Part shown: one piece after another, positions 1 through 64,000 of the stretch
Numbering within the stretch: position 1 is the stretch's first letter
Layout of the letters: every line of letters begins with the position of its first letter
Assembly: GCA_028717885.1 (NCBI GenBank)
Contig: JAQUMX010000006.1
Location: forward strand, 206-64,205
DNA: 64,000 bases
Direction of reading: 5' to 3'
DNA from: Candidatus Omnitrophota bacterium
GTDB lineage: Bacteria; Omnitrophota; Gorgyraeia; Gygaellales; Profunditerraquicolaceae
Program-made: the position numbers and the translations under genes
Notes under the pieces: model-generated
Seen by the model: the letters and a program-made list of their open reading frames with translations, nothing else
The model's database searches: none
What the model was told of the DNA's origin: nothing

Positions 1-60
1 ATCATCAAGTTAGAAGATCGCGTTGCCAAGCTGGAAACAGAGGTAAAGAGAGCGAAATAG
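1..60 (+). CDS. 3' end of an unidentified upstream CDS (...IIKLEDRVAKLETEVKRAK*)
   Basis: Frame 1 open from window edge to TAG 58-60; charged heptad-like C-terminus; followed by an intrinsic terminator. Confidence 0.4.
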   Translation: MIKLEDRVAKLETEVKRAK

Positions 61-83
61 CGAAAGTATTTTTGTGAGATTTT

Positions 84-125
84 CCTCCTTTCCGCGTCAA
101 TTATAGCGGAAAGGAGGTTTTTTTT
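84..125 (+). terminator. Rho-independent terminator
   Basis: Perfect 12-bp stem CCTCCTTTCCGC (84-95) / GCGGAAAGGAGG (106-117), 10-nt loop, then T8 (118-125). Confidence 0.9.
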
Positions 126-138
126 AGGGCGAATTTGT

Positions 139-167
139 TTGACAGATAAAACCCTTAGCGTTATAAT
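139..167 (+). promoter_or_regulatory. sigma70-type promoter upstream of recA
   Basis: Consensus TTGACA (139-144), 17-nt spacer, consensus TATAAT (162-167). Confidence 0.75.
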
Positions 168-193
168 AATTAACCTAAAATTTTAATTAAAGC

Positions 194-213
194 GCCTGCT
201 TCATAAAGCAGGC
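194..213 (+). promoter_or_regulatory. 5'-UTR stem-loop just before the recA SD
   Basis: GCCTGCTT (194-201) / AAGCAGGC (206-213) with 4-nt loop, followed by AGAGAGGAAA and ATG 226. Confidence 0.4.
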
Positions 214-225
214 AGAGAGGAAACT

Positions 226-1260
226 ATGGTAATTAAAGAAAAAGAGAAGAAAGAGGAGAATAAGGACCTTTCCAACCGCCAGAAAGCGTTGGAATTGGCA
301 CTTTCCCAAATAGAGAAACAGTTTGGCAAAGGGTCAATCATGAAATTAGGCGGGGATGTAAAGGTAAACGTAGAAACTATTCCCACCGGCGCCCTTACGC
401 TAGACTGGGCTTTGGGCGTAGGAGGCTTACCGCGCGGCAGGGTAATCGAGATTTTTGGGCCGGAAGCTTCGGGAAAAACTACGCTTACTTTGACTGCGAT
501 CCGCGAAAACCAGAAAAAAGGCGGGGTAGCAGCGTTTATCGACGCAGAGCACGCTTTTGATTCTACTTATGCCAAATTAATCGGGGTTAACCTCGATGAT
601 TTGTTGATCTCTCAGCCGGATACCGGAGAACAGGCTTTGGAGATCGCCGAAACATTGGTGCGCTCCAATGCCGTGGATTTAGTGGTAATCGATTCAGTGG
701 CAGCGCTCACCCCCCGCGCAGAAATCGAAGGCGAAATGGGCGATTCGCATATGGGGCTGCAGGCGCGCTTAATGTCCCAGGCTTTAAGAAAATTAACCGG
801 CGCAATCAGTAAATCCCGCACTACCGTGATTTTTATTAACCAGATCAGGGAGAAGATCGGAGTAATGTTTGGCAATCCGGAAACTACTCCTGGCGGGCGC
901 GCTTTAAAGTTTTATTCTTCTGTGCGTTTGGATGTCAGAAGGATTGCTTCTTTAAAAGAAGGCGATAGCGTTATCGGCGGCAGAGTAAGAGTGAGGGTAG
1001 TAAAAAATAAGGTTGCTCCGCCGTTTCGCGAGGCAGAATTCGAAATCCTGCATAACGAGGGGATTGCAAAAACCGGTAGTATTATCGACGCTGGTTTAAA
1101 TTTGGAGGTCTTGGCAAAATCTGGAACCTGGATTTCCTGGCAGAATGAAAAATTGGGCCAAGGCAGGGACGCGGCAATCAAAACCTTGAAAGAAAAAGCG
1201 AAATTGCAGGATGATATCGAGAAAGAAATCAGAAAGAAAATAAATCAGCCTGAAGGATAG
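226..1260 (+). CDS. recA: Recombinase RecA
   Basis: 344-aa ORF; Walker [10 protein letters not shown], typical RecA blocks ([23 protein letters not shown]). Confidence 0.97.
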
Positions 1261-1273
1261 CGTGGAGGGGAAG

Positions 1274-2788
1274 ATGAAAAAGAGGATATTAATTTTCGGG
1301 GTTCCTTTGGTAGTTGGATTAATTTTGGGATTGGCCTTGACTGCGAAACTCGATTTGTTTTCCTCTGCGCAAAGCCAAAATGCCTCTCAGGCAGCAAAGC
1401 CAAGTTTCTCAAGCCAAGCTTCTTCCTCTTTTGAAGGTTACCGTATGGAAGACGCGGTAATCAATGTAGCTGCTACGACCGGAAAAGCCGTAGTATCCAT
1501 CAGTACGGAACACAAAGAAAAAATGGGAGGGGTGAAGCGTTTCTATTTCAATTCCCCATTTGGCGGCAATCAGTCGCCTTTTGGCGATGAAGATAATTTC
1601 AGCAAGTTTTTCGATGAGTTCTTCGGAGAGATGCCGCAGAGGGAATACCGGCAGATCGGTTTAGGCTCCGGAGTAATTATCAATCCCGAAGGCTATATTT
1701 TAACCAACCAGCATGTAGTCGAGGGCGCGGATAAAATTACCGTGACTTTATCCGACGACAGAAAATTTAACGGAGAGCTTAAAGGCCAGGACCCGCGCGC
1801 GGACCTTGCAGTAGTAAAAATCAATGCCGATAATTTACCGGTGGCCCTTTTGGGGGATTCCGATAATTTAAAGATCGGCCAATGGGTAGTAGCTATTGGC
1901 AATCCCTTCGGATTCGCTTTGGATAATCCTGAGCCTACGGTAACTGTAGGGGTGGTGAGCGCTTTACATCGTTCCTTGGGCAGGGCGCTTTCGCAGGAAC
2001 GTGATTATAATGATTTGATTCAGACCGATGCGGCAATCAATCCTGGTAATTCCGGCGGGCCATTGGTAAATTTAAGAGGAGAAGTTATCGGTATTAATGT
2101 CGCTATTTTTAGCACAAGCGGCGGATACCAGGGCGTAGGCTTTGCTATTCCTATTGCCAATGCCAAGAGAGTAATCAGCCGTTTGATTGAAGGCAAAAAA
2201 ATCGTTTATGGCTGGCTGGGAATAACGGTCCAGAATTTAAATGATGACCTGGTCAAATATTTTAATCTTTCGGATAGAACAGGCGTTTTAGTGGCAACAG
2301 CCTTAAAAGACGGCCCGGCAGAAAAAGCCGGAATTAAAGAAGGGGATGTGATCAAAAAGTTCGATGGCCAGGCGATTAATGCGGTAAGAGACTTATTGAA
2401 CTTTGTGGGTAAAACCGAGGCCGGGCGCAAAATAAAACTTACGGTAGTACGCGAAAAAAAGGAAATGAATATCGATGTAGTGGTGGGGGCGCGGCCCGAT
2501 GAAGCCGCGGAAACAGAAGCTCAGGCGCAGCCCGGCAGAGAAGAAGCAGCGCAAAAGTGGCGCGGCATAACTGTGGAGGCGCAAAAGGCAAAACCCGGCG
2601 TAGTTGTTAGTGATGTAGCTTCCGCTAGCCCCGCAGACGAAGCTGGGATAGTGCCCGGAGATGTGATTTTAGGTATTAATAGGCAGCCGGTAAATAATTT
2701 GGCGGATTATCAGCGTTTGACCAAAGGCCTTAAAGGCGATTGCCTGATTATGACCGGCCGAGGATACGTGGTAGTGAAAGAGAAGTAG
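1274..2788 (+). CDS. htrA: HtrA/DegP-family periplasmic serine protease with two PDZ-like regions
   Basis: TNQHVV, D(L)AVVKI and GNSGGPL catalytic-triad blocks; N-terminal membrane anchor; start set at ATG 1274 behind GGAGGGG (track start 1262 is a non-ATG codon). Confidence 0.9.
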   Translation: MKKRILIFGVPLVVGLILGLALTAKLDLFSSAQSQNASQAAKPSFSSQASSSFEGYRMEDAVINVAATTGKAVVSISTEHKEKMGGVKRFYFNSPFGGNQSPFGDEDNFSKFFDEFFGEMPQREYRQIGLGSGVIINPEGYILTNQHVVEGADKITVTLSDDRKFNGELKGQDPRADLAVVKINADNLPVALLGDSDNLKIGQWVVAIGNPFGFALDNPEPTVTVGVVSALHRSLGRALSQERDYNDLIQTDAAINPGNSGGPLVNLRGEVIGINVAIFSTSGGYQGVGFAIPIANAKRVISRLIEGKKIVYGWLGITVQNLNDDLVKYFNLSDRTGVLVATALKDGPAEKAGIKEGDVIKKFDGQAINAVRDLLNFVGKTEAGRKIKLTVVREKKEMNIDVVVGARPDEAAETEAQAQPGREEAAQKWRGITVEAQKAKPGVVVSDVASASPADEAGIVPGDVILGINRQPVNNLADYQRLTKGLKGDCLIMTGRGYVVVKEK

Positions 2789-3252
2789 TGGAAAAGAATT
2801 TAACTCTTTCCGAGAAAGCCAGGCAGTACGCTTTTTTACTTTTGAAATACCGGTTGCGCAGCGAATCAGAGCTGCGTTTTCGCCTAAAAAGAAAAAATTT
2901 TAGCCCCGGGATTATCGATTCCACAATCGAATTTTTAAAGGGAAAAGCTTTTCTCGACGATGAAGTTTTTGCCAAGGCATGGATATCTTCCCGTCTGCAA
3001 AAGCCTTTTGGTTTCAGGCGGCTGCGCCAGGAATTAAAGTTAAAGGGAGTAGGCAATAAGGTTATCGAAGCGCAAATCCAGCAGGCAAAAAAGGATTTTC
3101 CGGAAGAGGAAATTATTTTGTCGTTAGCTAAAGAAAAACTAAAAAAGTATAAGGGTGTTGAGCCGCAAAAAGCTAGGCAAAGAGTTTATGGTTTTCTTGT
3201 ACGCCGCGGATTTTGCGTAGAAAAAATTATCGAGGCAATGGAACAATTATGA
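2788..3252 (+). CDS. recX: RecX-like RecA regulator
   Basis: Helical-repeat protein (YAFLLLKYRLRSESELRFRL..., VYGFLVRRGF) in a recA neighbourhood; start uncertain: GTG 2788 overlaps the htrA stop, track ORF starts at 2740. Confidence 0.7.
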   Translation: MEKNLTLSEKARQYAFLLLKYRLRSESELRFRLKRKNFSPGIIDSTIEFLKGKAFLDDEVFAKAWISSRLQKPFGFRRLRQELKLKGVGNKVIEAQIQQAKKDFPEEEIILSLAKEKLKKYKGVEPQKARQRVYGFLVRRGFCVEKIIEAMEQL

Positions 3253-5822
3253 CCGCCGATGTATTAAGAGAAAAATTCCTGCAATTTTTCAAATCCAAAA
3301 AGCATAAAATCGTAGAAAGCGATTCACTGGTGCCTAAGGACGACCCGACTGTGCTCTTTACGCCTGCCGGGATGAACCAGTTTAAAAAGCAATTCTTAGG
3401 GCAAATTACGGGTTTTACCCGCGCTGCTACTTCGCAGCGCTGCCTACGCACGGATGACCTGGATAAAGTGGGAAAAACAACCGGCCACCACACATTCTTT
3501 GAAATGCTGGGGAATTTTTCTTTTGGCGATTATTTTAAGAAAGAGGCAATTACCTGGGCCTGGGAATTTTTAACCGGGGAATTGAAGATTAGCCCGGAAA
3601 AATTATGGGTTTCGGTTTATAAAGATGACGATGAGGCTTACGGAATCTGGAAGGATGAAGTTGGGGTTGCGCAGGAGAGGATCGTCAAATTAGGGGATAA
3701 GGATAATTTCTGGCCGGCAGAGGCGAAAGAAAAAGGCCCGAATGGGCCATGTGGGCCGTGCTCGGAAATTTTTTATGATTTCGGCAAGGATGTCGGTTGT
3801 AGAGAGAAAATTTGCGATCCATCTTGTAGCTGCGGCAGGTTTGTGGAGATCTGGAACCTGGTTTTTACCCAGTTTAACCGCAAAGAAGGCGGCCAATTAG
3901 AACCGCTGCCAAAGAAAAATATCGATACCGGTATGGGTTTGGAAAGGCTGGCTGCGGTAATGCAAGGGGCAAAAAACAATTTCGAGACGGAATTATTTCA
4001 GCCGATCATCAAAGCGATAGAGCAAGAGGCAAGCAGAAGTATTCAAGCGGCTAATGCTTACGCAGTGGCTGATCATTTACGCGCGATTTGTTTTTCAATA
4101 TATGATGGTGTAATACCGTCTAATGAAGAGCGGGGATATGTAATCAGAAAACTGATTCGTAAGAGTAGCCTACATATAAAAAGTATGGGGATTAAGAAAT
4201 TATTTCTTTATAAATTAGTTCCAATTTTGGCTGAAATTATGCAGAAGCCATATCCAGAATTAAAAGAGCGGCAGGAAAACATTGCGCAGATTATTTTAGA
4301 AGAAGAAAGAGCTTTTCTTGCGAACCTAGATAATAGTGAGCCCTTATTTGAATCTAAATTTCAGAATTTAAAAACCAATTCGGATCCGGATGCAGCAGGA
4401 AAAATTGCCTTTCAACTCTATGATACTTACGGGATTCCTGCAGAGCTTACTTTTGATTGGTTAAGTAAGCATAAAATCGAAGTCTCCAAAGATGCTTTTG
4501 AACGCGCAATGGACGAACAGAAGCAGCGCTCAAAAGCAGGCAGCGCCATGAAAGGCGATGTGTTCAGTTTAAAAGGCTTAAAGCTCGACGTAAAAGAAAC
4601 TAAATTTTTGGGCTACAAAACAACTCTATCTAAGGCAAAAATCTTAAAGATTTTTCAGGACGGTAAAGAAGTAAAAAAAATCAAGCAGGGGGATAGTGCG
4701 GAAATCGTGCTGGACCAGACTCCGTTTTATGCCGAATCCGGCGGCCAGGTTGCAGACATCGGAGAATTGGTAAAAGGAAAGAATATTTTTCAGGTCCTGG
4801 ACACGCAGAAAAACGGAAAAGTAACCATTCATCTGGGAAAAGTAACCAAAGGCGGGTTTAAAAAAGCCGATTCCTTAAACGCCCAAGTAGACAGAGAGCG
4901 CAGGCTCTCGATTGCCAGGAACCATACCGCCACACACCTTTTACAGGCGGCATTGCGTAAAGTTTTAGGGCCACACGTGCAGCAGCAGGGTTCTTTGGTA
5001 GCTGCGGAAAAACTGCGTTTTGATTTCACGCATTTTAAGGGCTTAAATCAGGAAGAGCTGGAGCGGATCGAAGAAGAAGTATACCAGTCTGTAATCGAAA
5101 ACTATTCCCTAAGTACGAAGATTTTAACCCTTGCTCAAGCAAAGAAGACAGGGGCTTTGGCATTTTTTGCGGAAAAATATGAAGGTAAAGTACGCGTAGT
5201 GTCTGTAGGGGAGGTTTCGCGAGAGCTTTGCGGCGGGACTCACCTTGCTGCCACGGGAAATATCGGGTTATTTAAGATCCTGCATGAAGGCTCAGTTGCC
5301 AGCGGCGTGCGCAGGATCGAGGCAGTTACCGGAAAATACGCTTATCAGCTCATAAAGGAAGAAAAAGAAAAACAGCAGGAGGAATTAGAAAAAGCATTTG
5401 GCCACCAGAGAGAGTTGGAAAAACAATTAGGCTCGCAAAAACTCGGGCAGGCAAAAAATTCCCTGAATGATTTGCTGGAGAAAATCGAGAATATTAATGG
5501 CTTAAAAGTAATCGCCCAGGTTTTGCCGGATTTAGATATGGGATTGCTGCGAAAAAGTGTGGATTTAATCAAGGAAAAATCGGATAATACTATCATTGCT
5601 TTAGGCTCTATTCAAAGCGCAAAAGCCTTATTAGTGGTGGCGGTAACTGCCGACCTTTGCGCTAAGGGGATCGATGCTACGAAAATAATCGTGGAAGCGG
5701 CAAAGCCAATCGGCGGAAGCGGCGGAGGGAGAAAAGATTTTGCCCAGGCAGGCGGCACGCAGCCGGAAAATTTCGAACAGGCTTTCGCAATAATTAAAAA
5801 AATAGCCAGCGAGGTAAAATGA
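3249..5822 (+). CDS. alaS: Alanine--tRNA ligase
   Basis: Class II AlaRS N-terminus (FTPAGMNQFK), editing-domain HTATHLL...CGGTH, C-terminal GGSGGGR; ATGA overlap with the recX stop (track start 3213 rejected). Confidence 0.96.
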   Translation: MTADVLREKFLQFFKSKKHKIVESDSLVPKDDPTVLFTPAGMNQFKKQFLGQITGFTRAATSQRCLRTDDLDKVGKTTGHHTFFEMLGNFSFGDYFKKEAITWAWEFLTGELKISPEKLWVSVYKDDDEAYGIWKDEVGVAQERIVKLGDKDNFWPAEAKEKGPNGPCGPCSEIFYDFGKDVGCREKICDPSCSCGRFVEIWNLVFTQFNRKEGGQLEPLPKKNIDTGMGLERLAAVMQGAKNNFETELFQPIIKAIEQEASRSIQAANAYAVADHLRAICFSIYDGVIPSNEERGYVIRKLIRKSSLHIKSMGIKKLFLYKLVPILAEIMQKPYPELKERQENIAQIILEEERAFLANLDNSEPLFESKFQNLKTNSDPDAAGKIAFQLYDTYGIPAELTFDWLSKHKIEVSKDAFERAMDEQKQRSKAGSAMKGDVFSLKGLKLDVKETKFLGYKTTLSKAKILKIFQDGKEVKKIKQGDSAEIVLDQTPFYAESGGQVADIGELVKGKNIFQVLDTQKNGKVTIHLGKVTKGGFKKADSLNAQVDRERRLSIARNHTATHLLQAALRKVLGPHVQQQGSLVAAEKLRFDFTHFKGLNQEELERIEEEVYQSVIENYSLSTKILTLAQAKKTGALAFFAEKYEGKVRVVSVGEVSRELCGGTHLAATGNIGLFKILHEGSVASGVRRIEAVTGKYAYQLIKEEKEKQQEELEKAFGHQRELEKQLGSQKLGQAKNSLNDLLEKIENINGLKVIAQVLPDLDMGLLRKSVDLIKEKSDNTIIALGSIQSAKALLVVAVTADLCAKGIDATKIIVEAAKPIGGSGGGRKDFAQAGGTQPENFEQAFAIIKKIASEVK

Positions 5823-7045
5823 AAATAGTCCGTAGCAGCAATAAGTCCTTGGAAAAAATTTATCAGCGCCAATTCATCCGTTCACGCCGCATCGAAGATA
5901 AGGTGAGGAAAATCATCGAAGATGTACGCTTGTTTGGGGATGACGCGTTGTTACGCTATACCAAGAAATTTGACGGGGTGAAATTCACGCCTAAGCAGTT
6001 AAAGGTTTCGCAAATTGAAATCAGCGGCGCTTATCAAAACATTACCCCGAATTTTGTTTCCAGCCTTAAAGTTGTAATCGAAAATGTAAATCGTTTTTAT
6101 CGCAGGACCCTGAAAAAATCCTGGAGGCTGAAAGCCGGGGAAGGCCTGGTTTTAGGGGAGAATTATCAACCGTTGGAAAAGATAGGGGTTTATATTCCGG
6201 CAGGGACCGCGCCTTTGGTTTCTACGGTTTATATGACGATGCTGCCGGCAAAAATTGCCGGAGTAAAAAGAATCACTTTAGCCAGCCCTCCGGATAAAAA
6301 CGGCCTGATCAATCCGCATATCCTGGTGGTAGCCGATCTTTTAAAAGTAGATGAAATTTACCGCATGGGCGGAGCGCAGGCAATTGCTGCTTTTGCTTAC
6401 GGCACAAAAACTGTGGGGCGCGTGGATAAAATCGTCGGCCCCGGGAATATTTATGTCAGCGAAGCAAAGCGGCAGGTTTTTGGCGTGGTAGATATCGATA
6501 TGATTGCCGGGCCAACGGAACTGGTAATTATTGCCAACCGCTACAGCGAGCCAAAATTGATTATTGCGGATCTGCATGCCCAGGCCGAGCACGCGCATGG
6601 CTTAGCGATTTTAATTACCAATTCGCGCAGCCTCGCCAAAGAAGTAAAAGCCCAGACCGAACATATTAACGGCTTGATTATTTTAGTAAAGAATTTGGAG
6701 GAGGCTGCAGCAGTATCAAACCGCATTGCTCCCGAACACTTGGAAATTTTGATCAAGAATCCGCAGCGGATCTTGCATAGCATTAAGAATGCCGGGGCAA
6801 TATTTTTAGGTAATTATAGCCCGGCTGCAGTAGGGGATTATGTTGCCGGCCCCAGCCATGTTTTGCCAACGCACGGCACAGCCAGGTTCTTTTCCGGGTT
6901 GTCGGTCTGTGATTTCTTAAAGAGCAGCCACATTATCAGCTATTCCAAAAAGGCCCTGGAGAAAGTAAGGGATCCTTTGGAAAAAATCGCCGGTATCGAG
7001 GGCTTGAGCAAACATTTGGAATCTGTAAAAGTGAGATTTCAATAG
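5819..7045 (+). CDS. hisD: Histidinol dehydrogenase
   Basis: 408-aa ORF with HisD blocks (IDMIAGPTE, HAQAEHA, APEHLEI); ATGA overlap with alaS. Confidence 0.93.
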   Translation: MKIVRSSNKSLEKIYQRQFIRSRRIEDKVRKIIEDVRLFGDDALLRYTKKFDGVKFTPKQLKVSQIEISGAYQNITPNFVSSLKVVIENVNRFYRRTLKKSWRLKAGEGLVLGENYQPLEKIGVYIPAGTAPLVSTVYMTMLPAKIAGVKRITLASPPDKNGLINPHILVVADLLKVDEIYRMGGAQAIAAFAYGTKTVGRVDKIVGPGNIYVSEAKRQVFGVVDIDMIAGPTELVIIANRYSEPKLIIADLHAQAEHAHGLAILITNSRSLAKEVKAQTEHINGLIILVKNLEEAAAVSNRIAPEHLEILIKNPQRILHSIKNAGAIFLGNYSPAAVGDYVAGPSHVLPTHGTARFFSGLSVCDFLKSSHIISYSKKALEKVRDPLEKIAGIEGLSKHLESVKVRFQ

Positions 7046-7070
7046 CACCCGGCCCTATAGGAGACAAATA

Positions 7071-7676
7071 ATGCGTAAAGCGCAGGTAGAAAGAAAAACC
7101 ACGGAAACAAACATAAAAATCGATCTCAATCTCGATGGCAGCGGAAAGGCTAAAATCGATACCGGAATCGGTTTCTTAGACCATATGTTGGAGCTTTTTA
7201 CTTTTCACGGGTTATTTGATTTAGATATTAGCGCCAAAGGCGATTTGAAAGTTGATATCCATCACACTAATGAAGATGTGGGCCTGGTTTTAGGGGAAGC
7301 ATTCCGTAAGGCCTTAGGGGATATGAAGGGAATTAAAAGGTTTGGTTCCGGCTCTGTGCCGATGGAAGACGTAGTCGCCCAAGTAACCGTTGATATTAGC
7401 GGCCGTTCGTTTTTTAAAGGAATAGAAAAAGAGCCTGCTGCAACAGAAGATGTAAAAGATGAGAGCGGATATTCTTTTAGTTACGCAAATCATTTCTTTG
7501 AAGGGTTGGTGAAAAAACTGGGTATGAATTTAAGCATTAAACTCTCCAGTAGGAATCCGGATTTGCACACGAACTTAGAGCCGGTATTTAAGGCCCTGGG
7601 TGTGGCTCTGGACCAGGCTACCCAAATCGATCCCCGCCGTAAAGGTGTTCCTTCTACAAAAGGGATAATTGACTAG
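7071..7676 (+). CDS. hisB: Imidazoleglycerol-phosphate dehydratase
   Basis: RKTTETNI, GIGFLDHML, HHTNED motifs. Confidence 0.95.
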   Translation: MRKAQVERKTTETNIKIDLNLDGSGKAKIDTGIGFLDHMLELFTFHGLFDLDISAKGDLKVDIHHTNEDVGLVLGEAFRKALGDMKGIKRFGSGSVPMEDVVAQVTVDISGRSFFKGIEKEPAATEDVKDESGYSFSYANHFFEGLVKKLGMNLSIKLSSRNPDLHTNLEPVFKALGVALDQATQIDPRRKGVPSTKGIID

Positions 7677-7678
7677 CG

Positions 7679-8290
7679 ATGATTGCGATTGTTGATTATG
7701 GTATGGGCAATCTGCATAGCGTAGAGAAAGCTTTGCAGTCATTCGGCGAAAAAACCCTGATCGCAGATACTGCGGCAGCATTAAAAAAGTGCGAAAAAAT
7801 CGTTTTGCCGGGAGTAGGCGCTTTTGATGACGCCATGGCGGAACTAAAAAAGAAAAAAATTGACCTGGCAATAAAAGAAGCAGTAAAAAATAAAAAAATA
7901 TTCTTAGGGATTTGCCTGGGTATGCAATTGCTTTTTGAAGAAAGCGAAGAAGCCAACAGCGAAAAAGGGTTGGGATTATTACTCGGAAAAGTTAATCGTT
8001 TCAGCGAAAAATCCGGGCAAAAAGTTCCGCAGATGGGCTGGAACCAGCTGATGATAGAACAGAAAAATTGCCCGCTTTTAAAAGGCATAGCCTCCGGAGC
8101 GCAGGTTTATTTCTGCCATTCTTTTTATCCGGCTCCGGCAGAAAATTCCGTAATAGCGGCTACTACAGATTACGGGATTAAATTTTCTTCGATTGTCTGG
8201 AAAGAGAATGTTTACGGCGTGCAGTTTCACCCGGAGAAAAGCCAGGAGATTGGTTTAAAAATCTTGAAGAACTTTGTCGAACTATGTTAA
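7679..8290 (+). CDS. hisH: Imidazole glycerol phosphate synthase, glutamine amidotransferase subunit
   Basis: IVDYGMGNLHS, nucleophile GICLGMQ, C-terminal GVQFHPEKS. Confidence 0.93.
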   Translation: MIAIVDYGMGNLHSVEKALQSFGEKTLIADTAAALKKCEKIVLPGVGAFDDAMAELKKKKIDLAIKEAVKNKKIFLGICLGMQLLFEESEEANSEKGLGLLLGKVNRFSEKSGQKVPQMGWNQLMIEQKNCPLLKGIASGAQVYFCHSFYPAPAENSVIAATTDYGIKFSSIVWKENVYGVQFHPEKSQEIGLKILKNFVELC

Positions 8291-9003
8291 TCATACCTGC
8301 AATCGATTTACAAGATGGCGCTGTTGTGCGATTCGTCCAGGGCAAGCTTGATAAAAAAATTTACTCCCGGGATCCGTTGAAAACTGCCAAGCATTGGGTG
8401 CGCCAGGGTGCCGCGATGTTGCACGTGGTGGATTTAGACGGCGCTTTTTCCGGAGGGCCCAAGAACCTGGCGATTGTAAAAGAGATTATAAAATCGATAA
8501 ATATTCCGGTTGAGTTTGGCGGCGGGGTGCGGAATATGGAACTGATCAAAGAATTGGTTTCTGTTGGCGTTGGTCGGGTAATTTTAGGCACCAAGGCAAT
8601 AGAGGATAATAGTTTTTTGAAAAAAGCCTTTGCCAAATTTAAGGAGAAAATTATTATCAGTATCGATAGTAAGGATGATAATCTTCTGGTTAAGGGCTGG
8701 CAGAGCACGCACAAAGGATTAGGGGTAGTGGAATTTGTCCAACAATTAAAAGAAATCGGTTTTGAAGAAATTATCTATACTGACATCACGAAAGATGGCA
8801 CCTTGGTGGGGCCCAACATCAAAGGCATAAAGAACCTTTTAAAGCAAACCGGGATGAAGATTATTGCTTCCGGAGGTATATCCAGCCTGGCAGACTTGGC
8901 TAAGCTGAAATTAATGGAAAAACAGGGAGTTACAGGTATAATTATAGGCAAAGCTTTATACGAAGGAAAATTTACGCTTAAAGAAGCGTTAAAATACAGC
9001 TAA
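8284..9003 (+). CDS. hisA: ProFAR isomerase
   Basis: IIPAIDL...G..VR, HVVDLDGA, ASGGISS blocks of the HisA/HisF barrel. Confidence 0.92.
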   Translation: MLIIPAIDLQDGAVVRFVQGKLDKKIYSRDPLKTAKHWVRQGAAMLHVVDLDGAFSGGPKNLAIVKEIIKSINIPVEFGGGVRNMELIKELVSVGVGRVILGTKAIEDNSFLKKAFAKFKEKIIISIDSKDDNLLVKGWQSTHKGLGVVEFVQQLKEIGFEEIIYTDITKDGTLVGPNIKGIKNLLKQTGMKIIASGGISSLADLAKLKLMEKQGVTGIIIGKALYEGKFTLKEALKYS

Positions 9004-9018
9004 AAGGGGGAGGGGAAA

Positions 9019-9465
9019 ATGGTAAAAAAAGTTGCAACACTGGTATTTTTGTCCGTGTTGGTAATCTCTCTGGCCGGTTGTGCTACTGGCCGCAAGCAAG
9101 GGGAGATGGAAGTGCAGGGATTAAAGAATCAAATCTCGGTTTTAGAAGCGCAGATTCAGTCAAAGGATGAAGAGATTAGCGGTTTAAGGAATGAAGTAGC
9201 TAAATTGCAATCAGAGGGTTCTATGAATTTTGCCGGTAAAGGCACTGTTGGTTCCGAACCAAAATCCCGGCCGAATACAAAACAAATTCAAACGGCATTA
9301 AGGAACGCAGGTTACAATCCGGGTAATATTGACGGAAAAATGGGCGCGCTTACTATGGATGCTATCAAAGCGTTTCAGTCGGCGAATAACCTGCCTGCAG
9401 ACGGCAAGGTAGGAAAAAATACCTGGGCAGTCTTAAGGCCATATTTACATAAGAAGATAAAATAG
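9019..9465 (+). CDS. Lipoprotein with coiled-coil segment and C-terminal peptidoglycan-binding (PG_binding_1-like) domain
   Basis: Lipobox LAGC at residues 18-21; heptad-rich middle; IQTALRNAGYNPGNIDGKMGALTMDAIKAFQSANNLPADGKVG matches the PG-binding repeat pattern. Confidence 0.7.
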   Translation: MVKKVATLVFLSVLVISLAGCATGRKQGEMEVQGLKNQISVLEAQIQSKDEEISGLRNEVAKLQSEGSMNFAGKGTVGSEPKSRPNTKQIQTALRNAGYNPGNIDGKMGALTMDAIKAFQSANNLPADGKVGKNTWAVLRPYLHKKIK

Positions 9466-9471
9466 TTTTGC

Positions 9472-10227
9472 ATGCTTACCAAGAGAATTATCCCCTGCCT
9501 CGATATCAAGGAAGGCCGGGTAGTAAAAGGCGTAAAATTCCTGGGGCTGCGCGATGCCGGAGACCCGGTCGAGGTAGCCAAAATCTATGATCAGCAGCAG
9601 GCTGATGAACTAGTTTTTCTGGATATTACTGCCAGTTTTGAAAACAGAAAGACTCTTGTAGAACTGGTTAAGGCAATTGCCATAAACATTTATATGCCTT
9701 TTACCGTAGGCGGCGGGATCCGCGATATCGATGATATCAGGGATCTTTTGAATGCCGGCGCGGATAAAGTTTCCCTCAATACCGCGGCAGTGAAATTACC
9801 GCAGTTAATTTCCCAGGCGGCAAAGAAATTCGGCAGCCAGTGTATAGTGGTGGCAATCGATGCCAAAAAAGAAGGCGATCATTGGGAAGTTTTTATCAAT
9901 GGCGGAAGGACCCCCACGGGAATAGACGCCGTGGAATGGGCAAGAAAAGCCGCTAAGTTAGGCGCAGGGGAAATCCTTTTAACCAGTATGGATTATGACG
10001 GTACCAAAGACGGTTATGATTTGCCATTGACCAAAGCCGTAACTGCGGCAGTAAATATCCCGGTAATTGCTTCCGGAGGAGCAGGCAAGCCAGAACATTT
10101 TGCGCAAGTCTTTTTAGAAGCGCAGGCTGATGCTGCGCTGGCTGCTTCGGTGTTCCACTATCAGGAGTTGACCGTAAAAGCAGTGAAAGAATACTTAAGG
10201 GAAAAAGGAGTAAATGTCAGGTTATGA
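9472..10227 (+). CDS. hisF: Imidazole glycerol phosphate synthase, cyclase subunit
   Basis: [34 protein letters not shown] blocks. Confidence 0.95.
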
Positions 10228-10559
10228 GTAAAATCGAAAAGGCAAGCCTCAACAGTTTTAAATTCGATAAACAAGGATTGATCCCGGCAATTATTCAGGA
10301 TTATAAAACCGGGAAAGTGCTGATGTTGGCTTATATGAATAAAGAATCGCTGCGCCGGACCTTGAAACTAAAGAAAACCTGTTTTTGGTCGCGTTCCCGG
10401 AAAGAATACTGGGTTAAGGGGATGACTTCCGGCCATTTTCAGTTTGTTAAATCAGTGTCCTTCGATTGTGACCAGGACGCTTTATTAATCAAAGTGCGCC
10501 AGGTGGGGGTAGCTTGCCATACCGGAAATCTTACTTGTTTTTACCGCAGGATAAAATAA
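10224..10559 (+). CDS. hisI: Phosphoribosyl-AMP cyclohydrolase (HisI domain only, no HisE)
   Basis: 111 aa; GLIPAI.QD, LMLAYMN.ESL, WSRSR...W.KG.TSG, DCD.DALL, CHTG motifs. Confidence 0.9.
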
Positions 10560-12046
10560 TGTATTACCCTCCATTAAAAGAATTTTTGAAATTAAGTAAA
10601 CAGGGCAATGTGATCCCCGTCTATAAGGAGATCAATGCCGACCTGGATACGCCGGTTTCTGCGTTCTTAAAGATCGAAAATAGCGAATATGCCTTTCTCC
10701 TGGAATCAGTGGAGGAGCAGGAAAATATCGGCCGTTATTCTTTTTTAGGCAGTAATCCGGCGCTGGTTTTCCGCAGTAAGGGTAAATCTATCCAGATTAT
10801 CCAGCCGCAAAAGAAAAAGATTTCGCGTTTTATTACCAAAACCGATCCTTTAGATGAAATAAAAAAGTTAATGTTTGAATTTAAGCCGGTACCGATCAAA
10901 GGATTGCCCAGGTTTTACGGCGGGTTAGTCGGTTACTTTGCTTATGATATGGTCAGGTTCTTCGAAGAAATACCGGATAAGAATGAAGATGCTTTAAAAC
11001 TTTCCGATGCGGTTTTTCTTTTAACCGATACTATCCTGGTTTTTGACCATATCAACCATACGATTAAAATCGTCACCAATATTATTCTTCCAAAGGATAA
11101 AAACGGGCTTTCACAAGGCTCCAAGACAAAATATTACCATGAAGGCTTGAAAAAAATCGAAGCGATCCAGAAAAAACTGGATACTTGTCTAAGTGAGAAG
11201 AAGCCGCAAAGCGCTAAAACCAAAGAGGTGAAAGTTTCCTCTAATTTTACTAAACAGGAATTCGAGAACATGGTTAAGCGCGCCAAGGTTTTTATTCAAA
11301 AGGGCGACATTATCCAGATGGTCCCTTCTCAGCGTTTTAGCCTGGTTACTCAAAAAAAGCCGTTGGATGTCTACCGGAATTTAAGGAGCTTGAACCCATC
11401 TCCTTACATGTATATTTTAAAATTGAATGATTGCGCAATCGTCGGCTCATCCCCGGAAATGCTGGTGCGTTGCGAAGATGGTGTCGTAGAAACCCGGCCG
11501 ATTGCCGGCACCCGGCCGCGCGGTAAAACACAGCAAGAGGACGAGAAATTGGCGGCAGAGCTTTTACGCGACAAAAAAGAAAGAGCTGAGCATATTATGC
11601 TCGTAGATTTAGGCAGGAATGATTTAGGCAGGGTCTGTAAATCCGGGACAGTAAAGGTGTCTGATTTTATGTCCGTAGAGAAATATTCGCATGTCATGCA
11701 CCTGGTAACGGATGTTTCCGGGCAATTGGATGAAAAATACGATTCCTTTGATGTCTTAAGGGCGTGTTTTCCCGCCGGCACAGTCAGCGGCAGCCCCAAA
11801 ATCCGCGCCATGGAAATCATCGATGAGTTGGAAAATTTACGCCGCGGCCCGTATGCCGGCTGCGTGGGGTATTTTAGTTTTTCCGGGAATATGGATACCT
11901 GCATTACGATCCGGACAGTCGTAATGAAGGATAATGTGGCATATGTCCAGGCCGGAGGGGGGATCGTAGCGGATTCGATTCCGGCAAAGGAATACCAGGA
12001 AACGGTGAATAAAGCCAAGGCTTTAATTGAATCGATTACCAAATAA
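10559..12046 (+). CDS. trpE: Anthranilate synthase component I
   Basis: LLES...GRYSF N-terminal block and chorismate-binding C-terminus (GTRPRG, YAGCVGYF, GGGIVADS); ATG 10559 shares one nt with the hisI stop (track start 10514 rejected). Confidence 0.82.
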   Translation: MYYPPLKEFLKLSKQGNVIPVYKEINADLDTPVSAFLKIENSEYAFLLESVEEQENIGRYSFLGSNPALVFRSKGKSIQIIQPQKKKISRFITKTDPLDEIKKLMFEFKPVPIKGLPRFYGGLVGYFAYDMVRFFEEIPDKNEDALKLSDAVFLLTDTILVFDHINHTIKIVTNIILPKDKNGLSQGSKTKYYHEGLKKIEAIQKKLDTCLSEKKPQSAKTKEVKVSSNFTKQEFENMVKRAKVFIQKGDIIQMVPSQRFSLVTQKKPLDVYRNLRSLNPSPYMYILKLNDCAIVGSSPEMLVRCEDGVVETRPIAGTRPRGKTQQEDEKLAAELLRDKKERAEHIMLVDLGRNDLGRVCKSGTVKVSDFMSVEKYSHVMHLVTDVSGQLDEKYDSFDVLRACFPAGTVSGSPKIRAMEIIDELENLRRGPYAGCVGYFSFSGNMDTCITIRTVVMKDNVAYVQAGGGIVADSIPAKEYQETVNKAKALIESITK

Positions 12047-12102
12047 GACACCCGGCCTTATCTGTTAGGCCGGTGTTCATTCGTATGAAAGGAGCAACAA
12101 AA
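12047..12102 (+). repeat. Family-3 cassette: GC hairpin plus conserved SD leader (copy 1, before rpsP)
   Basis: ACACCCGGCCT (12048-12058) / AGGCCGGTGT (12067-12076) then TCATTCGTATGAAAGGAG; near-identical cassette at 48455-48513. Confidence 0.7.
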
Positions 12103-12339
12103 ATGGCAGTACGTTTAAGGTTACGCAGGATCGGCAAGAACCCTAAAAAAAAGCCGCATTTCCGCATCAGTGTTTTTGAAGAGACACGCGGCAGGGACAG
12201 CTCATTTATCGAAGAGATCGGGTATTATAATCCGGTTAAGGGAGAGGTAAAATTCAAAAAAGAGCGCCTGGAGTATTGGGTGAAAAACGGCGCACAGGTT
12301 TCTCCGACGATAAAGAGCCTGGTGAAAAAAGCTAAATAG
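12103..12339 (+). CDS. rpsP: 30S ribosomal protein S16
   Basis: MAVRLRLRRIG N-terminus behind AAAGGAG; track start 12073 rejected. Confidence 0.93.
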   Translation: MAVRLRLRRIGKNPKKKPHFRISVFEETRGRDSSFIEEIGYYNPVKGEVKFKKERLEYWVKNGAQVSPTIKSLVKKAK

Positions 12340-12368
12340 GTTTAGAAAAAAAATAAAAGGAGTTATAA

Positions 12369-12665
12369 ATGCCTACGACACAAGTAAACCCTTTGATTAA
12401 CCTTTTTCCGTTAATCATTATTTTCGTAGTTTTTTATTTTCTGCTCATCCGTCCGCAAAAGGCAAGGGAAAAAGAGCACCAGAAGATGCTTTCTGCCGTA
12501 GCAAAGAATGACGCAATCGTCACTACCGGCGGCATCCATGGGACAGTGGTGAATGTGAAAGATAAAACCCTAATCTTAAGGGTGGATGATAATGTAAAGA
12601 TCGAGATCGAAAAAAATTGTGTGGCGTATGTAAAAAAGTCTCAAGGCAGCGAACAGGGGGCATAA
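12369..12665 (+). CDS. yajC: Preprotein translocase subunit YajC
   Basis: Single N-terminal TM then IRPQ.K..KEH..ML..(L/V).K.D.(I/V)VT.GG(I/L)HG pattern; directly upstream of secDF. Confidence 0.88.
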   Translation: MPTTQVNPLINLFPLIIIFVVFYFLLIRPQKAREKEHQKMLSAVAKNDAIVTTGGIHGTVVNVKDKTLILRVDDNVKIEIEKNCVAYVKKSQGSEQGA

Positions 12666-12666
12666 A

Positions 12667-14868
12667 ATGGGGAAAAGGCTCGCATATAAGATAATTTTTA
12701 TTCTCGCGTTGATCGGTTTATTTGCTTATTATTCTTTTCCTTTGCAAAAAAAGATTAACCTCGGCCTGGATTTGCAGGGGGGGATGCATTTATTGCTGAA
12801 GGTCGATACTTCCAAGCTATCGGATAAGGCCAAAGCTGACGCCGGCGACCGGGCAGTAGAGGTTATCCGTAACAGGATCGATGCCTTTGGCGTAAGAGAG
12901 CCTTCGATTCAAAAACAGGGGGAAGATGAAGTAGTGGTGCAGTTGCCCGGGATAACTGACCGGCAGCGCGCCCTGGATTTGATCGGTAAAACCGCACTTT
13001 TGGAGTTTAAGCTGGTTGTCGATGACCCTGAAAAATTAAAACTTGGCCTAGCAGGCACTGTTCCCGATGGCTATGAATTACTGCGTTCGGAAGAAGACAG
13101 CGAGCCGTTATTGATTGAGAAAACCGCAGCTTTGACCGGAGACGGCCTGGCAGATGCCTCAGTGCGTTTTGACCAAAGCTCTTTTAATCAGCCGGTAGTT
13201 TCCTTGCGTTTTAATCCGGAAGGCGCAAAAAAATTTGCCGAGATTACCGCTGCTAATGTCGGTAAAAGGCTGGCAATTGTCTTAGACGGAAAAGTGCAAT
13301 CTGCTCCGCGGATTAAGGAAGCTATTCCTTCGGGAGAGGCAGTGATTAGCGGCCGCTTTACCGCCGAACAGGCGCAGGATTTGGCAATTGTTTTACGTGT
13401 AGGCGCCCTTCCGGCACCAATGTATATCGAAGAAGAAAGGACTATCGGTCCTTTATTGGGTCAGGACTCTATCAACAGTGGAGTAAAGGCCAGCCTTATT
13501 GGTGTTGGGTTAGTTTTGGTTTTTATGGCAGTTTATTATCTTTTGGCCGGGTTGGTAGCGGACGTTGCTTTACTTTTAAACCTGCTTTTTGTTTTAGGCG
13601 GCCTTGGGATGCTTCCTTTTATTTTTCCCGGCATTTCTGCTACTTTAACTTTGCCCGGTATTGCCGGTATTGCCTTGTCTTTAGGTATGGCAGTGGATGC
13701 CAATGTCTTAATTAATGAAAGGATCAGGGAAGAAATTGCTACTGGCAAGCCGCTGCGCACTGCAATTGCCAATGGCTATGGCAGGGCTTTTAGCGCAATC
13801 TTTGACTCCAATATTACTACTTTGATCGCCGCGTTTTTACTTTTTCAATTCGGTACTGGCCCGATCAGAGGTTTTGCCGTTACTTTAACTATCGGTTTAC
13901 TGGCCAGCTTATTTACGGCAATTGTGGTGACCCGGACGATCTTCGAATCTCTGTTGAGTTTAGGATGGCTGAAATCATTGCCGATGTTGCATCTTATTAA
14001 GAATCCCAAAATAGATTATATTAGTAAGAGAAGGTTTTTCTATGCTTTGTCCTTGATTATCACTATTGCCGGAGTCGTGAGTTTATTCATGAAAGGCGAG
14101 AAAGCCTATGGTATTGATTTTACCGGAGGCCAGATTCAGGAGTATAGTTTTAAGGCCGCGCCTTCTGTAGATCAGGTCCGTAAGGTGTTGGATGAATTAA
14201 ATCTGGCTGATGCTTCGATCCAGCAGTTTAAAGATAACCCTCGCCTGGTCTTGATCAGGACTAGTGAAGATAAAAATAAACTCTTAACGGAAAAACTCCA
14301 GCAGACATTCCCTGATCAGGATATCCAGGTGATGCGTATTGAACGTGTAGGCCCGATTGCCGGGCAGCATTTAAAGAGTAAAGCAGTTTACGCTTTGGTT
14401 TGGTCTTTGGTGGGAATCCTGATTTATGTGGCATTCAGGTTCAAGCATTTTAATTTTGCAATCGCCGGTGTAATTGCCTTGCTGCATGATGTGTTGGTCG
14501 CTATGGGAGTTTTGGTAATGACCTCAAGGCCGTTGGACCTTTTAAGCGTTACCGCATTCTTAACCATTGCCGGTTTTTCGATCAACGACACGATTGTAAT
14601 CTATGACCGCGTAAGGGAGAACAGCCGCCTTTACAGGAAACTTAGCCTTTATGAATTGATTAATTTAAGCGTTAACCAATGCTTAGGTAGGACTATTCTG
14701 ACTAGCGGCGTTACCTTACTCTGCGTCTTATCGATTTTCTTGTATGGCGGAGAGGTTTTAAGCAATTTTTCTTTTGCATTGCTGGTTGGTTTCCTCTGCG
14801 GCGCGTATTCCACGGTTTTTATCGCTTCGCCGCTGGTGTTGGCGTGGAGCAAGAAGAATACAGTATAG
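12667..14868 (+). CDS. secDF: Fused protein-export membrane protein SecDF
   Basis: 733 aa; SecD periplasmic domain plus 6 TM, then a second periplasmic loop plus 6 TM (SecF half, FSINDTIVIYDR). Confidence 0.92.
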   Translation: MGKRLAYKIIFILALIGLFAYYSFPLQKKINLGLDLQGGMHLLLKVDTSKLSDKAKADAGDRAVEVIRNRIDAFGVREPSIQKQGEDEVVVQLPGITDRQRALDLIGKTALLEFKLVVDDPEKLKLGLAGTVPDGYELLRSEEDSEPLLIEKTAALTGDGLADASVRFDQSSFNQPVVSLRFNPEGAKKFAEITAANVGKRLAIVLDGKVQSAPRIKEAIPSGEAVISGRFTAEQAQDLAIVLRVGALPAPMYIEEERTIGPLLGQDSINSGVKASLIGVGLVLVFMAVYYLLAGLVADVALLLNLLFVLGGLGMLPFIFPGISATLTLPGIAGIALSLGMAVDANVLINERIREEIATGKPLRTAIANGYGRAFSAIFDSNITTLIAAFLLFQFGTGPIRGFAVTLTIGLLASLFTAIVVTRTIFESLLSLGWLKSLPMLHLIKNPKIDYISKRRFFYALSLIITIAGVVSLFMKGEKAYGIDFTGGQIQEYSFKAAPSVDQVRKVLDELNLADASIQQFKDNPRLVLIRTSEDKNKLLTEKLQQTFPDQDIQVMRIERVGPIAGQHLKSKAVYALVWSLVGILIYVAFRFKHFNFAIAGVIALLHDVLVAMGVLVMTSRPLDLLSVTAFLTIAGFSINDTIVIYDRVRENSRLYRKLSLYELINLSVNQCLGRTILTSGVTLLCVLSIFLYGGEVLSNFSFALLVGFLCGAYSTVFIASPLVLAWSKKNTV

Positions 14869-14899
14869 GCTGTGAAAATAAATAAAATAAGGTTTAAGA

Positions 14900-14943
14900 A
14901 AAATATCCTGATGAGGTTTTGCTGATCAGGATATTTTTCTTTG
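14900..14943 (+). terminator. Rho-independent terminator after secDF
   Basis: ATATCCTGAT (14903-14912) / ATCAGGATAT (14925-14934), flanking A-run/T-run, then TTTTTCTTT. Confidence 0.85.
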
Positions 14944-14956
14944 CAGAAAGGGAATT

Positions 14957-16105
14957 ATGGAAGCATTAAGCGCATTATGGACTTTTCCGGCGATTATTCT
15001 GGCTGCAATGCTGATTGCCTGGGCAGCGGAATGCGGGCAGTTTTTCATTTCTCAGGGGCTTGCCTTAGCGGTTTTAGCCTGGATCCAGACCCTTCCGGAA
15101 TTTGCCGTGGAAGCGGTAATTGCTTTGGAAGCGGCAAAAGACCCGTCAAAGGTACATTTGATTACTGCCAATTATACCGGTTCATTACGCCTTTTTGTCG
15201 GGTTAGGCTGGCCAATGGTTTATTTTGTTTCTTTATTTTTTTCCCGTAAGCACCGCCGGCCCGGTAAACCCCATACAATCGAGCTTGAAGACGAGCATGC
15301 AGTAGCAGTGTTATCGCTTTTGCCGGCGTTGCTTTATTTCCTGGTAATTTATTTTAAAGGCACGCTGAATATTTTAGACGGGTTAATATTAGCCGTAATT
15401 TATTTTGCCTATCTTTACCTGGTTTCCCGTACGCCTGCGCATGATGAAGAGGAAATTAGCGACTTAGGCAGGATTCCGAAATTAATCATGAAGCAAAAGA
15501 ACCCGGCGAATATTATCTGGATTATGATTTTCTTTTTGGCCGGTGGGGTGATTTTATATTTTGGCGCGCATCCGTTCCTTAATTCCATGTTGGCAATTGC
15601 CGTGGCAATGGGGATTTCGCAGTTTGTCTTTGTGCAATGGGTTGCCCCGTTTTTAAGCGAGTTTCCGGAAAAGCTCTCGGCATTTTATTGGGCAAAGAAG
15701 GTTACCAAAGCCCCCATGGCGCTCACCAATTTTGTTTCTTCTTCGATCAACCAGTGGACAATCCTGGTAGCGATGATTCCATTTATCTATTCTTTCGGGC
15801 TGGGAAAAATTTCTTTTGTGGCTTTTGACCCCTACCAGAAAAGTGAGATTCTATTAACGATCATTCAGTCTTATTTAGGGTTTCTTTTCTTGGCGAGCAT
15901 GGATTTTGGCCTCTTTGAAGCCGCTGCTTTGTTTATTCTATGGTTGGTTCAGTTCCTGGTGCCTGATGTTAGGCATCCGATTACCTGGGTGTATGGAGCC
16001 TGGGCAACAATTGAAACCGTGCGCTTAGTGCGTAATTTCGATAAGAGGAATGCTTTTACGGTTTTTCTAAAATTAAGCAAGTCAAACTTTAAACAGATAA
16101 AATAA
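14957..16105 (+). CDS. CaCA-like cation/proton exchanger family membrane protein
   Basis: 382-aa polytopic protein with two alpha-repeat-like motifs (QTLPEFAVE; FLSEFPEKL) in its two halves; assignment by pattern only. Confidence 0.5.
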   Translation: MEALSALWTFPAIILAAMLIAWAAECGQFFISQGLALAVLAWIQTLPEFAVEAVIALEAAKDPSKVHLITANYTGSLRLFVGLGWPMVYFVSLFFSRKHRRPGKPHTIELEDEHAVAVLSLLPALLYFLVIYFKGTLNILDGLILAVIYFAYLYLVSRTPAHDEEEISDLGRIPKLIMKQKNPANIIWIMIFFLAGGVILYFGAHPFLNSMLAIAVAMGISQFVFVQWVAPFLSEFPEKLSAFYWAKKVTKAPMALTNFVSSSINQWTILVAMIPFIYSFGLGKISFVAFDPYQKSEILLTIIQSYLGFLFLASMDFGLFEAAALFILWLVQFLVPDVRHPITWVYGAWATIETVRLVRNFDKRNAFTVFLKLSKSNFKQIK

Positions 16106-16107
16106 AG

Positions 16108-18015
16108 ATGTTCAAATCATTAAAAATTTATACGCAGGGTACTCTGGACCTGGGAAATGTGAGCAATGCCCTGATAGATTTAGGGTATAAAAGAGCGGAA
16201 ACCGTCCAGGAAGAAGGGGATTTTGCCCGGCGAGGCAATATCCTCGATATTTTTCCTTTTGCTTTTGAATTGCCTATTCGTATCGAATTGGATAATGACC
16301 GTATCGCAGCTATAAAAACTTTTAACCCCCAATCGGGACAGCCGCTCTGGGATCATAAAATGGCAATTATCCTGCCGGTAAAAAAGGCGCGGCATTTTAA
16401 AGCCGCCACCTTCAGCGAAGAGGTCCCGCTGGATAATTTTCTCGATTTGGATATCGGCGATTATGTGGTGCATAATCAGCACGGTATTGGCAGGTTCCTG
16501 GGCCTGGAGAAGATCAAGGCCGGAGATAATGCTAAGGACCATCTGGTGATTGAGTATGAGCGCCAGGAAAAGCTTTATGTGCCGATTGAGTCTATGCACC
16601 TGGTGCAAAAATATGTTGCCTTTGCCGCGCGCAGGCCAAAACTCTACAGGTTGGGCAGTAAAGAATGGCAGAGGATTAAAGACAGGGTAAGAAAAGGGAT
16701 TCAGAAAATGGCCTGGGAGCTTTTGTCTTTACAGGCAATGCGGCTTTCTGTGCCGGGTTTTAAATTCAGCACAGACACTCAGTGGCAGCAGGAATTCGAA
16801 GCCACATTTACTTATCAGGAAACCCCCGGGCAGGTTAAAGCAATGCAAGAGGTTAAGCTTGATATGGAGTCATCCCGCCCGATGGACCGCTTGCTTTGTG
16901 GAGATGTTGGCTATGGAAAAACCGAGGTAGCTTTACGCGCAGCTTTTAAAGCCGCTACTAATAATAAACAGGTGGCATTTCTTGTGCCGACCACAATCCT
17001 CGCAGAGCAGCACTATGAAAATTTTGCCGGCAGATTAAGCAATTTTCCGGTTAATGTGGCAGCATTATCGCGTTTTAAAAGCAAGGGCGAGCAGCAAAAA
17101 ATTATCCATGGGTTAGCTCAGGGCACGCTTGATATTGTGATCGGTACACACAGGTTATTATCCGATGATGTGGCTTTTAAGGATTTAGGGTTGGTGATTA
17201 TTGATGAAGAGCAGCGTTTTGGCGTGCGGGCAAAAGAGAAATTAAAGGCTTTGCGCTTAACCGCCGATGTTTTGACCCTTACCGCTACTCCCATACCGCG
17301 CACATTATATATGAGCCTGATGGGCGCCAGGGACCTTTCTGTTATCAATACCCCGCCGCAAAATCGGTTGCCTATCGATACGGTTGTGGTAGAATATGAC
17401 GAAGATTTGATCCGGCAGGCAATCCAGCGCGAAGTAGAAAGGAAGGGGCAAGTCTTCTTTTTGCACAACCGCATCGAGGATATCGAGAGGATAAAAGAGA
17501 AGCTTGCGAGGGTCCTTCCTGCCAATATCCGGCTGGCTGTGGCACACGGCCAGATGCACCCTAAGGCCTTGGAAGCAATCATGTATGAATTCCTCAAAGG
17601 GCAGATCGATTGCCTGATTTGTACGATGATTATCGAATCAGGTATCGATATTCCGAATGTAAATACGATTATCGTGAATAATGCCCACCGTTTCGGCCTG
17701 GCTGACCTGCACCAGTTACGCGGCAGGGTAGGCAGGTTTCAGACGCAAAGAAAAGCTTACGCTTATTTTTTAATCCCCAGGCATGAAGTTTTGGATAGCG
17801 ACGCGAAAAAAAGGCTCGCTGCCCTCGAAGAATATACCCAATTGGGTTCCGGATTCAGGATTGCCATGGAAGATTTAGAGATCAGGGGGGCGGGTAATTT
17901 ATTGGGAGAGCAGCAGCATGGTTTTATTACCGCAGTTGGGTTTGACCTTTATTGCCGGCTCTTAAGAGAAGCAATTGCTAATTTTAAACAGGTAGGTGTT
18001 ATCAATGCGAATTAG
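16108..18015 (+). CDS. mfd: Compact transcription-repair coupling factor (Mfd-like, 635 aa)
   Basis: CarD/TRCF block DYVVHNQHGIGRFLG...LYVP; SF2 motifs GDVGYGKTE, IIDEEQRFG, QLRGRVGR; ends shortly after the translocase. Confidence 0.8.
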   Translation: MFKSLKIYTQGTLDLGNVSNALIDLGYKRAETVQEEGDFARRGNILDIFPFAFELPIRIELDNDRIAAIKTFNPQSGQPLWDHKMAIILPVKKARHFKAATFSEEVPLDNFLDLDIGDYVVHNQHGIGRFLGLEKIKAGDNAKDHLVIEYERQEKLYVPIESMHLVQKYVAFAARRPKLYRLGSKEWQRIKDRVRKGIQKMAWELLSLQAMRLSVPGFKFSTDTQWQQEFEATFTYQETPGQVKAMQEVKLDMESSRPMDRLLCGDVGYGKTEVALRAAFKAATNNKQVAFLVPTTILAEQHYENFAGRLSNFPVNVAALSRFKSKGEQQKIIHGLAQGTLDIVIGTHRLLSDDVAFKDLGLVIIDEEQRFGVRAKEKLKALRLTADVLTLTATPIPRTLYMSLMGARDLSVINTPPQNRLPIDTVVVEYDEDLIRQAIQREVERKGQVFFLHNRIEDIERIKEKLARVLPANIRLAVAHGQMHPKALEAIMYEFLKGQIDCLICTMIIESGIDIPNVNTIIVNNAHRFGLADLHQLRGRVGRFQTQRKAYAYFLIPRHEVLDSDAKKRLAALEEYTQLGSGFRIAMEDLEIRGAGNLLGEQQHGFITAVGFDLYCRLLREAIANFKQVGVINAN

Positions 18016-18934
18016 GCTGATAAAAATCATTCTGATTTCAGGTTTTGTTTTAGCTTGCGGCTTACAACTTACGGCTTACGACTTGTTTGCCCAGGATAAG
18101 ATCATCGCCGTGGTGAATAGCGAAGTAATCACTCAAAAGGACCTGAATGACTTTATTAATTTTACGCGCATGCAATTGGCCCAGGAATATAAAGGTAAGG
18201 AGCTTGATAATAAGCTCCAGGAGATGAAGCCTGATCTTTTAAACAGGCTGATTGACGACCGGTTGATCTTACAGGAAGCAAAGAAGAGTAATATCAGGAT
18301 CTCCGATGAACGGGTAAAGCAAAAGGTAATGGAAATCAGGAAGCACTATACAAGCGACCTGGATTTTCAAAAAGACCTGGCAACCCAGGGGTTTGTCCAG
18401 GCAGACATTGAAAGCCGTATCCGCGAACAGCTTTTGACTTATGCGATCATCGATGTGAATGTGCGCAGCAAAATTACGGTTACCCCCAGCGAAGTGACGC
18501 AATATTACCAAAGTCATTTGCAGGAATTTAAGGTCCCGGAACAATGGGAGTTTACTTCCCTCTCTACGGAAGGTGCCATTCAGGCTAAACAAGCAGCAGC
18601 AGAATTAAGAAAAGGGGCAGAGATAGGATCATTGATAGAAAAACACGGGCTTTCCGTGGATAAGATCAAAGCTGCGCGCGGAGGCCAGTTAAAAAAAGAA
18701 CTGGAAGACGTGCTTTTTAAATTGGAAAAAGGCGAAGTTTGCGACCCGATTAAAGTAGGGGGTCAGTATTATGTTTTTAGGTTAGAGGGGATCCTACCTC
18801 CGGAACAAGAGGGCCTGCCGCAGGCCCAGGAAAAGATTACTATCTTGCTCACCAATAATAAATTGCAGGACGCCATGAATAAGTGGTTAAAAGATGTGAA
18901 AGAGCGCTCCTACATCAATATTTGCCAGAGTTAA
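18005..18934 (+). CDS. SurA-like periplasmic chaperone with degenerate parvulin-type region
   Basis: Signal/anchor then IIAVVNSEVITQKDL SurA-N pattern; C-terminal GEV..PIKV.GQYYVFRLEG; conserved surA-pdxA-rsmA order; ATG 18005 preferred over track start 17996. Confidence 0.65.
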   Translation: MRIRLIKIILISGFVLACGLQLTAYDLFAQDKIIAVVNSEVITQKDLNDFINFTRMQLAQEYKGKELDNKLQEMKPDLLNRLIDDRLILQEAKKSNIRISDERVKQKVMEIRKHYTSDLDFQKDLATQGFVQADIESRIREQLLTYAIIDVNVRSKITVTPSEVTQYYQSHLQEFKVPEQWEFTSLSTEGAIQAKQAAAELRKGAEIGSLIEKHGLSVDKIKAARGGQLKKELEDVLFKLEKGEVCDPIKVGGQYYVFRLEGILPPEQEGLPQAQEKITILLTNNKLQDAMNKWLKDVKERSYINICQS

Positions 18935-18945
18935 CCTAAACCACA

Positions 18946-19896
18946 ATGTCACAAGCCACAAGCCACAAGCCTAAAGTTAAAGTCGGGATTACTATCGGGG
19001 ACCCTTCCGGCATCGGGCCGGAGGTGGCTAAAAAGGCCCTAAGAAAATTAAAAGGCCTTGCGGATTTTACGGTCATCGGCGACGCCGCAGTATACAAAAA
19101 AGCAGCAGGCGAAAAATTCCTGGATTTAAATAATATAGACAAGAAAAAATTTGCCTACGGAAAAATAAAAGCTGAATACGGAAAAGCGGCAATAGAATAT
19201 TTAGATAAGGCCTTGGAGCTTTTAAGAAAAAGAGAGATTGATTGCTTGGTTACTGCTCCGATCTCCAAAGAAGCGATCAATCTGGCAGGTTTTCATTATT
19301 CGGGCCATACAGAGTACTTAAGCAAGAATTCCGGGTCGAAATTTACGGTAATGATGCTCTTAAACGATAAATTGAAATTTAGCCTGGTTACCAGGCACAT
19401 TCCTTTAAGCCAGGTAAGCGCAACAATATCCGGTAGAGAGCTGGCAAAAGTTATCTCTCTTACTAATCAGTCTTTAAAAGGCTTATTCGGTATAAAGAAG
19501 CCGAGGATCGTGGTTTGCGGGCTTAATCCGCATGCTTCTGACCACGGTATAATAGGTAAGGAGGAGGTAGAGCTGATTGCCCCTATTATAGGCAAGCTTA
19601 AACCGCATCTGTATGCTATTCATGGCCCGATTTCCGCGGATGTGGCGATCCATGAAGCAAAAGAGGGAAAATTCGATGCAATTATCGCGATGTACCATGA
19701 TCAGGCATTGATTCCTCTGAAGCTCTCGGATAGGGCCTCCGGAGTTAATCTTACGCTGGGGCTGCCATTTATCCGCACCTCGCCTTTGCATGGCACGGCT
19801 TTTGATATTGCCGGGAAAAATATTGCTTCTGCCGATTCGATGGCCGCGGCAATTAAACTCTCCATAAAATGCGCCTTAAACCAAAAAAATCCCTAG
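18946..19896 (+). CDS. pdxA: 4-hydroxythreonine-4-phosphate dehydrogenase
   Basis: GDPSGIGPE N-terminus, GHTE, NPHA.(D/E)HG, YHDQ blocks. Confidence 0.9.
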   Translation: MSQATSHKPKVKVGITIGDPSGIGPEVAKKALRKLKGLADFTVIGDAAVYKKAAGEKFLDLNNIDKKKFAYGKIKAEYGKAAIEYLDKALELLRKREIDCLVTAPISKEAINLAGFHYSGHTEYLSKNSGSKFTVMMLLNDKLKFSLVTRHIPLSQVSATISGRELAKVISLTNQSLKGLFGIKKPRIVVCGLNPHASDHGIIGKEEVELIAPIIGKLKPHLYAIHGPISADVAIHEAKEGKFDAIIAMYHDQALIPLKLSDRASGVNLTLGLPFIRTSPLHGTAFDIAGKNIASADSMAAAIKLSIKCALNQKNP

Positions 19897-20636
19897 GCCA
19901 GAATTTTCTTATTGACCGGAATATCCGCAAAAAAATCGTTTCTGCCTGCGATTTTAGTCCGGAAGATGTTATATTGGAGATCGGCCCGGGAAGAGGGGAG
20001 CTTACTGCGGAGATTGCACAGCAAGTAAAGAAAGTTTTTGCAGTCGAGATCGATCATCATCTTTGCGCGCAGTTAAAGGGCAGGTTTTGCGACGAGAAAA
20101 AAATCGAGATTATCCATGCGGATATCCTGAAATTCGATTTAAATAAGCTTAAACCGCAAAATAAAAAGATTAAAATTGTCGGTAATATTCCTTATTATAT
20201 CAGCACTCCTATTATTGAATATATCATTGAGCGCCGCGGCCGCATCGCGTCTGCCTATTTGACCGTGCAAAAGGAGTTTGCCGGGAGAATAGTCTCCGGG
20301 CCGGGCAGCAAAGAATTCGGCGCCTTATCATGTTTCGTGCAGTATTACCTGAAACCGGAAATAGTTTTTGACATAAAAAAGGGCTCATTCTTTCCCGTGC
20401 CTAAAGTAGCTTCCTCTTTTTTAAAATTAGAAGTGCGTAGCGCCCCTGCGGTTAAAGTAGAAGATGAAGAATATTTTTTCAAAATCATCAGGTCCGCATT
20501 TAACCAGCGCAGAAAAATATTGAGGAACAGCCTGGCAAAAATCTTAAGCGAAGAAAAATTAGGCAGCTTAAAACTTAAGCGGCCGGAAGAGCTTTCTCTG
20601 GAAGATTTTTCCGGGTTGGCCGGAGAAACAAATTGA
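19869..20636 (+). CDS. rsmA: 16S rRNA (adenine1518/1519-N6)-dimethyltransferase
   Basis: LGQNFL, EIGPGRGELT SAM site, GNIPYYIS motif. Confidence 0.93.
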   Translation: MRLKPKKSLGQNFLIDRNIRKKIVSACDFSPEDVILEIGPGRGELTAEIAQQVKKVFAVEIDHHLCAQLKGRFCDEKKIEIIHADILKFDLNKLKPQNKKIKIVGNIPYYISTPIIEYIIERRGRIASAYLTVQKEFAGRIVSGPGSKEFGALSCFVQYYLKPEIVFDIKKGSFFPVPKVASSFLKLEVRSAPAVKVEDEEYFFKIIRSAFNQRRKILRNSLAKILSEEKLGSLKLKRPEELSLEDFSGLAGETN

Positions 20637-20729
20637 CATTTTTCACGGAGCACAGAATTATTGCGGCGAAGGGGTCTGCAGCGATCTTACCGTAAGTTGA
20701 TCTTTCCTCCAAAAAATATAAAAAAAATA

Positions 20730-20757
20730 TTGACAAACTCCAATTTTAGTATATACT
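20730..20757 (+). promoter_or_regulatory. Strong sigma70-type promoter with A-rich UP-like tract
   Basis: TTGACA (20730-20735), 16-nt spacer, TATACT (20752-20757); preceded by AAAAAATATAAAAAAAATA. Confidence 0.6.
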
Positions 20758-20875
20758 TTAGTTTCTACATAATTCCCCATAAATCATTGTAGAGTTAAAA
20801 ATTCTAAGAATTTTACGATTTTTAGAAGGGTGGGTTTTTTTTATTCTATGGTAACAGTTCCCGTTGACTTCCTTT

Positions 20876-20948
<73 letters not shown>

Positions 20949-20977
20949 TAAAATAACGGGAAAAAGAGAGTAATTGC

Positions 20978-21127
20978 ATGCGTGAAACTATAACTTTAGA
21001 ATGTACGGTTTGCAAGAATAGAAATTACACCTGCACCAAGAATAAGAAATTGCATCAGGAGAGGCTGGAAATTTCTAAGTTCTGCCGTTTTTGCCACAAA
21101 CATACTGCGCATAAAGAAATTAAATAG
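20978..21127 (+). CDS. rpmG: 50S ribosomal protein L33 (Cys4 zinc form)
   Basis: 49-aa [27 protein letters not shown]...[15 protein letters not shown], below the track length cut-off; classic position before tRNA-Trp/secE. Confidence 0.9.
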
Positions 21128-21196
21128 GAGCGTCGGTTAATGGCAAACCAACGGTCTCCAAAACCGTGACTGCAGGTTCGAGCCCTGCCGCTCCTG
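21126..21196 (+). tRNA. tRNA-Trp (anticodon CCA)
   Basis: Hand-folded 71-nt cloverleaf: acceptor AGGAGCG/CGCTCCT, D GGTT/AACC, anticodon stem ACGGT/ACCGT with loop CTCCAAA, T stem GCAGG/CCTGC with TTCGAGC; first 2 nt are the last 2 nt of the rpmG TAG. Confidence 0.9.
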
Positions 21197-21225
21197 TAAA
21201 ACCGGAAGCGGCAAAGAAAAGAGAA

Positions 21226-21285
21226 TGACCCATTCGCAAAATTCGCTCAGGGTCATCCCGAGCGAATCAAAAGGACCGAGGGATG
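21226..21285 (+). repeat. Family-2 double-hairpin cassette (copy 1, ends in the secE start codon)
   Basis: TGACCC (21226-21231)/GGGTCA (21250-21255) and CATCCC (21254-21259)/GGGATG (21280-21285); ATG 21283 is the secE start. Confidence 0.65.
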
Positions 21286-21546
21286 AATTTTTTTACGAGT
21301 AATTTAAAAGCTATAATTTTAAGCGTCGTAGTAATCGGCATCGTTCTTTTGGTAGTTAAGAATTACAAGAAGATAAAGCAATTTTTAACCGAAGTGAAAC
21401 AGGAGCTGGAGAAGGTATCCTGGTCAACCCGGGAGGAATTAATCGGTTCAACTGTAGTAGTGATCACCATCACCGCAATCACTGCAGTATTCATCGGAAT
21501 AATCGATCTTTTTCTCTCCAAAATCTTGAGCGTAATGTTTAAGTGA
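21283..21546 (+). CDS. secE: Preprotein translocase subunit SecE (with an extra N-terminal TM)
   Basis: C-terminal half E.KKV.WP(S)..E pattern (ELEKVSWSTREEL) plus TM; position before nusG. Confidence 0.85.
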   Translation: MNFFTSNLKAIILSVVVIGIVLLVVKNYKKIKQFLTEVKQELEKVSWSTREELIGSTVVVITITAITAVFIGIIDLFLSKILSVMFK

Positions 21547-21692
21547 GGACACAAGTTATGGTGCATTATATTAAAAATAATATCAGCGACATAACTTGTA
21601 AGTCCGAACTTATCCTTGCACCAATTGGCGCAAGGATTAATTCGCATAGCAACTTATGTTCACTTACGTTCCATAAGTTGCGTGCTCATTAA
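21543..21692 (+). repeat. Family-1 structured intercistronic element (copy A, secE|nusG)
   Basis: GTGAGGACA...AAGTCCGAACTTATCC core; hairpins 21547-21605, 21612-21637, 21649-21681; embedded 44-codon frame 21558-21692. Confidence 0.75.
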
Positions 21693-22220
21693 ATGAAAAA
21701 CTGGTACGTCGTACATACACAAACCGGCGCGGAAGATAAAGTCAAAACGTTATTGGAAAGCAGGATTTCTGCCCAGGGTTTAGCCGAAACAATCTCGCAG
21801 GTAGTTATTCCCACCGAACAGGTTTCCGAAGTGCGTTCCGGGAAAAAACGTATCTCGCAAAGAAAGTTCTTCCCCGGCTATCTGATCGTAGAAATGGAAT
21901 TGAATGAGCAAACCTACCTTTTAATCAAGGGCACCCCGGGAGTAACCGGCTTTATCGGGTTAGGGAAAAAACCTTTAGCCTTACCGCAAACCGAAGTTGA
22001 TAATATTTTGAAGAGGACCGAAGAGACGCACGCTAAACCAAGCCCCAAAATCGTTTTTGAGAAGGGCGAACAGGTTAGGGTGACTGAAGGTCCTTTTGTT
22101 AATTTTAACGGCACTATCGAAGAAATCCATCCGGAAAAGGGTAAATTAAAGGTCAGTGTTTCCATTTTTGGCAGGTCAACGCCTGTTGAATTGGAATATT
22201 GGCAAGTTGAGAAGGTATAA
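21693..22220 (+). CDS. nusG: Transcription termination/antitermination factor NusG
   Basis: WYVVHT NGN start, FPGY(L/V).VEM, C-terminal KOW ([14 protein letters not shown]). Confidence 0.95.
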
Positions 22221-22645
22221 TGGCTAAGAAAATCGTCGCACAGATTAAATTACACGTTCCTGCAGGCCAGGCAAACCCTGCGCCTCCGGTTGGCCCGGCA
22301 TTAGGACAGCATGGCGTGAACATTATGCAGTTCTGCAAGCAGTTTAATGACCAGACCAAAGGCAGGGAAGGCTTGATTTTACCTGCGGTTATCAGTGTAT
22401 ATGAAGACAAGACCTTTACCTTTATTATTAAGAGCCCGCCGTCTTCAGTACTTTTGAAGCGTGCAGCAAACCTGGCAAAGGCTTCCGGCCAGGCAGGAAA
22501 AGAAACTATCGGTACAGTCACCAGGAAGCAGGTAGAGGAAATCGCTAAATTAAAGGCCAAAGATTTAAATACCGCTGACCTTGAAGAAGCGATCAGGATT
22601 ATCAGCGGTACAGCCCGCAGCATGGGCATTACGGTAGAGGGATGA
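22220..22645 (+). CDS. rplK: 50S ribosomal protein L11
   Basis: [26 protein letters not shown] block. Confidence 0.97.
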
Positions 22646-23322
22646 AGAAACCAAGCAAAAGATACCAGGAATCAATAAAGTTAGTTGACAAAGATAAGGC
22701 GTTTCAGCTTAAAGAAGCGGTTTCTATTTTAAAGACAATGAAGCCGACGAAATTCGATGAGTCTGTAGATTTGCATTTAAGTTTGAATGTAGACCCCAAA
22801 AAATCAGAACAGATGGTGCGCGGTACGGTAGTACTGCCGCACGGAACCGGCAAAAAGGTTCGGGTTGCGGTCTTCTGTAAAGGCGAGCATGAAAAACAGG
22901 CTAAGGATGCCCAGGCAGATTTCGTGGGCGGCCTGGAATTAATCGAAAAAGTAGGCGCAGGTTTCCTGGATTTTGACTGTGCAATTGCTACTCCGGAAAT
23001 GATGAAAGATTTAAGCAAGCTAGGTAAGGTCTTAGGGCCGCGCGGCCTTATGCCAAGCCCCAAGACTGGAACAGTTACCAATGACATTGTCAGGGCAATC
23101 GAAGACGTGCGCAAAGGAAAAGTAGAATTCCGCGTAGATAAGCAGGGCGGAATGCATTTAAGCGTAGGAAAAATTTCTTTCTCCGAGGACAAGATATTGG
23201 AAAATGCCTCAAGGGTAATCGAGGCAATTAACGAAGCCAAGCCCGCATCAGTAAAAGGAAAATTCGTGCGCAGCCTCTTTATTTCTACCACGATGAACCC
23301 GGGATTAAGGATTTCAACATGA
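22642..23322 (+). CDS. rplA: 50S ribosomal protein L1
   Basis: FDESVDL...L.VDP(K/R)K.(D/E)Q.VRG...LPHGTGK pattern. Confidence 0.96.
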
Positions 23323-23377
23323 CCCTTAAACAAACTGCTCGTGGGAATGGTGCGCGAGCAAAGCGAGTCGAACCATG
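23320..23377 (+). repeat. Family-2 cassette (copy 2, rplA stop to rplJ start)
   Basis: TGACCC...ATGGTGCGCGAGCAAAGCGAGTCGAACCATG; TGA is the rplA stop, terminal ATG is the rplJ start; 30/33 nt identical to 56265-56297. Confidence 0.7.
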
Positions 23378-23914
23378 AAGAAAATCGGACTTATAGTTAA
23401 GGAAGTTTCGGAAGCCCGTTTAAAGAACAGCCTGAAAGGCTCGAACAGTTTTTTTGTGGTGAAATATTCCGGTTTATCCAGCCCCGATATTACGGCATTG
23501 CGCCTTTCTTTAAAGGGTTCGCAAGCCGACTTTTTTGTGGTAAAGAATGCCGTAGCCAGGCGCGCTTTGAAAAATGCCGGGATGGAAAATGCGGTAAAGT
23601 ATATTGATGGCCCATGCGGGATAATCTTTGCTAAAGATGAGCCGGTAGATGTTTCCAAGGTTCTATATAATTTCCTTAAAGATCATGAAAAGTTCCAACT
23701 GGGCGGCGGATTTTTAAAGGACCAGATTCTGGAAAAGAAGGATATCGAAGCATTGGCAAAACTGCCTTCCAAACAGGCGTTGCGCCAGCAATTAGTCGTA
23801 GCTTTAAATGCCCCGATTTCCAAATTTGTCCGCGCGTTGAATGGTACCTTAAGCAAATTCGTAATTTGCTTAGATCAAATAAAAGAAAAAAAATCAAAAG
23901 AGGGGGGTAAGTAA
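23375..23914 (+). CDS. rplJ: 50S ribosomal protein L10
   Basis: 179-aa ORF in the L10 position with typical L10 pattern (LR..L...G..F.VVKN.(L/V)A.RA). Confidence 0.93.
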
Positions 23915-23915
23915 A

Positions 23916-24305
23916 ATGGCTAACGCAAAATTGGACGAATTAATCAAATCGATCGAAGGGATGACTGTCCTGGAGTTATCTGATTTGGTTAAGGCACTGG
24001 AAGAAAAATTCGATGTCAAGGCTAACATGCCGATGATGGCGATGCCTGCTGGCGGAGCTGCTGCTGGCGGAGCTGCTGCTGCTGCGGAAGAAAAGAGCAC
24101 ATTTACCGTAGTATTAGCAAGCGCCGGAGCGAATAAAATCGCAGTAATCAAAGAAGTCCGCACCATGACCAGCTTAGGCCTTAAGGAAGCTAAGGATTTA
24201 GTCGATGCCGCACCAAAGCCGATTAAAGACGGGGCGACCAAAGAAGAAGCTGAAGAGATGAAGAAAAAGTTGGAAGCTGCCGGTGCAACGGTAGAACTGA
24301 AATAG
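23916..24305 (+). CDS. rplL: 50S ribosomal protein L7/L12
   Basis: N-terminal dimerisation helix, Ala/Gly hinge, C-terminal K..VIK.VR..T.LGLKEAK.LV(D/E). Confidence 0.97.
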
Positions 24306-24347
24306 CCGTAAAATAAGCCGTAGTTTTTCAATAGAGGGAAAAGCGAA

Positions 24348-27300
24348 ATGATTAAGCGCAAGACTTTTGCGAAACTAAAAGAGGTTTACGAGCTGCCGAA
24401 TTTCCTCGATATCCAGCTGGAGTCATACAAAGACTTTCTCCAGATTGATGTCCCGGCCTCACAGAGAAAGCAAGTGGGGTTACAGGAAGTATTCGGCGAA
24501 ATCTTTCCTTTAGAAAATGCCGAGCGTTCGGTGAAACTGGAATTTTTAAGTTACACCCTGGGCAAGCCCAAATACAACCTCGCCGAATCCAAAAAGCGTT
24601 CGCTCTCATTTGCTGCGCCCCTGAAAGTTAAGTTCCGGCTCACTACTCCCAAAGAAACCAAAGAACAGGATGCCTATTTCGGCGATATCCCTTTAATGAC
24701 CGAAACCGGCACCTTTATCATTAACGGTGACGAACGCGTAGTCGTTAGCCAGCTACAGCGTTCTCCCGGAGTTTCTTTTGAGGAAGAAGAGCATCCTACC
24801 GGAAAGAAGATTTTTCACGGCAGGATTATTCCTTACCGCGGTGCGTGGCTAGAGTTTAAATACGATTTATCAGAGACGATCCTCGCTTATGTAGACCGCC
24901 GCAGGACATTCCCCGCAACCCAGCTGTTAAGGATTCTCGGGTTTTCTACGGATAGCGAAATACTCGCCAGTTTCAGCAAAGAATACCCGGAAATCGCCAA
25001 TACCTTAAAGAAAGACACTACTAAAAATAAAGAGGAAGCATATTTAGATTTTTACCGCAAGATGCGCCCCACCGAACCGGTAACCAAAGAAGCTGCGGAG
25101 ATGTTGTTCTACCGCTTATTCTTTGACCCGGCAAGGTATGATTTGGAGCGCGTTGGCCGCTTTATCCTCAACCGTAAATTAGGCATGGAAGTTTCTCTGG
25201 ATAAGCGTATTCTTGATTCTGCTACCGTAATTAGGGTAATTGAATACTTGATCCGTTTACGCGACGGCGAAGGCAAAATAGACGATATTGATCATTTAGG
25301 AAACCGCAGGATTAAGACTGTCGGCGAACTGGTACAGAACCAGGTGCGTATCGGTTTAAGCAGGGTAGAGCGTTCAATCAGGGAAAGATTAAGCATCTTA
25401 GGCGATTTTGATTCTTTGAATGTGCACTACCTGATCAATTCAAAATTACTTTCCAATCAAATCCGCGATTTCTTCGGCCGCAGCCAGCTTTCGCAATTTA
25501 TGGACCAGGTAAATCCTCTTGCAGAGATGACCCACAAGCGCAGGTTAAGCGCCTTAGGGCCAGGAGGTCTATCCCGCGAAAGAGCAGGTTTCGAAGTAAG
25601 AGATATTCATCCTTCGCATTATGGCCGCGTCTGTCCCATTGAAACTCCGGAAGGCCCGAATATCGGTTTGATTGCATCCTTAAGTACTTACGCCAGGATC
25701 AATCCTTTAGGTTTGATCGAAACTCCTTATCGAAAAGTTGAAGACGGCAGGGTTACCCGTAAAATAGAATACCTTACCGCGGATTTGGAAGAAGACAAAA
25801 TGATTGCCCAGGCAAATGCGCCTACCGATAGCGAAGGCCATTTCTTGGATAAAGAAGTTTCCTGCCGTTTTAAAGGTGATTTCCCCAAAGTGCCCCCGAA
25901 GCAAGTTCAATATATGGATGTTTCCCCGAAGCAATTAGTTTCCGTAGCCGCATCGATGATACCTTTCTTGGAGCATGATGATGCTAACCGCGCATTGATG
26001 GGGTCAAATATGCAGCGCCAGGCAGTGCCTTTGATGATTACCGAAGCGCCTCTAGTTGGTACAGCCATGGAAGGAAAAGTTGCGCGTGATTCCGGAACCG
26101 TGGTATTGGCTGAGGAAGCGGGCAAAGTCAACAGCGTGGATGTTGCCTCGATTACTATCGGAAAAAAGATTTACCATTTAAAGAAATTCCAGCGCACCAA
26201 TGCCGATACCTGCCTGAACCAGAGGCCGATCGTTAAATTAGGCGAGCATGTGGAAAAGGGCCAGGTAATTGCCGACGGAATCGGCACCAAGAACGGCGAA
26301 TTGGCGTTAGGCAGGAATTTATTGTGCGCGTTTATGCCTTGGAGAGGCTATAACTTCGAAGACGCAATTGTCTTAAGTGATAGATTAGTAAAAGAAGACA
26401 AGCTTACCTCTATACATGTTGAAGAGTTTGAAATCGAAGCTACTGAAACCCGCCTTGGTAACGAAGAAATTACCCGCGATATCCCCAATGTCAGCGAAGA
26501 ATCTTTAGGCAACCTTGATGAAACCGGAGTAATCCGTATCGGAGCAGAAGTAACTCCCGGAGATATCCTGGTAGGCAAGGTTACTCCTAAAACCGAATCC
26601 GAACTTTCACCGGAAGAAAGATTGTTGCGTGCTATCTTCGGCGAAAAAGCCGGGGACGTGCGTGATACTTCCTTAACCGTTCCTCCGGGGGTAGAGGGAG
26701 TAGTCGTGGATGTGCATGTATTTTCCCGCAAAGACCGCGGCAGAAAATCCAAGGAAGAAAAGAGTAAGGAACTTTCCAAGGTCAGGGAAATCCGCGCTTA
26801 TTACAAACAGGAAATCGAGTTTGTGCAGACGGAAAAAACCAACCGTTTAGCCCAACTCTTAGGCGTAGATAAGAAAAAAATCGAGAAGATGGATTTTAGC
26901 GACAATGAAGAGGCAAAGATTCTGGCCGCTTCATTTGATGAGCAGGTACAGGAATTATTAGCAGAAGAGCAGCAGGAAATCGAAAAAGTGCGCCGCGGAG
27001 ACGAATTGCCCCCGGGAGTTTTAAAAAGAGTAGTCGTCTACATTGCCACAAAGCGTAAAGTTTCCGAAGGCGATAAGTTAGCCGGAAGGCACGGAAATAA
27101 AGGTGTAGTAGCGCGCATCATTCCCGAAGAAGATATGCCTTTTATGCCTGATGGCACACCGGTAGAAGTAGTTTTAAATCCATTAGGTGTACCTTCCCGT
27201 ATGAACGTTGGCCAGATTCTTGAGACCCATTTAGGCTGGGCGGCAAAGGTGCTGGGTTTTCATTTCGATAGCCCGGTTTTTGACGGAGCCAGCGAAGAAG

Positions 27301-27752
27301 AAATCAAGGAAATGCTTACTAAGGCAGAGTTGCCTACGCACGGAAAAATCAAGCTTTATGACGGCCACACCGGAGAGCCTTTTGACCAGGAAGTTACCGT
27401 CGGCTACATCTATGTGATGAAGCTGATCCATTTGGTCGACGAAAAAATCCATGCCCGTTCTATCGGCCCATATTCATTGGTTACACAGCAGCCATTAGGC
27501 GGTAAAGCGCAATTCGGCGGCCAGAGATTAGGAGAAATGGAAGTTTGGGCATTGGAAGCTTATGGCGCGGCATTTACTTTACAGGAAATGCTGACTGTGA
27601 AGAGCGACGATGTTGCCGGCAGGACGCGCATTTACGAAGCAATCGTTAAGGGTGAGCAAAGATTAACCCATGGTACTCCCGAATCCTTCAATGTTTTGAT
27701 CAAGGAATTACAAGGATTAGGGCTAGATATCAGAACGGAGAAATTAAAATAA
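24348..27752 (+). CDS. rpoB: DNA-directed RNA polymerase subunit beta
   Basis: 1134 aa; [12 protein letters not shown] rifampicin-cluster block, [12 protein letters not shown](I)LE(T)HLG. Confidence 0.98.
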
Positions 27753-30700
27753 TGGAAGAAGTCATTACTTTTGATAGCATTTCGATCAAGATAGCTTCTC
27801 CTCAAATTATTAAGTCCTGGTCCAAGGGCGAGGTAAGGAAGGCCGAGACGATTAATTACCGTACCTTGAAGCCGGAAAAAGACGGCCTTTTCTGCGAAAA
27901 GATTTTTGGGCCGGTACGCGATTGGGAATGTAATTGCGGAAAGTATAAGGGGATTAAATTCAAGGGTGTTACCTGCGACCGTTGCGGTGTCACCGTTGAC
28001 CGTTCCTCAGTGCGCCGCGAGCGCATGGGCCATATAGAACTAGCGACACCGGTAACGCATATTTGGTTTTTTAAAGCTGTGCCCAGCCGCCTTTCGGCAT
28101 TATTGGATATCGGTTTAAGGGACTTGGAAAAGATTATCTATTATGAAGAATATGTGATTATAGACCCCGGGACTACGCCGTTAAAAAAGAACGAACTTTT
28201 AAGCGAAGAAAAATACCAGGAAGCCGTAAACAAGTACGGCACGAATTTCAAGGCTAAGATCGGCGCAGAAGCAGTTGCTGACTTGTTAAAGGGGCTGGAC
28301 CTGGATAGCCTCTGCCGCAAATTGCGCAGGGACCTGGAAAAGAATAAGGAATCCTTAAACAGCCGGAAAATTTTAAAGTCCCTGAAATTAATCGAAGATT
28401 TTAAGAAATCGGGAAACAAGCCGGAATGGATGATTATGGAGATCCTTCCCGTGATCCCGCCGGATTTAAGGCCGTTAGTCCCGTTGGACGGCGGCAGGTT
28501 TGCTACATCGGACCTAAATGATTTATACCGCAGGGTAATTAACCGTAACAACCGTTTAAAGAAATTAATGGAATTAAATGCGCCGGAAATCATCATCCGC
28601 AACGAAAAGCGCATGCTTCAGGAAGCGGTGGATGCATTACTCGATAACGGCAGGCATGGCCGCGCAGTAATGGGTGCTAATAACCGCCCGTTAAAATCAC
28701 TCTCTGATATGTTAAAAGGAAAGCAAGGCCGTTTCCGCCAGAATCTGTTAGGTAAGCGTGTGGATTATTCCGGCCGTTCAGTTATCGTGGTTGGCCCGGA
28801 ATTAAAACTGCATGAATGCGGGCTTCCTAAGCAAATGGCTTTGGAATTATTCGAGCCATTCATCATCAAAAAATTAAGAGAAAAAGGTTTTGTGCATACG
28901 ATCAAGGGCGCGCGCAGGATGGTAGAGCGCGGCAAGATCGAAGTTTGGGATATCCTTGATGAAGTTATCCAGGACCACCCGGTGTTATTGAACAGAGCGC
29001 CTACGTTACACCGTTTAGGCATCCAGGCATTTCAGCCGGTGCTCATCGAAGGAAAATCGATCAAGATCCACCCGTTAGTCTGTACTGCTTTTAACGCAGA
29101 CTTTGACGGCGACCAGATGGCAGTGCATGTGCCGCTTTCCCTGGAATCCCAGATCGAAGCCAAGATTTTAATGCTTGCGATTAATAATGTTTTCTCTCCT
29201 GCAGACGGCCGTCCGATTATCACGCCTACACAGGATATTATTTTAGGCGTTTCTTATTTAAGCAAAGAAAAATCCGGAGCAAAAGGGGAAGGAAAAATTT
29301 TCTCCAGTAGCGACGAGGCATTGATTGCCGAGGCTGACGGTGAAGTTGATTTGCACGCTTCGGTAAAGTTACGCGTGGATATTCTTTTTGATTTTGATGA
29401 GAAAAAGACGGTGAAAGAAAAGAAAATCATTCCCACTACTATCGGAAGAGTGATTTTTAACCAGGTTTTGCCGGAAGGTTTCGGTTTTGTTAACCGTGAA
29501 TTGAATAAATCGCGTGTCGGAGAAATCGTCGCGGATTGTTACAAGCGTTTTGGCCACAGCCGTACCATCCAGTTGCTCGATGATATCAAGCGTTTAGGTT
29601 TTAATTATGCAACTTTAGGCGGTATTTCCATCGGTATAGATGATTTGAAAATTCCTAAAGAAAAACATGATGTGATCAAGGAAGCCAGGGGCGAGGTAGC
29701 GAAAGTCGAAGAGCAATACCGCAGAGGTATTATTACCGACAGTGAGCGTTCCAATAAAGTTATCGCTATCTGGACGCACACTACGGATAAGGTTTCCGAT
29801 TTACTCTTTAAAGAGATGGAGCCTTTTAACCCGATCTTTATGATGGCAGATTCCGGAGCAAGAGGGTCACGCCTTCAGGTCAGGCAGTTAGCCGGCATGC
29901 GCGGTTTGATGGCAAAGCCTTCCGGTGAAATCATCGAAAGCCCGATTACCGCGAATTTTAGAGAAGGCTTAACAGTGCTTGAGTATTTTATTTCTACTCA
30001 CGGTGCGCGCAAAGGTTTGGCTGATACCGCGCTAAAGACCGCTGACGCCGGGTACTTAACCCGCCGTTTGGTGGATGTAGCGCAGGAAGTAATTGTAAGC
30101 GTTGCTGATTGCGGGACACTTAACGGGATTACGGTTTCGGCAATCGTGGAAGGCGACGAAGAAGTAGTAAGTTTAAAAGACAGGATTATCGGCCGCACTG
30201 CTTTGGATAACGTGGTCGATATTATTACCGATAATGTCATTGTCGAACAAGGTTCGGAGATTAATGAAGAAAAAGCAGAGATGATTGAGAGGTTGGGCAT
30301 CGAAAAAATCCGTATCCGCAGTGTTTTGACCTGCGAATCCGAAAGAGGCGTTTGTACCAAATGTTATGGCAGGAATTTAGCCACCGGCCGTCCGGTAGAA
30401 ACCGGCGAAGCAGTAGGGGTAATTGCCGCGCAGTCAATCGGTGAGCCTGGTACGCAGCTGACCATGAGAACCTTCCATATCGGTGGTACCGCTTCCAGAA
30501 TCGTCGAACAATCATTCGTCAAATCAAAAAATAAAGGTATTGTCAAATATCATGCTTTAAGGGTAACTGCCAAGAATAAAGAGTTTATCGTTTTGAACAG
30601 AAACGGTTCCATCAGTATTAACGATAAACAAGGCAGGGAACTTGAGCGCTACACTGTGCCGCAGGGTGCATTTATCAGTATTGCGGAGAATGAAGAGATT

Positions 30701-31801
30701 AATAAGGGTATAGCTTTTGTGCGTTGGGATCCTTATACCATCCCCGTCCTTACTGAAGTAGGCGGTAAAGTTAAATTCGAAGATTTAAAAGAAGATGTAA
30801 CTGTGCGCGAAGAATTGAATCCTGTTACCAAGCTGACCGAGCGCGTAGTCGTAGAACACAAAGCAGATTATCATCCGCAGATTATTATTCAGGATGAGAA
30901 GGGCGAAGTTTTAGGTATTTATCCGATTCCTATCGGAGCGCATATTCTGGTTAAGGACGGAGAAAGAACCGAAGCCGGAGATTTACTGGCAAAGATTCCG
31001 CGCCAGGTTGGCAGGACCAGAGATATTACCGGAGGCCTTCCGCGCGTTGCCGAACTTTTTGAAGTCCGTAGGCCCAAGGATCCGGCAATTATCAGCGAAA
31101 TCGACGGGTTCATTGAATTCGGCGAAACCAAAAAAGGCCAGCGCGTAATCATCGTAAAATCACCTACCGGAATGGAAAGAGAATACACTATTCCTCACGG
31201 TAAACACCCCAATGTTTACAAGGGTGATAAAGTAATCGCCGGCCAGCAATTAACCGAAGGCCCGGTAGTCTTGCAGGATATTTTAAGGGTCTGCGGCGAT
31301 AAAGTTTTACAGGAATATTTAGTGAATGAAGTGCAGGAAGTCTACCGCCTGCAGGGTGTGCGTATCAATGATAAGCATATCGAGTTGATTATCCGGCAGA
31401 TGTTAAAGAAGGTCAGAATCGAAGACCCGGGTGATACCGAATTTTTAGCCACACAACAAGTGGATAAGTGGAAATTCCAGAAGGAAAATGCCCGCGTGCT
31501 TAAGAAAGGGCAGAAGCCGGCACTGGCCACTCCGCTGTTATTAGGTATCACAAAAGCATCCTTAACCACAGAAAGTTTTATTTCCGCGGCAAGTTTCCAG
31601 GAAACTACCCGCGTACTTACCGATGCTTCAGCCAGCGGCAAGCACGACGAATTATTCGGCCTAAAAGAGAATGTTATCGTCGGCCATTTAATTCCTGCGG
31701 GTACAGGTTTTCGCACGCACCGCGATATCGAAGTAGTTAAGCTTTCCCAGGCTCTGAAAGAGCAGGCGCAAGATCGCGAAAAAGAAGGAGTAAAGATATA
31801 A
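27752..31801 (+). CDS. rpoC: DNA-directed RNA polymerase subunit beta'
   Basis: 1349 aa; zinc finger CNCGKYKG...CDRCGV, catalytic [12 protein letters not shown], bridge-helix and trigger-loop regions. Confidence 0.98.
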
Positions 31802-32182
31802 ATGCCAACAATCGCCCAGTTAATCAGGCACGGTAGGATTTTAAAAAGAAAGAAAACAAAATCTCCGGCATTAAAGGCATGCCCGCAGAGAAGAGGAGTT
31901 TGTTTGCAGGTGCGTACCATGACGCCGAAGAAGCCGAATTCGGCATTGCGTAAAATTGCCAGGGTAAGGTTGACTACCGGGATTGAAGTAACTTCCTATA
32001 TACCGGGCGAAGGGCATAATTTACAGGAACATTCCATTGTTTTAGTCAGGGGCGGGCGCGTTAAAGACTTGCCCGGTGTCAGGTACCATATCGTAAGAGG
32101 TACTTTAGACGCGGCAGGCGTTAACGCGAGAAAGAAATCCCGTTCCAAATACGGAGCCAAAAGGCCGAAAGAGGGCAAGTAG
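31802..32182 (+). CDS. rpsL: 30S ribosomal protein S12
   Basis: [33 protein letters not shown] blocks. Confidence 0.98.
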
Positions 32183-32184
32183 GG

Positions 32185-32655
32185 ATGAGACGTAGAAAAG
32201 CGCAAGAAAAAGAAATTTTACCTGACCCAAAATTTAATAGCAAGGTAGTTGGTAAATTCATCAACATGGTAATGATCAAAGGGAAAAAAGCAGTTGCCGA
32301 GAGGATTGTTTACGGCGCCTTTGATATCCTGACTAAGCAGCTTAATGAGCCGGATGTCCTAAAAGTTTTTTATAAGGCAATCGATAATGCCAGGCCGCGC
32401 CTGGAAGTTAAGCCGCGCAGAGTCGGCGGTGCCACTTATCAGGTTCCGATAGAAGTCAGGCAAGAGCGTGGTACTTCCATAGCCCTACGCTGGATCAGGG
32501 ACTATGCCAAGAGTAAAAAGGGAAAATCAATGGAAGACAAGCTTTCTGAAGAGATTGTAGCGGCATATAAAGGAGAAGGCTCCGCAATAAAAAAGAGGGA
32601 TGATACTCACAAAATGGCCGAGTCCAACAAGGCCTTTGCCCATTTTAGATGGTAA
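32185..32655 (+). CDS. rpsG: 30S ribosomal protein S7
   Basis: LPDPKFNS...KFIN..M..GKK..AE.I(V)Y.A and VGGATYQVP blocks. Confidence 0.97.
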
Positions 32656-32662
32656 TTTAAAG

Positions 32663-34759
32663 ATGATAAGAAAGATTCCTTTAGAGAAAATCAGGAATAT
32701 CGGGATAATCGCGCATATAGACGCTGGTAAAACTACTACCAGCGAGCGCATCCTTTATTATACCGGCAGGACCTATAAGATCGGCGAGGTGCACGAAGGC
32801 ACTGCAGTCATGGATTGGATGGTCCAGGAGCAGGAGAGAGGCATTACTATCACCGCTGCCGCTACTACTTGTACCTGGAACGACATTCATATCAACTTGA
32901 TCGATACACCCGGCCACGTGGATTTTACGATCGAAGTAGAAAGGTCGCTCAAAGTTTTAGACGGGGCAGTAGTAGTTTTCTGCAGCGTAGGCGGAGTTGA
33001 GCCGCAGTCGGAAACTGTCTGGCGCCAGGCTGACCGTTATAATGTACCGAGGCTGGCTTTCGTAAATAAAATGGACCGCGTAGGCAGCAATTTTCTAGAA
33101 GTCATCAACCAGATGCATAAGAGGTTAGGGGCAAATGCGGCGGCAATCCAGCTGCCTTTCGGCAAAGAAGCGGGCTTCACCGGTATAGTCGATATTGTAG
33201 AAAATAAATTGACCCTTTACAAGGATGATTTGGGAAAGAACCTGGAAGTTAAAGATGTCCCCGCAGAAATGCATGCGGAAGTGGAGAAATACCGTAATAT
33301 CCTGATTGAAAGGCTGGCGGAAGTCGACGATATAATTATGGAAGATTATTTGCACGGCAAAGCCATCAGCGCCCAGGAGATCAAGGACACGATCAGGAGA
33401 ACGACTATTGCCAATAAATTTGTGCCGGTACTTTGCGGCACGGCATTTAAGAACAAAGGGGTTCAATTATTGTTGGATGCAGTCAGCGATTATCTTCCGT
33501 CTCCGATGGATGTACCTGCGATTCAGGGGACAAGCCCAAAGAGTGGAGAATTCGAAGAGATCAAGGCTTCTGATAGCGCACCTTTCTGCGCTTTATGTTT
33601 TAAAGTTGCAACTGACCCTTTTGTGGGGAAGCTGAATTATATCCGTGTTTATTCCGGGACGCTGAATAGCGGCACTTATATTTACAATGCCTCAAAAAGG
33701 GAAAGAGAACGCGTGACAAAGATCGTCAAGATGCATGCCAACCGGCAGGAAATTGTCGAGAGCGTTTCTACCGGCGAAATTGCCGCGGCTGTCGGCTTAA
33801 AAGAAACCAAGACCGGAGACACTATCTGCACGGAAGCAAATCAGATTTTGATCGAAGCAATGCGTTTTCCTGAGCCGGTTATTCAGCAGGCAATCGAGCC
33901 AAAATCAAAAGATGCCCAGGAAAAATTAGGCATGGCTTTGCATAAATTAGAGGAAGAGGACCCGTCATTCCGCGTTTCTTACAATCAGGAAACCGGCCAA
34001 ACTATTATTGCCGGTATGGGCCAATTACATTTGGAGATTATTATCGACCGCATTATGCGCGAGTTTAATGTCGAAGCGCAGGTAGGGCAACCGCAGGTAG
34101 CTTACCGTGAAACTATTACTCAGCCGGCAAAAGTTGTCGGTAAATTTATTTCCCAGTCCGGCGGCCGCGGCCAGTATGGCCATGTAGTTTTAGAGATGGA
34201 GCCTCAGGAAACTCCCGGCACCGGCATTACTTTCGAAGATAAAATTAAGAGCGGAGCGATCCCGCGCGAATATATTCCGGCAGTCAAAAAAGGGATTATG
34301 GCTGCGTCAAAAAGCGGGTCAATGGCAAATTATCCGGTTACCGACGTAAAAGTAATTTTAGTCGATGGCTCATATCATGAAGTCGATTCTTCGGAATTGG
34401 CTTTTCAGATGGCAGCCTCCATCGGTTTTAACGAAGGTTTGAAAAAAGGCAAGCCCGTGCTTTTAGAGCCGATCATGGATATGGAAGTAATTGTCCCGGA
34501 AGAATTTATGGGTCAGGTTATCGGAGATTTAAGTAGCCGCCGGGCAAAAATAGTTTCGCTCGCACAGCGGCACAATTTGCGCACCATCCGCGCGAACGTC
34601 CCGCTGGCAGAAGTATTTAATTATGCTACAGCAGTAAGAAGCTTGACACAAGGCCGTGCATCCTATACAATGGAGCCTTCATTTTACGCTGAAGTGCCTT
34701 CACATATAGCGGAAAAAATTATTGCTGGTAGTACATCGGTTGCTGCAAGAAAATATTAA
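32663..34759 (+). CDS. fusA: Elongation factor G
   Basis: [17 protein letters not shown]1 motif, [13 protein letters not shown]; start at ATG 32663 (track start 32600 lies inside rpsG). Confidence 0.97.
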
Positions 34760-34789
34760 CAGTTTACTACTAATAGGGGAGGTGTAGTA

Positions 34790-35992
34790 ATGGCTAAAGA
34801 AAAATTTGTGAGGTCCAAGCCACACGTGAACATCGGTACCATCGGGCATATCGACCATGGTAAGACCACGTTGACCGCGGCGATCACGCACGTTTTAGCA
34901 AAATTGGGTAAGGCAACAGCAAGAGAATACGCGGATATCGCAAAAGGCGGAACAGTTAGAGACGAGACAAAGGTCGTAACTATTTCTGTTGCACACGTTG
35001 AGTATGAAACGGATACTCGCCATTACGCGCATATCGACTGCCCAGGCCACGCAGACTATATCAAGAACATGATTACCGGCGCAGCGCAGATGGACGGCGC
35101 TATCCTGGTAGTTTCCGCTGCTGACGGCCCTATGCCTCAGACCAGGGAACATATTCTTTTAGCCAGGCAGGTAAACGTGCCTTCAATGGTAGTATTCTTG
35201 AATAAATGCGACCTCGTTCAGGATAAAGAACTTCTTGATCTGGTAGAGTTAGAGACCAGGGATCTTTTGACAAAATACGGTTATCCGGGAGACAAAACTC
35301 CGATTATCAGAGGTAGCGCTTCTAAAGCAATGGCAGCATCGGATCCGAATAGCGAAGATTGCAAATGTATCATGGAATTAATGAAAGCATGCGATGAGTT
35401 TATTCCATTGCCTGTAAGAGACCTTGATAAGCCTTTATTGATGGCAGTTGAAGACGTCTTCAGCATTGAAGGTAGAGGTACTGTAGGGACCGGAAGGATC
35501 GAACGCGGTAAAGTAAAATTGAATGATACGGTTGAGTTGGTAGGTTTAAGGCCGGAAGTTCATTCTACCGTAGTTACCGGTATCGAAATGTTCCGCAAGC
35601 TCCTCGATGAAGGCCAGGCCGGTGATAACGTCGGTTTGCTTTTAAGAGGCGTTGACAAGAGCTCTATCGAGCGCGGCATGGTTATCGCAGCGCCGAAATC
35701 AATTACTCCTCACACCAAATTCAAAGGCCAAGTTTATATCCTGACCAAAGAAGAAGGTGGAAGGCATACCCCGTTTTTCAAAGGTTACCGCCCGCAGTTC
35801 TATTTTAGGACTACGGATGTTACCGGTTCAGTGGTTCTGCCGCAGGGCGCGGAAATGGTAATGCCCGGAGATAATGTTAATCTGGAAGTAGAATTGATTA
35901 TCCCTATCGCCATGGAAAAAGAATCACGTTTTGCCATCCGCGAAGGCGGGCATACGGTAGGTGCAGGAGTTGTAACGGAGATTATTGCTTAA
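34790..35992 (+). CDS. tuf: Elongation factor Tu
   Basis: [34 protein letters not shown]; SD GGGGAGG. Confidence 0.99.
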
Positions 35993-35993
35993 C

Positions 35994-36293
35994 ATGCAAA
36001 AGATTCGCATCAAACTAAAAGCCTATGACCATCGCCTGCTTGATCAGGCGGTAGCCGAGATCGTGGAAACTGTCCGGCGTACCGGAGCGAAAATTTCCGG
36101 GCCCGTACCGTTGCCCACGAAGCACGAGATTTATACGGTGCTGCGTTCGCCGGTAATCGATAAAAAATCCCGCGAGCAGTTCGAATTGGCGACACACAAG
36201 AGGCTGATTGATATTTTTGAACCTACATCCAAGACGATCGATTCCTTAAGGAAATTAAACCTTCCGGCAGGCGTGGATGTGGAAATTAAATGA
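35994..36293 (+). CDS. rpsJ: 30S ribosomal protein S10
   Basis: [16 protein letters not shown] start; ATG 35994 one nt after the tuf stop (track start 35985 rejected). Confidence 0.95.
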
Positions 36294-36401
36294 GGACATA
36301 ATTTATGGCGCGTAAGCGACATAAATTATAAGTCCGAATTTATCCCGCACAGCTTATATTAAAAGCTGTTGAGTGCGGGAATAACTTGCAAGGAAACTCA
36401 C
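36291..36401 (+). repeat. Family-1 structured intercistronic element (copy B, rpsJ|rplC)
   Basis: ATGAGGACATAATTTATGGCGCGTAAGCGACATAAATTATAAGTCCGAATTTATCCCG; hairpin 36294-36335 with GTAA tetraloop; second hairpin 36344-36379; mini-ORF 36305-36331. Confidence 0.75.
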
Positions 36402-37034
36402 ATGTTAGGTATTTTAGGAAAAAAACTAGGAATGACCCAGGTCTTTACGGAAAACGGAAGCCTTGTTTCCGTGACTGCCATCGAAGCCGGGCCATGCCCT
36501 ATATTAAAGGTAAATGAAAAGAGCCTGCAATTGGGTTTTGAGGCAATCGCAGAAAAGCATTTAAGTAAGCCGGTGCTTGGCTACTTTAAAAAACTGCAGC
36601 TTAATCCCTGCAAGGTGATTCACGAAGTGGTAAAGGACCCTTCCAAGGAATATAAGATTGGCGACCAGGTAAAGGTAGATATTTTTAAAGAAGGCGATTT
36701 CGTCGATGTGAGCGGAACTTCTATTGGTAAGGGTTTTCAGGGCGGGATGAAGCGTTGGCATTGGCATGGCGGGCCGCAAACCCATGGTTCGATGTCGCAC
36801 CGCAGGATTGGTTCTTTGGGGTCAAGTACCACCCCAGGCCGCACCTGGACCGGGCATCATTTACCCGGGCACTTGGGTAATACTCGGGTTACTACTCAGA
36901 ACCTGAAAATAATTAAAGTTGACCTGGAGAATAATATCCTCTTAGTCAAAGGTTCGGTACCGGGAAATAAAAATAATTATTTATTCATCAGGCAGGCGAA
37001 AAAGAAGAAGCCAAAGGCTGCTGCAACTAAATAA
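36402..37034 (+). CDS. rplC: 50S ribosomal protein L3
   Basis: MLGILGKKLGMTQVF is the canonical L3 N-terminus; AAGGAAA SD; track start 36369 lies inside the repeat element. Confidence 0.95.
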   Translation: MLGILGKKLGMTQVFTENGSLVSVTAIEAGPCPILKVNEKSLQLGFEAIAEKHLSKPVLGYFKKLQLNPCKVIHEVVKDPSKEYKIGDQVKVDIFKEGDFVDVSGTSIGKGFQGGMKRWHWHGGPQTHGSMSHRRIGSLGSSTTPGRTWTGHHLPGHLGNTRVTTQNLKIIKVDLENNILLVKGSVPGNKNNYLFIRQAKKKKPKAAATK

Positions 37035-37042
37035 GGTTAAAA

Positions 37043-37690
37043 ATGGAAGCAATTACATTACCAGTATATAATACAGAAGGCAAAGAAGTGGAAACAATCA
37101 AGCTTGATACCGCTGTTTTCGACGGCGAAGTTAATAGCGCGGCGATTCATCAGGCAATTACTGCTTACCGGGCAAATCAGCGCACAGGGTTGGCTGCGAC
37201 TAAAACCAGAGGCGAGGTATCCGGAGGCGGCCGTAAGCCCTGGAAACAAAAAGGCACCGGCCGGGCAAGGGTAGGTTCCACGCGTTCTCCTCTTTGGAGG
37301 CATGGCGGTGTTGTATTCGGCCCACACCCGAGGGATTTTTCCTATACCCTGCCGCAGAAAATCAAGTCTGTTGCTTTAAAATCAAGCCTGAATGCTAAAG
37401 TCAAAGAAAACAATTTTGTGGTTCTGGATACTTTGGAAGCCAAAGCAGTAAAGACCAAAGAAATGAATAAAGTTTTATCCAATCTAAAAGTGCTTCCGGA
37501 GAAACATAAAGCTTCGCGCGTGCTTTTATTGTCCGATAACCTGGATAATAACCTGAAGCTTTCTTTAAGGAATATAAATTTCCTGGATATTAACTTGACC
37601 CGGGATACCAACGTTTATGAAGTTTTATCTGCGCGCAAACTCGTGATTACCAAGAGCGGTTTAGCGCAATTAACCAAGAGGTTGAAATAA
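37043..37690 (+). CDS. rplD: 50S ribosomal protein L4
   Basis: SGGGRKPW.QKGTGRAR.GS.RSP.W..GG block. Confidence 0.96.
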   Translation: MEAITLPVYNTEGKEVETIKLDTAVFDGEVNSAAIHQAITAYRANQRTGLAATKTRGEVSGGGRKPWKQKGTGRARVGSTRSPLWRHGGVVFGPHPRDFSYTLPQKIKSVALKSSLNAKVKENNFVVLDTLEAKAVKTKEMNKVLSNLKVLPEKHKASRVLLLSDNLDNNLKLSLRNINFLDINLTRDTNVYEVLSARKLVITKSGLAQLTKRLK

Positions 37691-37965
37691 TGAATTCCTT
37701 CGATATCGTAAAATCAATCCTGCGCACCGAGAAATCTACGCTGGAAGAGCCTAAAGGCAGGTACCTTTTTTTAGTGGATAATAAGGCGAATAAAATCCAG
37801 ATTAAGCGCGCAGTGGAAGAAACTTACAAAGTAAAAGTAAAAGAAGTCAATACCGCGGTTATCCGCGGAAAATTAAAGCGTGTCAGGCATCAATTGGGAA
37901 AAACTCCTGATGTAAAAAGGGCTTATGTTACTTTAGTTGAGGGGCAGAAAATCGAGGCTGCTTAA
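37690..37965 (+). CDS. rplW: 50S ribosomal protein L23
   Basis: Size, position and (V/I)(L/I).P..TEK start pattern. Confidence 0.93.
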
Positions 37966-37970
37966 TTGCT

Positions 37971-38804
37971 ATGGGTATAAAAAAATTTAAACCAACTTCA
38001 CCTTCGCGCCGCTGGATGTCCGGCCCGGATTTTAGCGAAATTACCAAAGATACCCCGGAGAAATCACTGCTCCTGCCTTTAAAATCCAGAGCCGGCAGGA
38101 ATTCTTACGGCAGGATCACCGTTAGGCACCAGGGCGGCGGCCACAAGCGGAAGTTAAGGATCATTGATTTTAAGCGCGATATCTTCGAAACTCCGGCAAA
38201 GGTAGTAGCTATCGAATATGACCCGAACCGCACCAGCAGGATCGCCCTGGTTGAATATCCGAACAATCTTAAAAAATATATTATTGCTCCGGCAGGCTTA
38301 CAAGTCGGGGATGTAATTATATCTTCCAATGAAAAGGAAGCGGAAATCAAAACCGGAAATTGCCTGCTTTTAAGGCATATTCCTTCCGGTACAATGATTC
38401 ATAATATCGAATTAGCTAAAGGCAGAGGCGGGCAAATCGTCAGGAGTGCAGGTTCTTCTGCCCAGATCATGGCAAAAGAAGGCGACTTTGCGCATGTGAA
38501 GCTGCCTTCCGGAGAAGTGAGATTAGTAAGTTTAGATTGCCACGCAACCATCGGCCAGATCGGCAACATCGAACATGAAGCTGTGCAGATGGGTAAAGCG
38601 GGAAGAAGGCGCTGGATGGGGATCAGGCCTACGGTTAGAGGGCTTGCCATGAATCCTGTGGACCATCCGCACGGCGGTGGCGAAGGAAAATCCGGACAGG
38701 GTAATCCGCACCCGGTTACCCCCTGGGGTAAGCCTACAAAAGGCTACAAAACTCGCAGCCCTAACAAGTATTCGGATAGATTTATCTTAAAGAGAAGGAA
38801 ATAA
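37971..38804 (+). CDS. rplB: 50S ribosomal protein L2
   Basis: GRN..G.IT.RH.GGGHKR and [13 protein letters not shown] blocks. Confidence 0.98.
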
Positions 38805-38807
38805 AAA

Positions 38808-39095
38808 ATGCCGCGTTCATTAAAAAAAGGACCGTTTGTCGAAGAAAGATTATTGGAAAAAATAGAAAAGCAAAAACGTTCAGGCACCCGCCTGGCAATT
38901 AAGACCTGGTCAAGGCGCTCGACAATCACCCCGGATTTCGTAGGGCTGACCTTCGCGGTCTATGACGGAAAAAAGCATGTCCCGGTCTTTATTACGGAAA
39001 ATATGGTTGGCCACAAATTAGGGGAATTTGCGCCTTCGCGCATTTTCCGCAAGCACGGTGGTGTAAAAGCGAAGAAAGCGCTTGAGAAGACATAA
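38808..39095 (+). CDS. rpsS: 30S ribosomal protein S19
   Basis: [10 protein letters not shown], (V)Y(D/N)GK.H.PV.(I)[11 protein letters not shown]. Confidence 0.97.
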
Positions 39096-39099
39096 AAAA

Positions 39100-39438
39100 A
39101 TGATTGCAAGAGCAGAAAGCAAATTTTTAAGGATTTCACCGACAAAGGTCAGGCAGGTTCTGGAGCTTATCATCCTGAAGGATGCTGCCGAGGCACAAAG
39201 CATCTTGTTTCACCTGAACAAGCGGCCCAAGGAATTTTTATCCAAGATTTTAAAATCGGCTATTGCCAATGCTAAGGTCAAAGGTTTCCAGGCGGAACAG
39301 CTTTATGTTTCCCGGGCAATCTGTGATGTAGGCCCGATCTGGAAAAGGTATAAGGCAGGCGCGTTCGGCAGGGCTACACCGATAAAGAAGAGAACCGCAC
39401 ATATATTAATTGAATTGGATGTAAAGACAGGAGAATAA
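39100..39438 (+). CDS. rplV: 50S ribosomal protein L22
   Basis: MIARAESKFLRISP.KVR.V start; ATG 39100 follows the rpsS stop (track start 39082 overlaps rpsS). Confidence 0.93.
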   Translation: MIARAESKFLRISPTKVRQVLELIILKDAAEAQSILFHLNKRPKEFLSKILKSAIANAKVKGFQAEQLYVSRAICDVGPIWKRYKAGAFGRATPIKKRTAHILIELDVKTGE

Positions 39439-39442
39439 TTGC

Positions 39443-40138
39443 ATGGGGCATAAAGTTAATCCGTTCGCAATGAGGTTAGGGATAATCCGTACGTGGCACA
39501 GCCGCTGGTTTGCCAAACCGAAGGATTTTCCGCGTTTCATCGAGGAAGATTACAGGGTAAGAAAATTCATCAAAGAAAAATTTAAGCAAGCGGCGATTTC
39601 CAAGATCATTATCGAACGCCTGACCGAAAAGATCAGGGTGAGGATTTCTTCTGCGCGCCCGGGCTTGATTATCGGACGCCATGGCTCGGATATCGAGCGC
39701 CTGCGCGAAGATTTAAACGGCATGTTAAAGCGCGAAGTTTCTATCGATATCGAAGAAGTGAAGGACCCTGCAATCGATGCGCAATTGGTTGCAGAAAATG
39801 TAGCTTTACAGCTGGAGAAAAGAGTGGCGTTCCGCCGCGCGATCAAGCGTTCCATAGAGCATGCAATGAATGCGGGTGCAAAAGGGGTAAAGATTATGTG
39901 TTCCGGAAGGTTAGGCGGCGCAGAAATGTCGCGTACGGAGACCTTTAGGCAAGGCAAGATTCCTTTGCAGACTTTGCGCGCGGATATAGATTATGGTTTT
40001 GCGGAGAGTTTAACCACTTACGGCGTAATTGGGATTAAGGCCTGGGTTTATAAAGGCGATATCCTGGATAAGAATCCTCTGGTGTTCAAGCCTAAGGAAG
40101 AAAGAACCGAAGAAAAAACGGTAAATCAGCAAAGTTAA
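39443..40138 (+). CDS. rpsC: 30S ribosomal protein S3
   Basis: MGHKVNP...RLG, KH domain, GRLGGAEM(S)R.E block. Confidence 0.97.
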   Translation: MGHKVNPFAMRLGIIRTWHSRWFAKPKDFPRFIEEDYRVRKFIKEKFKQAAISKIIIERLTEKIRVRISSARPGLIIGRHGSDIERLREDLNGMLKREVSIDIEEVKDPAIDAQLVAENVALQLEKRVAFRRAIKRSIEHAMNAGAKGVKIMCSGRLGGAEMSRTETFRQGKIPLQTLRADIDYGFAESLTTYGVIGIKAWVYKGDILDKNPLVFKPKEERTEEKTVNQQS

Positions 40139-40150
40139 AGAGGTAATACA

Positions 40151-40567
40151 ATGGTAATGATGCCAAAAAGAGTAAAATACCGCAGGGCGCAAAAAGGGCA
40201 GCGTAGAGGCGTGGCAACTTCAGGCGCGGAATTGGCTTTCGGGGAATTCGGTTTGAAATCCTTGGAGAACGGCTGGATTAAAAATATCCAAATCGAAGCC
40301 GTACGCGTGATCCTTGCCCGGCAGCTGCATAAAGGCGGAAAACTTTGGATCAGGATTTTTACGGATAAGCCGATTACTAAAAAACCGGCAGAAGTGCGTA
40401 TGGGTAAAGGTAAGGGCGAAACCGATCACTGGGTAGCAATCGTAAAAAGAGGCAAAATACTCTTTGAGTTAGGCGGGATTCCGGAAGAATACGCCAAGCG
40501 CTGTTTCAGGCTCGCAGCATACAAGTTGCCTTTTCAGACTAAATTTATCACAAGGACGCACAGATGA
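40151..40567 (+). CDS. rplP: 50S ribosomal protein L16
   Basis: M(L)MPKR.K(Y)R block; the exact Met among MVMM (40151/40157/40160) is uncertain. Confidence 0.94.
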   Translation: MVMMPKRVKYRRAQKGQRRGVATSGAELAFGEFGLKSLENGWIKNIQIEAVRVILARQLHKGGKLWIRIFTDKPITKKPAEVRMGKGKGETDHWVAIVKRGKILFELGGIPEEYAKRCFRLAAYKLPFQTKFITRTHR

Positions 40568-40770
40568 AACATAAAATTTCGGATTTACGCAATCTTTCCA
40601 AAGAAGAACTCCTGCAAAAAGAAAAAACGCTTAAAGAGGATTTATTTAAGCTTAATCAGCAACGTTACAGCGGTAGGGTGGATAAACCGCACATGTTCTC
40701 ATTGGCAAAAAGAGATTTGGCGCGCATCCAGACGCTCTTGAACGAGAAGAAAGAGAATACAAATGGGTAA
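40564..40770 (+). CDS. rpmC: 50S ribosomal protein L29
   Basis: 68 aa, (L)R..S.(E)EL......LK.(E/D)LF.L pattern; position. Confidence 0.9.
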   Translation: MKHKISDLRNLSKEELLQKEKTLKEDLFKLNQQRYSGRVDKPHMFSLAKRDLARIQTLLNEKKENTNG

Positions 40771-41044
40771 GCAGAAAGAATATATCGGCACAGTAATTAG
40801 CAACAAAATGCAGAAGACCGTAGTGGTAAAAATCATGCATTTAAGCAAGCACGCCAAGTACGGCAAGATTATTAAGGGTTATGCCAAGTATAAGGCGCAT
40901 GATGAAAAATCAGAAAGCAAGCCCGGCGACACCGTGCGAATCGTGGAAACCAGGCCTTTATCAAAAGATAAGCATTTCAGGGTTGCGCAAATCGTAAAGA
41001 AAGCTGCAATCCCGGAAATTGCCTTAAAGGATGATGAGAAATGA
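40763..41044 (+). CDS. rpsQ: 30S ribosomal protein S17
   Basis: G.V(I/V)S.KM.KT(V)VV.(I/V) start, E.RP(L)SK.K.(F/W)R(V). Confidence 0.94.
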
Positions 41045-41409
41045 TCCAGCTTAGGACAATTTTGGATGTCGCCGATAATACCGGCGCGAAAAAAGCTTCG
41101 TTGATAGCGGTTTTAGGCAAGAAGAATTGCGACACCGCGCAGATCGGCGATGTGGTAAATGTCAACGTCAAAGAATCTGCTCCGGAGGCTGCGGTAAAAA
41201 AAGGGGAAGTAGCAAAGGCGGTAATTGTCAGGACCAAGCAGCCGATCAGAAGGGCTGATGGGACAGTATTGCGTTTTGACCGCAATGCCATTGTTTTTAT
41301 CGACCCTCAGCAAAATCCCAAAGGGACGCGTGTTTTTGGGCCGGTAGCCAGGGAACTCAGGGATAAAAATTTCACAAAAATCATTTCATTAGCGCCAGAG
41401 GTTATTTAG
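41041..41409 (+). CDS. rplN: 50S ribosomal protein L14
   Basis: MIQ..(T/S).L.VADN(T/S)GAK start. Confidence 0.97.
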
Positions 41410-41721
41410 ATGCTTAAAATCAGAAAACAAGATACGGTATTGGTAATCAAGGGGAAGGACGCCGGGAAAAAAGGCCGGGTATTGCAAATCCTTTCCGAAA
41501 ATAAAAAGGCCCTCGTAGAAGGGATAAATTTTGTCAAGAAACATAAACGCAAGACCCAGCAGGATCAGCAGGGCGGGGTAGTTTCTATCGAATCCCCGAT
41601 TTCCTTATCGAACTTGATGCTGATCTGTAAAGGCTGCAACCGGCCGACACGCGTAGGTTTTACCGTGCTTGCCGATAAAACCAAGCAGCGTTTTTGCAAA
41701 AGCTGTAAAGAGGTTATATAA
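41410..41721 (+). CDS. rplX: 50S ribosomal protein L24
   Basis: KOW block (I)(R)K.D.V.VI.GKD.GK.G.V. Confidence 0.94.
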   Translation: MLKIRKQDTVLVIKGKDAGKKGRVLQILSENKKALVEGINFVKKHKRKTQQDQQGGVVSIESPISLSNLMLICKGCNRPTRVGFTVLADKTKQRFCKSCKEVI

Positions 41722-41723
41722 AG

Positions 41724-42278
41724 ATGGCCACGAGATTACAGGATAAATACGTTCAGGAAATTGTCCCCAAGATGATGGAGAAGTTTTCACTGAAAAATAA
41801 ATTAGCGGTCCCCCGCGTCGAAAAGATCGTCATCAACATGGGTGTCGGTGAAGCAATTGCCGATGTGAAGATCCTGGAAAAAGCCATGGATGAGCTGGCA
41901 CAGATTACCGGCCAGCGCCCGGTAATGCGCAGGGCCAAAAAAGCGATTTCCAATTTTAAAATCAAGCAAGGCCAGGGGGTCGGCTGCAAAGTAACTTTAC
42001 GCAAAAAAATGATGTATGAATTCATGGATCGCTTGATTAATATTACCATGCCGCGTATCCGCGATTTCCGCGGCGTGCCGACGGCTTCTTTCGATCAGGC
42101 AGGTAATTATACTTTAGGCTTAAGCGACCAGAGCATCTTTCCGGAAATCGAATACGACAAGATCGGCCGCGCACAGGGCATGGATATTACTTTTGTGATC
42201 AAGAATTCCAAATCCGATACTCAGTCACGTGAATTATTAAGGTTTTTTGGTATGCCGTTCAAGGAGAACAAGGAATAA
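41724..42278 (+). CDS. rplE: 50S ribosomal protein L5
   Basis: PR(V)EKIV(I)NMGVGEA, RDFRG(V) blocks. Confidence 0.97.
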
Positions 42279-42279
42279 T

Positions 42280-42465
42280 ATGGCAAAGACTTCGCAAATA
42301 GAAAGATGGAGGCGGACACCGAAATTTTCTTCGCGCAAATATAACCGCTGCCCGCTTTGTGGCAGGTCAGGCGGTTACTTGCGCAGGTTCAAACTCTGCC
42401 GCATCTGTTTCCGTGAATTAGCCTGGAAAGGTATGATTCCGGGTTTAAAAAAAGCTAGTTGGTAG
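42280..42465 (+). CDS. rpsN: 30S ribosomal protein S14, zinc-binding type Z (61 aa)
   Basis: MAKTSQIER..., CPLCGR...CRICFRE Cys4, ends KASW; ATG 42280 follows the rplE stop (track start 42247 overlaps rplE). Confidence 0.93.
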
Positions 42466-42487
42466 CTTAGTAGTTTAAGGAGAAAAT

Positions 42488-42883
42488 ATGTCAAGAACCG
42501 ATTTGATTGCTGACGCAATTGCCATGATCCGTAACGCGATTATGGCCAAAAAAGAAAATGTCGATATTCCGGCATCCAATACTTTAAAGGCAATTGTAGA
42601 GATCCTCAAAAAGGAAGAATATATCGAGGCCTACAAGCCGATCGAAGATAAAAAACAGGGTATCTTAAGGGTTTACCTGAAATATTTATCCGGCAAATCG
42701 GCAATTATCAATATGAAACGGGTTTCCCGGCCGGGAATGCGGGTATACGTAAAAAAGGATAAGATCCCTAAAGTTTTAAGGGGTAGAGGCATGGCAATCG
42801 TTTCTAGTTCCAAGGGGATCATTACTGACAAAGAAGCCCGTGAAACCGGCTTAGGCGGGGAAGTAGTCGCATATATTTGGTAA
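42488..42883 (+). CDS. rpsH: 30S ribosomal protein S8
   Basis: D.IAD..(T/A).IRNA start, C-terminal GGE(V/I)(V/L).Y(I/V)W. Confidence 0.96.
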
Positions 42884-42895
42884 AGGGGTAAAGAC

Positions 42896-43441
42896 ATGTC
42901 TTTAATTGGTAAAAAACCTATTGCAATACCGAGTGGAGTAAAAGTACAGGCAGAAAACGGCCAGCTTATGGTAGAAGGGCCGAAGGGAAAAATTGCGCGC
43001 CCGTTTTCTCACCGTTTAAATTTGGAATTAAAAGAGAATCAGGTTTTTGTGAAGCGTGTAGGCGATTCCAAGCTGGATAAATCCTTGCACGGCCTCTTCC
43101 GCGCTTTGATTGCCAATATGGTTAAGGGTGTAACTGACGGCTACAGCAAAGAATTGGAAATTATAGGCACCGGTTTTAAAGCTCAGATACAGGGGAATAA
43201 ATTGGTCTTGACCGTGGGTTTTTCGCATCCGGTTAATTTCACGATCCCCGAAGGCATTAAGATCGAAGCGCCTAAAGCAACTCACCTGGTGATTAGGGGC
43301 ATTGATAAAGAAAAGGTCGGAGAGATCGCTGCGGAGATCCGCGCGGTTTATCCTCCCGAACCATATAAAGGTAAAGGTATCCGCTATGTCGGCGAATACG
43401 TGAAGAAAAAGATCGGAAAGGCACAAGCAACTACTAAATAA
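42896..43441 (+). CDS. rplF: 50S ribosomal protein L6
   Basis: S.IGK.PI.IP.GV start and EPYKGKGIRY C-terminal block. Confidence 0.96.
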   Translation: MSLIGKKPIAIPSGVKVQAENGQLMVEGPKGKIARPFSHRLNLELKENQVFVKRVGDSKLDKSLHGLFRALIANMVKGVTDGYSKELEIIGTGFKAQIQGNKLVLTVGFSHPVNFTIPEGIKIEAPKATHLVIRGIDKEKVGEIAAEIRAVYPPEPYKGKGIRYVGEYVKKKIGKAQATTK

Positions 43442-43553
43442 GTGAGGACATAATTTATGGAGCGTAAGCGACATAAATTATAAGTCCGAACTTATCCCGA
43501 GTCCAAAGAGATTTTATAGTTGTAAACGAGGGATCTAAAAAGGTCATAGGAAT
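43442..43553 (+). repeat. Family-1 structured intercistronic element (copy C, rplF|rplR)
   Basis: GTGAGGACATAATTTATGGAGCGTAAGCGACATAAATTATAAGTCCGAACTTATCCCG; hairpin 43446-43487 with GTAA tetraloop; mini-ORF 43457-43483. Confidence 0.75.
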
Positions 43554-43916
43554 ATGAAAAACCATAAAGAACAATTAAGATTAAAGAGGCACAAAAGGAT
43601 TTTGATGAAGATTTTCGGCACAGCCGAGCGGCCGCGCTTGGTCATCCGCCGCAGTTTGCAGAATTTTCATGCGCAATTAATAGACGATACGAAACGTAAA
43701 TCCATAATTTCCCTTTCTACTCTTGATAAGCAGGTAAAGGCAAAAGCGCCTTCGGGCGGAAATAATAAGGCTGCAGTTGCCTTAGGAGAAGTTTTAGCCT
43801 TGCGTTTAAAAGAAAAAGGGGTTACCCAGGTTATTTTTGACCGGGCAGGGTATTTGTACCACGGCAGAGTCAAGTCTTTTGCCGATGCTTTAAGAAAGGG
43901 AGGCTTGAAGTTTTAA
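43554..43916 (+). CDS. rplR: 50S ribosomal protein L18
   Basis: RH.R(I)...(I).GT.ERPRL.V.RS..(N)..AQ(L)IDD start, FDR.GY.YHGR(V)K..A(D)A.R..GL.F end. Confidence 0.96.
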   Translation: MKNHKEQLRLKRHKRILMKIFGTAERPRLVIRRSLQNFHAQLIDDTKRKSIISLSTLDKQVKAKAPSGGNNKAAVALGEVLALRLKEKGVTQVIFDRAGYLYHGRVKSFADALRKGGLKF

Positions 43917-44411
43917 ATGCGCGAACTTAATATCGAGCAACAACCGGAATTAATCGAAAAAGTCATTACCATTAACCGTGTCGCAAAAGTTACCAAAGGC
44001 GGTAAAAAGATGCATTTTAGCGCATTAGTCGTAGTCGGCGACACCAAAGGCAAAGTCGGTTTCGCTTTAGGCAAGGCTAATGAAGTTGCTGATGCCATTC
44101 GTAAGAGCCTGGCAAAAGCAAAGCGTGAGTTGTTCACCGTACCCATGGAGGGCACCACTATTCCCCATGAAATTATCGGCGAGTACGGAGCAGCCAAAGT
44201 CTTATTGAAGCCTGCTTCCGAAGGAACCGGCGTTATCGCTGCCGGCCCTGTAAGAGCGATTTGCGAGGCTGCAGGAATAAAAAATATTTTGACCAAGTGT
44301 TTGAGATCCAATAATCCCATCAACGTTATCAGGGCAACCGTTGCGGGTTTGAAAGGTTTAAAAATAGGAAAAGATAATGGAAAAGAAGACAGCGACAAAA
44401 AAGCAGAGTAA
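43917..44411 (+). CDS. rpsE: 30S ribosomal protein S5
   Basis: (I).INRV.KV.KGG(K/R)...F.ALVVVGD..G.VG.G.GKA block. Confidence 0.96.
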
Positions 44412-44952
44412 GCCTAAAGCCGTAGTTGCAGCTCCTAAGAAAAAAAAGGCCGTTACTAAAGTAAAAAAAGCAGTGCATGAAGCGCCGTTAGTGATTACCG
44501 GGCTGCATAACCTGCAGGTCCCGTTTGGCTCGCACAAAAAAAGAAAGCTTTTAGGCCGCGGCCCTGGCTCCGGCCATGGTAAAACTTCCACCCGCGGAAG
44601 CAAGGGCCAGACTTCGCGTACCGGACGGCATTTTTATGCCGGATTCGAAGGCGGCACCAGTCCCTTAATCCGCAGGTCTCCAAAGCGCGGCTTTACCTCT
44701 AAATTTAAAAAAGTTTATCAGATCGTGAATTTAAACGATTTGAACAGGATCAAAGAAACTAACATTAACCCCGAGCTCTTAGAGGCAAAGGGACTGATTG
44801 CTGACAAGGAAATGCCGGTAAAGATTTTAGGCGACGGAGAAATCAAGAATTCTATTATTATCCGCGCACATGCTTTTTCTAAAGGGTCTCTGGATAAGAT
44901 CCAGAAGGCCGGCGGAAAAACAGAAATCATAACCAATGCAATCGTTAGCTAA
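44377..44952 (+). CDS. rplO: 50S ribosomal protein L15 with Lys/Ala-rich N-terminal extension
   Basis: Canonical L15 core starts near residue 42 (L.NL.VP.GS.KKRK..GRG.GSG.GKTS.RG.KGQ); only in-frame ATG is 44377, overlapping rpsE by 35 nt; internal GTG starts possible. Confidence 0.85.
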
Positions 44953-46306
44953 TATTTTAAATTTAAGCCCTTTAATCAACGCTTTTCGAATCCCCGATTT
45001 AAAGCGTAGGTTAATAATTACCGGGGCATTGCTGGCAGTTTATCGTATCGGCTGCTATCTGCCTACTCCGGGGATTGACGGGAGCGCGCTTGCGGAATTT
45101 TTTAACCGTGTAGCGAAAACCCAGGGCGGAGCGCTCTTTGGCATTATTAATATGTTTTCCGGCGGCGCTATGGAAAGATTGACTATCTTTGCCTTAGGGA
45201 TCATGCCTTATATTTCCAGCTCGATTATCCTGCAGCTTTTGACCGCGGTAATTCCGGCGTTGGAAAAGTTGGCAAAAGAAGGCAGGGCCGGCCACGAAAA
45301 AATCAATCAGTTTACCCGCTACGGCACAGTAGTGCTTTCGATTATACAGTCATTTTTCATTGCTCTCTGGCTGGAGAATCCGGCACGCTTTGAGGGTTTA
45401 AAAATCGTCATGAGTCCGGGCTGGGGTTTCCGCGTGCTCACGGTATTGACCTTGACTACCGGCACGATTTTTATTATGTGGCTGGGTGAGCAGATCCAGG
45501 AAAGAGGCATTGGAAACGGAATCTCGCTGGTAATTACTGCCGGTATCATTTCGAGGATCCCCGCGGCCTTACAGCAATTATGGATCCTGGTTTCGCCTTT
45601 TGCTTCTTCGCGCAGGCAAATTCAGCCGGTTACGCTTTTGATTATGGCTTTCTTTTTTGTGGCAGTAGTCTTCGCGGTTATCCTGATTACGCAGGGGCAA
45701 AGGAAAATCCCCGTGCAATACGCGCGCAGGATCGTCGGCCGCAAGATCTTCGGCGGGCAAAGCACATATATACCTTTAAAGGTAGATACTTCGGGCGTTA
45801 TCGCAATTATCTTTGCGCAGTCGATTATTCTCTTCCCGGCGACGATCGCTTCATTTATCCCGAATCCGGCGTTTCAGAACCTGGCGCAAAGTTTGATCCG
45901 CGGGCATTTGCTTTACACCACGATTTACGCTCTTTTGATTATTTTCTTTTGTTATTTTTATACCGCGATAGTTTTTAATCCAATAGACTTATCAGAGAAT
46001 ATGAAAAAATACGGCGGTTTTATTCCGGGAGTCCGCCCCGGAGTTTCCACCGCTGAATTTTTAGATTATGTGATGACCCGTGTTACTTTAGCGGGCGCGA
46101 TCTTTGTAGCAGTAATAGCGATTTTTCCCGATTTTATCATGGCATGGTTGAAGGTGCCTTATTTGGTCGCTTCTTTTGCCGGCGGAACCAGTATCCTGAT
46201 TACCGTAGGTGTTATGCTTGATACGATCAAACAGATAGAATCGCATCTTCTGATGCATCATTATGAAGGTTTTGTCCGCTCAGGCAGAATCAGGGGCAGG
46301 AGATGA
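44936..46306 (+). CDS. secY: Preprotein translocase subunit SecY
   Basis: 10-TM protein, (L)..R(L)..T...L.VYR(I)G..(L)P.PGI start, GNGISL(V)I block. Confidence 0.96.
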   Translation: MQSLANILNLSPLINAFRIPDLKRRLIITGALLAVYRIGCYLPTPGIDGSALAEFFNRVAKTQGGALFGIINMFSGGAMERLTIFALGIMPYISSSIILQLLTAVIPALEKLAKEGRAGHEKINQFTRYGTVVLSIIQSFFIALWLENPARFEGLKIVMSPGWGFRVLTVLTLTTGTIFIMWLGEQIQERGIGNGISLVITAGIISRIPAALQQLWILVSPFASSRRQIQPVTLLIMAFFFVAVVFAVILITQGQRKIPVQYARRIVGRKIFGGQSTYIPLKVDTSGVIAIIFAQSIILFPATIASFIPNPAFQNLAQSLIRGHLLYTTIYALLIIFFCYFYTAIVFNPIDLSENMKKYGGFIPGVRPGVSTAEFLDYVMTRVTLAGAIFVAVIAIFPDFIMAWLKVPYLVASFAGGTSILITVGVMLDTIKQIESHLLMHHYEGFVRSGRIRGRR

Positions 46307-46965
46307 AAATCATCCTCTTGGGGCCTCCCGGAGCAGGAAAAGGCACGCAAGCAAAGGTTCTTTCTCAAAGATTGAATTTAGTGCATATTTCTACCGGCGA
46401 TCTTTTGCGGCAGAATGTTTCGAAGGCTACGCAATTAGGATTGGAAGCCAAGGATTACATGAATAAAGGAGCCTTGGTTCCCGACACGCTGGTGACCTCG
46501 ATGTTAAGCGAGAGGTTTAACCAGGAAGATGTGAAAAAAGGTTTTATCCTCGATGGTTATCCGCGCACTTTAAAACAAGCGGAATCACTCGACGTTCTTT
46601 TAAAAGAAAAACAATACAAGATCGACAAAGTTTTTTACCTGGATACCAGTGAAAAAATAGTGGTGCAGCGTTTGTCCGGAAGGCTTGTTTGCAGTAAATG
46701 CAGCGCCAACTTTCATAAGACCAATATGCCTCCGAAAAAAGATATGGTTTGCGATGCCTGTGGCGCAAGCTTGTATCAGAGGCAGGATGACAAAGAAGAG
46801 ACGATTAAAAAACGCCTTCAGGTCTACCAGCAAGAATCTGCTCCTTTGATAGAATATTATAAGTCTAAAGGAAAACTGGTGCGGGTTGATTCCGACCAGG
46901 ATGCCAATGTGGTATTAGAGGAAATTATCCGGCGCTCGAAAGAGAATGATACTCCTAAAGTCTAA
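46303..46965 (+). CDS. adk: Adenylate kinase (Cys4 zinc lid)
   Basis: GPPGAGKGTQA P-loop, ISTGD(L)LR, GF(I)LDG(Y)PRT, lid CSKC...CDAC. Confidence 0.96.
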   Translation: MKIILLGPPGAGKGTQAKVLSQRLNLVHISTGDLLRQNVSKATQLGLEAKDYMNKGALVPDTLVTSMLSERFNQEDVKKGFILDGYPRTLKQAESLDVLLKEKQYKIDKVFYLDTSEKIVVQRLSGRLVCSKCSANFHKTNMPPKKDMVCDACGASLYQRQDDKEETIKKRLQVYQQESAPLIEYYKSKGKLVRVDSDQDANVVLEEIIRRSKENDTPKV

Positions 46966-47698
46966 AGCAGATTTACTGATGCTTAGAGAATCAGGAAAGA
47001 TCCTGGGGAAGATTCTTAAAGCCCTGCAAAAGGCAATCAAGCCGGGGATAACCACAGCAGAAATTGACAAATTAGCGGAAGATTTATTGCTTAGTGAGAA
47101 AGTCCTGGCGGCATTTAAAGGGTATAAAGGTTTCCCTGCCAGTACCTGCGTTTCTTTGAACGAAGAAGTGGTGCATGGCATCCCCAGCGGCAGGGTGATT
47201 CAGGACGGGGATATTGTCAGCGTAGATTTCGGTTTAAATTACCGAGGGTATTTTTCCGACGCAGCTTTTACCTTAGGCGTAGGCAAGCTAGACAGCCGGG
47301 TAAAAAAACTGATGGCAGTGGCGAAAGCCGCCCTTTCGGAGGGGATCAAGCAGGCAGTGCCGGAAAATCATCTCTTTGATATTTCATACGCGATTCAGAA
47401 TTACGTGGAGAAGAACGGCTTTTCCGTAGTCAGGCAATTTGTCGGGCACGGGATCGGCCGCAACCTGCACGAAGAACCGGAGATCCCGAATTTTGGAATG
47501 AAAGGCAGGGGGCCGGTCTTAAAGAGCGGAATGGTATTTGCCATTGAGCCAATGGTGAATATGGGGACCTGGGAATGCGAGATCCTCGAGAATGGCTGGA
47601 CCGCAGTCACTGCGGATAGGCGGCCCTCAGCACATTTTGAGCATACCGTGGCAATCACCGAAAGCGGCCCGGAAATCTTAACGAGAGACGATGCCTAA
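46946..47698 (+). CDS. map: Methionine aminopeptidase type I
   Basis: HGIP, D(I)VS(V)D, GHGIG...HE.P.(I)PN(F), FAIEPM, (E)HT(V) metal-ligand blocks. Confidence 0.95.
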
Positions 47699-47909
47699 AG
47701 AAGAACTGATTGAAACAGAGGGTGTAGTTTTAGAAGCGTTACCCAACGCGATGTTTAAGGTACAGCTGGAAAACGAGCACGTGGTTTTGGCGCATGTCTC
47801 GGGAAAAATGCGCATGAATTTTATCAGGATCCTGCCGGGGGATAAAGTAAAGTTGGAATTATCTCCTTATGATTTAAGCCGCGGCAGAATAACATTTAGG
47901 GTGAAATAA
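47691..47909 (+). CDS. infA: Translation initiation factor IF-1
   Basis: E.EG.V.E.LPNAMF.V.LEN...(V)LAH(V)SGKMR.(N)(F)IRILPGD.V.(L)E(L)SPYDL.(R)GRI.(F)R. Confidence 0.97.
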
Positions 47910-47910
47910 A

Positions 47911-48024
47911 ATGAAAGTAAAAGCGTCAGTAACTAAAATTTGCGACCGTTGCAAAATTATCAAGAGAAGAGGGGTGGTGCGCGTTATTTGCACCAATCCT
48001 AAACACAAGCAGAGACAAGGATAA
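47911..48024 (+). CDS. rpmJ: 50S ribosomal protein L36
   Basis: 37-aa [40 protein letters not shown], below the track cut-off; canonical position infA-rpmJ-rpsM. Confidence 0.93.
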
Positions 48025-48029
48025 AACAT

Positions 48030-48455
48030 ATGCCAAGAATTTTAGGTGTGGACATCCCGAAGGAAAAAAGAATTGAGATCGCCCTGTGCTATCTTTTCGG
48101 CGTGGGCAGGTCTTTAGCAAACAACATCCTTAAAGAAGCGCAGATTTCTCCCGATAAGCGGGCAAAGGATTTAAGCGAAGAAGAGATTTTGCGCATTACC
48201 AACATCATTCAGAAAGGTTACCGCGTAGAAGGAGATTTACGCCGTGACATTTCGCAGAATATCAAGAGATTAGTCGATATCGGTTCCTGGAGAGGTTCGC
48301 GCCACAAAAAAGGCCTTCCTTGCAGAGGGCAGCGTACGCGTACAAATTCCAGGACACGTAAGGGCCCGCGTAAAGGCGGTATGGCGGTAATCAAGAAAGC
48401 GGATACCGCACCTAAAAAGTCAGCGCCTGCAGCAGCAAAGCCGGCCGGTAAATAA
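48030..48455 (+). CDS. rpsM: 30S ribosomal protein S13 (short Lys/Ala/Pro-rich C-terminal tail)
   Basis: M(P/A)RI.GVD(I)P..KR(I)EIAL.Y(L)(F)G(V)G start. Confidence 0.96.
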
Positions 48456-48513
48456 CACGCGGCCTTAATGGATAGGCCGGTGTGCATTTGTATGCAAGGA
48501 GGAATTAAGTTTT
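48455..48513 (+). repeat. Family-3 cassette: GC hairpin plus conserved SD leader (copy 2, before rpsK)
   Basis: ACACGCGGCCT (48455-48465) / AGGCCGGTGTG (48474-48484) then CATTTGTATGCAAGGAGG; matches 12047-12102. Confidence 0.7.
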
Positions 48514-48903
48514 ATGGCCACTAAAGATAAGGCAAAGAAGAAGAAAATAGCCAAGGGAGTAACCTCTGGCATTGCGCATATTCAAGCCAGTTTTAATAAT
48601 ACGATTATTACGATTACCGACAAGCAGGGCAACTGCCTGGCTTGGTCGGCGCCGGGGATTGTCGGTTACGGCGGAAGCAAAAAATCAACTCCTTTCGCCG
48701 CCCAGGTTGCCGCAACTGATGCAGCCAGGAAAGCGAAGGAAATCGGAATCAAGGAAGTGGAAGTCCGGGTTAAGGGGCCGGGATTCGGCCGCGAATCGGC
48801 AATCCGCGCATTGGCTGCCGCAGGCCTTACGGTAACTTCCATCAAAGATGTCACTCCTATTCCGCATAACGGATGCCGTCCGAAGAAAAAGAGGAGAGTA
48901 TAA
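48514..48903 (+). CDS. rpsK: 30S ribosomal protein S11
   Basis: G.AHI.A(S)FNNTI(I)TITD..GN..(A)W(S)(A)G block. Confidence 0.97.
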
Positions 48904-48906
48904 TAG

Positions 48907-49536
48907 ATGGCTAGATACACAGACGCAGTTTGCAGGTTGTGCCGCCGGGAAGTGGAAAAATTATTTTTAAAAGGCCCGAAATGCTACACGGAAAAATGCC
49001 CGGTTACCAAGCGCGCATTTGCCCCGGGGCAGCACGGCGAAGCCAGAAGGCAGAAGCTTTCTAACTACGGGTTGCAGTTAAGGCAGAAGCAAAAAGTAAA
49101 AAGAATGTACGGAGTCATGGAAAAACAATTCCGTAAATATTTTGCCATTGCCACCAAAACCAAAGGTGTTACCGGCAGGGTCCTGCTGCAATTATTGGAG
49201 CGCAGGATCGATAATGTGATTTTCCGTTTAGGGATGGCGGTTTCCCGCGCGCAGGCGCGCCAGGTCGTGCGGCATAATTTCGTTTATGTAAACGGCCGCA
49301 GGGTCAATATCCCGTCTTATTTGATCGACGCTAACGACGTGATTACGGTCAAAGCAAAAGAAAAATCGGAAAAGAAAATCAGGGAAAACCTGGAACTAAG
49401 CAAAGACCGCGATATCCCGAAGTGGCTGGAATTTAATTCCCAGGAATTACAGGGCAAGGTTTTAAGGTTGCCGGAAAAAGAAGATATTCCGATGACCATC
49501 CAGGAACAGTTGATCGTCGAATTGTATTCCAAGTAA
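48907..49536 (+). CDS. rpsD: 30S ribosomal protein S4
   Basis: MARY....C(R)LCRREG.KLFLKG.(K)C start, S4 RNA-binding domain RLDNV(I)FR(L)G. Confidence 0.97.
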   Translation: MARYTDAVCRLCRREVEKLFLKGPKCYTEKCPVTKRAFAPGQHGEARRQKLSNYGLQLRQKQKVKRMYGVMEKQFRKYFAIATKTKGVTGRVLLQLLERRIDNVIFRLGMAVSRAQARQVVRHNFVYVNGRRVNIPSYLIDANDVITVKAKEKSEKKIRENLELSKDRDIPKWLEFNSQELQGKVLRLPEKEDIPMTIQEQLIVELYSK

Positions 49537-49569
49537 TCTTTACAACCGTTTATCATAAGGGAGAAGAAA

Positions 49570-50559
49570 ATGGGTATAAAATGGAGAGATTTTCAGCTAC
49601 CAAAAAGATTAGAATGTGACGAGACCACATATACTAATACTTATGGTAAGTTTTTTGCCGCTCCTTTTGAGAGGGGTTATGGCGTTACTTTAGGTAATTC
49701 CTTAAGAAGGGTTTTATTGTCTTCGATCGAAGGCAGCGCCGTGACGAGCATAAAAATCGTAGGAGTCAGCCACGAATTCTCCTCGATCCCCGGCGTTTTG
49801 GAAGATATCCCGGAGATCATCCTGAATATCAAATCCCTGGTTTTAAATTCCCATTCCAAGATCCCGAAAACTATCTATATCAAGAAGAATGGCAAAGGCG
49901 ATATCAAGGCAAAGGATATCGAAAGCGACGAGACTATCGAGATAATCAACCAGGACCTGCATATCGCAACTCTTACAAAAGAAGCAAAATTCAACATGGA
50001 GATGGAGGTTGCGCGCGGCCGCGGTTATGTGCCGGCAGATTCGAATAAAAAAGAAGGCCAGGCTTTAGGGGTAGTTGCCATTGATTCGATCTTTAGCCCG
50101 GTAAAAAAGGTGAATTTCTCTATCGAGAATACCCGTGTTGGGCAGAGGACGGATTATGACAAACTGGTCTTGGAAATCTGGACTAACGGGGCCATTTCTC
50201 CGAAAGATGCTTTATTGTATGCTTCCAATATTTTACAGCGCCATCTGGATATCTTCGTCAGCTTCGGCCAATTGCCGGAAGAAATCGAAGAGGAGCCAGA
50301 GATGACTAAGGAAGAAGCAGCACTCTATGAAAAACTGAGGCTGCCGATTTCCGAGCTGGAACTTTCCGTGCGCAGCTCCAATTGCTTAAGGGAAGCTAAT
50401 ATCAAGACTATCGCTGAATTAGTGAAAAAGAGCGAAGATGAAATGTTAAGCTTCAAGAACTTCGGCAAAAAGTCCCTCACAGAAATCAAGGAACTGCTTG
50501 CCGGCATGGGCTTAACTTTAGGGATGCAGGTTGACCCGAAAAAAATAAAGAAGGCTTAA
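49570..50559 (+). CDS. rpoA: DNA-directed RNA polymerase subunit alpha
   Basis: (F).(A).P(F)ERG(Y)G.TLGN(S)LRR(V)LLSS(I)(E)G(S)A(V)T and C-terminal (L)ELSVR(S).NCL. Confidence 0.97.
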   Translation: MGIKWRDFQLPKRLECDETTYTNTYGKFFAAPFERGYGVTLGNSLRRVLLSSIEGSAVTSIKIVGVSHEFSSIPGVLEDIPEIILNIKSLVLNSHSKIPKTIYIKKNGKGDIKAKDIESDETIEIINQDLHIATLTKEAKFNMEMEVARGRGYVPADSNKKEGQALGVVAIDSIFSPVKKVNFSIENTRVGQRTDYDKLVLEIWTNGAISPKDALLYASNILQRHLDIFVSFGQLPEEIEEEPEMTKEEAALYEKLRLPISELELSVRSSNCLREANIKTIAELVKKSEDEMLSFKNFGKKSLTEIKELLAGMGLTLGMQVDPKKIKKA

Positions 50560-50563
50560 AAAA

Positions 50564-51142
50564 ATGAGACATGCAAAAGCAGGGCTACAATTCAACCGTT
50601 TTACCAGCTGGCGTGCTGCAACTTTAAAGAGCCTGGCAAGAAGTATCTTGGTTTATCAGAGCATTAAGACCACCAAGGTCCGGGCAAAAGCAGTCAAGCC
50701 TTTGGTAGAAAAACTGATCAGCCTGGCAAAAGAAAATTCTCTGGCGGCAAAAAGGCAGGCTAATCGGATTTTAAATGACCATCAGCTGGTTTCTCTTTTA
50801 TTTAACGAGATCGGCCCGCGTTTTGCCAACCGCGCGAGCGGCTTTACCAGGATTCTGGATATTGGCAAAAGGCGTGGAGATAATGCGGAAATCGTTATTC
50901 TTGAGTTAACGGAAATAAAGAAAAAAGAACCGAAGAAAATCAAGAAAGAAGAGAAATCCAAGGAAGAGCCGGTTTCCGGGCAGCCGCACGAACATGAACA
51001 CCCGCACGCGGAAAAAGAAAAACCCGCGCCGCATAAGCATGCTCCGGAAGAAAAAGAAAAGCCCGGATCAGAGAAAAAACCGCCGAAGAAATTCTTAGGC
51101 GGCATTCGCGGCATATTTAAGAAAGAACGCGATTCTTTATAA
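50564..51142 (+). CDS. rplQ: 50S ribosomal protein L17 with ~70-aa charged/His-rich C-terminal extension
   Basis: MRH...G..(F)(N)R...(W)R.A(T)L(K)(S)L start; canonical L17 core ends about residue 120, ORF continues to 192 aa. Confidence 0.93.
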   Translation: MRHAKAGLQFNRFTSWRAATLKSLARSILVYQSIKTTKVRAKAVKPLVEKLISLAKENSLAAKRQANRILNDHQLVSLLFNEIGPRFANRASGFTRILDIGKRRGDNAEIVILELTEIKKKEPKKIKKEEKSKEEPVSGQPHEHEHPHAEKEKPAPHKHAPEEKEKPGSEKKPPKKFLGGIRGIFKKERDSL

Positions 51143-51170
51143 AAATTGTCGTTAACGGATATTAACGATC

Positions 51171-52346
51171 ATGCGCATAGATACACGGTTGGCAGAGCGC
51201 TTAAAAAAAATAAATCCTTCCTCGACGCTCGCCATTACCAGTAAAGCAAAGAAATTAAAATCAGAAGGCCGGGATATCGTTAGTTTCGGAGCCGGCGAGC
51301 CTGATTTTGACACTCCTGATTTCGTAAAAGCCGCTGCAATAGAGGCAATCAACAGCGGCTTTACCAAATACACTCCAACCACCGGCACGCCGGAATTAAA
51401 AAAAGCCATTTCCGAAAAATTCAAAAAAGAAAATTCCCTGGATTACAATCCTTCGCAAGTTGTAGTCTCCTGCGGGGCAAAGCACTCTATTTTTAATATT
51501 CTTTTTGTTTTGATTGACCGCGGTGACGAAGTTCTGATTCCTTGCCCTTACTGGGTAAGCTATCCGGAGATGGTTAATCTCTGCGAAGGCTTGCCTAAAT
51601 TTGTCAAGACCCGCCCGGAAAATAAATTCAAAATGACAATCGAAGATCTGGAGCGCTGCCTTAACCCAAAAACGAAAATCCTTATCCTGAACAGCCCGTC
51701 AAATCCAACCGGTTGTGTTTATTCCGAGCAGGAGCTAAAACAAATCGCCCAGCTTTGCGTAAAGAAAAAAATCTTTGTGATTTCCGATGAGATCTACGAA
51801 AAGATTATCTATGATTCGGCAAAACACATCTCGATTGCCTCTTTAGGCAAAGATATTAATGACCTGGCGATTACGGTAAACGGCATTTCCAAAAGCTATT
51901 CCATGACCGGATGGAGGATCGGCTATCTGGCAGGCCCGCAGGATATTGTGGATGCGATTTCTAAATTGCAGGATCATACTACATCCTGCCCGTCTTCGAT
52001 CAGCCAGAAAGCAGCCGTAGCAGCGTTAAATGATAACGGCGAATTTGCCAAAAAGATTACTTTGGAATTTCTAAGGCGCAGGAATTATTGCATCAAGCGT
52101 TTAAACGCCATGCCTAAGGTTAGCCCGGTTGTCCCGGAAGGCGCTTTTTATATTTTTTGCGATATTTCCAAAACAAAATTAAAGTCTTTGGACTTTGCTA
52201 CCCGTTTATTGGATGAGGCGATGGTGGCGGTAATCCCCGGAAATGGTTTTGGCAGGGATGATTATATGCGTATCAGTTTTGCTACCAGTATGGAACAATT
52301 ACAAAAAGGCTTGGACAGGATAGAGGAGTGGTTGAAAAAACTTTAA
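51171..52346 (+). CDS. Class I PLP-dependent aminotransferase (aspartate aminotransferase-like)
   Basis: FGAGEPDFDTP, NSPSNPTG, PLP-lysine block SKSYSMTGWRIGY. Confidence 0.85.
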   Translation: MRIDTRLAERLKKINPSSTLAITSKAKKLKSEGRDIVSFGAGEPDFDTPDFVKAAAIEAINSGFTKYTPTTGTPELKKAISEKFKKENSLDYNPSQVVVSCGAKHSIFNILFVLIDRGDEVLIPCPYWVSYPEMVNLCEGLPKFVKTRPENKFKMTIEDLERCLNPKTKILILNSPSNPTGCVYSEQELKQIAQLCVKKKIFVISDEIYEKIIYDSAKHISIASLGKDINDLAITVNGISKSYSMTGWRIGYLAGPQDIVDAISKLQDHTTSCPSSISQKAAVAALNDNGEFAKKITLEFLRRRNYCIKRLNAMPKVSPVVPEGAFYIFCDISKTKLKSLDFATRLLDEAMVAVIPGNGFGRDDYMRISFATSMEQLQKGLDRIEEWLKKL

Positions 52347-53599
52347 TGGGTAAGACAATCGCGGAAAAAATTTTAAGCAGCCACTCCGGCAAGGGCCTTT
52401 CAGCCGGAGATTTTGCAATTTGCAAAGTAGATTTTACTTTCGGACAGGACGGCACTTCTTCGATTATTATTGACCGGGTCAAAGAGCTGGGCGCGGATTC
52501 CTTAAAAACTAACTTTTGTATGGTGATTGACCATAGCGCGCCATCTCCCAGCGAAGGCGTTTCTCGCGTGCATAAAAAGATGCGCGGGTTTGCCCAGGAT
52601 TATAAAGTTTTTCTTTATGATATCGGCTGCGGAGTCTGCCACCAGGTAATTCCCGCTTCGGGAAAAATCCTCCCCGGAGATTTAGTACTGGGAGCTGATT
52701 CACATACCTGCACTTACGGCGCATTAAGCGCATTTTCTACGGGTGTTGGCTCAACTGACCTGGCAATTGCCGCTGCTACGGGAAAAAACTGGTTTAAGGT
52801 CCCGGAAACAATCAAAATTATCGTTAAAGGAAAAATTCCTAAGGGTATTTTTGCCAAAGATATCATCCTGCATATTATTACCAGTATTGGAGCAGACGGG
52901 GCTACTTACAAAGCAGTAGAATTTTCCGGCCCGGTAATCGATAATTTAAGCATGGATGCGCGCCTTACCATTTGCAACATGGTAGTAGAGATGGGCGCAA
53001 AAGCCGGGTTTATGCCGGTGGATAAAAAGGCCGTTGATTGGCTGAAAGCGCGCGGAGTGCCGGCGAATAAAATCAAGAAAATTGCCGCAGATAAAGATGC
53101 GCATTATGCGCAAGTCCTGGAATACGATATTTCCCGCTTGACACCGCAGGTAGCCAGGCCTCATAATGTAGATAGCGCAGTAAGCGTAACTGCCCTTAAA
53201 GACGTTAAAATCCAGGAAGGCTATCTTGGTACTTGCACTAACGGCAGGCTGGAAGACTTAGAAATTGCCGCTAAAATCTTAAAAGGAAAGAAAGTTTTTC
53301 CCGGAGTGCGGTTTATTATCGCCCCGGCATCGCGGGAAATTTATTTGCAGGCATTAAAAGAAGGCCTGGTCGATATTTTTGTCAAATCAGGTGCGGTGAT
53401 TGTTTCACCCGGATGCGGCCCATGCGTAGGCACGCATAACGGCGTTCCGGCAGACGGAGAAGTAGTAATTTCCAGCGCCAACAGGAATTTTAAAGGCAGG
53501 ATGGGTAATCCCAATAGCTTTATTTATTTGGCATCACCGGCAACCGTCGCAGCGTCGGTCATCAAAGGGAGGATAAATGATCCGAGAAGATGTTTCTAA
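52346..53599 (+). CDS. Aconitase-family dehydratase, large subunit (3-isopropylmalate/homoaconitate dehydratase type)
   Basis: ~417 aa; GADSHT, GTCTNGR and PGCGPCVG Fe-S ligand blocks; ATG 52346 shares one nt with the upstream stop. Confidence 0.82.
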   Translation: MGKTIAEKILSSHSGKGLSAGDFAICKVDFTFGQDGTSSIIIDRVKELGADSLKTNFCMVIDHSAPSPSEGVSRVHKKMRGFAQDYKVFLYDIGCGVCHQVIPASGKILPGDLVLGADSHTCTYGALSAFSTGVGSTDLAIAAATGKNWFKVPETIKIIVKGKIPKGIFAKDIILHIITSIGADGATYKAVEFSGPVIDNLSMDARLTICNMVVEMGAKAGFMPVDKKAVDWLKARGVPANKIKKIAADKDAHYAQVLEYDISRLTPQVARPHNVDSAVSVTALKDVKIQEGYLGTCTNGRLEDLEIAAKILKGKKVFPGVRFIIAPASREIYLQALKEGLVDIFVKSGAVIVSPGCGPCVGTHNGVPADGEVVISSANRNFKGRMGNPNSFIYLASPATVAASVIKGRINDPRRCF

Positions 53600-53615
53600 A
53601 GTAGGGGGGTCGACC

Positions 53616-54662
53616 ATGGAGATCAAAGACCTGTTAATGCTTTGTATCGAGAAACAAGCTTCGGATTTGCACCTTACCGAAAATGAGCCGCCGATCCTGC
53701 GTATCGACGGGAAATTGATCCGCACGGAATTCCCGGTAATGAACCGCCATGATTTAAAACGCATGGTTTATAGCGTGCTCTCCAACCCGCAAAAAGAATT
53801 ATTCGAAAAAAATTTAGAGCTGGATTTTTCCCTGGCATTTCCCGGGATGGACCGTTTCCGCGCCAATATACATATGCAAAAAGGGTGTGTGGAAGTGGCA
53901 TTCCGGCGCGTGCCGATTACCGTGCCCAGCACCGATGAATTAGGGTTGCCTCCTATGCTCGCGGAATTAGCGCGTAAGCCTAACGGCCTGGTTTTGGTTA
54001 CCGGCCCTACAGGCGTAGGAAAGACTACAACCTTGGCTGCATTAATCGAGCAAATCAATCAGGAAAGAGAAGCATTGATTATTTCTATCGAGGACCCGAT
54101 CGAGTTTGTTTTTACAAACAAGAAGAGCGTGATTAAACAAAGGGAAGTTTACGCGGATACGCATTCTTTTTCCGAAGCATTAAGGCACGCTTTGCGTCAG
54201 GACCCCAATGTTATCGTTGTAGGCGAAATGCGCGATTTGGAAACTATTTCTACCACACTTACCGCTGCAGAAACCGGCCACTTGGTTTTAGCTACCTTGC
54301 ACACCCCGGATGCGCCGCAGACAATCGAAAGAATTATTGACGTATTCCCGCCGCACCAGCAAACGCAGGTAAAATTGCAGTTGGCAGACTGTTTGCAAGG
54401 GGTGGTTTCCCAGTTGTTGCTCCCGCGCGCAGCCGGAAAGGGGCGCGTGCTTGCCTGTGAAATCATGGTGGCAACCCCTGGCATCAGGAATATGATCCGC
54501 GAGCAGGAGATCGAGCAGATCCCTACGGCAATGCAAACCGGCAGCCAATTCGGGATGAAAACCATGGACCGCTCATTAAAAGATTTATTCCAGCAGGGAA
54601 TTATCACCTTGGACGCCGCTTTATCAAAAGTTAAAAACGCAGAGGAATTCAAGCACTTATGA
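53616..54662 (+). CDS. pilT: Type IV pilus retraction ATPase PilT-like
   Basis: ASDLHL, Walker A GPTGVGKTT, Walker B VIVVGEMRD, His box TGHLVLATLHT, PilT-type GIRNMIRE; ATG 53616 behind GGGGGG (track start 53577 overlaps the upstream gene). Confidence 0.88.
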   Translation: MEIKDLLMLCIEKQASDLHLTENEPPILRIDGKLIRTEFPVMNRHDLKRMVYSVLSNPQKELFEKNLELDFSLAFPGMDRFRANIHMQKGCVEVAFRRVPITVPSTDELGLPPMLAELARKPNGLVLVTGPTGVGKTTTLAALIEQINQEREALIISIEDPIEFVFTNKKSVIKQREVYADTHSFSEALRHALRQDPNVIVVGEMRDLETISTTLTAAETGHLVLATLHTPDAPQTIERIIDVFPPHQQTQVKLQLADCLQGVVSQLLLPRAAGKGRVLACEIMVATPGIRNMIREQEIEQIPTAMQTGSQFGMKTMDRSLKDLFQQGIITLDAALSKVKNAEEFKHL

Positions 54663-55159
54663 AATTATCCGGCAAGGCAGTTAAACTAGGCGATAATATC
54701 AATACTGATTTTATTATTTCCGGCCGTTATAAATTCGCCATTACTGACATGAAGGAACTGGCAAAGCATATTATGGAGGATATTGACCCGGAGTTTCCTA
54801 AAAAGATTGTCCCCGGTAAAACTGTTTTGGTCGCAGGAAATAATTTTGGCATGGGCTCATCGCGTGAACAGGCTCCTTTGGTAATTAAAGAATCCGGGAT
54901 TATTGCTTGTGTAGCTACTTCTTTTGCGCGGATTTTCTACCGCAATGCTTTTAATATCGGGCTGCCCTTGATCGAATTAGATACTGTTAAGATCGACGAA
55001 CAGGACGAGCTGGAAATTGACCTTGATCACGGGGTGGTAAAAGATTTAACCAAAAATAAAGAATATAAAATCAAGCCTTTGCCTCCGTTTATGCAGGAAT
55101 TATTAAAAGAAGGCGGAGTGGTGAATTATATCAAGAAATATAAAGAGCTTAAGGTTTAA
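54659..55159 (+). CDS. Aconitase-family dehydratase, small subunit (LeuD/HacB type)
   Basis: 166 aa; [26 protein letters not shown] block; ATGA overlap with the pilT stop. Confidence 0.82.
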
Positions 55160-55160
55160 G

Positions 55161-56240
55161 ATGCATAAAATAACTTTAATCCCCGGTGACGGGATCGGGC
55201 CGGAAGTAGCAGATGCAGCCAGAAGGTGTATCGACGCTACCGGAGTAAAAATCGAATGGGAAGAAGCAATTGCCGGGCAATTGGCTTTGGAAAAACAAGG
55301 AAGCCTTTTACCGGATAGCGTGATTGCTTCGATCAAAAAGAATAAAGTCGCGTTAAAGGGGCCGATTGTTACGCCTATCGGCACGGGTTTTCGCTCGGTG
55401 AATGTTGCTATTCGCCATGCTTTGGATTTATTTGCCTGCGTGCGCCCGGCAAAATCATACGCCGGTGTGCGAAGCAATTACCGCGATATTGATTTGGTGA
55501 TTGTGCGTGAGAACAGCGAAGATTTATACGCAGGGATTGAGTTTGAGGAAGGTAAGTCGGAAACGATAAATCTGATTGAGCAAATAGAAAAATACAGCAA
55601 AAAGAAAATTCGCCCGGATTCCGGGATTTCAATTAAGCCGATTTCCAAGACCGCTTCCGAGAGGATCGTGCGTTTTGCTTTTGAATATGCCTTAAAAAAT
55701 AACCGGAAAAAAGTTACTGCCATTCAAAAAGCAAATATCATGAAATTTACCGATGGCCTTTTCCTGAAAGTTGCCCGCGAAGTGGCAAAAGAATATGAAG
55801 GAAAGGTAGTTTTTGAAGAAGGCCTGGTAGATAATATGTCCATGCAGCTGGTGCAGAAGCCGCACAATTACGATGTGTTGGTATTGCCTAACCTTTACGG
55901 AGATATTCTTTCCGATCTTTGTGCCGGATTGATCGGAGGCTTAGGTATTGCTCCGGGCGCAAATATCGGAGAAGAGGCAGCGGTTTTTGAAGCGGTACAT
56001 GGATCTGCTCCCAAATATACCGGCCAGAATAAAGTTAATCCTACGGCAATGATTCTTTCCGGAGTGTTGATGCTGCGCCATATCAAAGAAGAAAAAGCCG
56101 CAGACAAATTAGAAGCGGCGGTAAAGGCAGTGTTAGCAGAAGGTAAATCCGTTACTTACGATTTAAAGCCTGACCGTAACGATCCTACCAGTGTAGGCAC
56201 ACGGGAAATGGCTGACGCAATCATTGCGAAACTAACATGA
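55161..56240 (+). CDS. Isocitrate/homoisocitrate dehydrogenase-like beta-decarboxylating dehydrogenase
   Basis: [15 protein letters not shown](I)R..LDL(F)A.VRP, (V)(I)VREN(S)EDLY(A)[10 protein letters not shown](L)..GL(I)GGLG blocks. Confidence 0.85.
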
Positions 56241-56297
56241 CCTTCCGCAAAACTTTGTTTAGGGTCATGGTGCGCGAGTGAAACGAGTCGAACCATG
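56238..56297 (+). repeat. Family-2 cassette (copy 3, ICDH-like stop to mdh start)
   Basis: TGACCT...AGGGTCATGGTGCGCGAGTGAAACGAGTCGAACCATG; CATGGT (56266-56271)/ACCATG (56292-56297). Confidence 0.7.
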
Positions 56298-57215
56298 AAA
56301 ATTTCTATTATCGGTGCCGGAAATGTCGGCGGAACTGCAGCTATGCGCCTTGCCCAGGAGGGTATAGGCGATATTTTTTTAATTGATATCGCTAAGGGCT
56401 TAGCACAGGGAAAAGCTTTTGATTTGGACGACGCTCGCCCGATTCTAAAACATCATTACCATATTACAGGCACCGAGGATTTCGCAGCAGTAAAAGATTC
56501 GGAGATTGTGGTGGTTACAGCCGGCTTGGCAAGAAAACCCGGAATGACCCGCGAGGACCTTTTAAATAAAAACGCCGCGATCTTAAAAAGTATCTGCCTG
56601 GATTTAAAAAAACTCTCTCCCAAGGCAATCCTTATTATTGTTACTAATCCGCTGGATATTATGACTTACCTGGCATTGAAAGTAACCGGCTTTAAAGCGA
56701 ACCGGGTAATTGGCATGGGAGTCAGCCTTGACGCTGCAAGGTTTGCAAATCTCATTAGCCAGGAATTAAAGGTTTCCAGTGCTGATGTAGAGGCAATGGT
56801 AATCGGCGGCCACGGAGAAGGGATGTTGCCTTTAGCGCGTTTTAGCAATATTAAAGGTGTGGCGTTGGATGAATTTATCGGCGAAGATAAAATTAATGAG
56901 TTAGTGCAGCGTACTTTTGACCGCGGAAAAGAAATTGTTTCATTATTAGGCAGCGGCAGCGCTTTTTATGCTCCTTCTGCGGCAATTGCGCAAATGGTAA
57001 AAATCATTGCCAAGGATGAGAAGCGTACTATCGGCGCCTGCGCCTACTTAAACGGCGAATATGGATTAGAAGACCTCTGTATCGGAGTACCGGTGCGTTT
57101 AGGCAATAATGGCATTGAGGAAATTATTAAATTAGATTTGAATAAACAGGAAACCGAAGCCCTTCTTAAAGCAGCGGATCAAATTAAGGAACAATATAAA
57201 AACTTAACCATCTAA
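56295..57215 (+). CDS. mdh: Malate dehydrogenase (LDH-like family)
   Basis: IIGAGNVGG Rossmann motif; substrate-loop AGLARKPGMTRED has Arg at the position that is Gln in lactate dehydrogenases; catalytic (I)GGHG. Confidence 0.9.
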   Translation: MKISIIGAGNVGGTAAMRLAQEGIGDIFLIDIAKGLAQGKAFDLDDARPILKHHYHITGTEDFAAVKDSEIVVVTAGLARKPGMTREDLLNKNAAILKSICLDLKKLSPKAILIIVTNPLDIMTYLALKVTGFKANRVIGMGVSLDAARFANLISQELKVSSADVEAMVIGGHGEGMLPLARFSNIKGVALDEFIGEDKINELVQRTFDRGKEIVSLLGSGSAFYAPSAAIAQMVKIIAKDEKRTIGACAYLNGEYGLEDLCIGVPVRLGNNGIEEIIKLDLNKQETEALLKAADQIKEQYKNLTI

Positions 57216-57224
57216 ACTTAAACG

Positions 57225-58484
57225 ATGGATTACGACCTGATTATTATCGGTGCAGGCTGGGCAGGCTTTAATGCAGCGCTTGAAGCTAAAAAAGCCGGCC
57301 TAAAAACAGCACTGGTAGAAAAAGGCGAAGTTGGCGGTACTTGCCTTAACCGCGGATGTATTCCTACCAAATCTTTAATCAATAGCGCCAAGGTTTTTCA
57401 ACTCTCCAGATGTACCGGTTTAAATCTCTACAAGCTTCAGGAACGTAAAGAGCAGATTATTACACAGTTGCGCCAGGGGATTACCTTTAGCCTCAAAGGC
57501 ATTGATCTGCTCTCTGGTGAAGCGGAAATTCTATCCTCTACTCAAGTAAAAATCTCCGAGAAAACCCTAACCACGAAATCCCTGCTGATTGCTACCGGCT
57601 CAAAGCCGGTTCAGATCAAGGGATTGGAGTTTGATGGGAAAAAAATAATTTCCAGCGATGAGATCTTGAATTTAAAAGATGAGATCCCGCGCTCGCTTTT
57701 GATTGTAGGAGGAGGAGTAATCGGCTGTGAATTCGCTTCTTTGTTCAATCATTTAGGAACTGCAGTCACGATTGCCGAAAAAATGCCGCAGCTATTGCCT
57801 AATGAAGAACGAGAAATTGCCAAAAAGCTGGAAAACATTTTTAAAAAAAAGGGGATCAAGGTTAACACCGCAATTGACGCAACCACAATTAACCTAAAAG
57901 ATTTTTCTTTGGTGTTAGTTTGTGTAGGGAGGGTTCCGGTTGTACCAAATTTAGAAAAAGCCGGGGTGATCCTTGAGCGAAATCGCATTGTGGTAGATGA
58001 ATACCTGCGTACGAATATTCCCAATATCTACGCAGCAGGCGATTGTACCGGAAAGATTATGTTAGCGCATTACGCAGCTTACCAGGGAAAAATTGCCGCG
58101 CACAATATTGCCCAGCCAAATGCTCTGCAGAAAGCTGACAATCCGAATGTGCCGAATTGTATTTTTACCAGCCCCGAAATCGCCAGTGTCGGCTTAAACG
58201 AAGAAGCGGCAAAAGCCAAAGGCATAGAGGTAAAAGTCAATAGGTTTGATTTTCTCGCTTCAGGGATGGCGCGTATCCTTGAGGAAACCGATGGGTTCAT
58301 TAAAATCATCTCCGACTCTAAAACTGATAAAATTCTCGGCGCCTCCATTATCGGCCCGCGCGCCACAGAATTGATCGCTACTCTGACTTTAGCAGTTTCT
58401 TGCCAGCTTACGCTAGTTCAAATCCGCGAAACTATCTTTGCGCATCCGACGATTTCAGAAGCCATACACGAAGCCATAAGTTAA
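57225..58484 (+). CDS. lpdA: Dihydrolipoyl dehydrogenase-like flavoprotein disulfide reductase (short, 419 aa)
   Basis: GAGWAG FAD motif, redox CLNRGC(IPTK), second Rossmann GGGVIGCE, C-terminal HPT(I)SE. Confidence 0.75.
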   Translation: MDYDLIIIGAGWAGFNAALEAKKAGLKTALVEKGEVGGTCLNRGCIPTKSLINSAKVFQLSRCTGLNLYKLQERKEQIITQLRQGITFSLKGIDLLSGEAEILSSTQVKISEKTLTTKSLLIATGSKPVQIKGLEFDGKKIISSDEILNLKDEIPRSLLIVGGGVIGCEFASLFNHLGTAVTIAEKMPQLLPNEEREIAKKLENIFKKKGIKVNTAIDATTINLKDFSLVLVCVGRVPVVPNLEKAGVILERNRIVVDEYLRTNIPNIYAAGDCTGKIMLAHYAAYQGKIAAHNIAQPNALQKADNPNVPNCIFTSPEIASVGLNEEAAKAKGIEVKVNRFDFLASGMARILEETDGFIKIISDSKTDKILGASIIGPRATELIATLTLAVSCQLTLVQIRETIFAHPTISEAIHEAIS

Positions 58485-58487
58485 ATT

Positions 58488-59144
58488 ATGGAAGTAAGAA
58501 TATTCGATTTAGGCCTGGTTGATTTTAAAAGCGCCTGGGATTTTCAGCATCAGGTTTTTGCGCAGGTTAAATCCGGCGAATTTAATTTTGCCTTAATCAC
58601 CTGTCGGCATCATCCGGTAATTACCTTAGGCAGAAGCGCTAAGAAGGGGAATATTTTAGCTTCTTGCGAAGAATTAAGGCGGCGTAATGTCGAAATTTTT
58701 GAAATCGAGCGCGGAGGAGACGCAACTTTTCACTATCCCGGGCAATTAACGCTTTATCCAGTCTTTAATTTAGCGTACTTAAAAAAAGATATCCATTGGT
58801 TTTTGCGGGAATTGGAAGAAGTGATTATTGACAGTTGTGTTGATTGCGGATGCTTCTTGCAAAGGAAATCCGGCTTAACCGGCGTTTGGTCCGGCGAGAG
58901 AAAAATTGCCTCTATCGGTATTGCTATCCGGCACTGGATTACTTTTCACGGGGTAAGCCTGAATATTAAGCCGCATGGATTGGAAGGTTTTAATTTAATC
59001 CGGCCGTGCGGTATGAATATAGAAATGACAACATTGGAAGAAATCTTAGGCAGAAGTATTGAAGTTGATGAAGTCAAGAATAACCTGATTGAGAAGATGA
59101 AAGGGGCCTGCTATGACAAAAGTAATGTTGCCGGAGTTAGGTGA
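58488..59144 (+). CDS. lipB: Octanoyltransferase LipB
   Basis: RGGDATFHYPGQL(T)(L)YP and catalytic-region RPCG blocks. Confidence 0.88.
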   Translation: MEVRIFDLGLVDFKSAWDFQHQVFAQVKSGEFNFALITCRHHPVITLGRSAKKGNILASCEELRRRNVEIFEIERGGDATFHYPGQLTLYPVFNLAYLKKDIHWFLRELEEVIIDSCVDCGCFLQRKSGLTGVWSGERKIASIGIAIRHWITFHGVSLNIKPHGLEGFNLIRPCGMNIEMTTLEEILGRSIEVDEVKNNLIEKMKGACYDKSNVAGVR

Positions 59145-59349
59145 AGGAATCGAAAAAGCTACAGTTTCCTATTGGTATTTCCAAGAGGGCGATAAGGTTA
59201 AGGAAAAGGACGATTTAGTTGAGCTGACCACTGACAAAGCCACTTTCAATTTACCCAGCCCGGTAACAGGTACGCTTTCTCAGATCGTGATGCAGGAAGG
59301 CGACATTGCTCATGTTGGGGAGTTATTGGCAAATATAGAAGAAGGATAG
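59113..59349 (+). CDS. Free-standing lipoyl(biotinyl)-attachment domain protein (78 aa)
   Basis: MLPELGEGIEKATV..W...EGD.V, attachment motif ELTTDKATF, P..G.L..I...EGD; no catalytic E2 or H-protein extension. Confidence 0.8.
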   Translation: MTKVMLPELGEGIEKATVSYWYFQEGDKVKEKDDLVELTTDKATFNLPSPVTGTLSQIVMQEGDIAHVGELLANIEEG

Positions 59350-59353
59350 GCCA

Positions 59354-61333
59354 ATGCCTATTAAAGCTAAGCTTTTTTTATTTTTAATTTTCTTTTCTTT
59401 TTCATCTTTTGCTTTTGCCGACAATCTGATCAAAAATCCGGACATGGAACAAGGGTCCCCTACAGCCTGGACCAGTTCTGTGAACAAAACTGCCAATCGA
59501 GCGCTTTACGCTTCTGACAGCTATCATTCCGCTGCGCGTTCCCTAAAAATCATCAATACGGTTTCCGGTATTTCCAATTGGAAAGGTAATCGCTATACTT
59601 TTAAATCAGGATCTCGGCCCAAAAAAATCTATTATTCCGCCTGGGTAAAAGGAGAGAATATTTCGGTTACAGGCGCGGTTTTTTTAAACCTGGTAGTAAC
59701 CTTTACAGACGGCAGGAGGCAGGTTATTAGTGACTTAAGGTTTCCTTCCGGCACCTATAATTGGACACAGGTGAGTTTAAATAAAACTTTTACCAAGTCG
59801 GTAAAATCCTTCCAGCCCTATTTTTATTTTTCCGGCGGCATCGGTACAGCCTGGTTCGATGACCTATCTATTGGCACGAACGGCTCCAATAATTATGCTT
59901 TGAATCCGAATATGGAGGAAGGCAAGCCCCTTAATTGGGCTGCTTATACTACATCCTCAAATAAAGCGCTTTATGCTGCAGATAATTTTCATTCCGGAGC
60001 GCGTTCTTTGGAGATCATTAATTTATTGCCGCGAGTTTCCTATTGGAAAGGGGATGTTGTTAAGTTTAGTAAGCCATACCCAAAACAATTTAAGGCTTCG
60101 GTTTGGGCAAAAGGCGCAAGCATTTCTGCTAATTCTATAGTGGCAATGTACTTCAGGGTAGTTTTTGATAATAATTCTTCCAAGGCCTTTTACGCTGACC
60201 AAAGATTCCCTTCCGGCACTTTTGATTGGATTGAAAAGCAAGACATTAAAACCTTTACCAGGGGGATAAAATCCATTCAGCCGTGTGTTTATTTTAGCGC
60301 AGGTAGAGGCACAGCCTGGTTCGATGATTTTAGCCTTTCGACACAGATTAATACTAATCCGCAGATTACAAATGTAGTTCCTGAAGATAATTCGGATATC
60401 CTCCTGGGCGCTAATGTCAATATTACTGTTATTGCTACAGATAGCGATAATGATGTATTGGAATACCAATTCTCTATTGCCGGCACAGTTAAGCAGGCGT
60501 GGTCAAGCGCAAATACTTATGCCTGGGTTACTCAAACTTCTGACCTTGGCTTAAACAGCGTTTTATGCGAAGTGCGGGATAACAAAGGAGGCACGGACTC
60601 AAAAACCATTAGCTTACGCGTGCTCAATCCAAGCGTAGAAGAGATCTTGCAGAAAGTAGCCAATAATTATGCTTTAGTCTCTGACTTAACCGCAGATATG
60701 ACCTTAACCTCAACTCTTAACGGCGAGCCTTTTGGACAAACAGATTACTGTAAATATTATTTTAAAGCGCCGAGCAAAGAGAGGACTGATTCTTTCTCTG
60801 ATGCCACACGTTTAACTAAGGTCGAAGCTAATATTATGAATGGCTCTAATATGTATTTGATAGATACAATAAATAAAATAGTACAGCCGGTTGATCTTCT
60901 GAATGAAGCAGGAATCAATAGTGCGCAATTTAGCCAAATGGACTTGTATTATAACCAGAGTAATTTCTTAGATAACCATACGGTTACGAAAAACACAGAA
61001 AAGTCGGATTTAGTCAATTTCGTCGTGACTTTTGACGCCGTTCCTAAAGAGCAGAATAATCTTTACTCGAAATTAGAGTTATATATTGATTATAAGAAAG
61101 GATTATTGAAGAAGTCTTGTTTATATAAGCAGAATACCTCCGGCCAATCAGAATTGCTACAGACTATCGAAACCGTCGAATCTCAGCAGATGCCTAATGG
61201 AGCGTGGGTTGTAAAGAAAATGCAAAAAACTCCAGTTTTAAAATCAGGAAATTTAATCGATACTGCAAGCTACGAGAACCAACAAGTAAATATCGGCTTA
61301 AACGATACAGATTTTGATCCAGAACAACAATAG
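59354..61333 (+). CDS. Secreted multidomain protein: 2 x jelly-roll/CBM-like repeat, Ig-like domain, LolA-like C-terminal domain
   Basis: Signal peptide ...FAFA-DN; two ~155-aa paralogous repeats ending GTAWFDD(L/F)S(I/L); PKD/Ig-like ATDSDNDVLEYQF segment; C-terminal domain pattern resembles lipoprotein-sorting/LolA-like proteins (tentative). Confidence 0.6.
   Translation: MPIKAKLFLFLIFFSFSSFAFADNLIKNPDMEQGSPTAWTSSVNKTANRALYASDSYHSAARSLKIINTVSGISNWKGNRYTFKSGSRPKKIYYSAWVKGENISVTGAVFLNLVVTFTDGRRQVISDLRFPSGTYNWTQVSLNKTFTKSVKSFQPYFYFSGGIGTAWFDDLSIGTNGSNNYALNPNMEEGKPLNWAAYTTSSNKALYAADNFHSGARSLEIINLLPRVSYWKGDVVKFSKPYPKQFKASVWAKGASISANSIVAMYFRVVFDNNSSKAFYADQRFPSGTFDWIEKQDIKTFTRGIKSIQPCVYFSAGRGTAWFDDFSLSTQINTNPQITNVVPEDNSDILLGANVNITVIATDSDNDVLEYQFSIAGTVKQAWSSANTYAWVTQTSDLGLNSVLCEVRDNKGGTDSKTISLRVLNPSVEEILQKVANNYALVSDLTADMTLTSTLNGEPFGQTDYCKYYFKAPSKERTDSFSDATRLTKVEANIMNGSNMYLIDTINKIVQPVDLLNEAGINSAQFSQMDLYYNQSNFLDNHTVTKNTEKSDLVNFVVTFDAVPKEQNNLYSKLELYIDYKKGLLKKSCLYKQNTSGQSELLQTIETVESQQMPNGAWVVKKMQKTPVLKSGNLIDTASYENQQVNIGLNDTDFDPEQQ
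59423..60364 (+). repeat. Intragenic tandem duplication of a ~155-codon domain
   Basis: Residues ~24-176 and ~181-337 align colinearly (NP.ME.G.P..W...., ALYA.D..HS.ARSL.IIN, WKG, RFPSGT(Y/F).W, GTAWFDD). Confidence 0.8.
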
Positions 61334-61348
61334 GGGAAAGGATAAAAT

Positions 61349-61903
61349 ATGAACCGTATTGCATTAAAGGCAAGCTTAATAATAGGTGTAGCTTTTTTTC
61401 TAGGTTTTTATTTGATTTTACCATTAAGGCTTTTTATTCCTTCATATGGAGTTTTAGCATTAGTAGACATAGTTTTTTTTATGGCAAGTGGTCAATTTTA
61501 TATAGGAATAGGTTTATCTTTCTTGGTTGGATTATTTTTCTATTTCTTTTTTAAATATTTAATAATAGGAAATATTGCGAAGAAATATCAATATTGGTTG
61601 TTAGTCTTGATGTCCATTATTGTTTTGATAATTGGATTTTTCGTTTATATTCCGGTCCAAGATTTTATTAGCAAAAGGCAAGTACAAGCAAAAAAAGAAG
61701 GTGTGTGGAAAATTGATACAAATAATGACGGAAAAACCGATAGATGGGCATATTATGATGCTAATGATAAATTAATAAGAGTTGATTATGATACTAATTT
61801 TGACGGAGAGGTTGACATTCGAGAATATTATAAGAATAATAAAATCATTGAGAAAGAAATTGATTCTGATTTTGATGGAACATTCGATAAGATAGAAAAA
61901 TAA
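61349..61903 (+). CDS. Membrane protein with C-terminal triple DxDxDG calcium-binding-like loops
   Basis: ~4 predicted TM segments then DTNNDGKTD, DTNFDGEVD, DSDFDGTFD; [11 protein letters not shown]. Confidence 0.55.
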   Translation: MNRIALKASLIIGVAFFLGFYLILPLRLFIPSYGVLALVDIVFFMASGQFYIGIGLSFLVGLFFYFFFKYLIIGNIAKKYQYWLLVLMSIIVLIIGFFVYIPVQDFISKRQVQAKKEGVWKIDTNNDGKTDRWAYYDANDKLIRVDYDTNFDGEVDIREYYKNNKIIEKEIDSDFDGTFDKIEK

Positions 61904-64000
61904 TGAAAAAACTTATAAAAAAATTCTACCTTATAATTATTAGTTATATAGCTTTGAGTTTATTATTTTTATCATCATGTTTTGCTCAAGTTTCAAAAAA
62001 CTGGAATGATTCAGATGTCTATAGGCCTGCTCCAATTTTATTTTTACATGGTTTTGCTAGCGGGAATCCGCATACTTGGGATCAAGTAACCGCAAGTTTT
62101 CGTGACTATTTTTCGAAATATTACTCAGGTTATGATTCCGATCCTACAGTATTACCGGCTACACATTTTCCATATCTCGAAGTTATAGATTTTGGCCCAG
62201 GACTAGTTAATTGTAATAGTTCAGTAGATACCTATAGAGCCGGAGACCATTATGTTTTAACTGGTCAGAGAAATCCAGGGGATCAGGGGTGGTCCGATAA
62301 ATTGAATTCAGCCATAGAAACTTTAAGACAATATTACCAAAATGCAGACAATTCTTCCCAAAAAGTTATATTAGTCGCTCATTCTATGGGAGGATTGGCT
62401 GCAAGACAATATCTGAAGAATTATGGTTATACAGCCCAAAAAATTGAAAAGGTTATACTGATTGGGACACCTAATTTAGGTTCTCAATGGGCCACCAATG
62501 CCGTTTTTTTGCATAGGAATCGAAGATGGGGGGTTTATATTCCTGCACATGGCTGGCTATCTCCATCTCAAATTGAAAATATGGATAAATACCTAGAACA
62601 AAAAAAATTAATTGATATTGATGGTGATGCAGTTTGGGATATGGATGAAACTGATACAGGTAGCGGATTCATTGATGAGCTTAATGACCATTACCCAAAC
62701 AGCATTGCCCATTTTGTTATAGCTGGAAAACATTTTTCATCTTTTAATGGAGGTGATACGATTGTCTCTTTGGAGAACCAATTAGGTAAAAACGTATTGG
62801 TATTAAAAGATCAGAGAACAATTAATGCTCTTCATTGGGACGAGCCTGCAGCTTCTGTTTCCGGAGACAATCCGCTTCTCAAATTCCTCGATCCTGCTTG
62901 CGAAATTAATATTACCTATCCTAACCCAGATGTTATTACTGAAATTTACGAGCCCTCAACTGACCTTCAGGGGTTAGTCTATAAAGAGTACTTACCCGCT
63001 GACAGTAAGCTCCATATCAAGATTATAAGAACAGATGATAATTCGTCCGTTTTAGATGAATATAGGGTAAATTCAGTTAGACCTACCTTGTCCTGGGTCC
63101 CTAATAATCCTGATTCCCCGGTAGCAGAATTTAATCAGCCGATTACTTTTCCTGGCCCCGGCACTTACAAAATTTCCTGTTCAGTCAAGAATCCTGCTGA
63201 AAATGAATCAGATATAAAAGATGTATTTGTAAAGGTTACTCTTACAACTGACGCCTATGTTATTGTGCATTGCCATAATCCAGAAGGTATAGAAATTAAC
63301 AGTATTGATGGTATGAAGGGAAATGCTTATAATTATAGGGCCAAAATTTTTTGCGATACTATGCCTCTCGGAATTTCTCCGCAATACCCTAGCCAGCACA
63401 ATCAGGCTAAATTAATTACTTCCGGAACGCATACCATTAAGGCAACTTTTAATGGTATGACTAAAGAACAGGTTATTTCAGTTACTCCAAATGAAACTAA
63501 AGTCATAACTTTTGTTTTTGATAGGGCAATTCATGATTTTAAAGACTTTTGGTATCTTTCGCCAACTGGTTCTGCATCAGCAAATGGAGCAGGATCAGGG
63601 ATAGTAGTTGGGGATATGGGGCACCTAATTTTTAGTAAAGCATTCTCTTCACCATTTATAAATATTTCTGGGTCAGTTTATTCGCTTGGTGTAAGTACCG
63701 TAGAGTACGATGTTTCCGGAGAAGGCACAGTAACAGTTAGTACAAATTCATTTAGAATGCAAGGAAGTATGAGCGGGAACATAAACATAAGAGCTGGCCG
63801 TGGTGAAGCTTACGTATATATGGTAACAGAAACAAATAAATACTTTGATATTCCTAATCCTCAGGCAGAAGGTTACGCAACTTGGTTTTATCAACAGGAG
63901 TATAGTGATGGGGTTTATGGGGGAGTTATTGCAAAAGGGGAATGTCATTCAAGCGAAATTGCTTCTGCGAGCGCAAAAGCATATTTAGGCAATCCTTCCT
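61903..64000 (+). CDS. Secreted/lipoprotein alpha/beta-hydrolase (lipase-like), 5' partial, runs off the window
   Basis: Not in the ORF track (no stop in window). I translated frame 1 from ATG 61903 (TAATG overlap) to 63999 with no stop. Signal with LSSC lipobox-like site, HGFASG, nucleophile elbow AHSMGG, IGTPNLGS; ~400 further residues of beta-rich sequence. Confidence 0.75.
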   Translation, partial: MKKLIKKFYLIIISYIALSLLFLSSCFAQVSKNWNDSDVYRPAPILFLHGFASGNPHTWDQVTASFRDYFSKYYSGYDSDPTVLPATHFPYLEVIDFGPGLVNCNSSVDTYRAGDHYVLTGQRNPGDQGWSDKLNSAIETLRQYYQNADNSSQKVILVAHSMGGLAARQYLKNYGYTAQKIEKVILIGTPNLGSQWATNAVFLHRNRRWGVYIPAHGWLSPSQIENMDKYLEQKKLIDIDGDAVWDMDETDTGSGFIDELNDHYPNSIAHFVIAGKHFSSFNGGDTIVSLENQLGKNVLVLKDQRTINALHWDEPAASVSGDNPLLKFLDPACEINITYPNPDVITEIYEPSTDLQGLVYKEYLPADSKLHIKIIRTDDNSSVLDEYRVNSVRPTLSWVPNNPDSPVAEFNQPITFPGPGTYKISCSVKNPAENESDIKDVFVKVTLTTDAYVIVHCHNPEGIEINSIDGMKGNAYNYRAKIFCDTMPLGISPQYPSQHNQAKLITSGTHTIKATFNGMTKEQVISVTPNETKVITFVFDRAIHDFKDFWYLSPTGSASANGAGSGIVVGDMGHLIFSKAFSSPFINISGSVYSLGVSTVEYDVSGEGTVTVSTNSFRMQGSMSGNINIRAGRGEAYVYMVTETNKYFDIPNPQAEGYATWFYQQEYSDGVYGGVIAKGECHSSEIASASAKAYLGNPS

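Follow-up and report, generated by a model that had tools for sequence, protein, structure and literature searches.

The malate dehydrogenase gene mdh in the window (the whole 64,000-nt stretch of Omnitrophota DNA analysed here) is preceded by a spacer of 57 bases that an earlier note had read as two hairpins holding the stop codon of one gene and the start codon of the next. Where such a spacer came from, and how mdh can be translated behind it, is the question raised by this locus. The spacer is likely, in our view, to be a single copy of a small repeat that codes for no protein, folds into hairpins and acts like mobile DNA, set here exactly into an ATGA tetranucleotide. A mobile repeat of this kind would explain the odd 5' architecture without SD that is common to unrelated housekeeping genes in this genome.

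The mdh junction and its sister sites

Re-reading of the sequence returned exactly the coordinates and bases given before for the mdh spacer, with TGACCT at positions 56238-56243 and AGGGTCA at 56261-56267. The upstream gene in the ORF list (55161..56240, + strand) is isocitrate/isopropylmalate dehydrogenase-like (Iso_dh), its orthologue in a relative (L121) carries Pfam PF00180, and its TGA stop lies at 56238-56240 (+ strand). The mdh ORF (56295..57215, + strand) encodes 306 aa, and its homologues carry PF00056 and PF02866 as well as Omnitrophota names; exact look-ups of the window's Mdh and L10 found neither protein on record. The protein begins at ATG 56295 with MKISIIGAGNVGG, and the N-terminus is the same in orthologues. 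No GGAG/AGGA-type sequence was found within 20 nt 5' of this ATG, which bears out the earlier statement that mdh has no visible SD.

The spacer is bounded by a repeated ATGA, a point missed in the earlier note. The left ATGA (56237..56240, + strand) is the counterpart of the single ATGA stop/start overlap of relatives and now serves twice, ending the upstream gene with its TGA and opening a 14-codon ORF with its ATG. The right ATGA (56295..56298, + strand) contains the mdh start codon, as indicated by the sequence, the ORF list, the homologues and the empty sites in L120 and L121. Between the two lies the inserted element body of 54 nt, CCTTCCGCAAAACTTTGTTTAGGGTCATGGTGCGCGAGTGAAACGAGTCGAACC (56241..56294, + strand), delimited by the sequence, the family alignment and the alignment with empty sites, and its left half is a degenerate version of the family consensus. 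The 14-codon ORF with its stop spans 56237..56281 (+ strand), as read from the sequence and the family frame analysis, and its TGA, at 56279-56281, leaves 13 nt to the mdh ATG; translation of this ORF is probable, but its peptide is not conserved.

The claim that the same cassette occupies the r-protein spacer (23320-23377) was upheld by a 33-nt block, ATGGTGCGCGAG-N5-CGAGTCGAACCATGAA, common to 23347-23379 and 56267-56299, with three differences that all fall inside N5 and with 0 matches expected from shuffles. This sister copy between rplA and rplJ (23319..23378, + strand) is bounded by a left ATGA at 23319-23322 and a right ATGA at 23375-23378, has an ATG-to-ATG distance of 56 nt vs 58 nt at mdh, and keeps the rplA SD, AAGGA, ahead of the left ATG. 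It also contains a 19-codon ORF that overlaps each of the two genes by 4 nt; this bridging ORF had been overlooked in the earlier note. A diverged sister copy between tRNA-Trp and secE (21225..21286, + strand) was recognised by nhmmer and by its sequence, with E = 0.02 for a 2-copy model and 7e-11 for the family model. Its loop has AAGGA 8 nt 5' of the secE ATG, and the ORF from its left start extends beyond that ATG. At all three window sites, a unit of 54 nt plus ATGA lies between co-oriented genes.

Empty sites, filled sites and the wider family

In two relatives whose Mdh is 98% (L120) and 85% (L121) identical, the icd-mdh junction is a bare ATGA overlap, with the empty sites 'ctaagATGAagattt' and 'ctaaaATGAagatc', respectively. 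Alignment of the window with these sites gave a single clean 58-nt indel, the window junction consisting of ATGA, 54 inserted bases and ATGA, and by this sequence comparison the mdh spacer is an insertion relative to close relatives. At rplA/rplJ, L122 and L246 had only the plain ATGA and L124 had the element, the secE start was a plain ATGA in both L122 and L124, and the icd-mdh junction of a 69% relative (L247) held a different, diverged copy. Conservation ahead of orthologous genes, as would be expected of a gene-specific leader RNA (such as the L10 leader) or an RNA thermometer, is not seen, the element being absent in L120, L121, L122 and L246. At rplA-rplJ, an 88% relative is empty and an 81% relative is filled, and since occupancy does not track relatedness, repeated insertion or precise loss is needed. 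The mobile intercistronic element that the earlier note had offered as one option is supported by these bare ATGA sites, found in close relatives for all three window positions, and is further backed by the unrelated downstream genes, by the occurrence in Omnitrophota with one copy in Woesebacteria, and by one nested copy. The ATGA...ATGA arrangement would fit a target-site duplication and an insertion 3' of the target by an element ending in its own ATGA alike. Copies with a left GTGA and a right ATGA (3 of the 25 aligned copies and 4 of the 17 in the ORF-frame set) seem to favour the absence of duplication, and would also fit a later mutation after duplication.

With a relaxed pattern, at least 120 metagenomic loci matched the right-hand module, and 25 full copies made up the family alignment. 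The copies came from independent NCBI, ENA and JGI assemblies, and the family spans Omnitrophota and at least one Woesebacteria lineage, the latter represented by one copy of the right-hand module only. Because the search pattern itself prescribed the right-hand module, the apparent invariance of this module in the metagenomic set is partly a matter of ascertainment. All copies were in the sense orientation, and the right-hand module was also found in tandem arrays, nested in other copies and beside tRNA 3' ends; where one copy sits inside another (L175 and L224), taking out the inner one restores a perfect half-site of the host copy. The downstream genes are unrelated in function (L10, L11, S9, RbfA, MurI, LpxC, Def, HrcA, PstA, CoxIII and others). 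The left flank, the internal complement and the right end vary jointly, as ATGA/TCAT/ATGA, ATGG/CCAT/ATGG, CGA/TCG/CGA, CGG/CCG/CGG and ATCG/CGAT/ATCG. Two other searches contributed no copies. All 119 matches of a genome-contig scan with GTGCGCGAG-N3-9-CGAGTCGAAC were chance matches inside coding regions of high-GC genomes, because the pattern was too short and too GC-rich, and a metagenome scan with the window's own variant, GGTGCGCGAG, gave 0 matches because the window copies carry a lineage-specific A-to-C change.

Right ends of the ATGA type opened long ORFs, that is, coincided with gene starts, in 30 of 30 cases, which is largely expected for an ATGA target in compact genomes, and for all 10 downstream proteins checked, the recorded start is this one. 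At the other end, 16 copies have a left tetranucleotide ending in TGA, and in at least 12 of them this TGA is the stop of a long upstream ORF. Active recognition of start codons was considered and withdrawn. The null first used put starts at ∼54% of the tolerated ATGA sites, which was an underestimate because the tail of the window that had looked non-coding belongs to a single long ORF continuing past the window's end. In the window, start codons make up ∼70-90% of such sites. The ORF from the left start ended at the right ATG or up to 55 nt before it in each of 17 copies (frame 2 in nine, frame 1 in seven and frame 0 in one), and a stop-creating TGAAA loop was present in all four copies of the only frame at risk. 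This ORF ended in an ATGA overlap with the downstream gene in 9 of the 17 metagenomic copies and in the rplA-rplJ copy, but not in the mdh or secE copy.

Hairpins, translation and competing explanations

In hairpin 1 (56237..56268, + strand), ATGACCTT (56237-56244) pairs with AGGGTCAT (56261-56268) in a full left stem of eight pairs, one of them T-G, and in hairpin 2 (56266..56297, + strand), CATGGT (56266-56271) pairs with ACCATG (56292-56297). The upstream stop codon (TGA 56238-56240) and the mdh ATG (56295) therefore do lie in the first and second stems, as the earlier note had placed them, and its shared junction was recovered as well: C-A-T at 56266-56268 is common to both stems, so that the two hairpins can never be complete at once. 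The 20-nt 'loop' of hairpin 2, left undivided in the earlier note, is a structured hairpin itself. This proposed rod hairpin (56272..56291, + strand) is supported by covariation of its closing pair, and its pairing is partly modelled. In the model (last two digits of 562xx), a purine-purine G72-A91 is followed by C73:G90, G74:C89 and C75:G87 with T88 bulged, the putative tandem G-A pairs G76-A86 and A77-G85, and G78:C84 and T79:A83 around a GAA loop. The consensus A-G at 73/90 of the rod is replaced by a Watson-Crick C:G in the window copies.

The support for these hairpins is comparative and comes from covariation, both across the 25 aligned copies and among 102 distinct right-hand modules. 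The closing pair of the rod was C..G in 79 modules, T..A in 18, G..C in 2, T..G in 2 and C..A in 1 (Fisher p = 1e-16 over the 102 distinct modules). In hairpin 1, the 25 copies showed AU in 18 and GC in 2 for pair 4:54, CG in 16 and UA in 8 for pair 5:53, and UA in 14 and CG in 2 for pair 8:50, and in the secE copy all three inner pairs of hairpin 2 were altered on both sides to give CATCCC/GGGATG. Across the 25 aligned copies, 89% of cells were paired and eight pairs were changed on both sides, a result reached by 0 of 500 shuffles. Covariation thus backs the left hairpin including the flanking ATGA, together with the purine-rich rod hairpin with its GNA loop. Single-sequence folding of the hairpins was no better than chance (z = -0.7 to -1.7).

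On the favoured reading as a mobile repeat, the Iso_dh-like gene and mdh would have overlapped by four bases (ATGA) in the ancestor, as they still do in close relatives, until the element (54 nt plus a second ATGA) was placed exactly in this tetranucleotide. The left ATGA would have preserved the upstream TGA stop, and the right ATGA would have given mdh its ATG in the original reading context; with both signals rebuilt, such an insertion would be tolerated even ahead of essential genes, rplJ and secE among them. Three parts make up the element: a left hairpin whose stem takes in the flanking ATGA, a central TCAT able to pair with either ATGA, and a right hairpin with the purine-rich rod and GNA loop that ends flush with the start codon. 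Given that mdh has no SD and that its ATG is paired, its translation is most likely still coupled to the upstream gene. Having terminated at the left TGA, ribosomes would reinitiate on the ATG that overlaps it, translate the 14 codons and thereby melt hairpin 2, and then reinitiate once more at the mdh ATG, 13 nt farther on; the corresponding ORF between rplA and rplJ ends in an ATGA overlap with rplJ. The relay is favoured by the ends of the left ORF in the 17 copies, by the TGAAA loops and by the retained rplA SD; the frame of the short ORF is not conserved, and support for this relay is therefore indirect.

With less assurance than for the coupling, we suggest that the element may move through single-stranded hairpin DNA and that base pairing to the internal TCAT would select its target, in the manner of IS200/IS605 or REP-RAYT systems. 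In a broader version, to which we give only tentative credence, miniature mobile elements of one family would be spread across the phylum, would find their insertion site by base pairing with an internal guide of 3-4 nt (TCAT for ATGA, and CCAT, TCG or CGAT in variants) and would be moved by a single-strand DNA enzyme recognising the purine-rich rod hairpin. The dominant subfamily would then have settled on ATGA because ATGA lets stop and start be rebuilt, which would keep the element translationally 'invisible' inside essential operons. The complementarity of flank, centre and end offers a concrete, testable hypothesis of guide-directed targeting. Among the element-bearing loci, neither a transposase or other autonomous partner, nor a long element with the same ends, nor a left half lacking a right half within 140 nt was found, and no homologue of the RAYT-like gene was detected in 633 kb of these loci or in the window. 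The RAYT-like ORF of L247 was rejected as a partner; it scored 67 bits against a cut-off of 80 and is flanked by unrelated 22-nt direct repeats rather than by the element.

That the spacer is instead a cis-acting regulatory RNA, be it a thermometer or a site bound or cleaved by a global regulator or RNase with joint control over rplJ, secE and mdh, we regard as unlikely. In its favour, the start codon lies in a stem, covariation preserves the structure on the mRNA-sense strand and every copy is sense-oriented. The right-hand module is also much better conserved than the left half in the window copies, which could reflect a function at the host level. The two halves could moreover form one long hairpin that frees the ATG (88% paired vs ≤57% in slid controls), but this pairing is without covariation. 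As the origin of the sequence, such regulators are disfavoured because the junction is empty in the relatives with 98% and 85% identical Mdh; the element is likewise missing from rplA-rplJ in L122 and L246, the downstream genes are functionally unrelated, the module also occurs in arrays, nested copies and beside tRNA 3' ends, and Rfam gave no match. The earlier argument that gene-specific autoregulation poorly explains an architecture common to unrelated genes was sound, while the regulator, RNase and thermometer ideas put forward with it are not needed for the origin of the element, which may still have a secondary role as RNA.

It seems quite improbable that the spacer is an RNA processing site, with cleavage at the base of a hairpin separating the cistrons and leaving an mRNA that starts at or next to the AUG, so that mdh would be leaderless. 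Leaderless translation depends on AUG, and the right end of the element is always flush with ATG (ACC-ATG) with no SD ahead, whereas the left start may be GTG; the 'always ATG' of the sample holds by construction and stems partly from how copies were selected. Against cleavage, Rfam gave no match to a ribozyme or RNase P-type family. A ribozyme was also sought by eye among hammerhead, twister and pistol cores, and none fitted, the comparison with hammerhead cores having failed. A small protein encoded by the spacer (14 aa at mdh or 19 aa at rplA-rplJ) can be given very little weight: every copy has an ORF beginning at the left ATG, and the ATGA overlap described above would suit it, but the reading is rejected because frames differ between copies. 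The 58 nt and 56 nt between the ATGs put the best conserved part in different frames, the conservation is at the nucleotide level with covarying base pairs, and the peptides diverge after the first six residues. Finally, the likeness of the mdh and rplJ spacers is almost certainly neither chance nor an assembly artefact. Folding energies of single sequences, which would have been compatible with chance, are not significant, but the shuffle test on the 33-nt identity and the metagenomic family from independent assemblies refute this reading.

For annotators, the mobile repeat counsels caution against calling short ORFs or shifting start codons at such sites. Its copies are natural experiments, in which 54-130 nt of structured RNA lies between the stop and start of essential ribosomal-protein genes and expression is not killed. 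Set beside the mycobacterial repeats compared below, the presence of the element in Omnitrophota, and of its right-hand module in one Woesebacteria lineage, suggests that mobile DNA has a general way of coping with very compact genomes.

Comparison with known repeats

Rfam searches with gathering thresholds (the whole window and 20 canonical loci) and with E-values around the elements returned only tRNA and tmRNA, with no match around the elements even at E = 10. Plasmid and phage collections held no match to the family, and the literature, searched for sequence strings as well as for concepts, yielded no account of it. Insertion sequences of the IS200/IS605 family, such as IS608 and ISDra2, have hairpins at their ends, strand specificity, a 5' tetranucleotide and a guide-directed choice of target. 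The element resembles them in having hairpins at both ends, backed here by covariation, in its strand specificity, in the bulged T of a hairpin, and in having a specific tetranucleotide 5' of the element with a related one at its 3' end and an internal complement to both. It differs in that the tetranucleotides are themselves Watson-Crick paired into the stems, and neither a TnpA partner nor a longer element with the same ends was found in the element-bearing loci.

REP and REPIN sequences are, in outline, short, structured, high-GC hairpin repeats in intergenic regions that are mobilised by RAYT (Y1 HUH) transposases (PMC2817692, PMC3116915, PMC3733652), and REPs have a conserved GTAG or CGTC head beside a short palindrome (PMC2817692). 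The short, structured, GC-rich hairpins between genes, the occurrence as single copies, inverted pairs and arrays, the logic of a hairpin with an adjacent tetranucleotide and the RAYT-like gene in a related genome (L247) recall these repeats. Unlike REPs, however, the copies have no GTAG/CGTC head (no GTAG in the 25 aligned copies) and are bounded by RTGA, or by ATGG or CGA in variants. The element is also flush with start codons and ATGA-bounded rather than extragenic in the usual 3' sense, and no RAYT flanked by element copies was found among the loci covered. REP2 of Neisseria and inverted-repeat sequences of Borrelia lie directly upstream of genes, supply the ATG and have two internal stem-loops, but carry a promoter and a ribosome-binding site (PMC3184786); the present element likewise supplies the ATG and has two stem-loops, has neither promoter nor ribosome-binding site, and depends on the upstream cistron.

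By analogy, the closest precedent of the family is that of the mycobacterial interspersed repetitive units, MIRU (Supply et al. 1997), summarised in PMC12548453 and PMC3184786 as 40-100-bp units in operons, co-oriented with transcription. According to the same summaries, a site may be empty in one relative and filled in another, tetranucleotide direct repeats lie at either end, the interior has GC-rich inverted repeats, and the units insert at start codons, their internal ORF being coupled at -4 nt to the gene that follows (PMC12548453, PMC3184786). The element shares the placement of its unit between co-oriented operon genes at the three window sites, the ATGA...ATGA in the window vs a single ATGA in L120, L121 and L122, and internal GC-rich inverted repeats, all likened here by description. 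The MIRU-style bridging ORF at -4 nt is intact in about half of the element copies, but not in the mdh copy. In contrast to MIRU, the hosts belong to the phylum Omnitrophota, with the one right-hand-module-only copy in Woesebacteria, the mdh locus is a single unit rather than a tandem array, and the element has a defined anatomy of its own, built on two hairpins and a purine-rich rod hairpin, in which complementarity runs three ways between flank, centre and end. The idea behind MIRU, that a repeat at a start codon is made harmless by translational coupling, would thus be extended from mycobacteria to uncultivated Omnitrophota.

The mdh spacer and its copies in the window

The Iso_dh-like ORF (icd; 55161-56240, + strand) ends with a TGA at 56238-56240, and the ORF list places the mdh start codon at ATG 56295 on the same strand. 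An earlier note had described two stems in the spacer between them, and both match the window sequence exactly in bases and coordinates. In full, the first stem joins ATGACCTT (56237-56244) to AGGGTCAT (56261-56268); in the second, CATGGT (56266-56271) can pair with ACCATG (56292-56297). The stems share a junction, as noted, in that CAT at 56266-56268 belongs to both, so that they compete, and nothing Shine-Dalgarno-like was seen in the window sequence before the mdh ATG, also in agreement with the note. Single-sequence folding found the mdh region no more stable than its shuffles (z = -1.4 to -1.7), nor did the mdh and rplJ copies have a minimum-energy fold in common; support for the structure must therefore be comparative.

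The proposal that rplJ and mdh share one 5' architecture was confirmed by a 33-nt block common to the mdh spacer and the rplA-rplJ copy (23319-23378), with only three differences, all inside one 5-nt stretch, where shuffles gave an expectation of 0 matches. A profile made from these two copies detected a third, diverged copy between tRNA-Trp and secE (21225-21286), the right stem of which is CATCCC/GGGATG rather than CATGGT/ACCATG. All three copies have ATGA at both ends, with 58 nt (mdh), 56 nt (rplJ) and 58 nt (secE) from left to right ATG, and their left halves are degenerate forms of the family consensus. The two well-preserved copies have a rare A-to-C change (GGTGCGCGAG) that is absent from the copy in a relative, L124, suggesting a recent common source or within-genome homogenisation.

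Other repeats were found in the window. A second intercistronic cassette family of about 115-150 nt occupies secE-nusG, rpsJ-rplC and rplF-rplR (21540-21696, 36284-36405 and 43436-43558, respectively), with an RTGA-GGAC start, a stem capped by GCGTAAGC-like mini-hairpins, and an ATGA start at the end of two cassettes and ATGT in the rpsJ-rplC copy. Given that secE/nusG is a bare ATGA overlap in L124 and another relative, L122, these cassettes are insertions that follow the same logic. A third repeated unit is intergenic (12048-12097 and 48455-48504, 82% identical): a GC hairpin (ACACCCGGCC...GGCCGGTGT) comes first, and after it TCATTCGTATGAAAGGAG, in which there is an SD-like sequence. Repeats at 59731-59862 and 60196-60327, 465 nt apart and 78-80% identical, lie inside a 659-aa ORF (59354-61333), which points to a repeated protein domain. 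Upstream of icd (52328-55159), a PilT/T2SSE-type ATPase gene (53577-54662) lies between genes for the large (52328-53599) and small (54659-55159) aconitase/isopropylmalate-isomerase-like subunits, the ends of which overlap it; this order is conserved in the relatives L121 and L247.

Empty sites, filled sites and the extent of the family

The host was assigned to Candidatus Omnitrophota by protein homologues. In contigs with Mdh 98% and 85% identical, icd and mdh overlap without a spacer (...ctaagATGAagattt... and ...ctaaaATGAagatc...), and the three-way alignment has a single 58-nt gap and is otherwise collinear. By this comparison, the spacer is an insertion relative to these relatives. The rplA/rplJ junction is a bare ATGA in L122 (L10 88% identical), filled by a slightly different copy in L124 (81%) and empty in L246 (70%), while secE starts at a plain ATGA in both L122 and L124, and icd-mdh of the 69% relative L247 is occupied again, by a diverged copy whose right half differs and contains GAGGAG. 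Presence of the element did not correspond to relatedness, and the pattern at icd-mdh and rplA/rplJ indicates that the same stop/start overlap has been occupied repeatedly or the element precisely lost. In L175 (about 2740-2830) and L224 (about 940-1010), a copy flanked by CGA is nested at TTCGA|C in the left half of another copy, and its deletion restores the canonical half-site CCCTTCGACTTCGCTCAGGG; these nested copies provide independent evidence of insertion.

Scanning metagenomes with the window's own variant gave 0 matches, and a relaxed pattern with two positions loosened (TGGTGNGCGAG-N4-6-CGAGTCNAACCA) found at least 120 loci, with G+C of 0.35 to 0.71 among the matches listed. The consensus of the window type is RTGA-YCCT-TCGAC-(0 to about 70 variable nt)-GCTC-AGGR-TCAT-GGT-GAGCGAG-Y-RNA-R-CGAGTCGA-ACC-ATGA, where the variable stretch often contains an extra GC hairpin. 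The similarity is not limited to this genome, and its pairing is conserved over 25 aligned copies. The right-hand module also occurs alone immediately 5' of ATG, and in reverse complement it begins one base past a tRNA 3' end at three loci (L155 2255-2282, L169 4239-4266 and L185 12424-12451), followed by an inverted partner. At L155, the one such locus read, the inverted pair and a T-rich run make a terminator-like hairpin. Tandem arrays of module fragments (...GAGCGAGCG-AGCGACCTGTGGTGAGCGAG...GTCGAACCAGTCGAACCAGTCGAA...) were seen in the high-GC contigs L157, L161, L212 and L235. Viral contigs gave two module matches, one flush with ATG; in the IMG/VR contig L249 (3635-3662), a module in the window's rare GGTGCGCGAG variant lies directly between an upstream TAG and ATG. 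For a copy with 65% G+C, the S9 encoded downstream has its closest named relatives in Omnitrophota, and the HrcA downstream of another copy is from Candidatus Woesebacteria; what these results support is a spread over Omnitrophota of widely differing G+C and at least one other lineage. No Rfam family, plasmid or phage record matched the element, nor did its sequence strings match in the literature.

Target, structure and translation

Each of the 30 ATGA-type right ends starts an ORF that is long or reaches the contig end, and the public collection has 10 of 10 downstream proteins looked up, each beginning at precisely this position. Of the 16 copies with a left tetranucleotide ending in TGA, at least 12 use it to terminate a long upstream ORF. 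The downstream genes, presumably for L10, L11, S9, RbfA, MurI, LpxC, Def, UppP, HrcA, PstA, CoxIII and others, are unrelated in function. On the + strand of the window, there are about 20 ATGA start codons versus only 2 ATGA sites outside genes and elements, the seemingly non-coding tail being a single long ORF left incomplete by the window edge. Finding 33 of 33 copies at starts when 70-90% of tolerated sites are starts has a p of about 1e-5 to 0.03. These numbers do not warrant a claim of active start-codon recognition, and an ATGA target with purifying selection explains most of the association.

Left flank, centre and right end change together in five triads: ATGA/TCAT/ATGA (the majority), ATGG/CCAT/ATGG (L147, L242), CGA/TCG/CGA (L134, L136, L175, L224, L231), CGG/CCG/CGG (L183) and ATCG/CGAT/ATCG (L132). 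Left GTGA with right ATGA was found in 3 of 25 aligned copies, and in 4 of 17 in the set analysed for reading frames. These would be easier to explain if the element carried its own 3' ATGA and inserted after an RTGA target than by simple duplication; duplication followed by mutation may also account for them.

With the two-hairpin model, 89% of cells were paired in the 25 copies and both sides had changed in 8 pairs, a score reached by 0 of 500 shuffles (slid controls, 10-48% paired). The pairs that covary include those at position 4 of the flanking tetranucleotide (A:U 18, G:C 2) and at the adjacent stem position (C:G 16, U:A 8). The 20 nt within the second stem are structured and not a loop. 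Among 102 distinct modules, the two outermost bases of the variable 4-6 nt covaried, being C..G in 79, T..A in 18, G..C in 2, T..G in 2 and C..A in 1 (Fisher p = 1e-16), and this closing pair with its flanking G:C pairs gives the core GCGAAGC, GTGAAAC or GCAAAGC. Among DNA mini-hairpins, d(GCGAAGC) and d(GCGAAAGC), which have GNA or GNNA loops, are classic examples of very high stability; here 86% of 3-nt loops were of the type RNA (GNA or ANA). For the remaining module we propose a rod in which Watson-Crick pairs would be interspersed with two tandem G-A/A-G pairs and a single bulged T, a model that the window sequence fits, with the consensus A-G at one G-A position changed to Watson-Crick C:G. 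The two halves are also mutually complementary (TCGAC/GTCGA and CTTGCTCA/TGAGCGAG), and an alternative single long hairpin was 88% paired versus at most 57% in slid controls, with no covariation because the search pattern fixed the right half.

The mdh of empty-site relatives also has no obvious SD, and ribosomes terminating at ATGA presumably re-initiated there to translate ancestral mdh. Once the element was in place, the left ATGA would still be available as a restart codon. From there a 14-codon ORF ends 13 nt 5' of the mdh ATG, and at rplA-rplJ, where an AAGGA within the rplA end is kept 7 nt before the left ATG, a 19-codon ORF shares its terminal ATGA with the rplJ start. In 17 of 17 copies, the left-start ORF stops at the right ATG or at most 55 nt before it. 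The right-hand module has built-in stops in two of three frames, and in the third, 4 of 4 copies have a stop-creating TGAAA loop that is present in about 40% overall (p about 0.03). Copies with a decayed right half (secE, L247) carry AAGGA or GAGGAG there instead. These features, as indirect evidence, fit a relay in which ribosomes reading the short ORF would open the start-codon hairpin and pass translation downstream.

Probable mobility and precedents

The finding is real and the reading of a mobile intercistronic element, one of those put forward earlier, is supported by the empty and filled sites, the large family and the nested copies. Mobility like that of IS200/IS605 and REP-RAYT is weakly suggested by analogy: the element has hairpins at both ends, a centre complementary to the tetranucleotide on either side, a bulged T, DNA-type mini-hairpin loops and a fixed strand coincident with positive GC skew. 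No partner enzyme was found, and no long element with the same ends was present among the loci examined. L247, a related Omnitrophota contig, has a 222-aa ORF (5864-6532) for a RAYT-like Y1 transposase, which reaches 67 bits on NF047646 against a cut-off of 80. The 22-nt direct repeats on either side of it (TTCTTTGATAAnATAT...) are unrelated to the element, and 633 kb of element-bearing loci contained no homologue of this ORF. Next to it lies an RHS/YD-repeat gene, which is inserted between the genes for the aconitase-like small subunit and Iso_dh.

GTAG-type heads and RAYT partners are features of REP elements (PMC2817692); neither was found for the element. Neisseria REP2 and Borrelia repeats supply an ATG, as the element does, but additionally a promoter and RBS (PMC3184786). 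The closest precedent is the mycobacterial MIRU, for which a review describes sites both empty and filled, direct repeats of a tetranucleotide and a MIRU ORF overlapping the adjacent genes (PMC3184786). MIRUs are also reported to insert at start codons, their internal ORF being coupled at -4 nt to the gene that follows (Supply et al. 1997, summarised in PMC12548453 and PMC3184786). This kind of element thus has precedent; the family, its Omnitrophota spread, the rod hairpin and the flank-centre-end complementarity appear to be new relative to the literature searched. By analogy, the element can be regarded as MIRU-like in its working, a class given by behaviour and not by membership of the MIRU sequence family.
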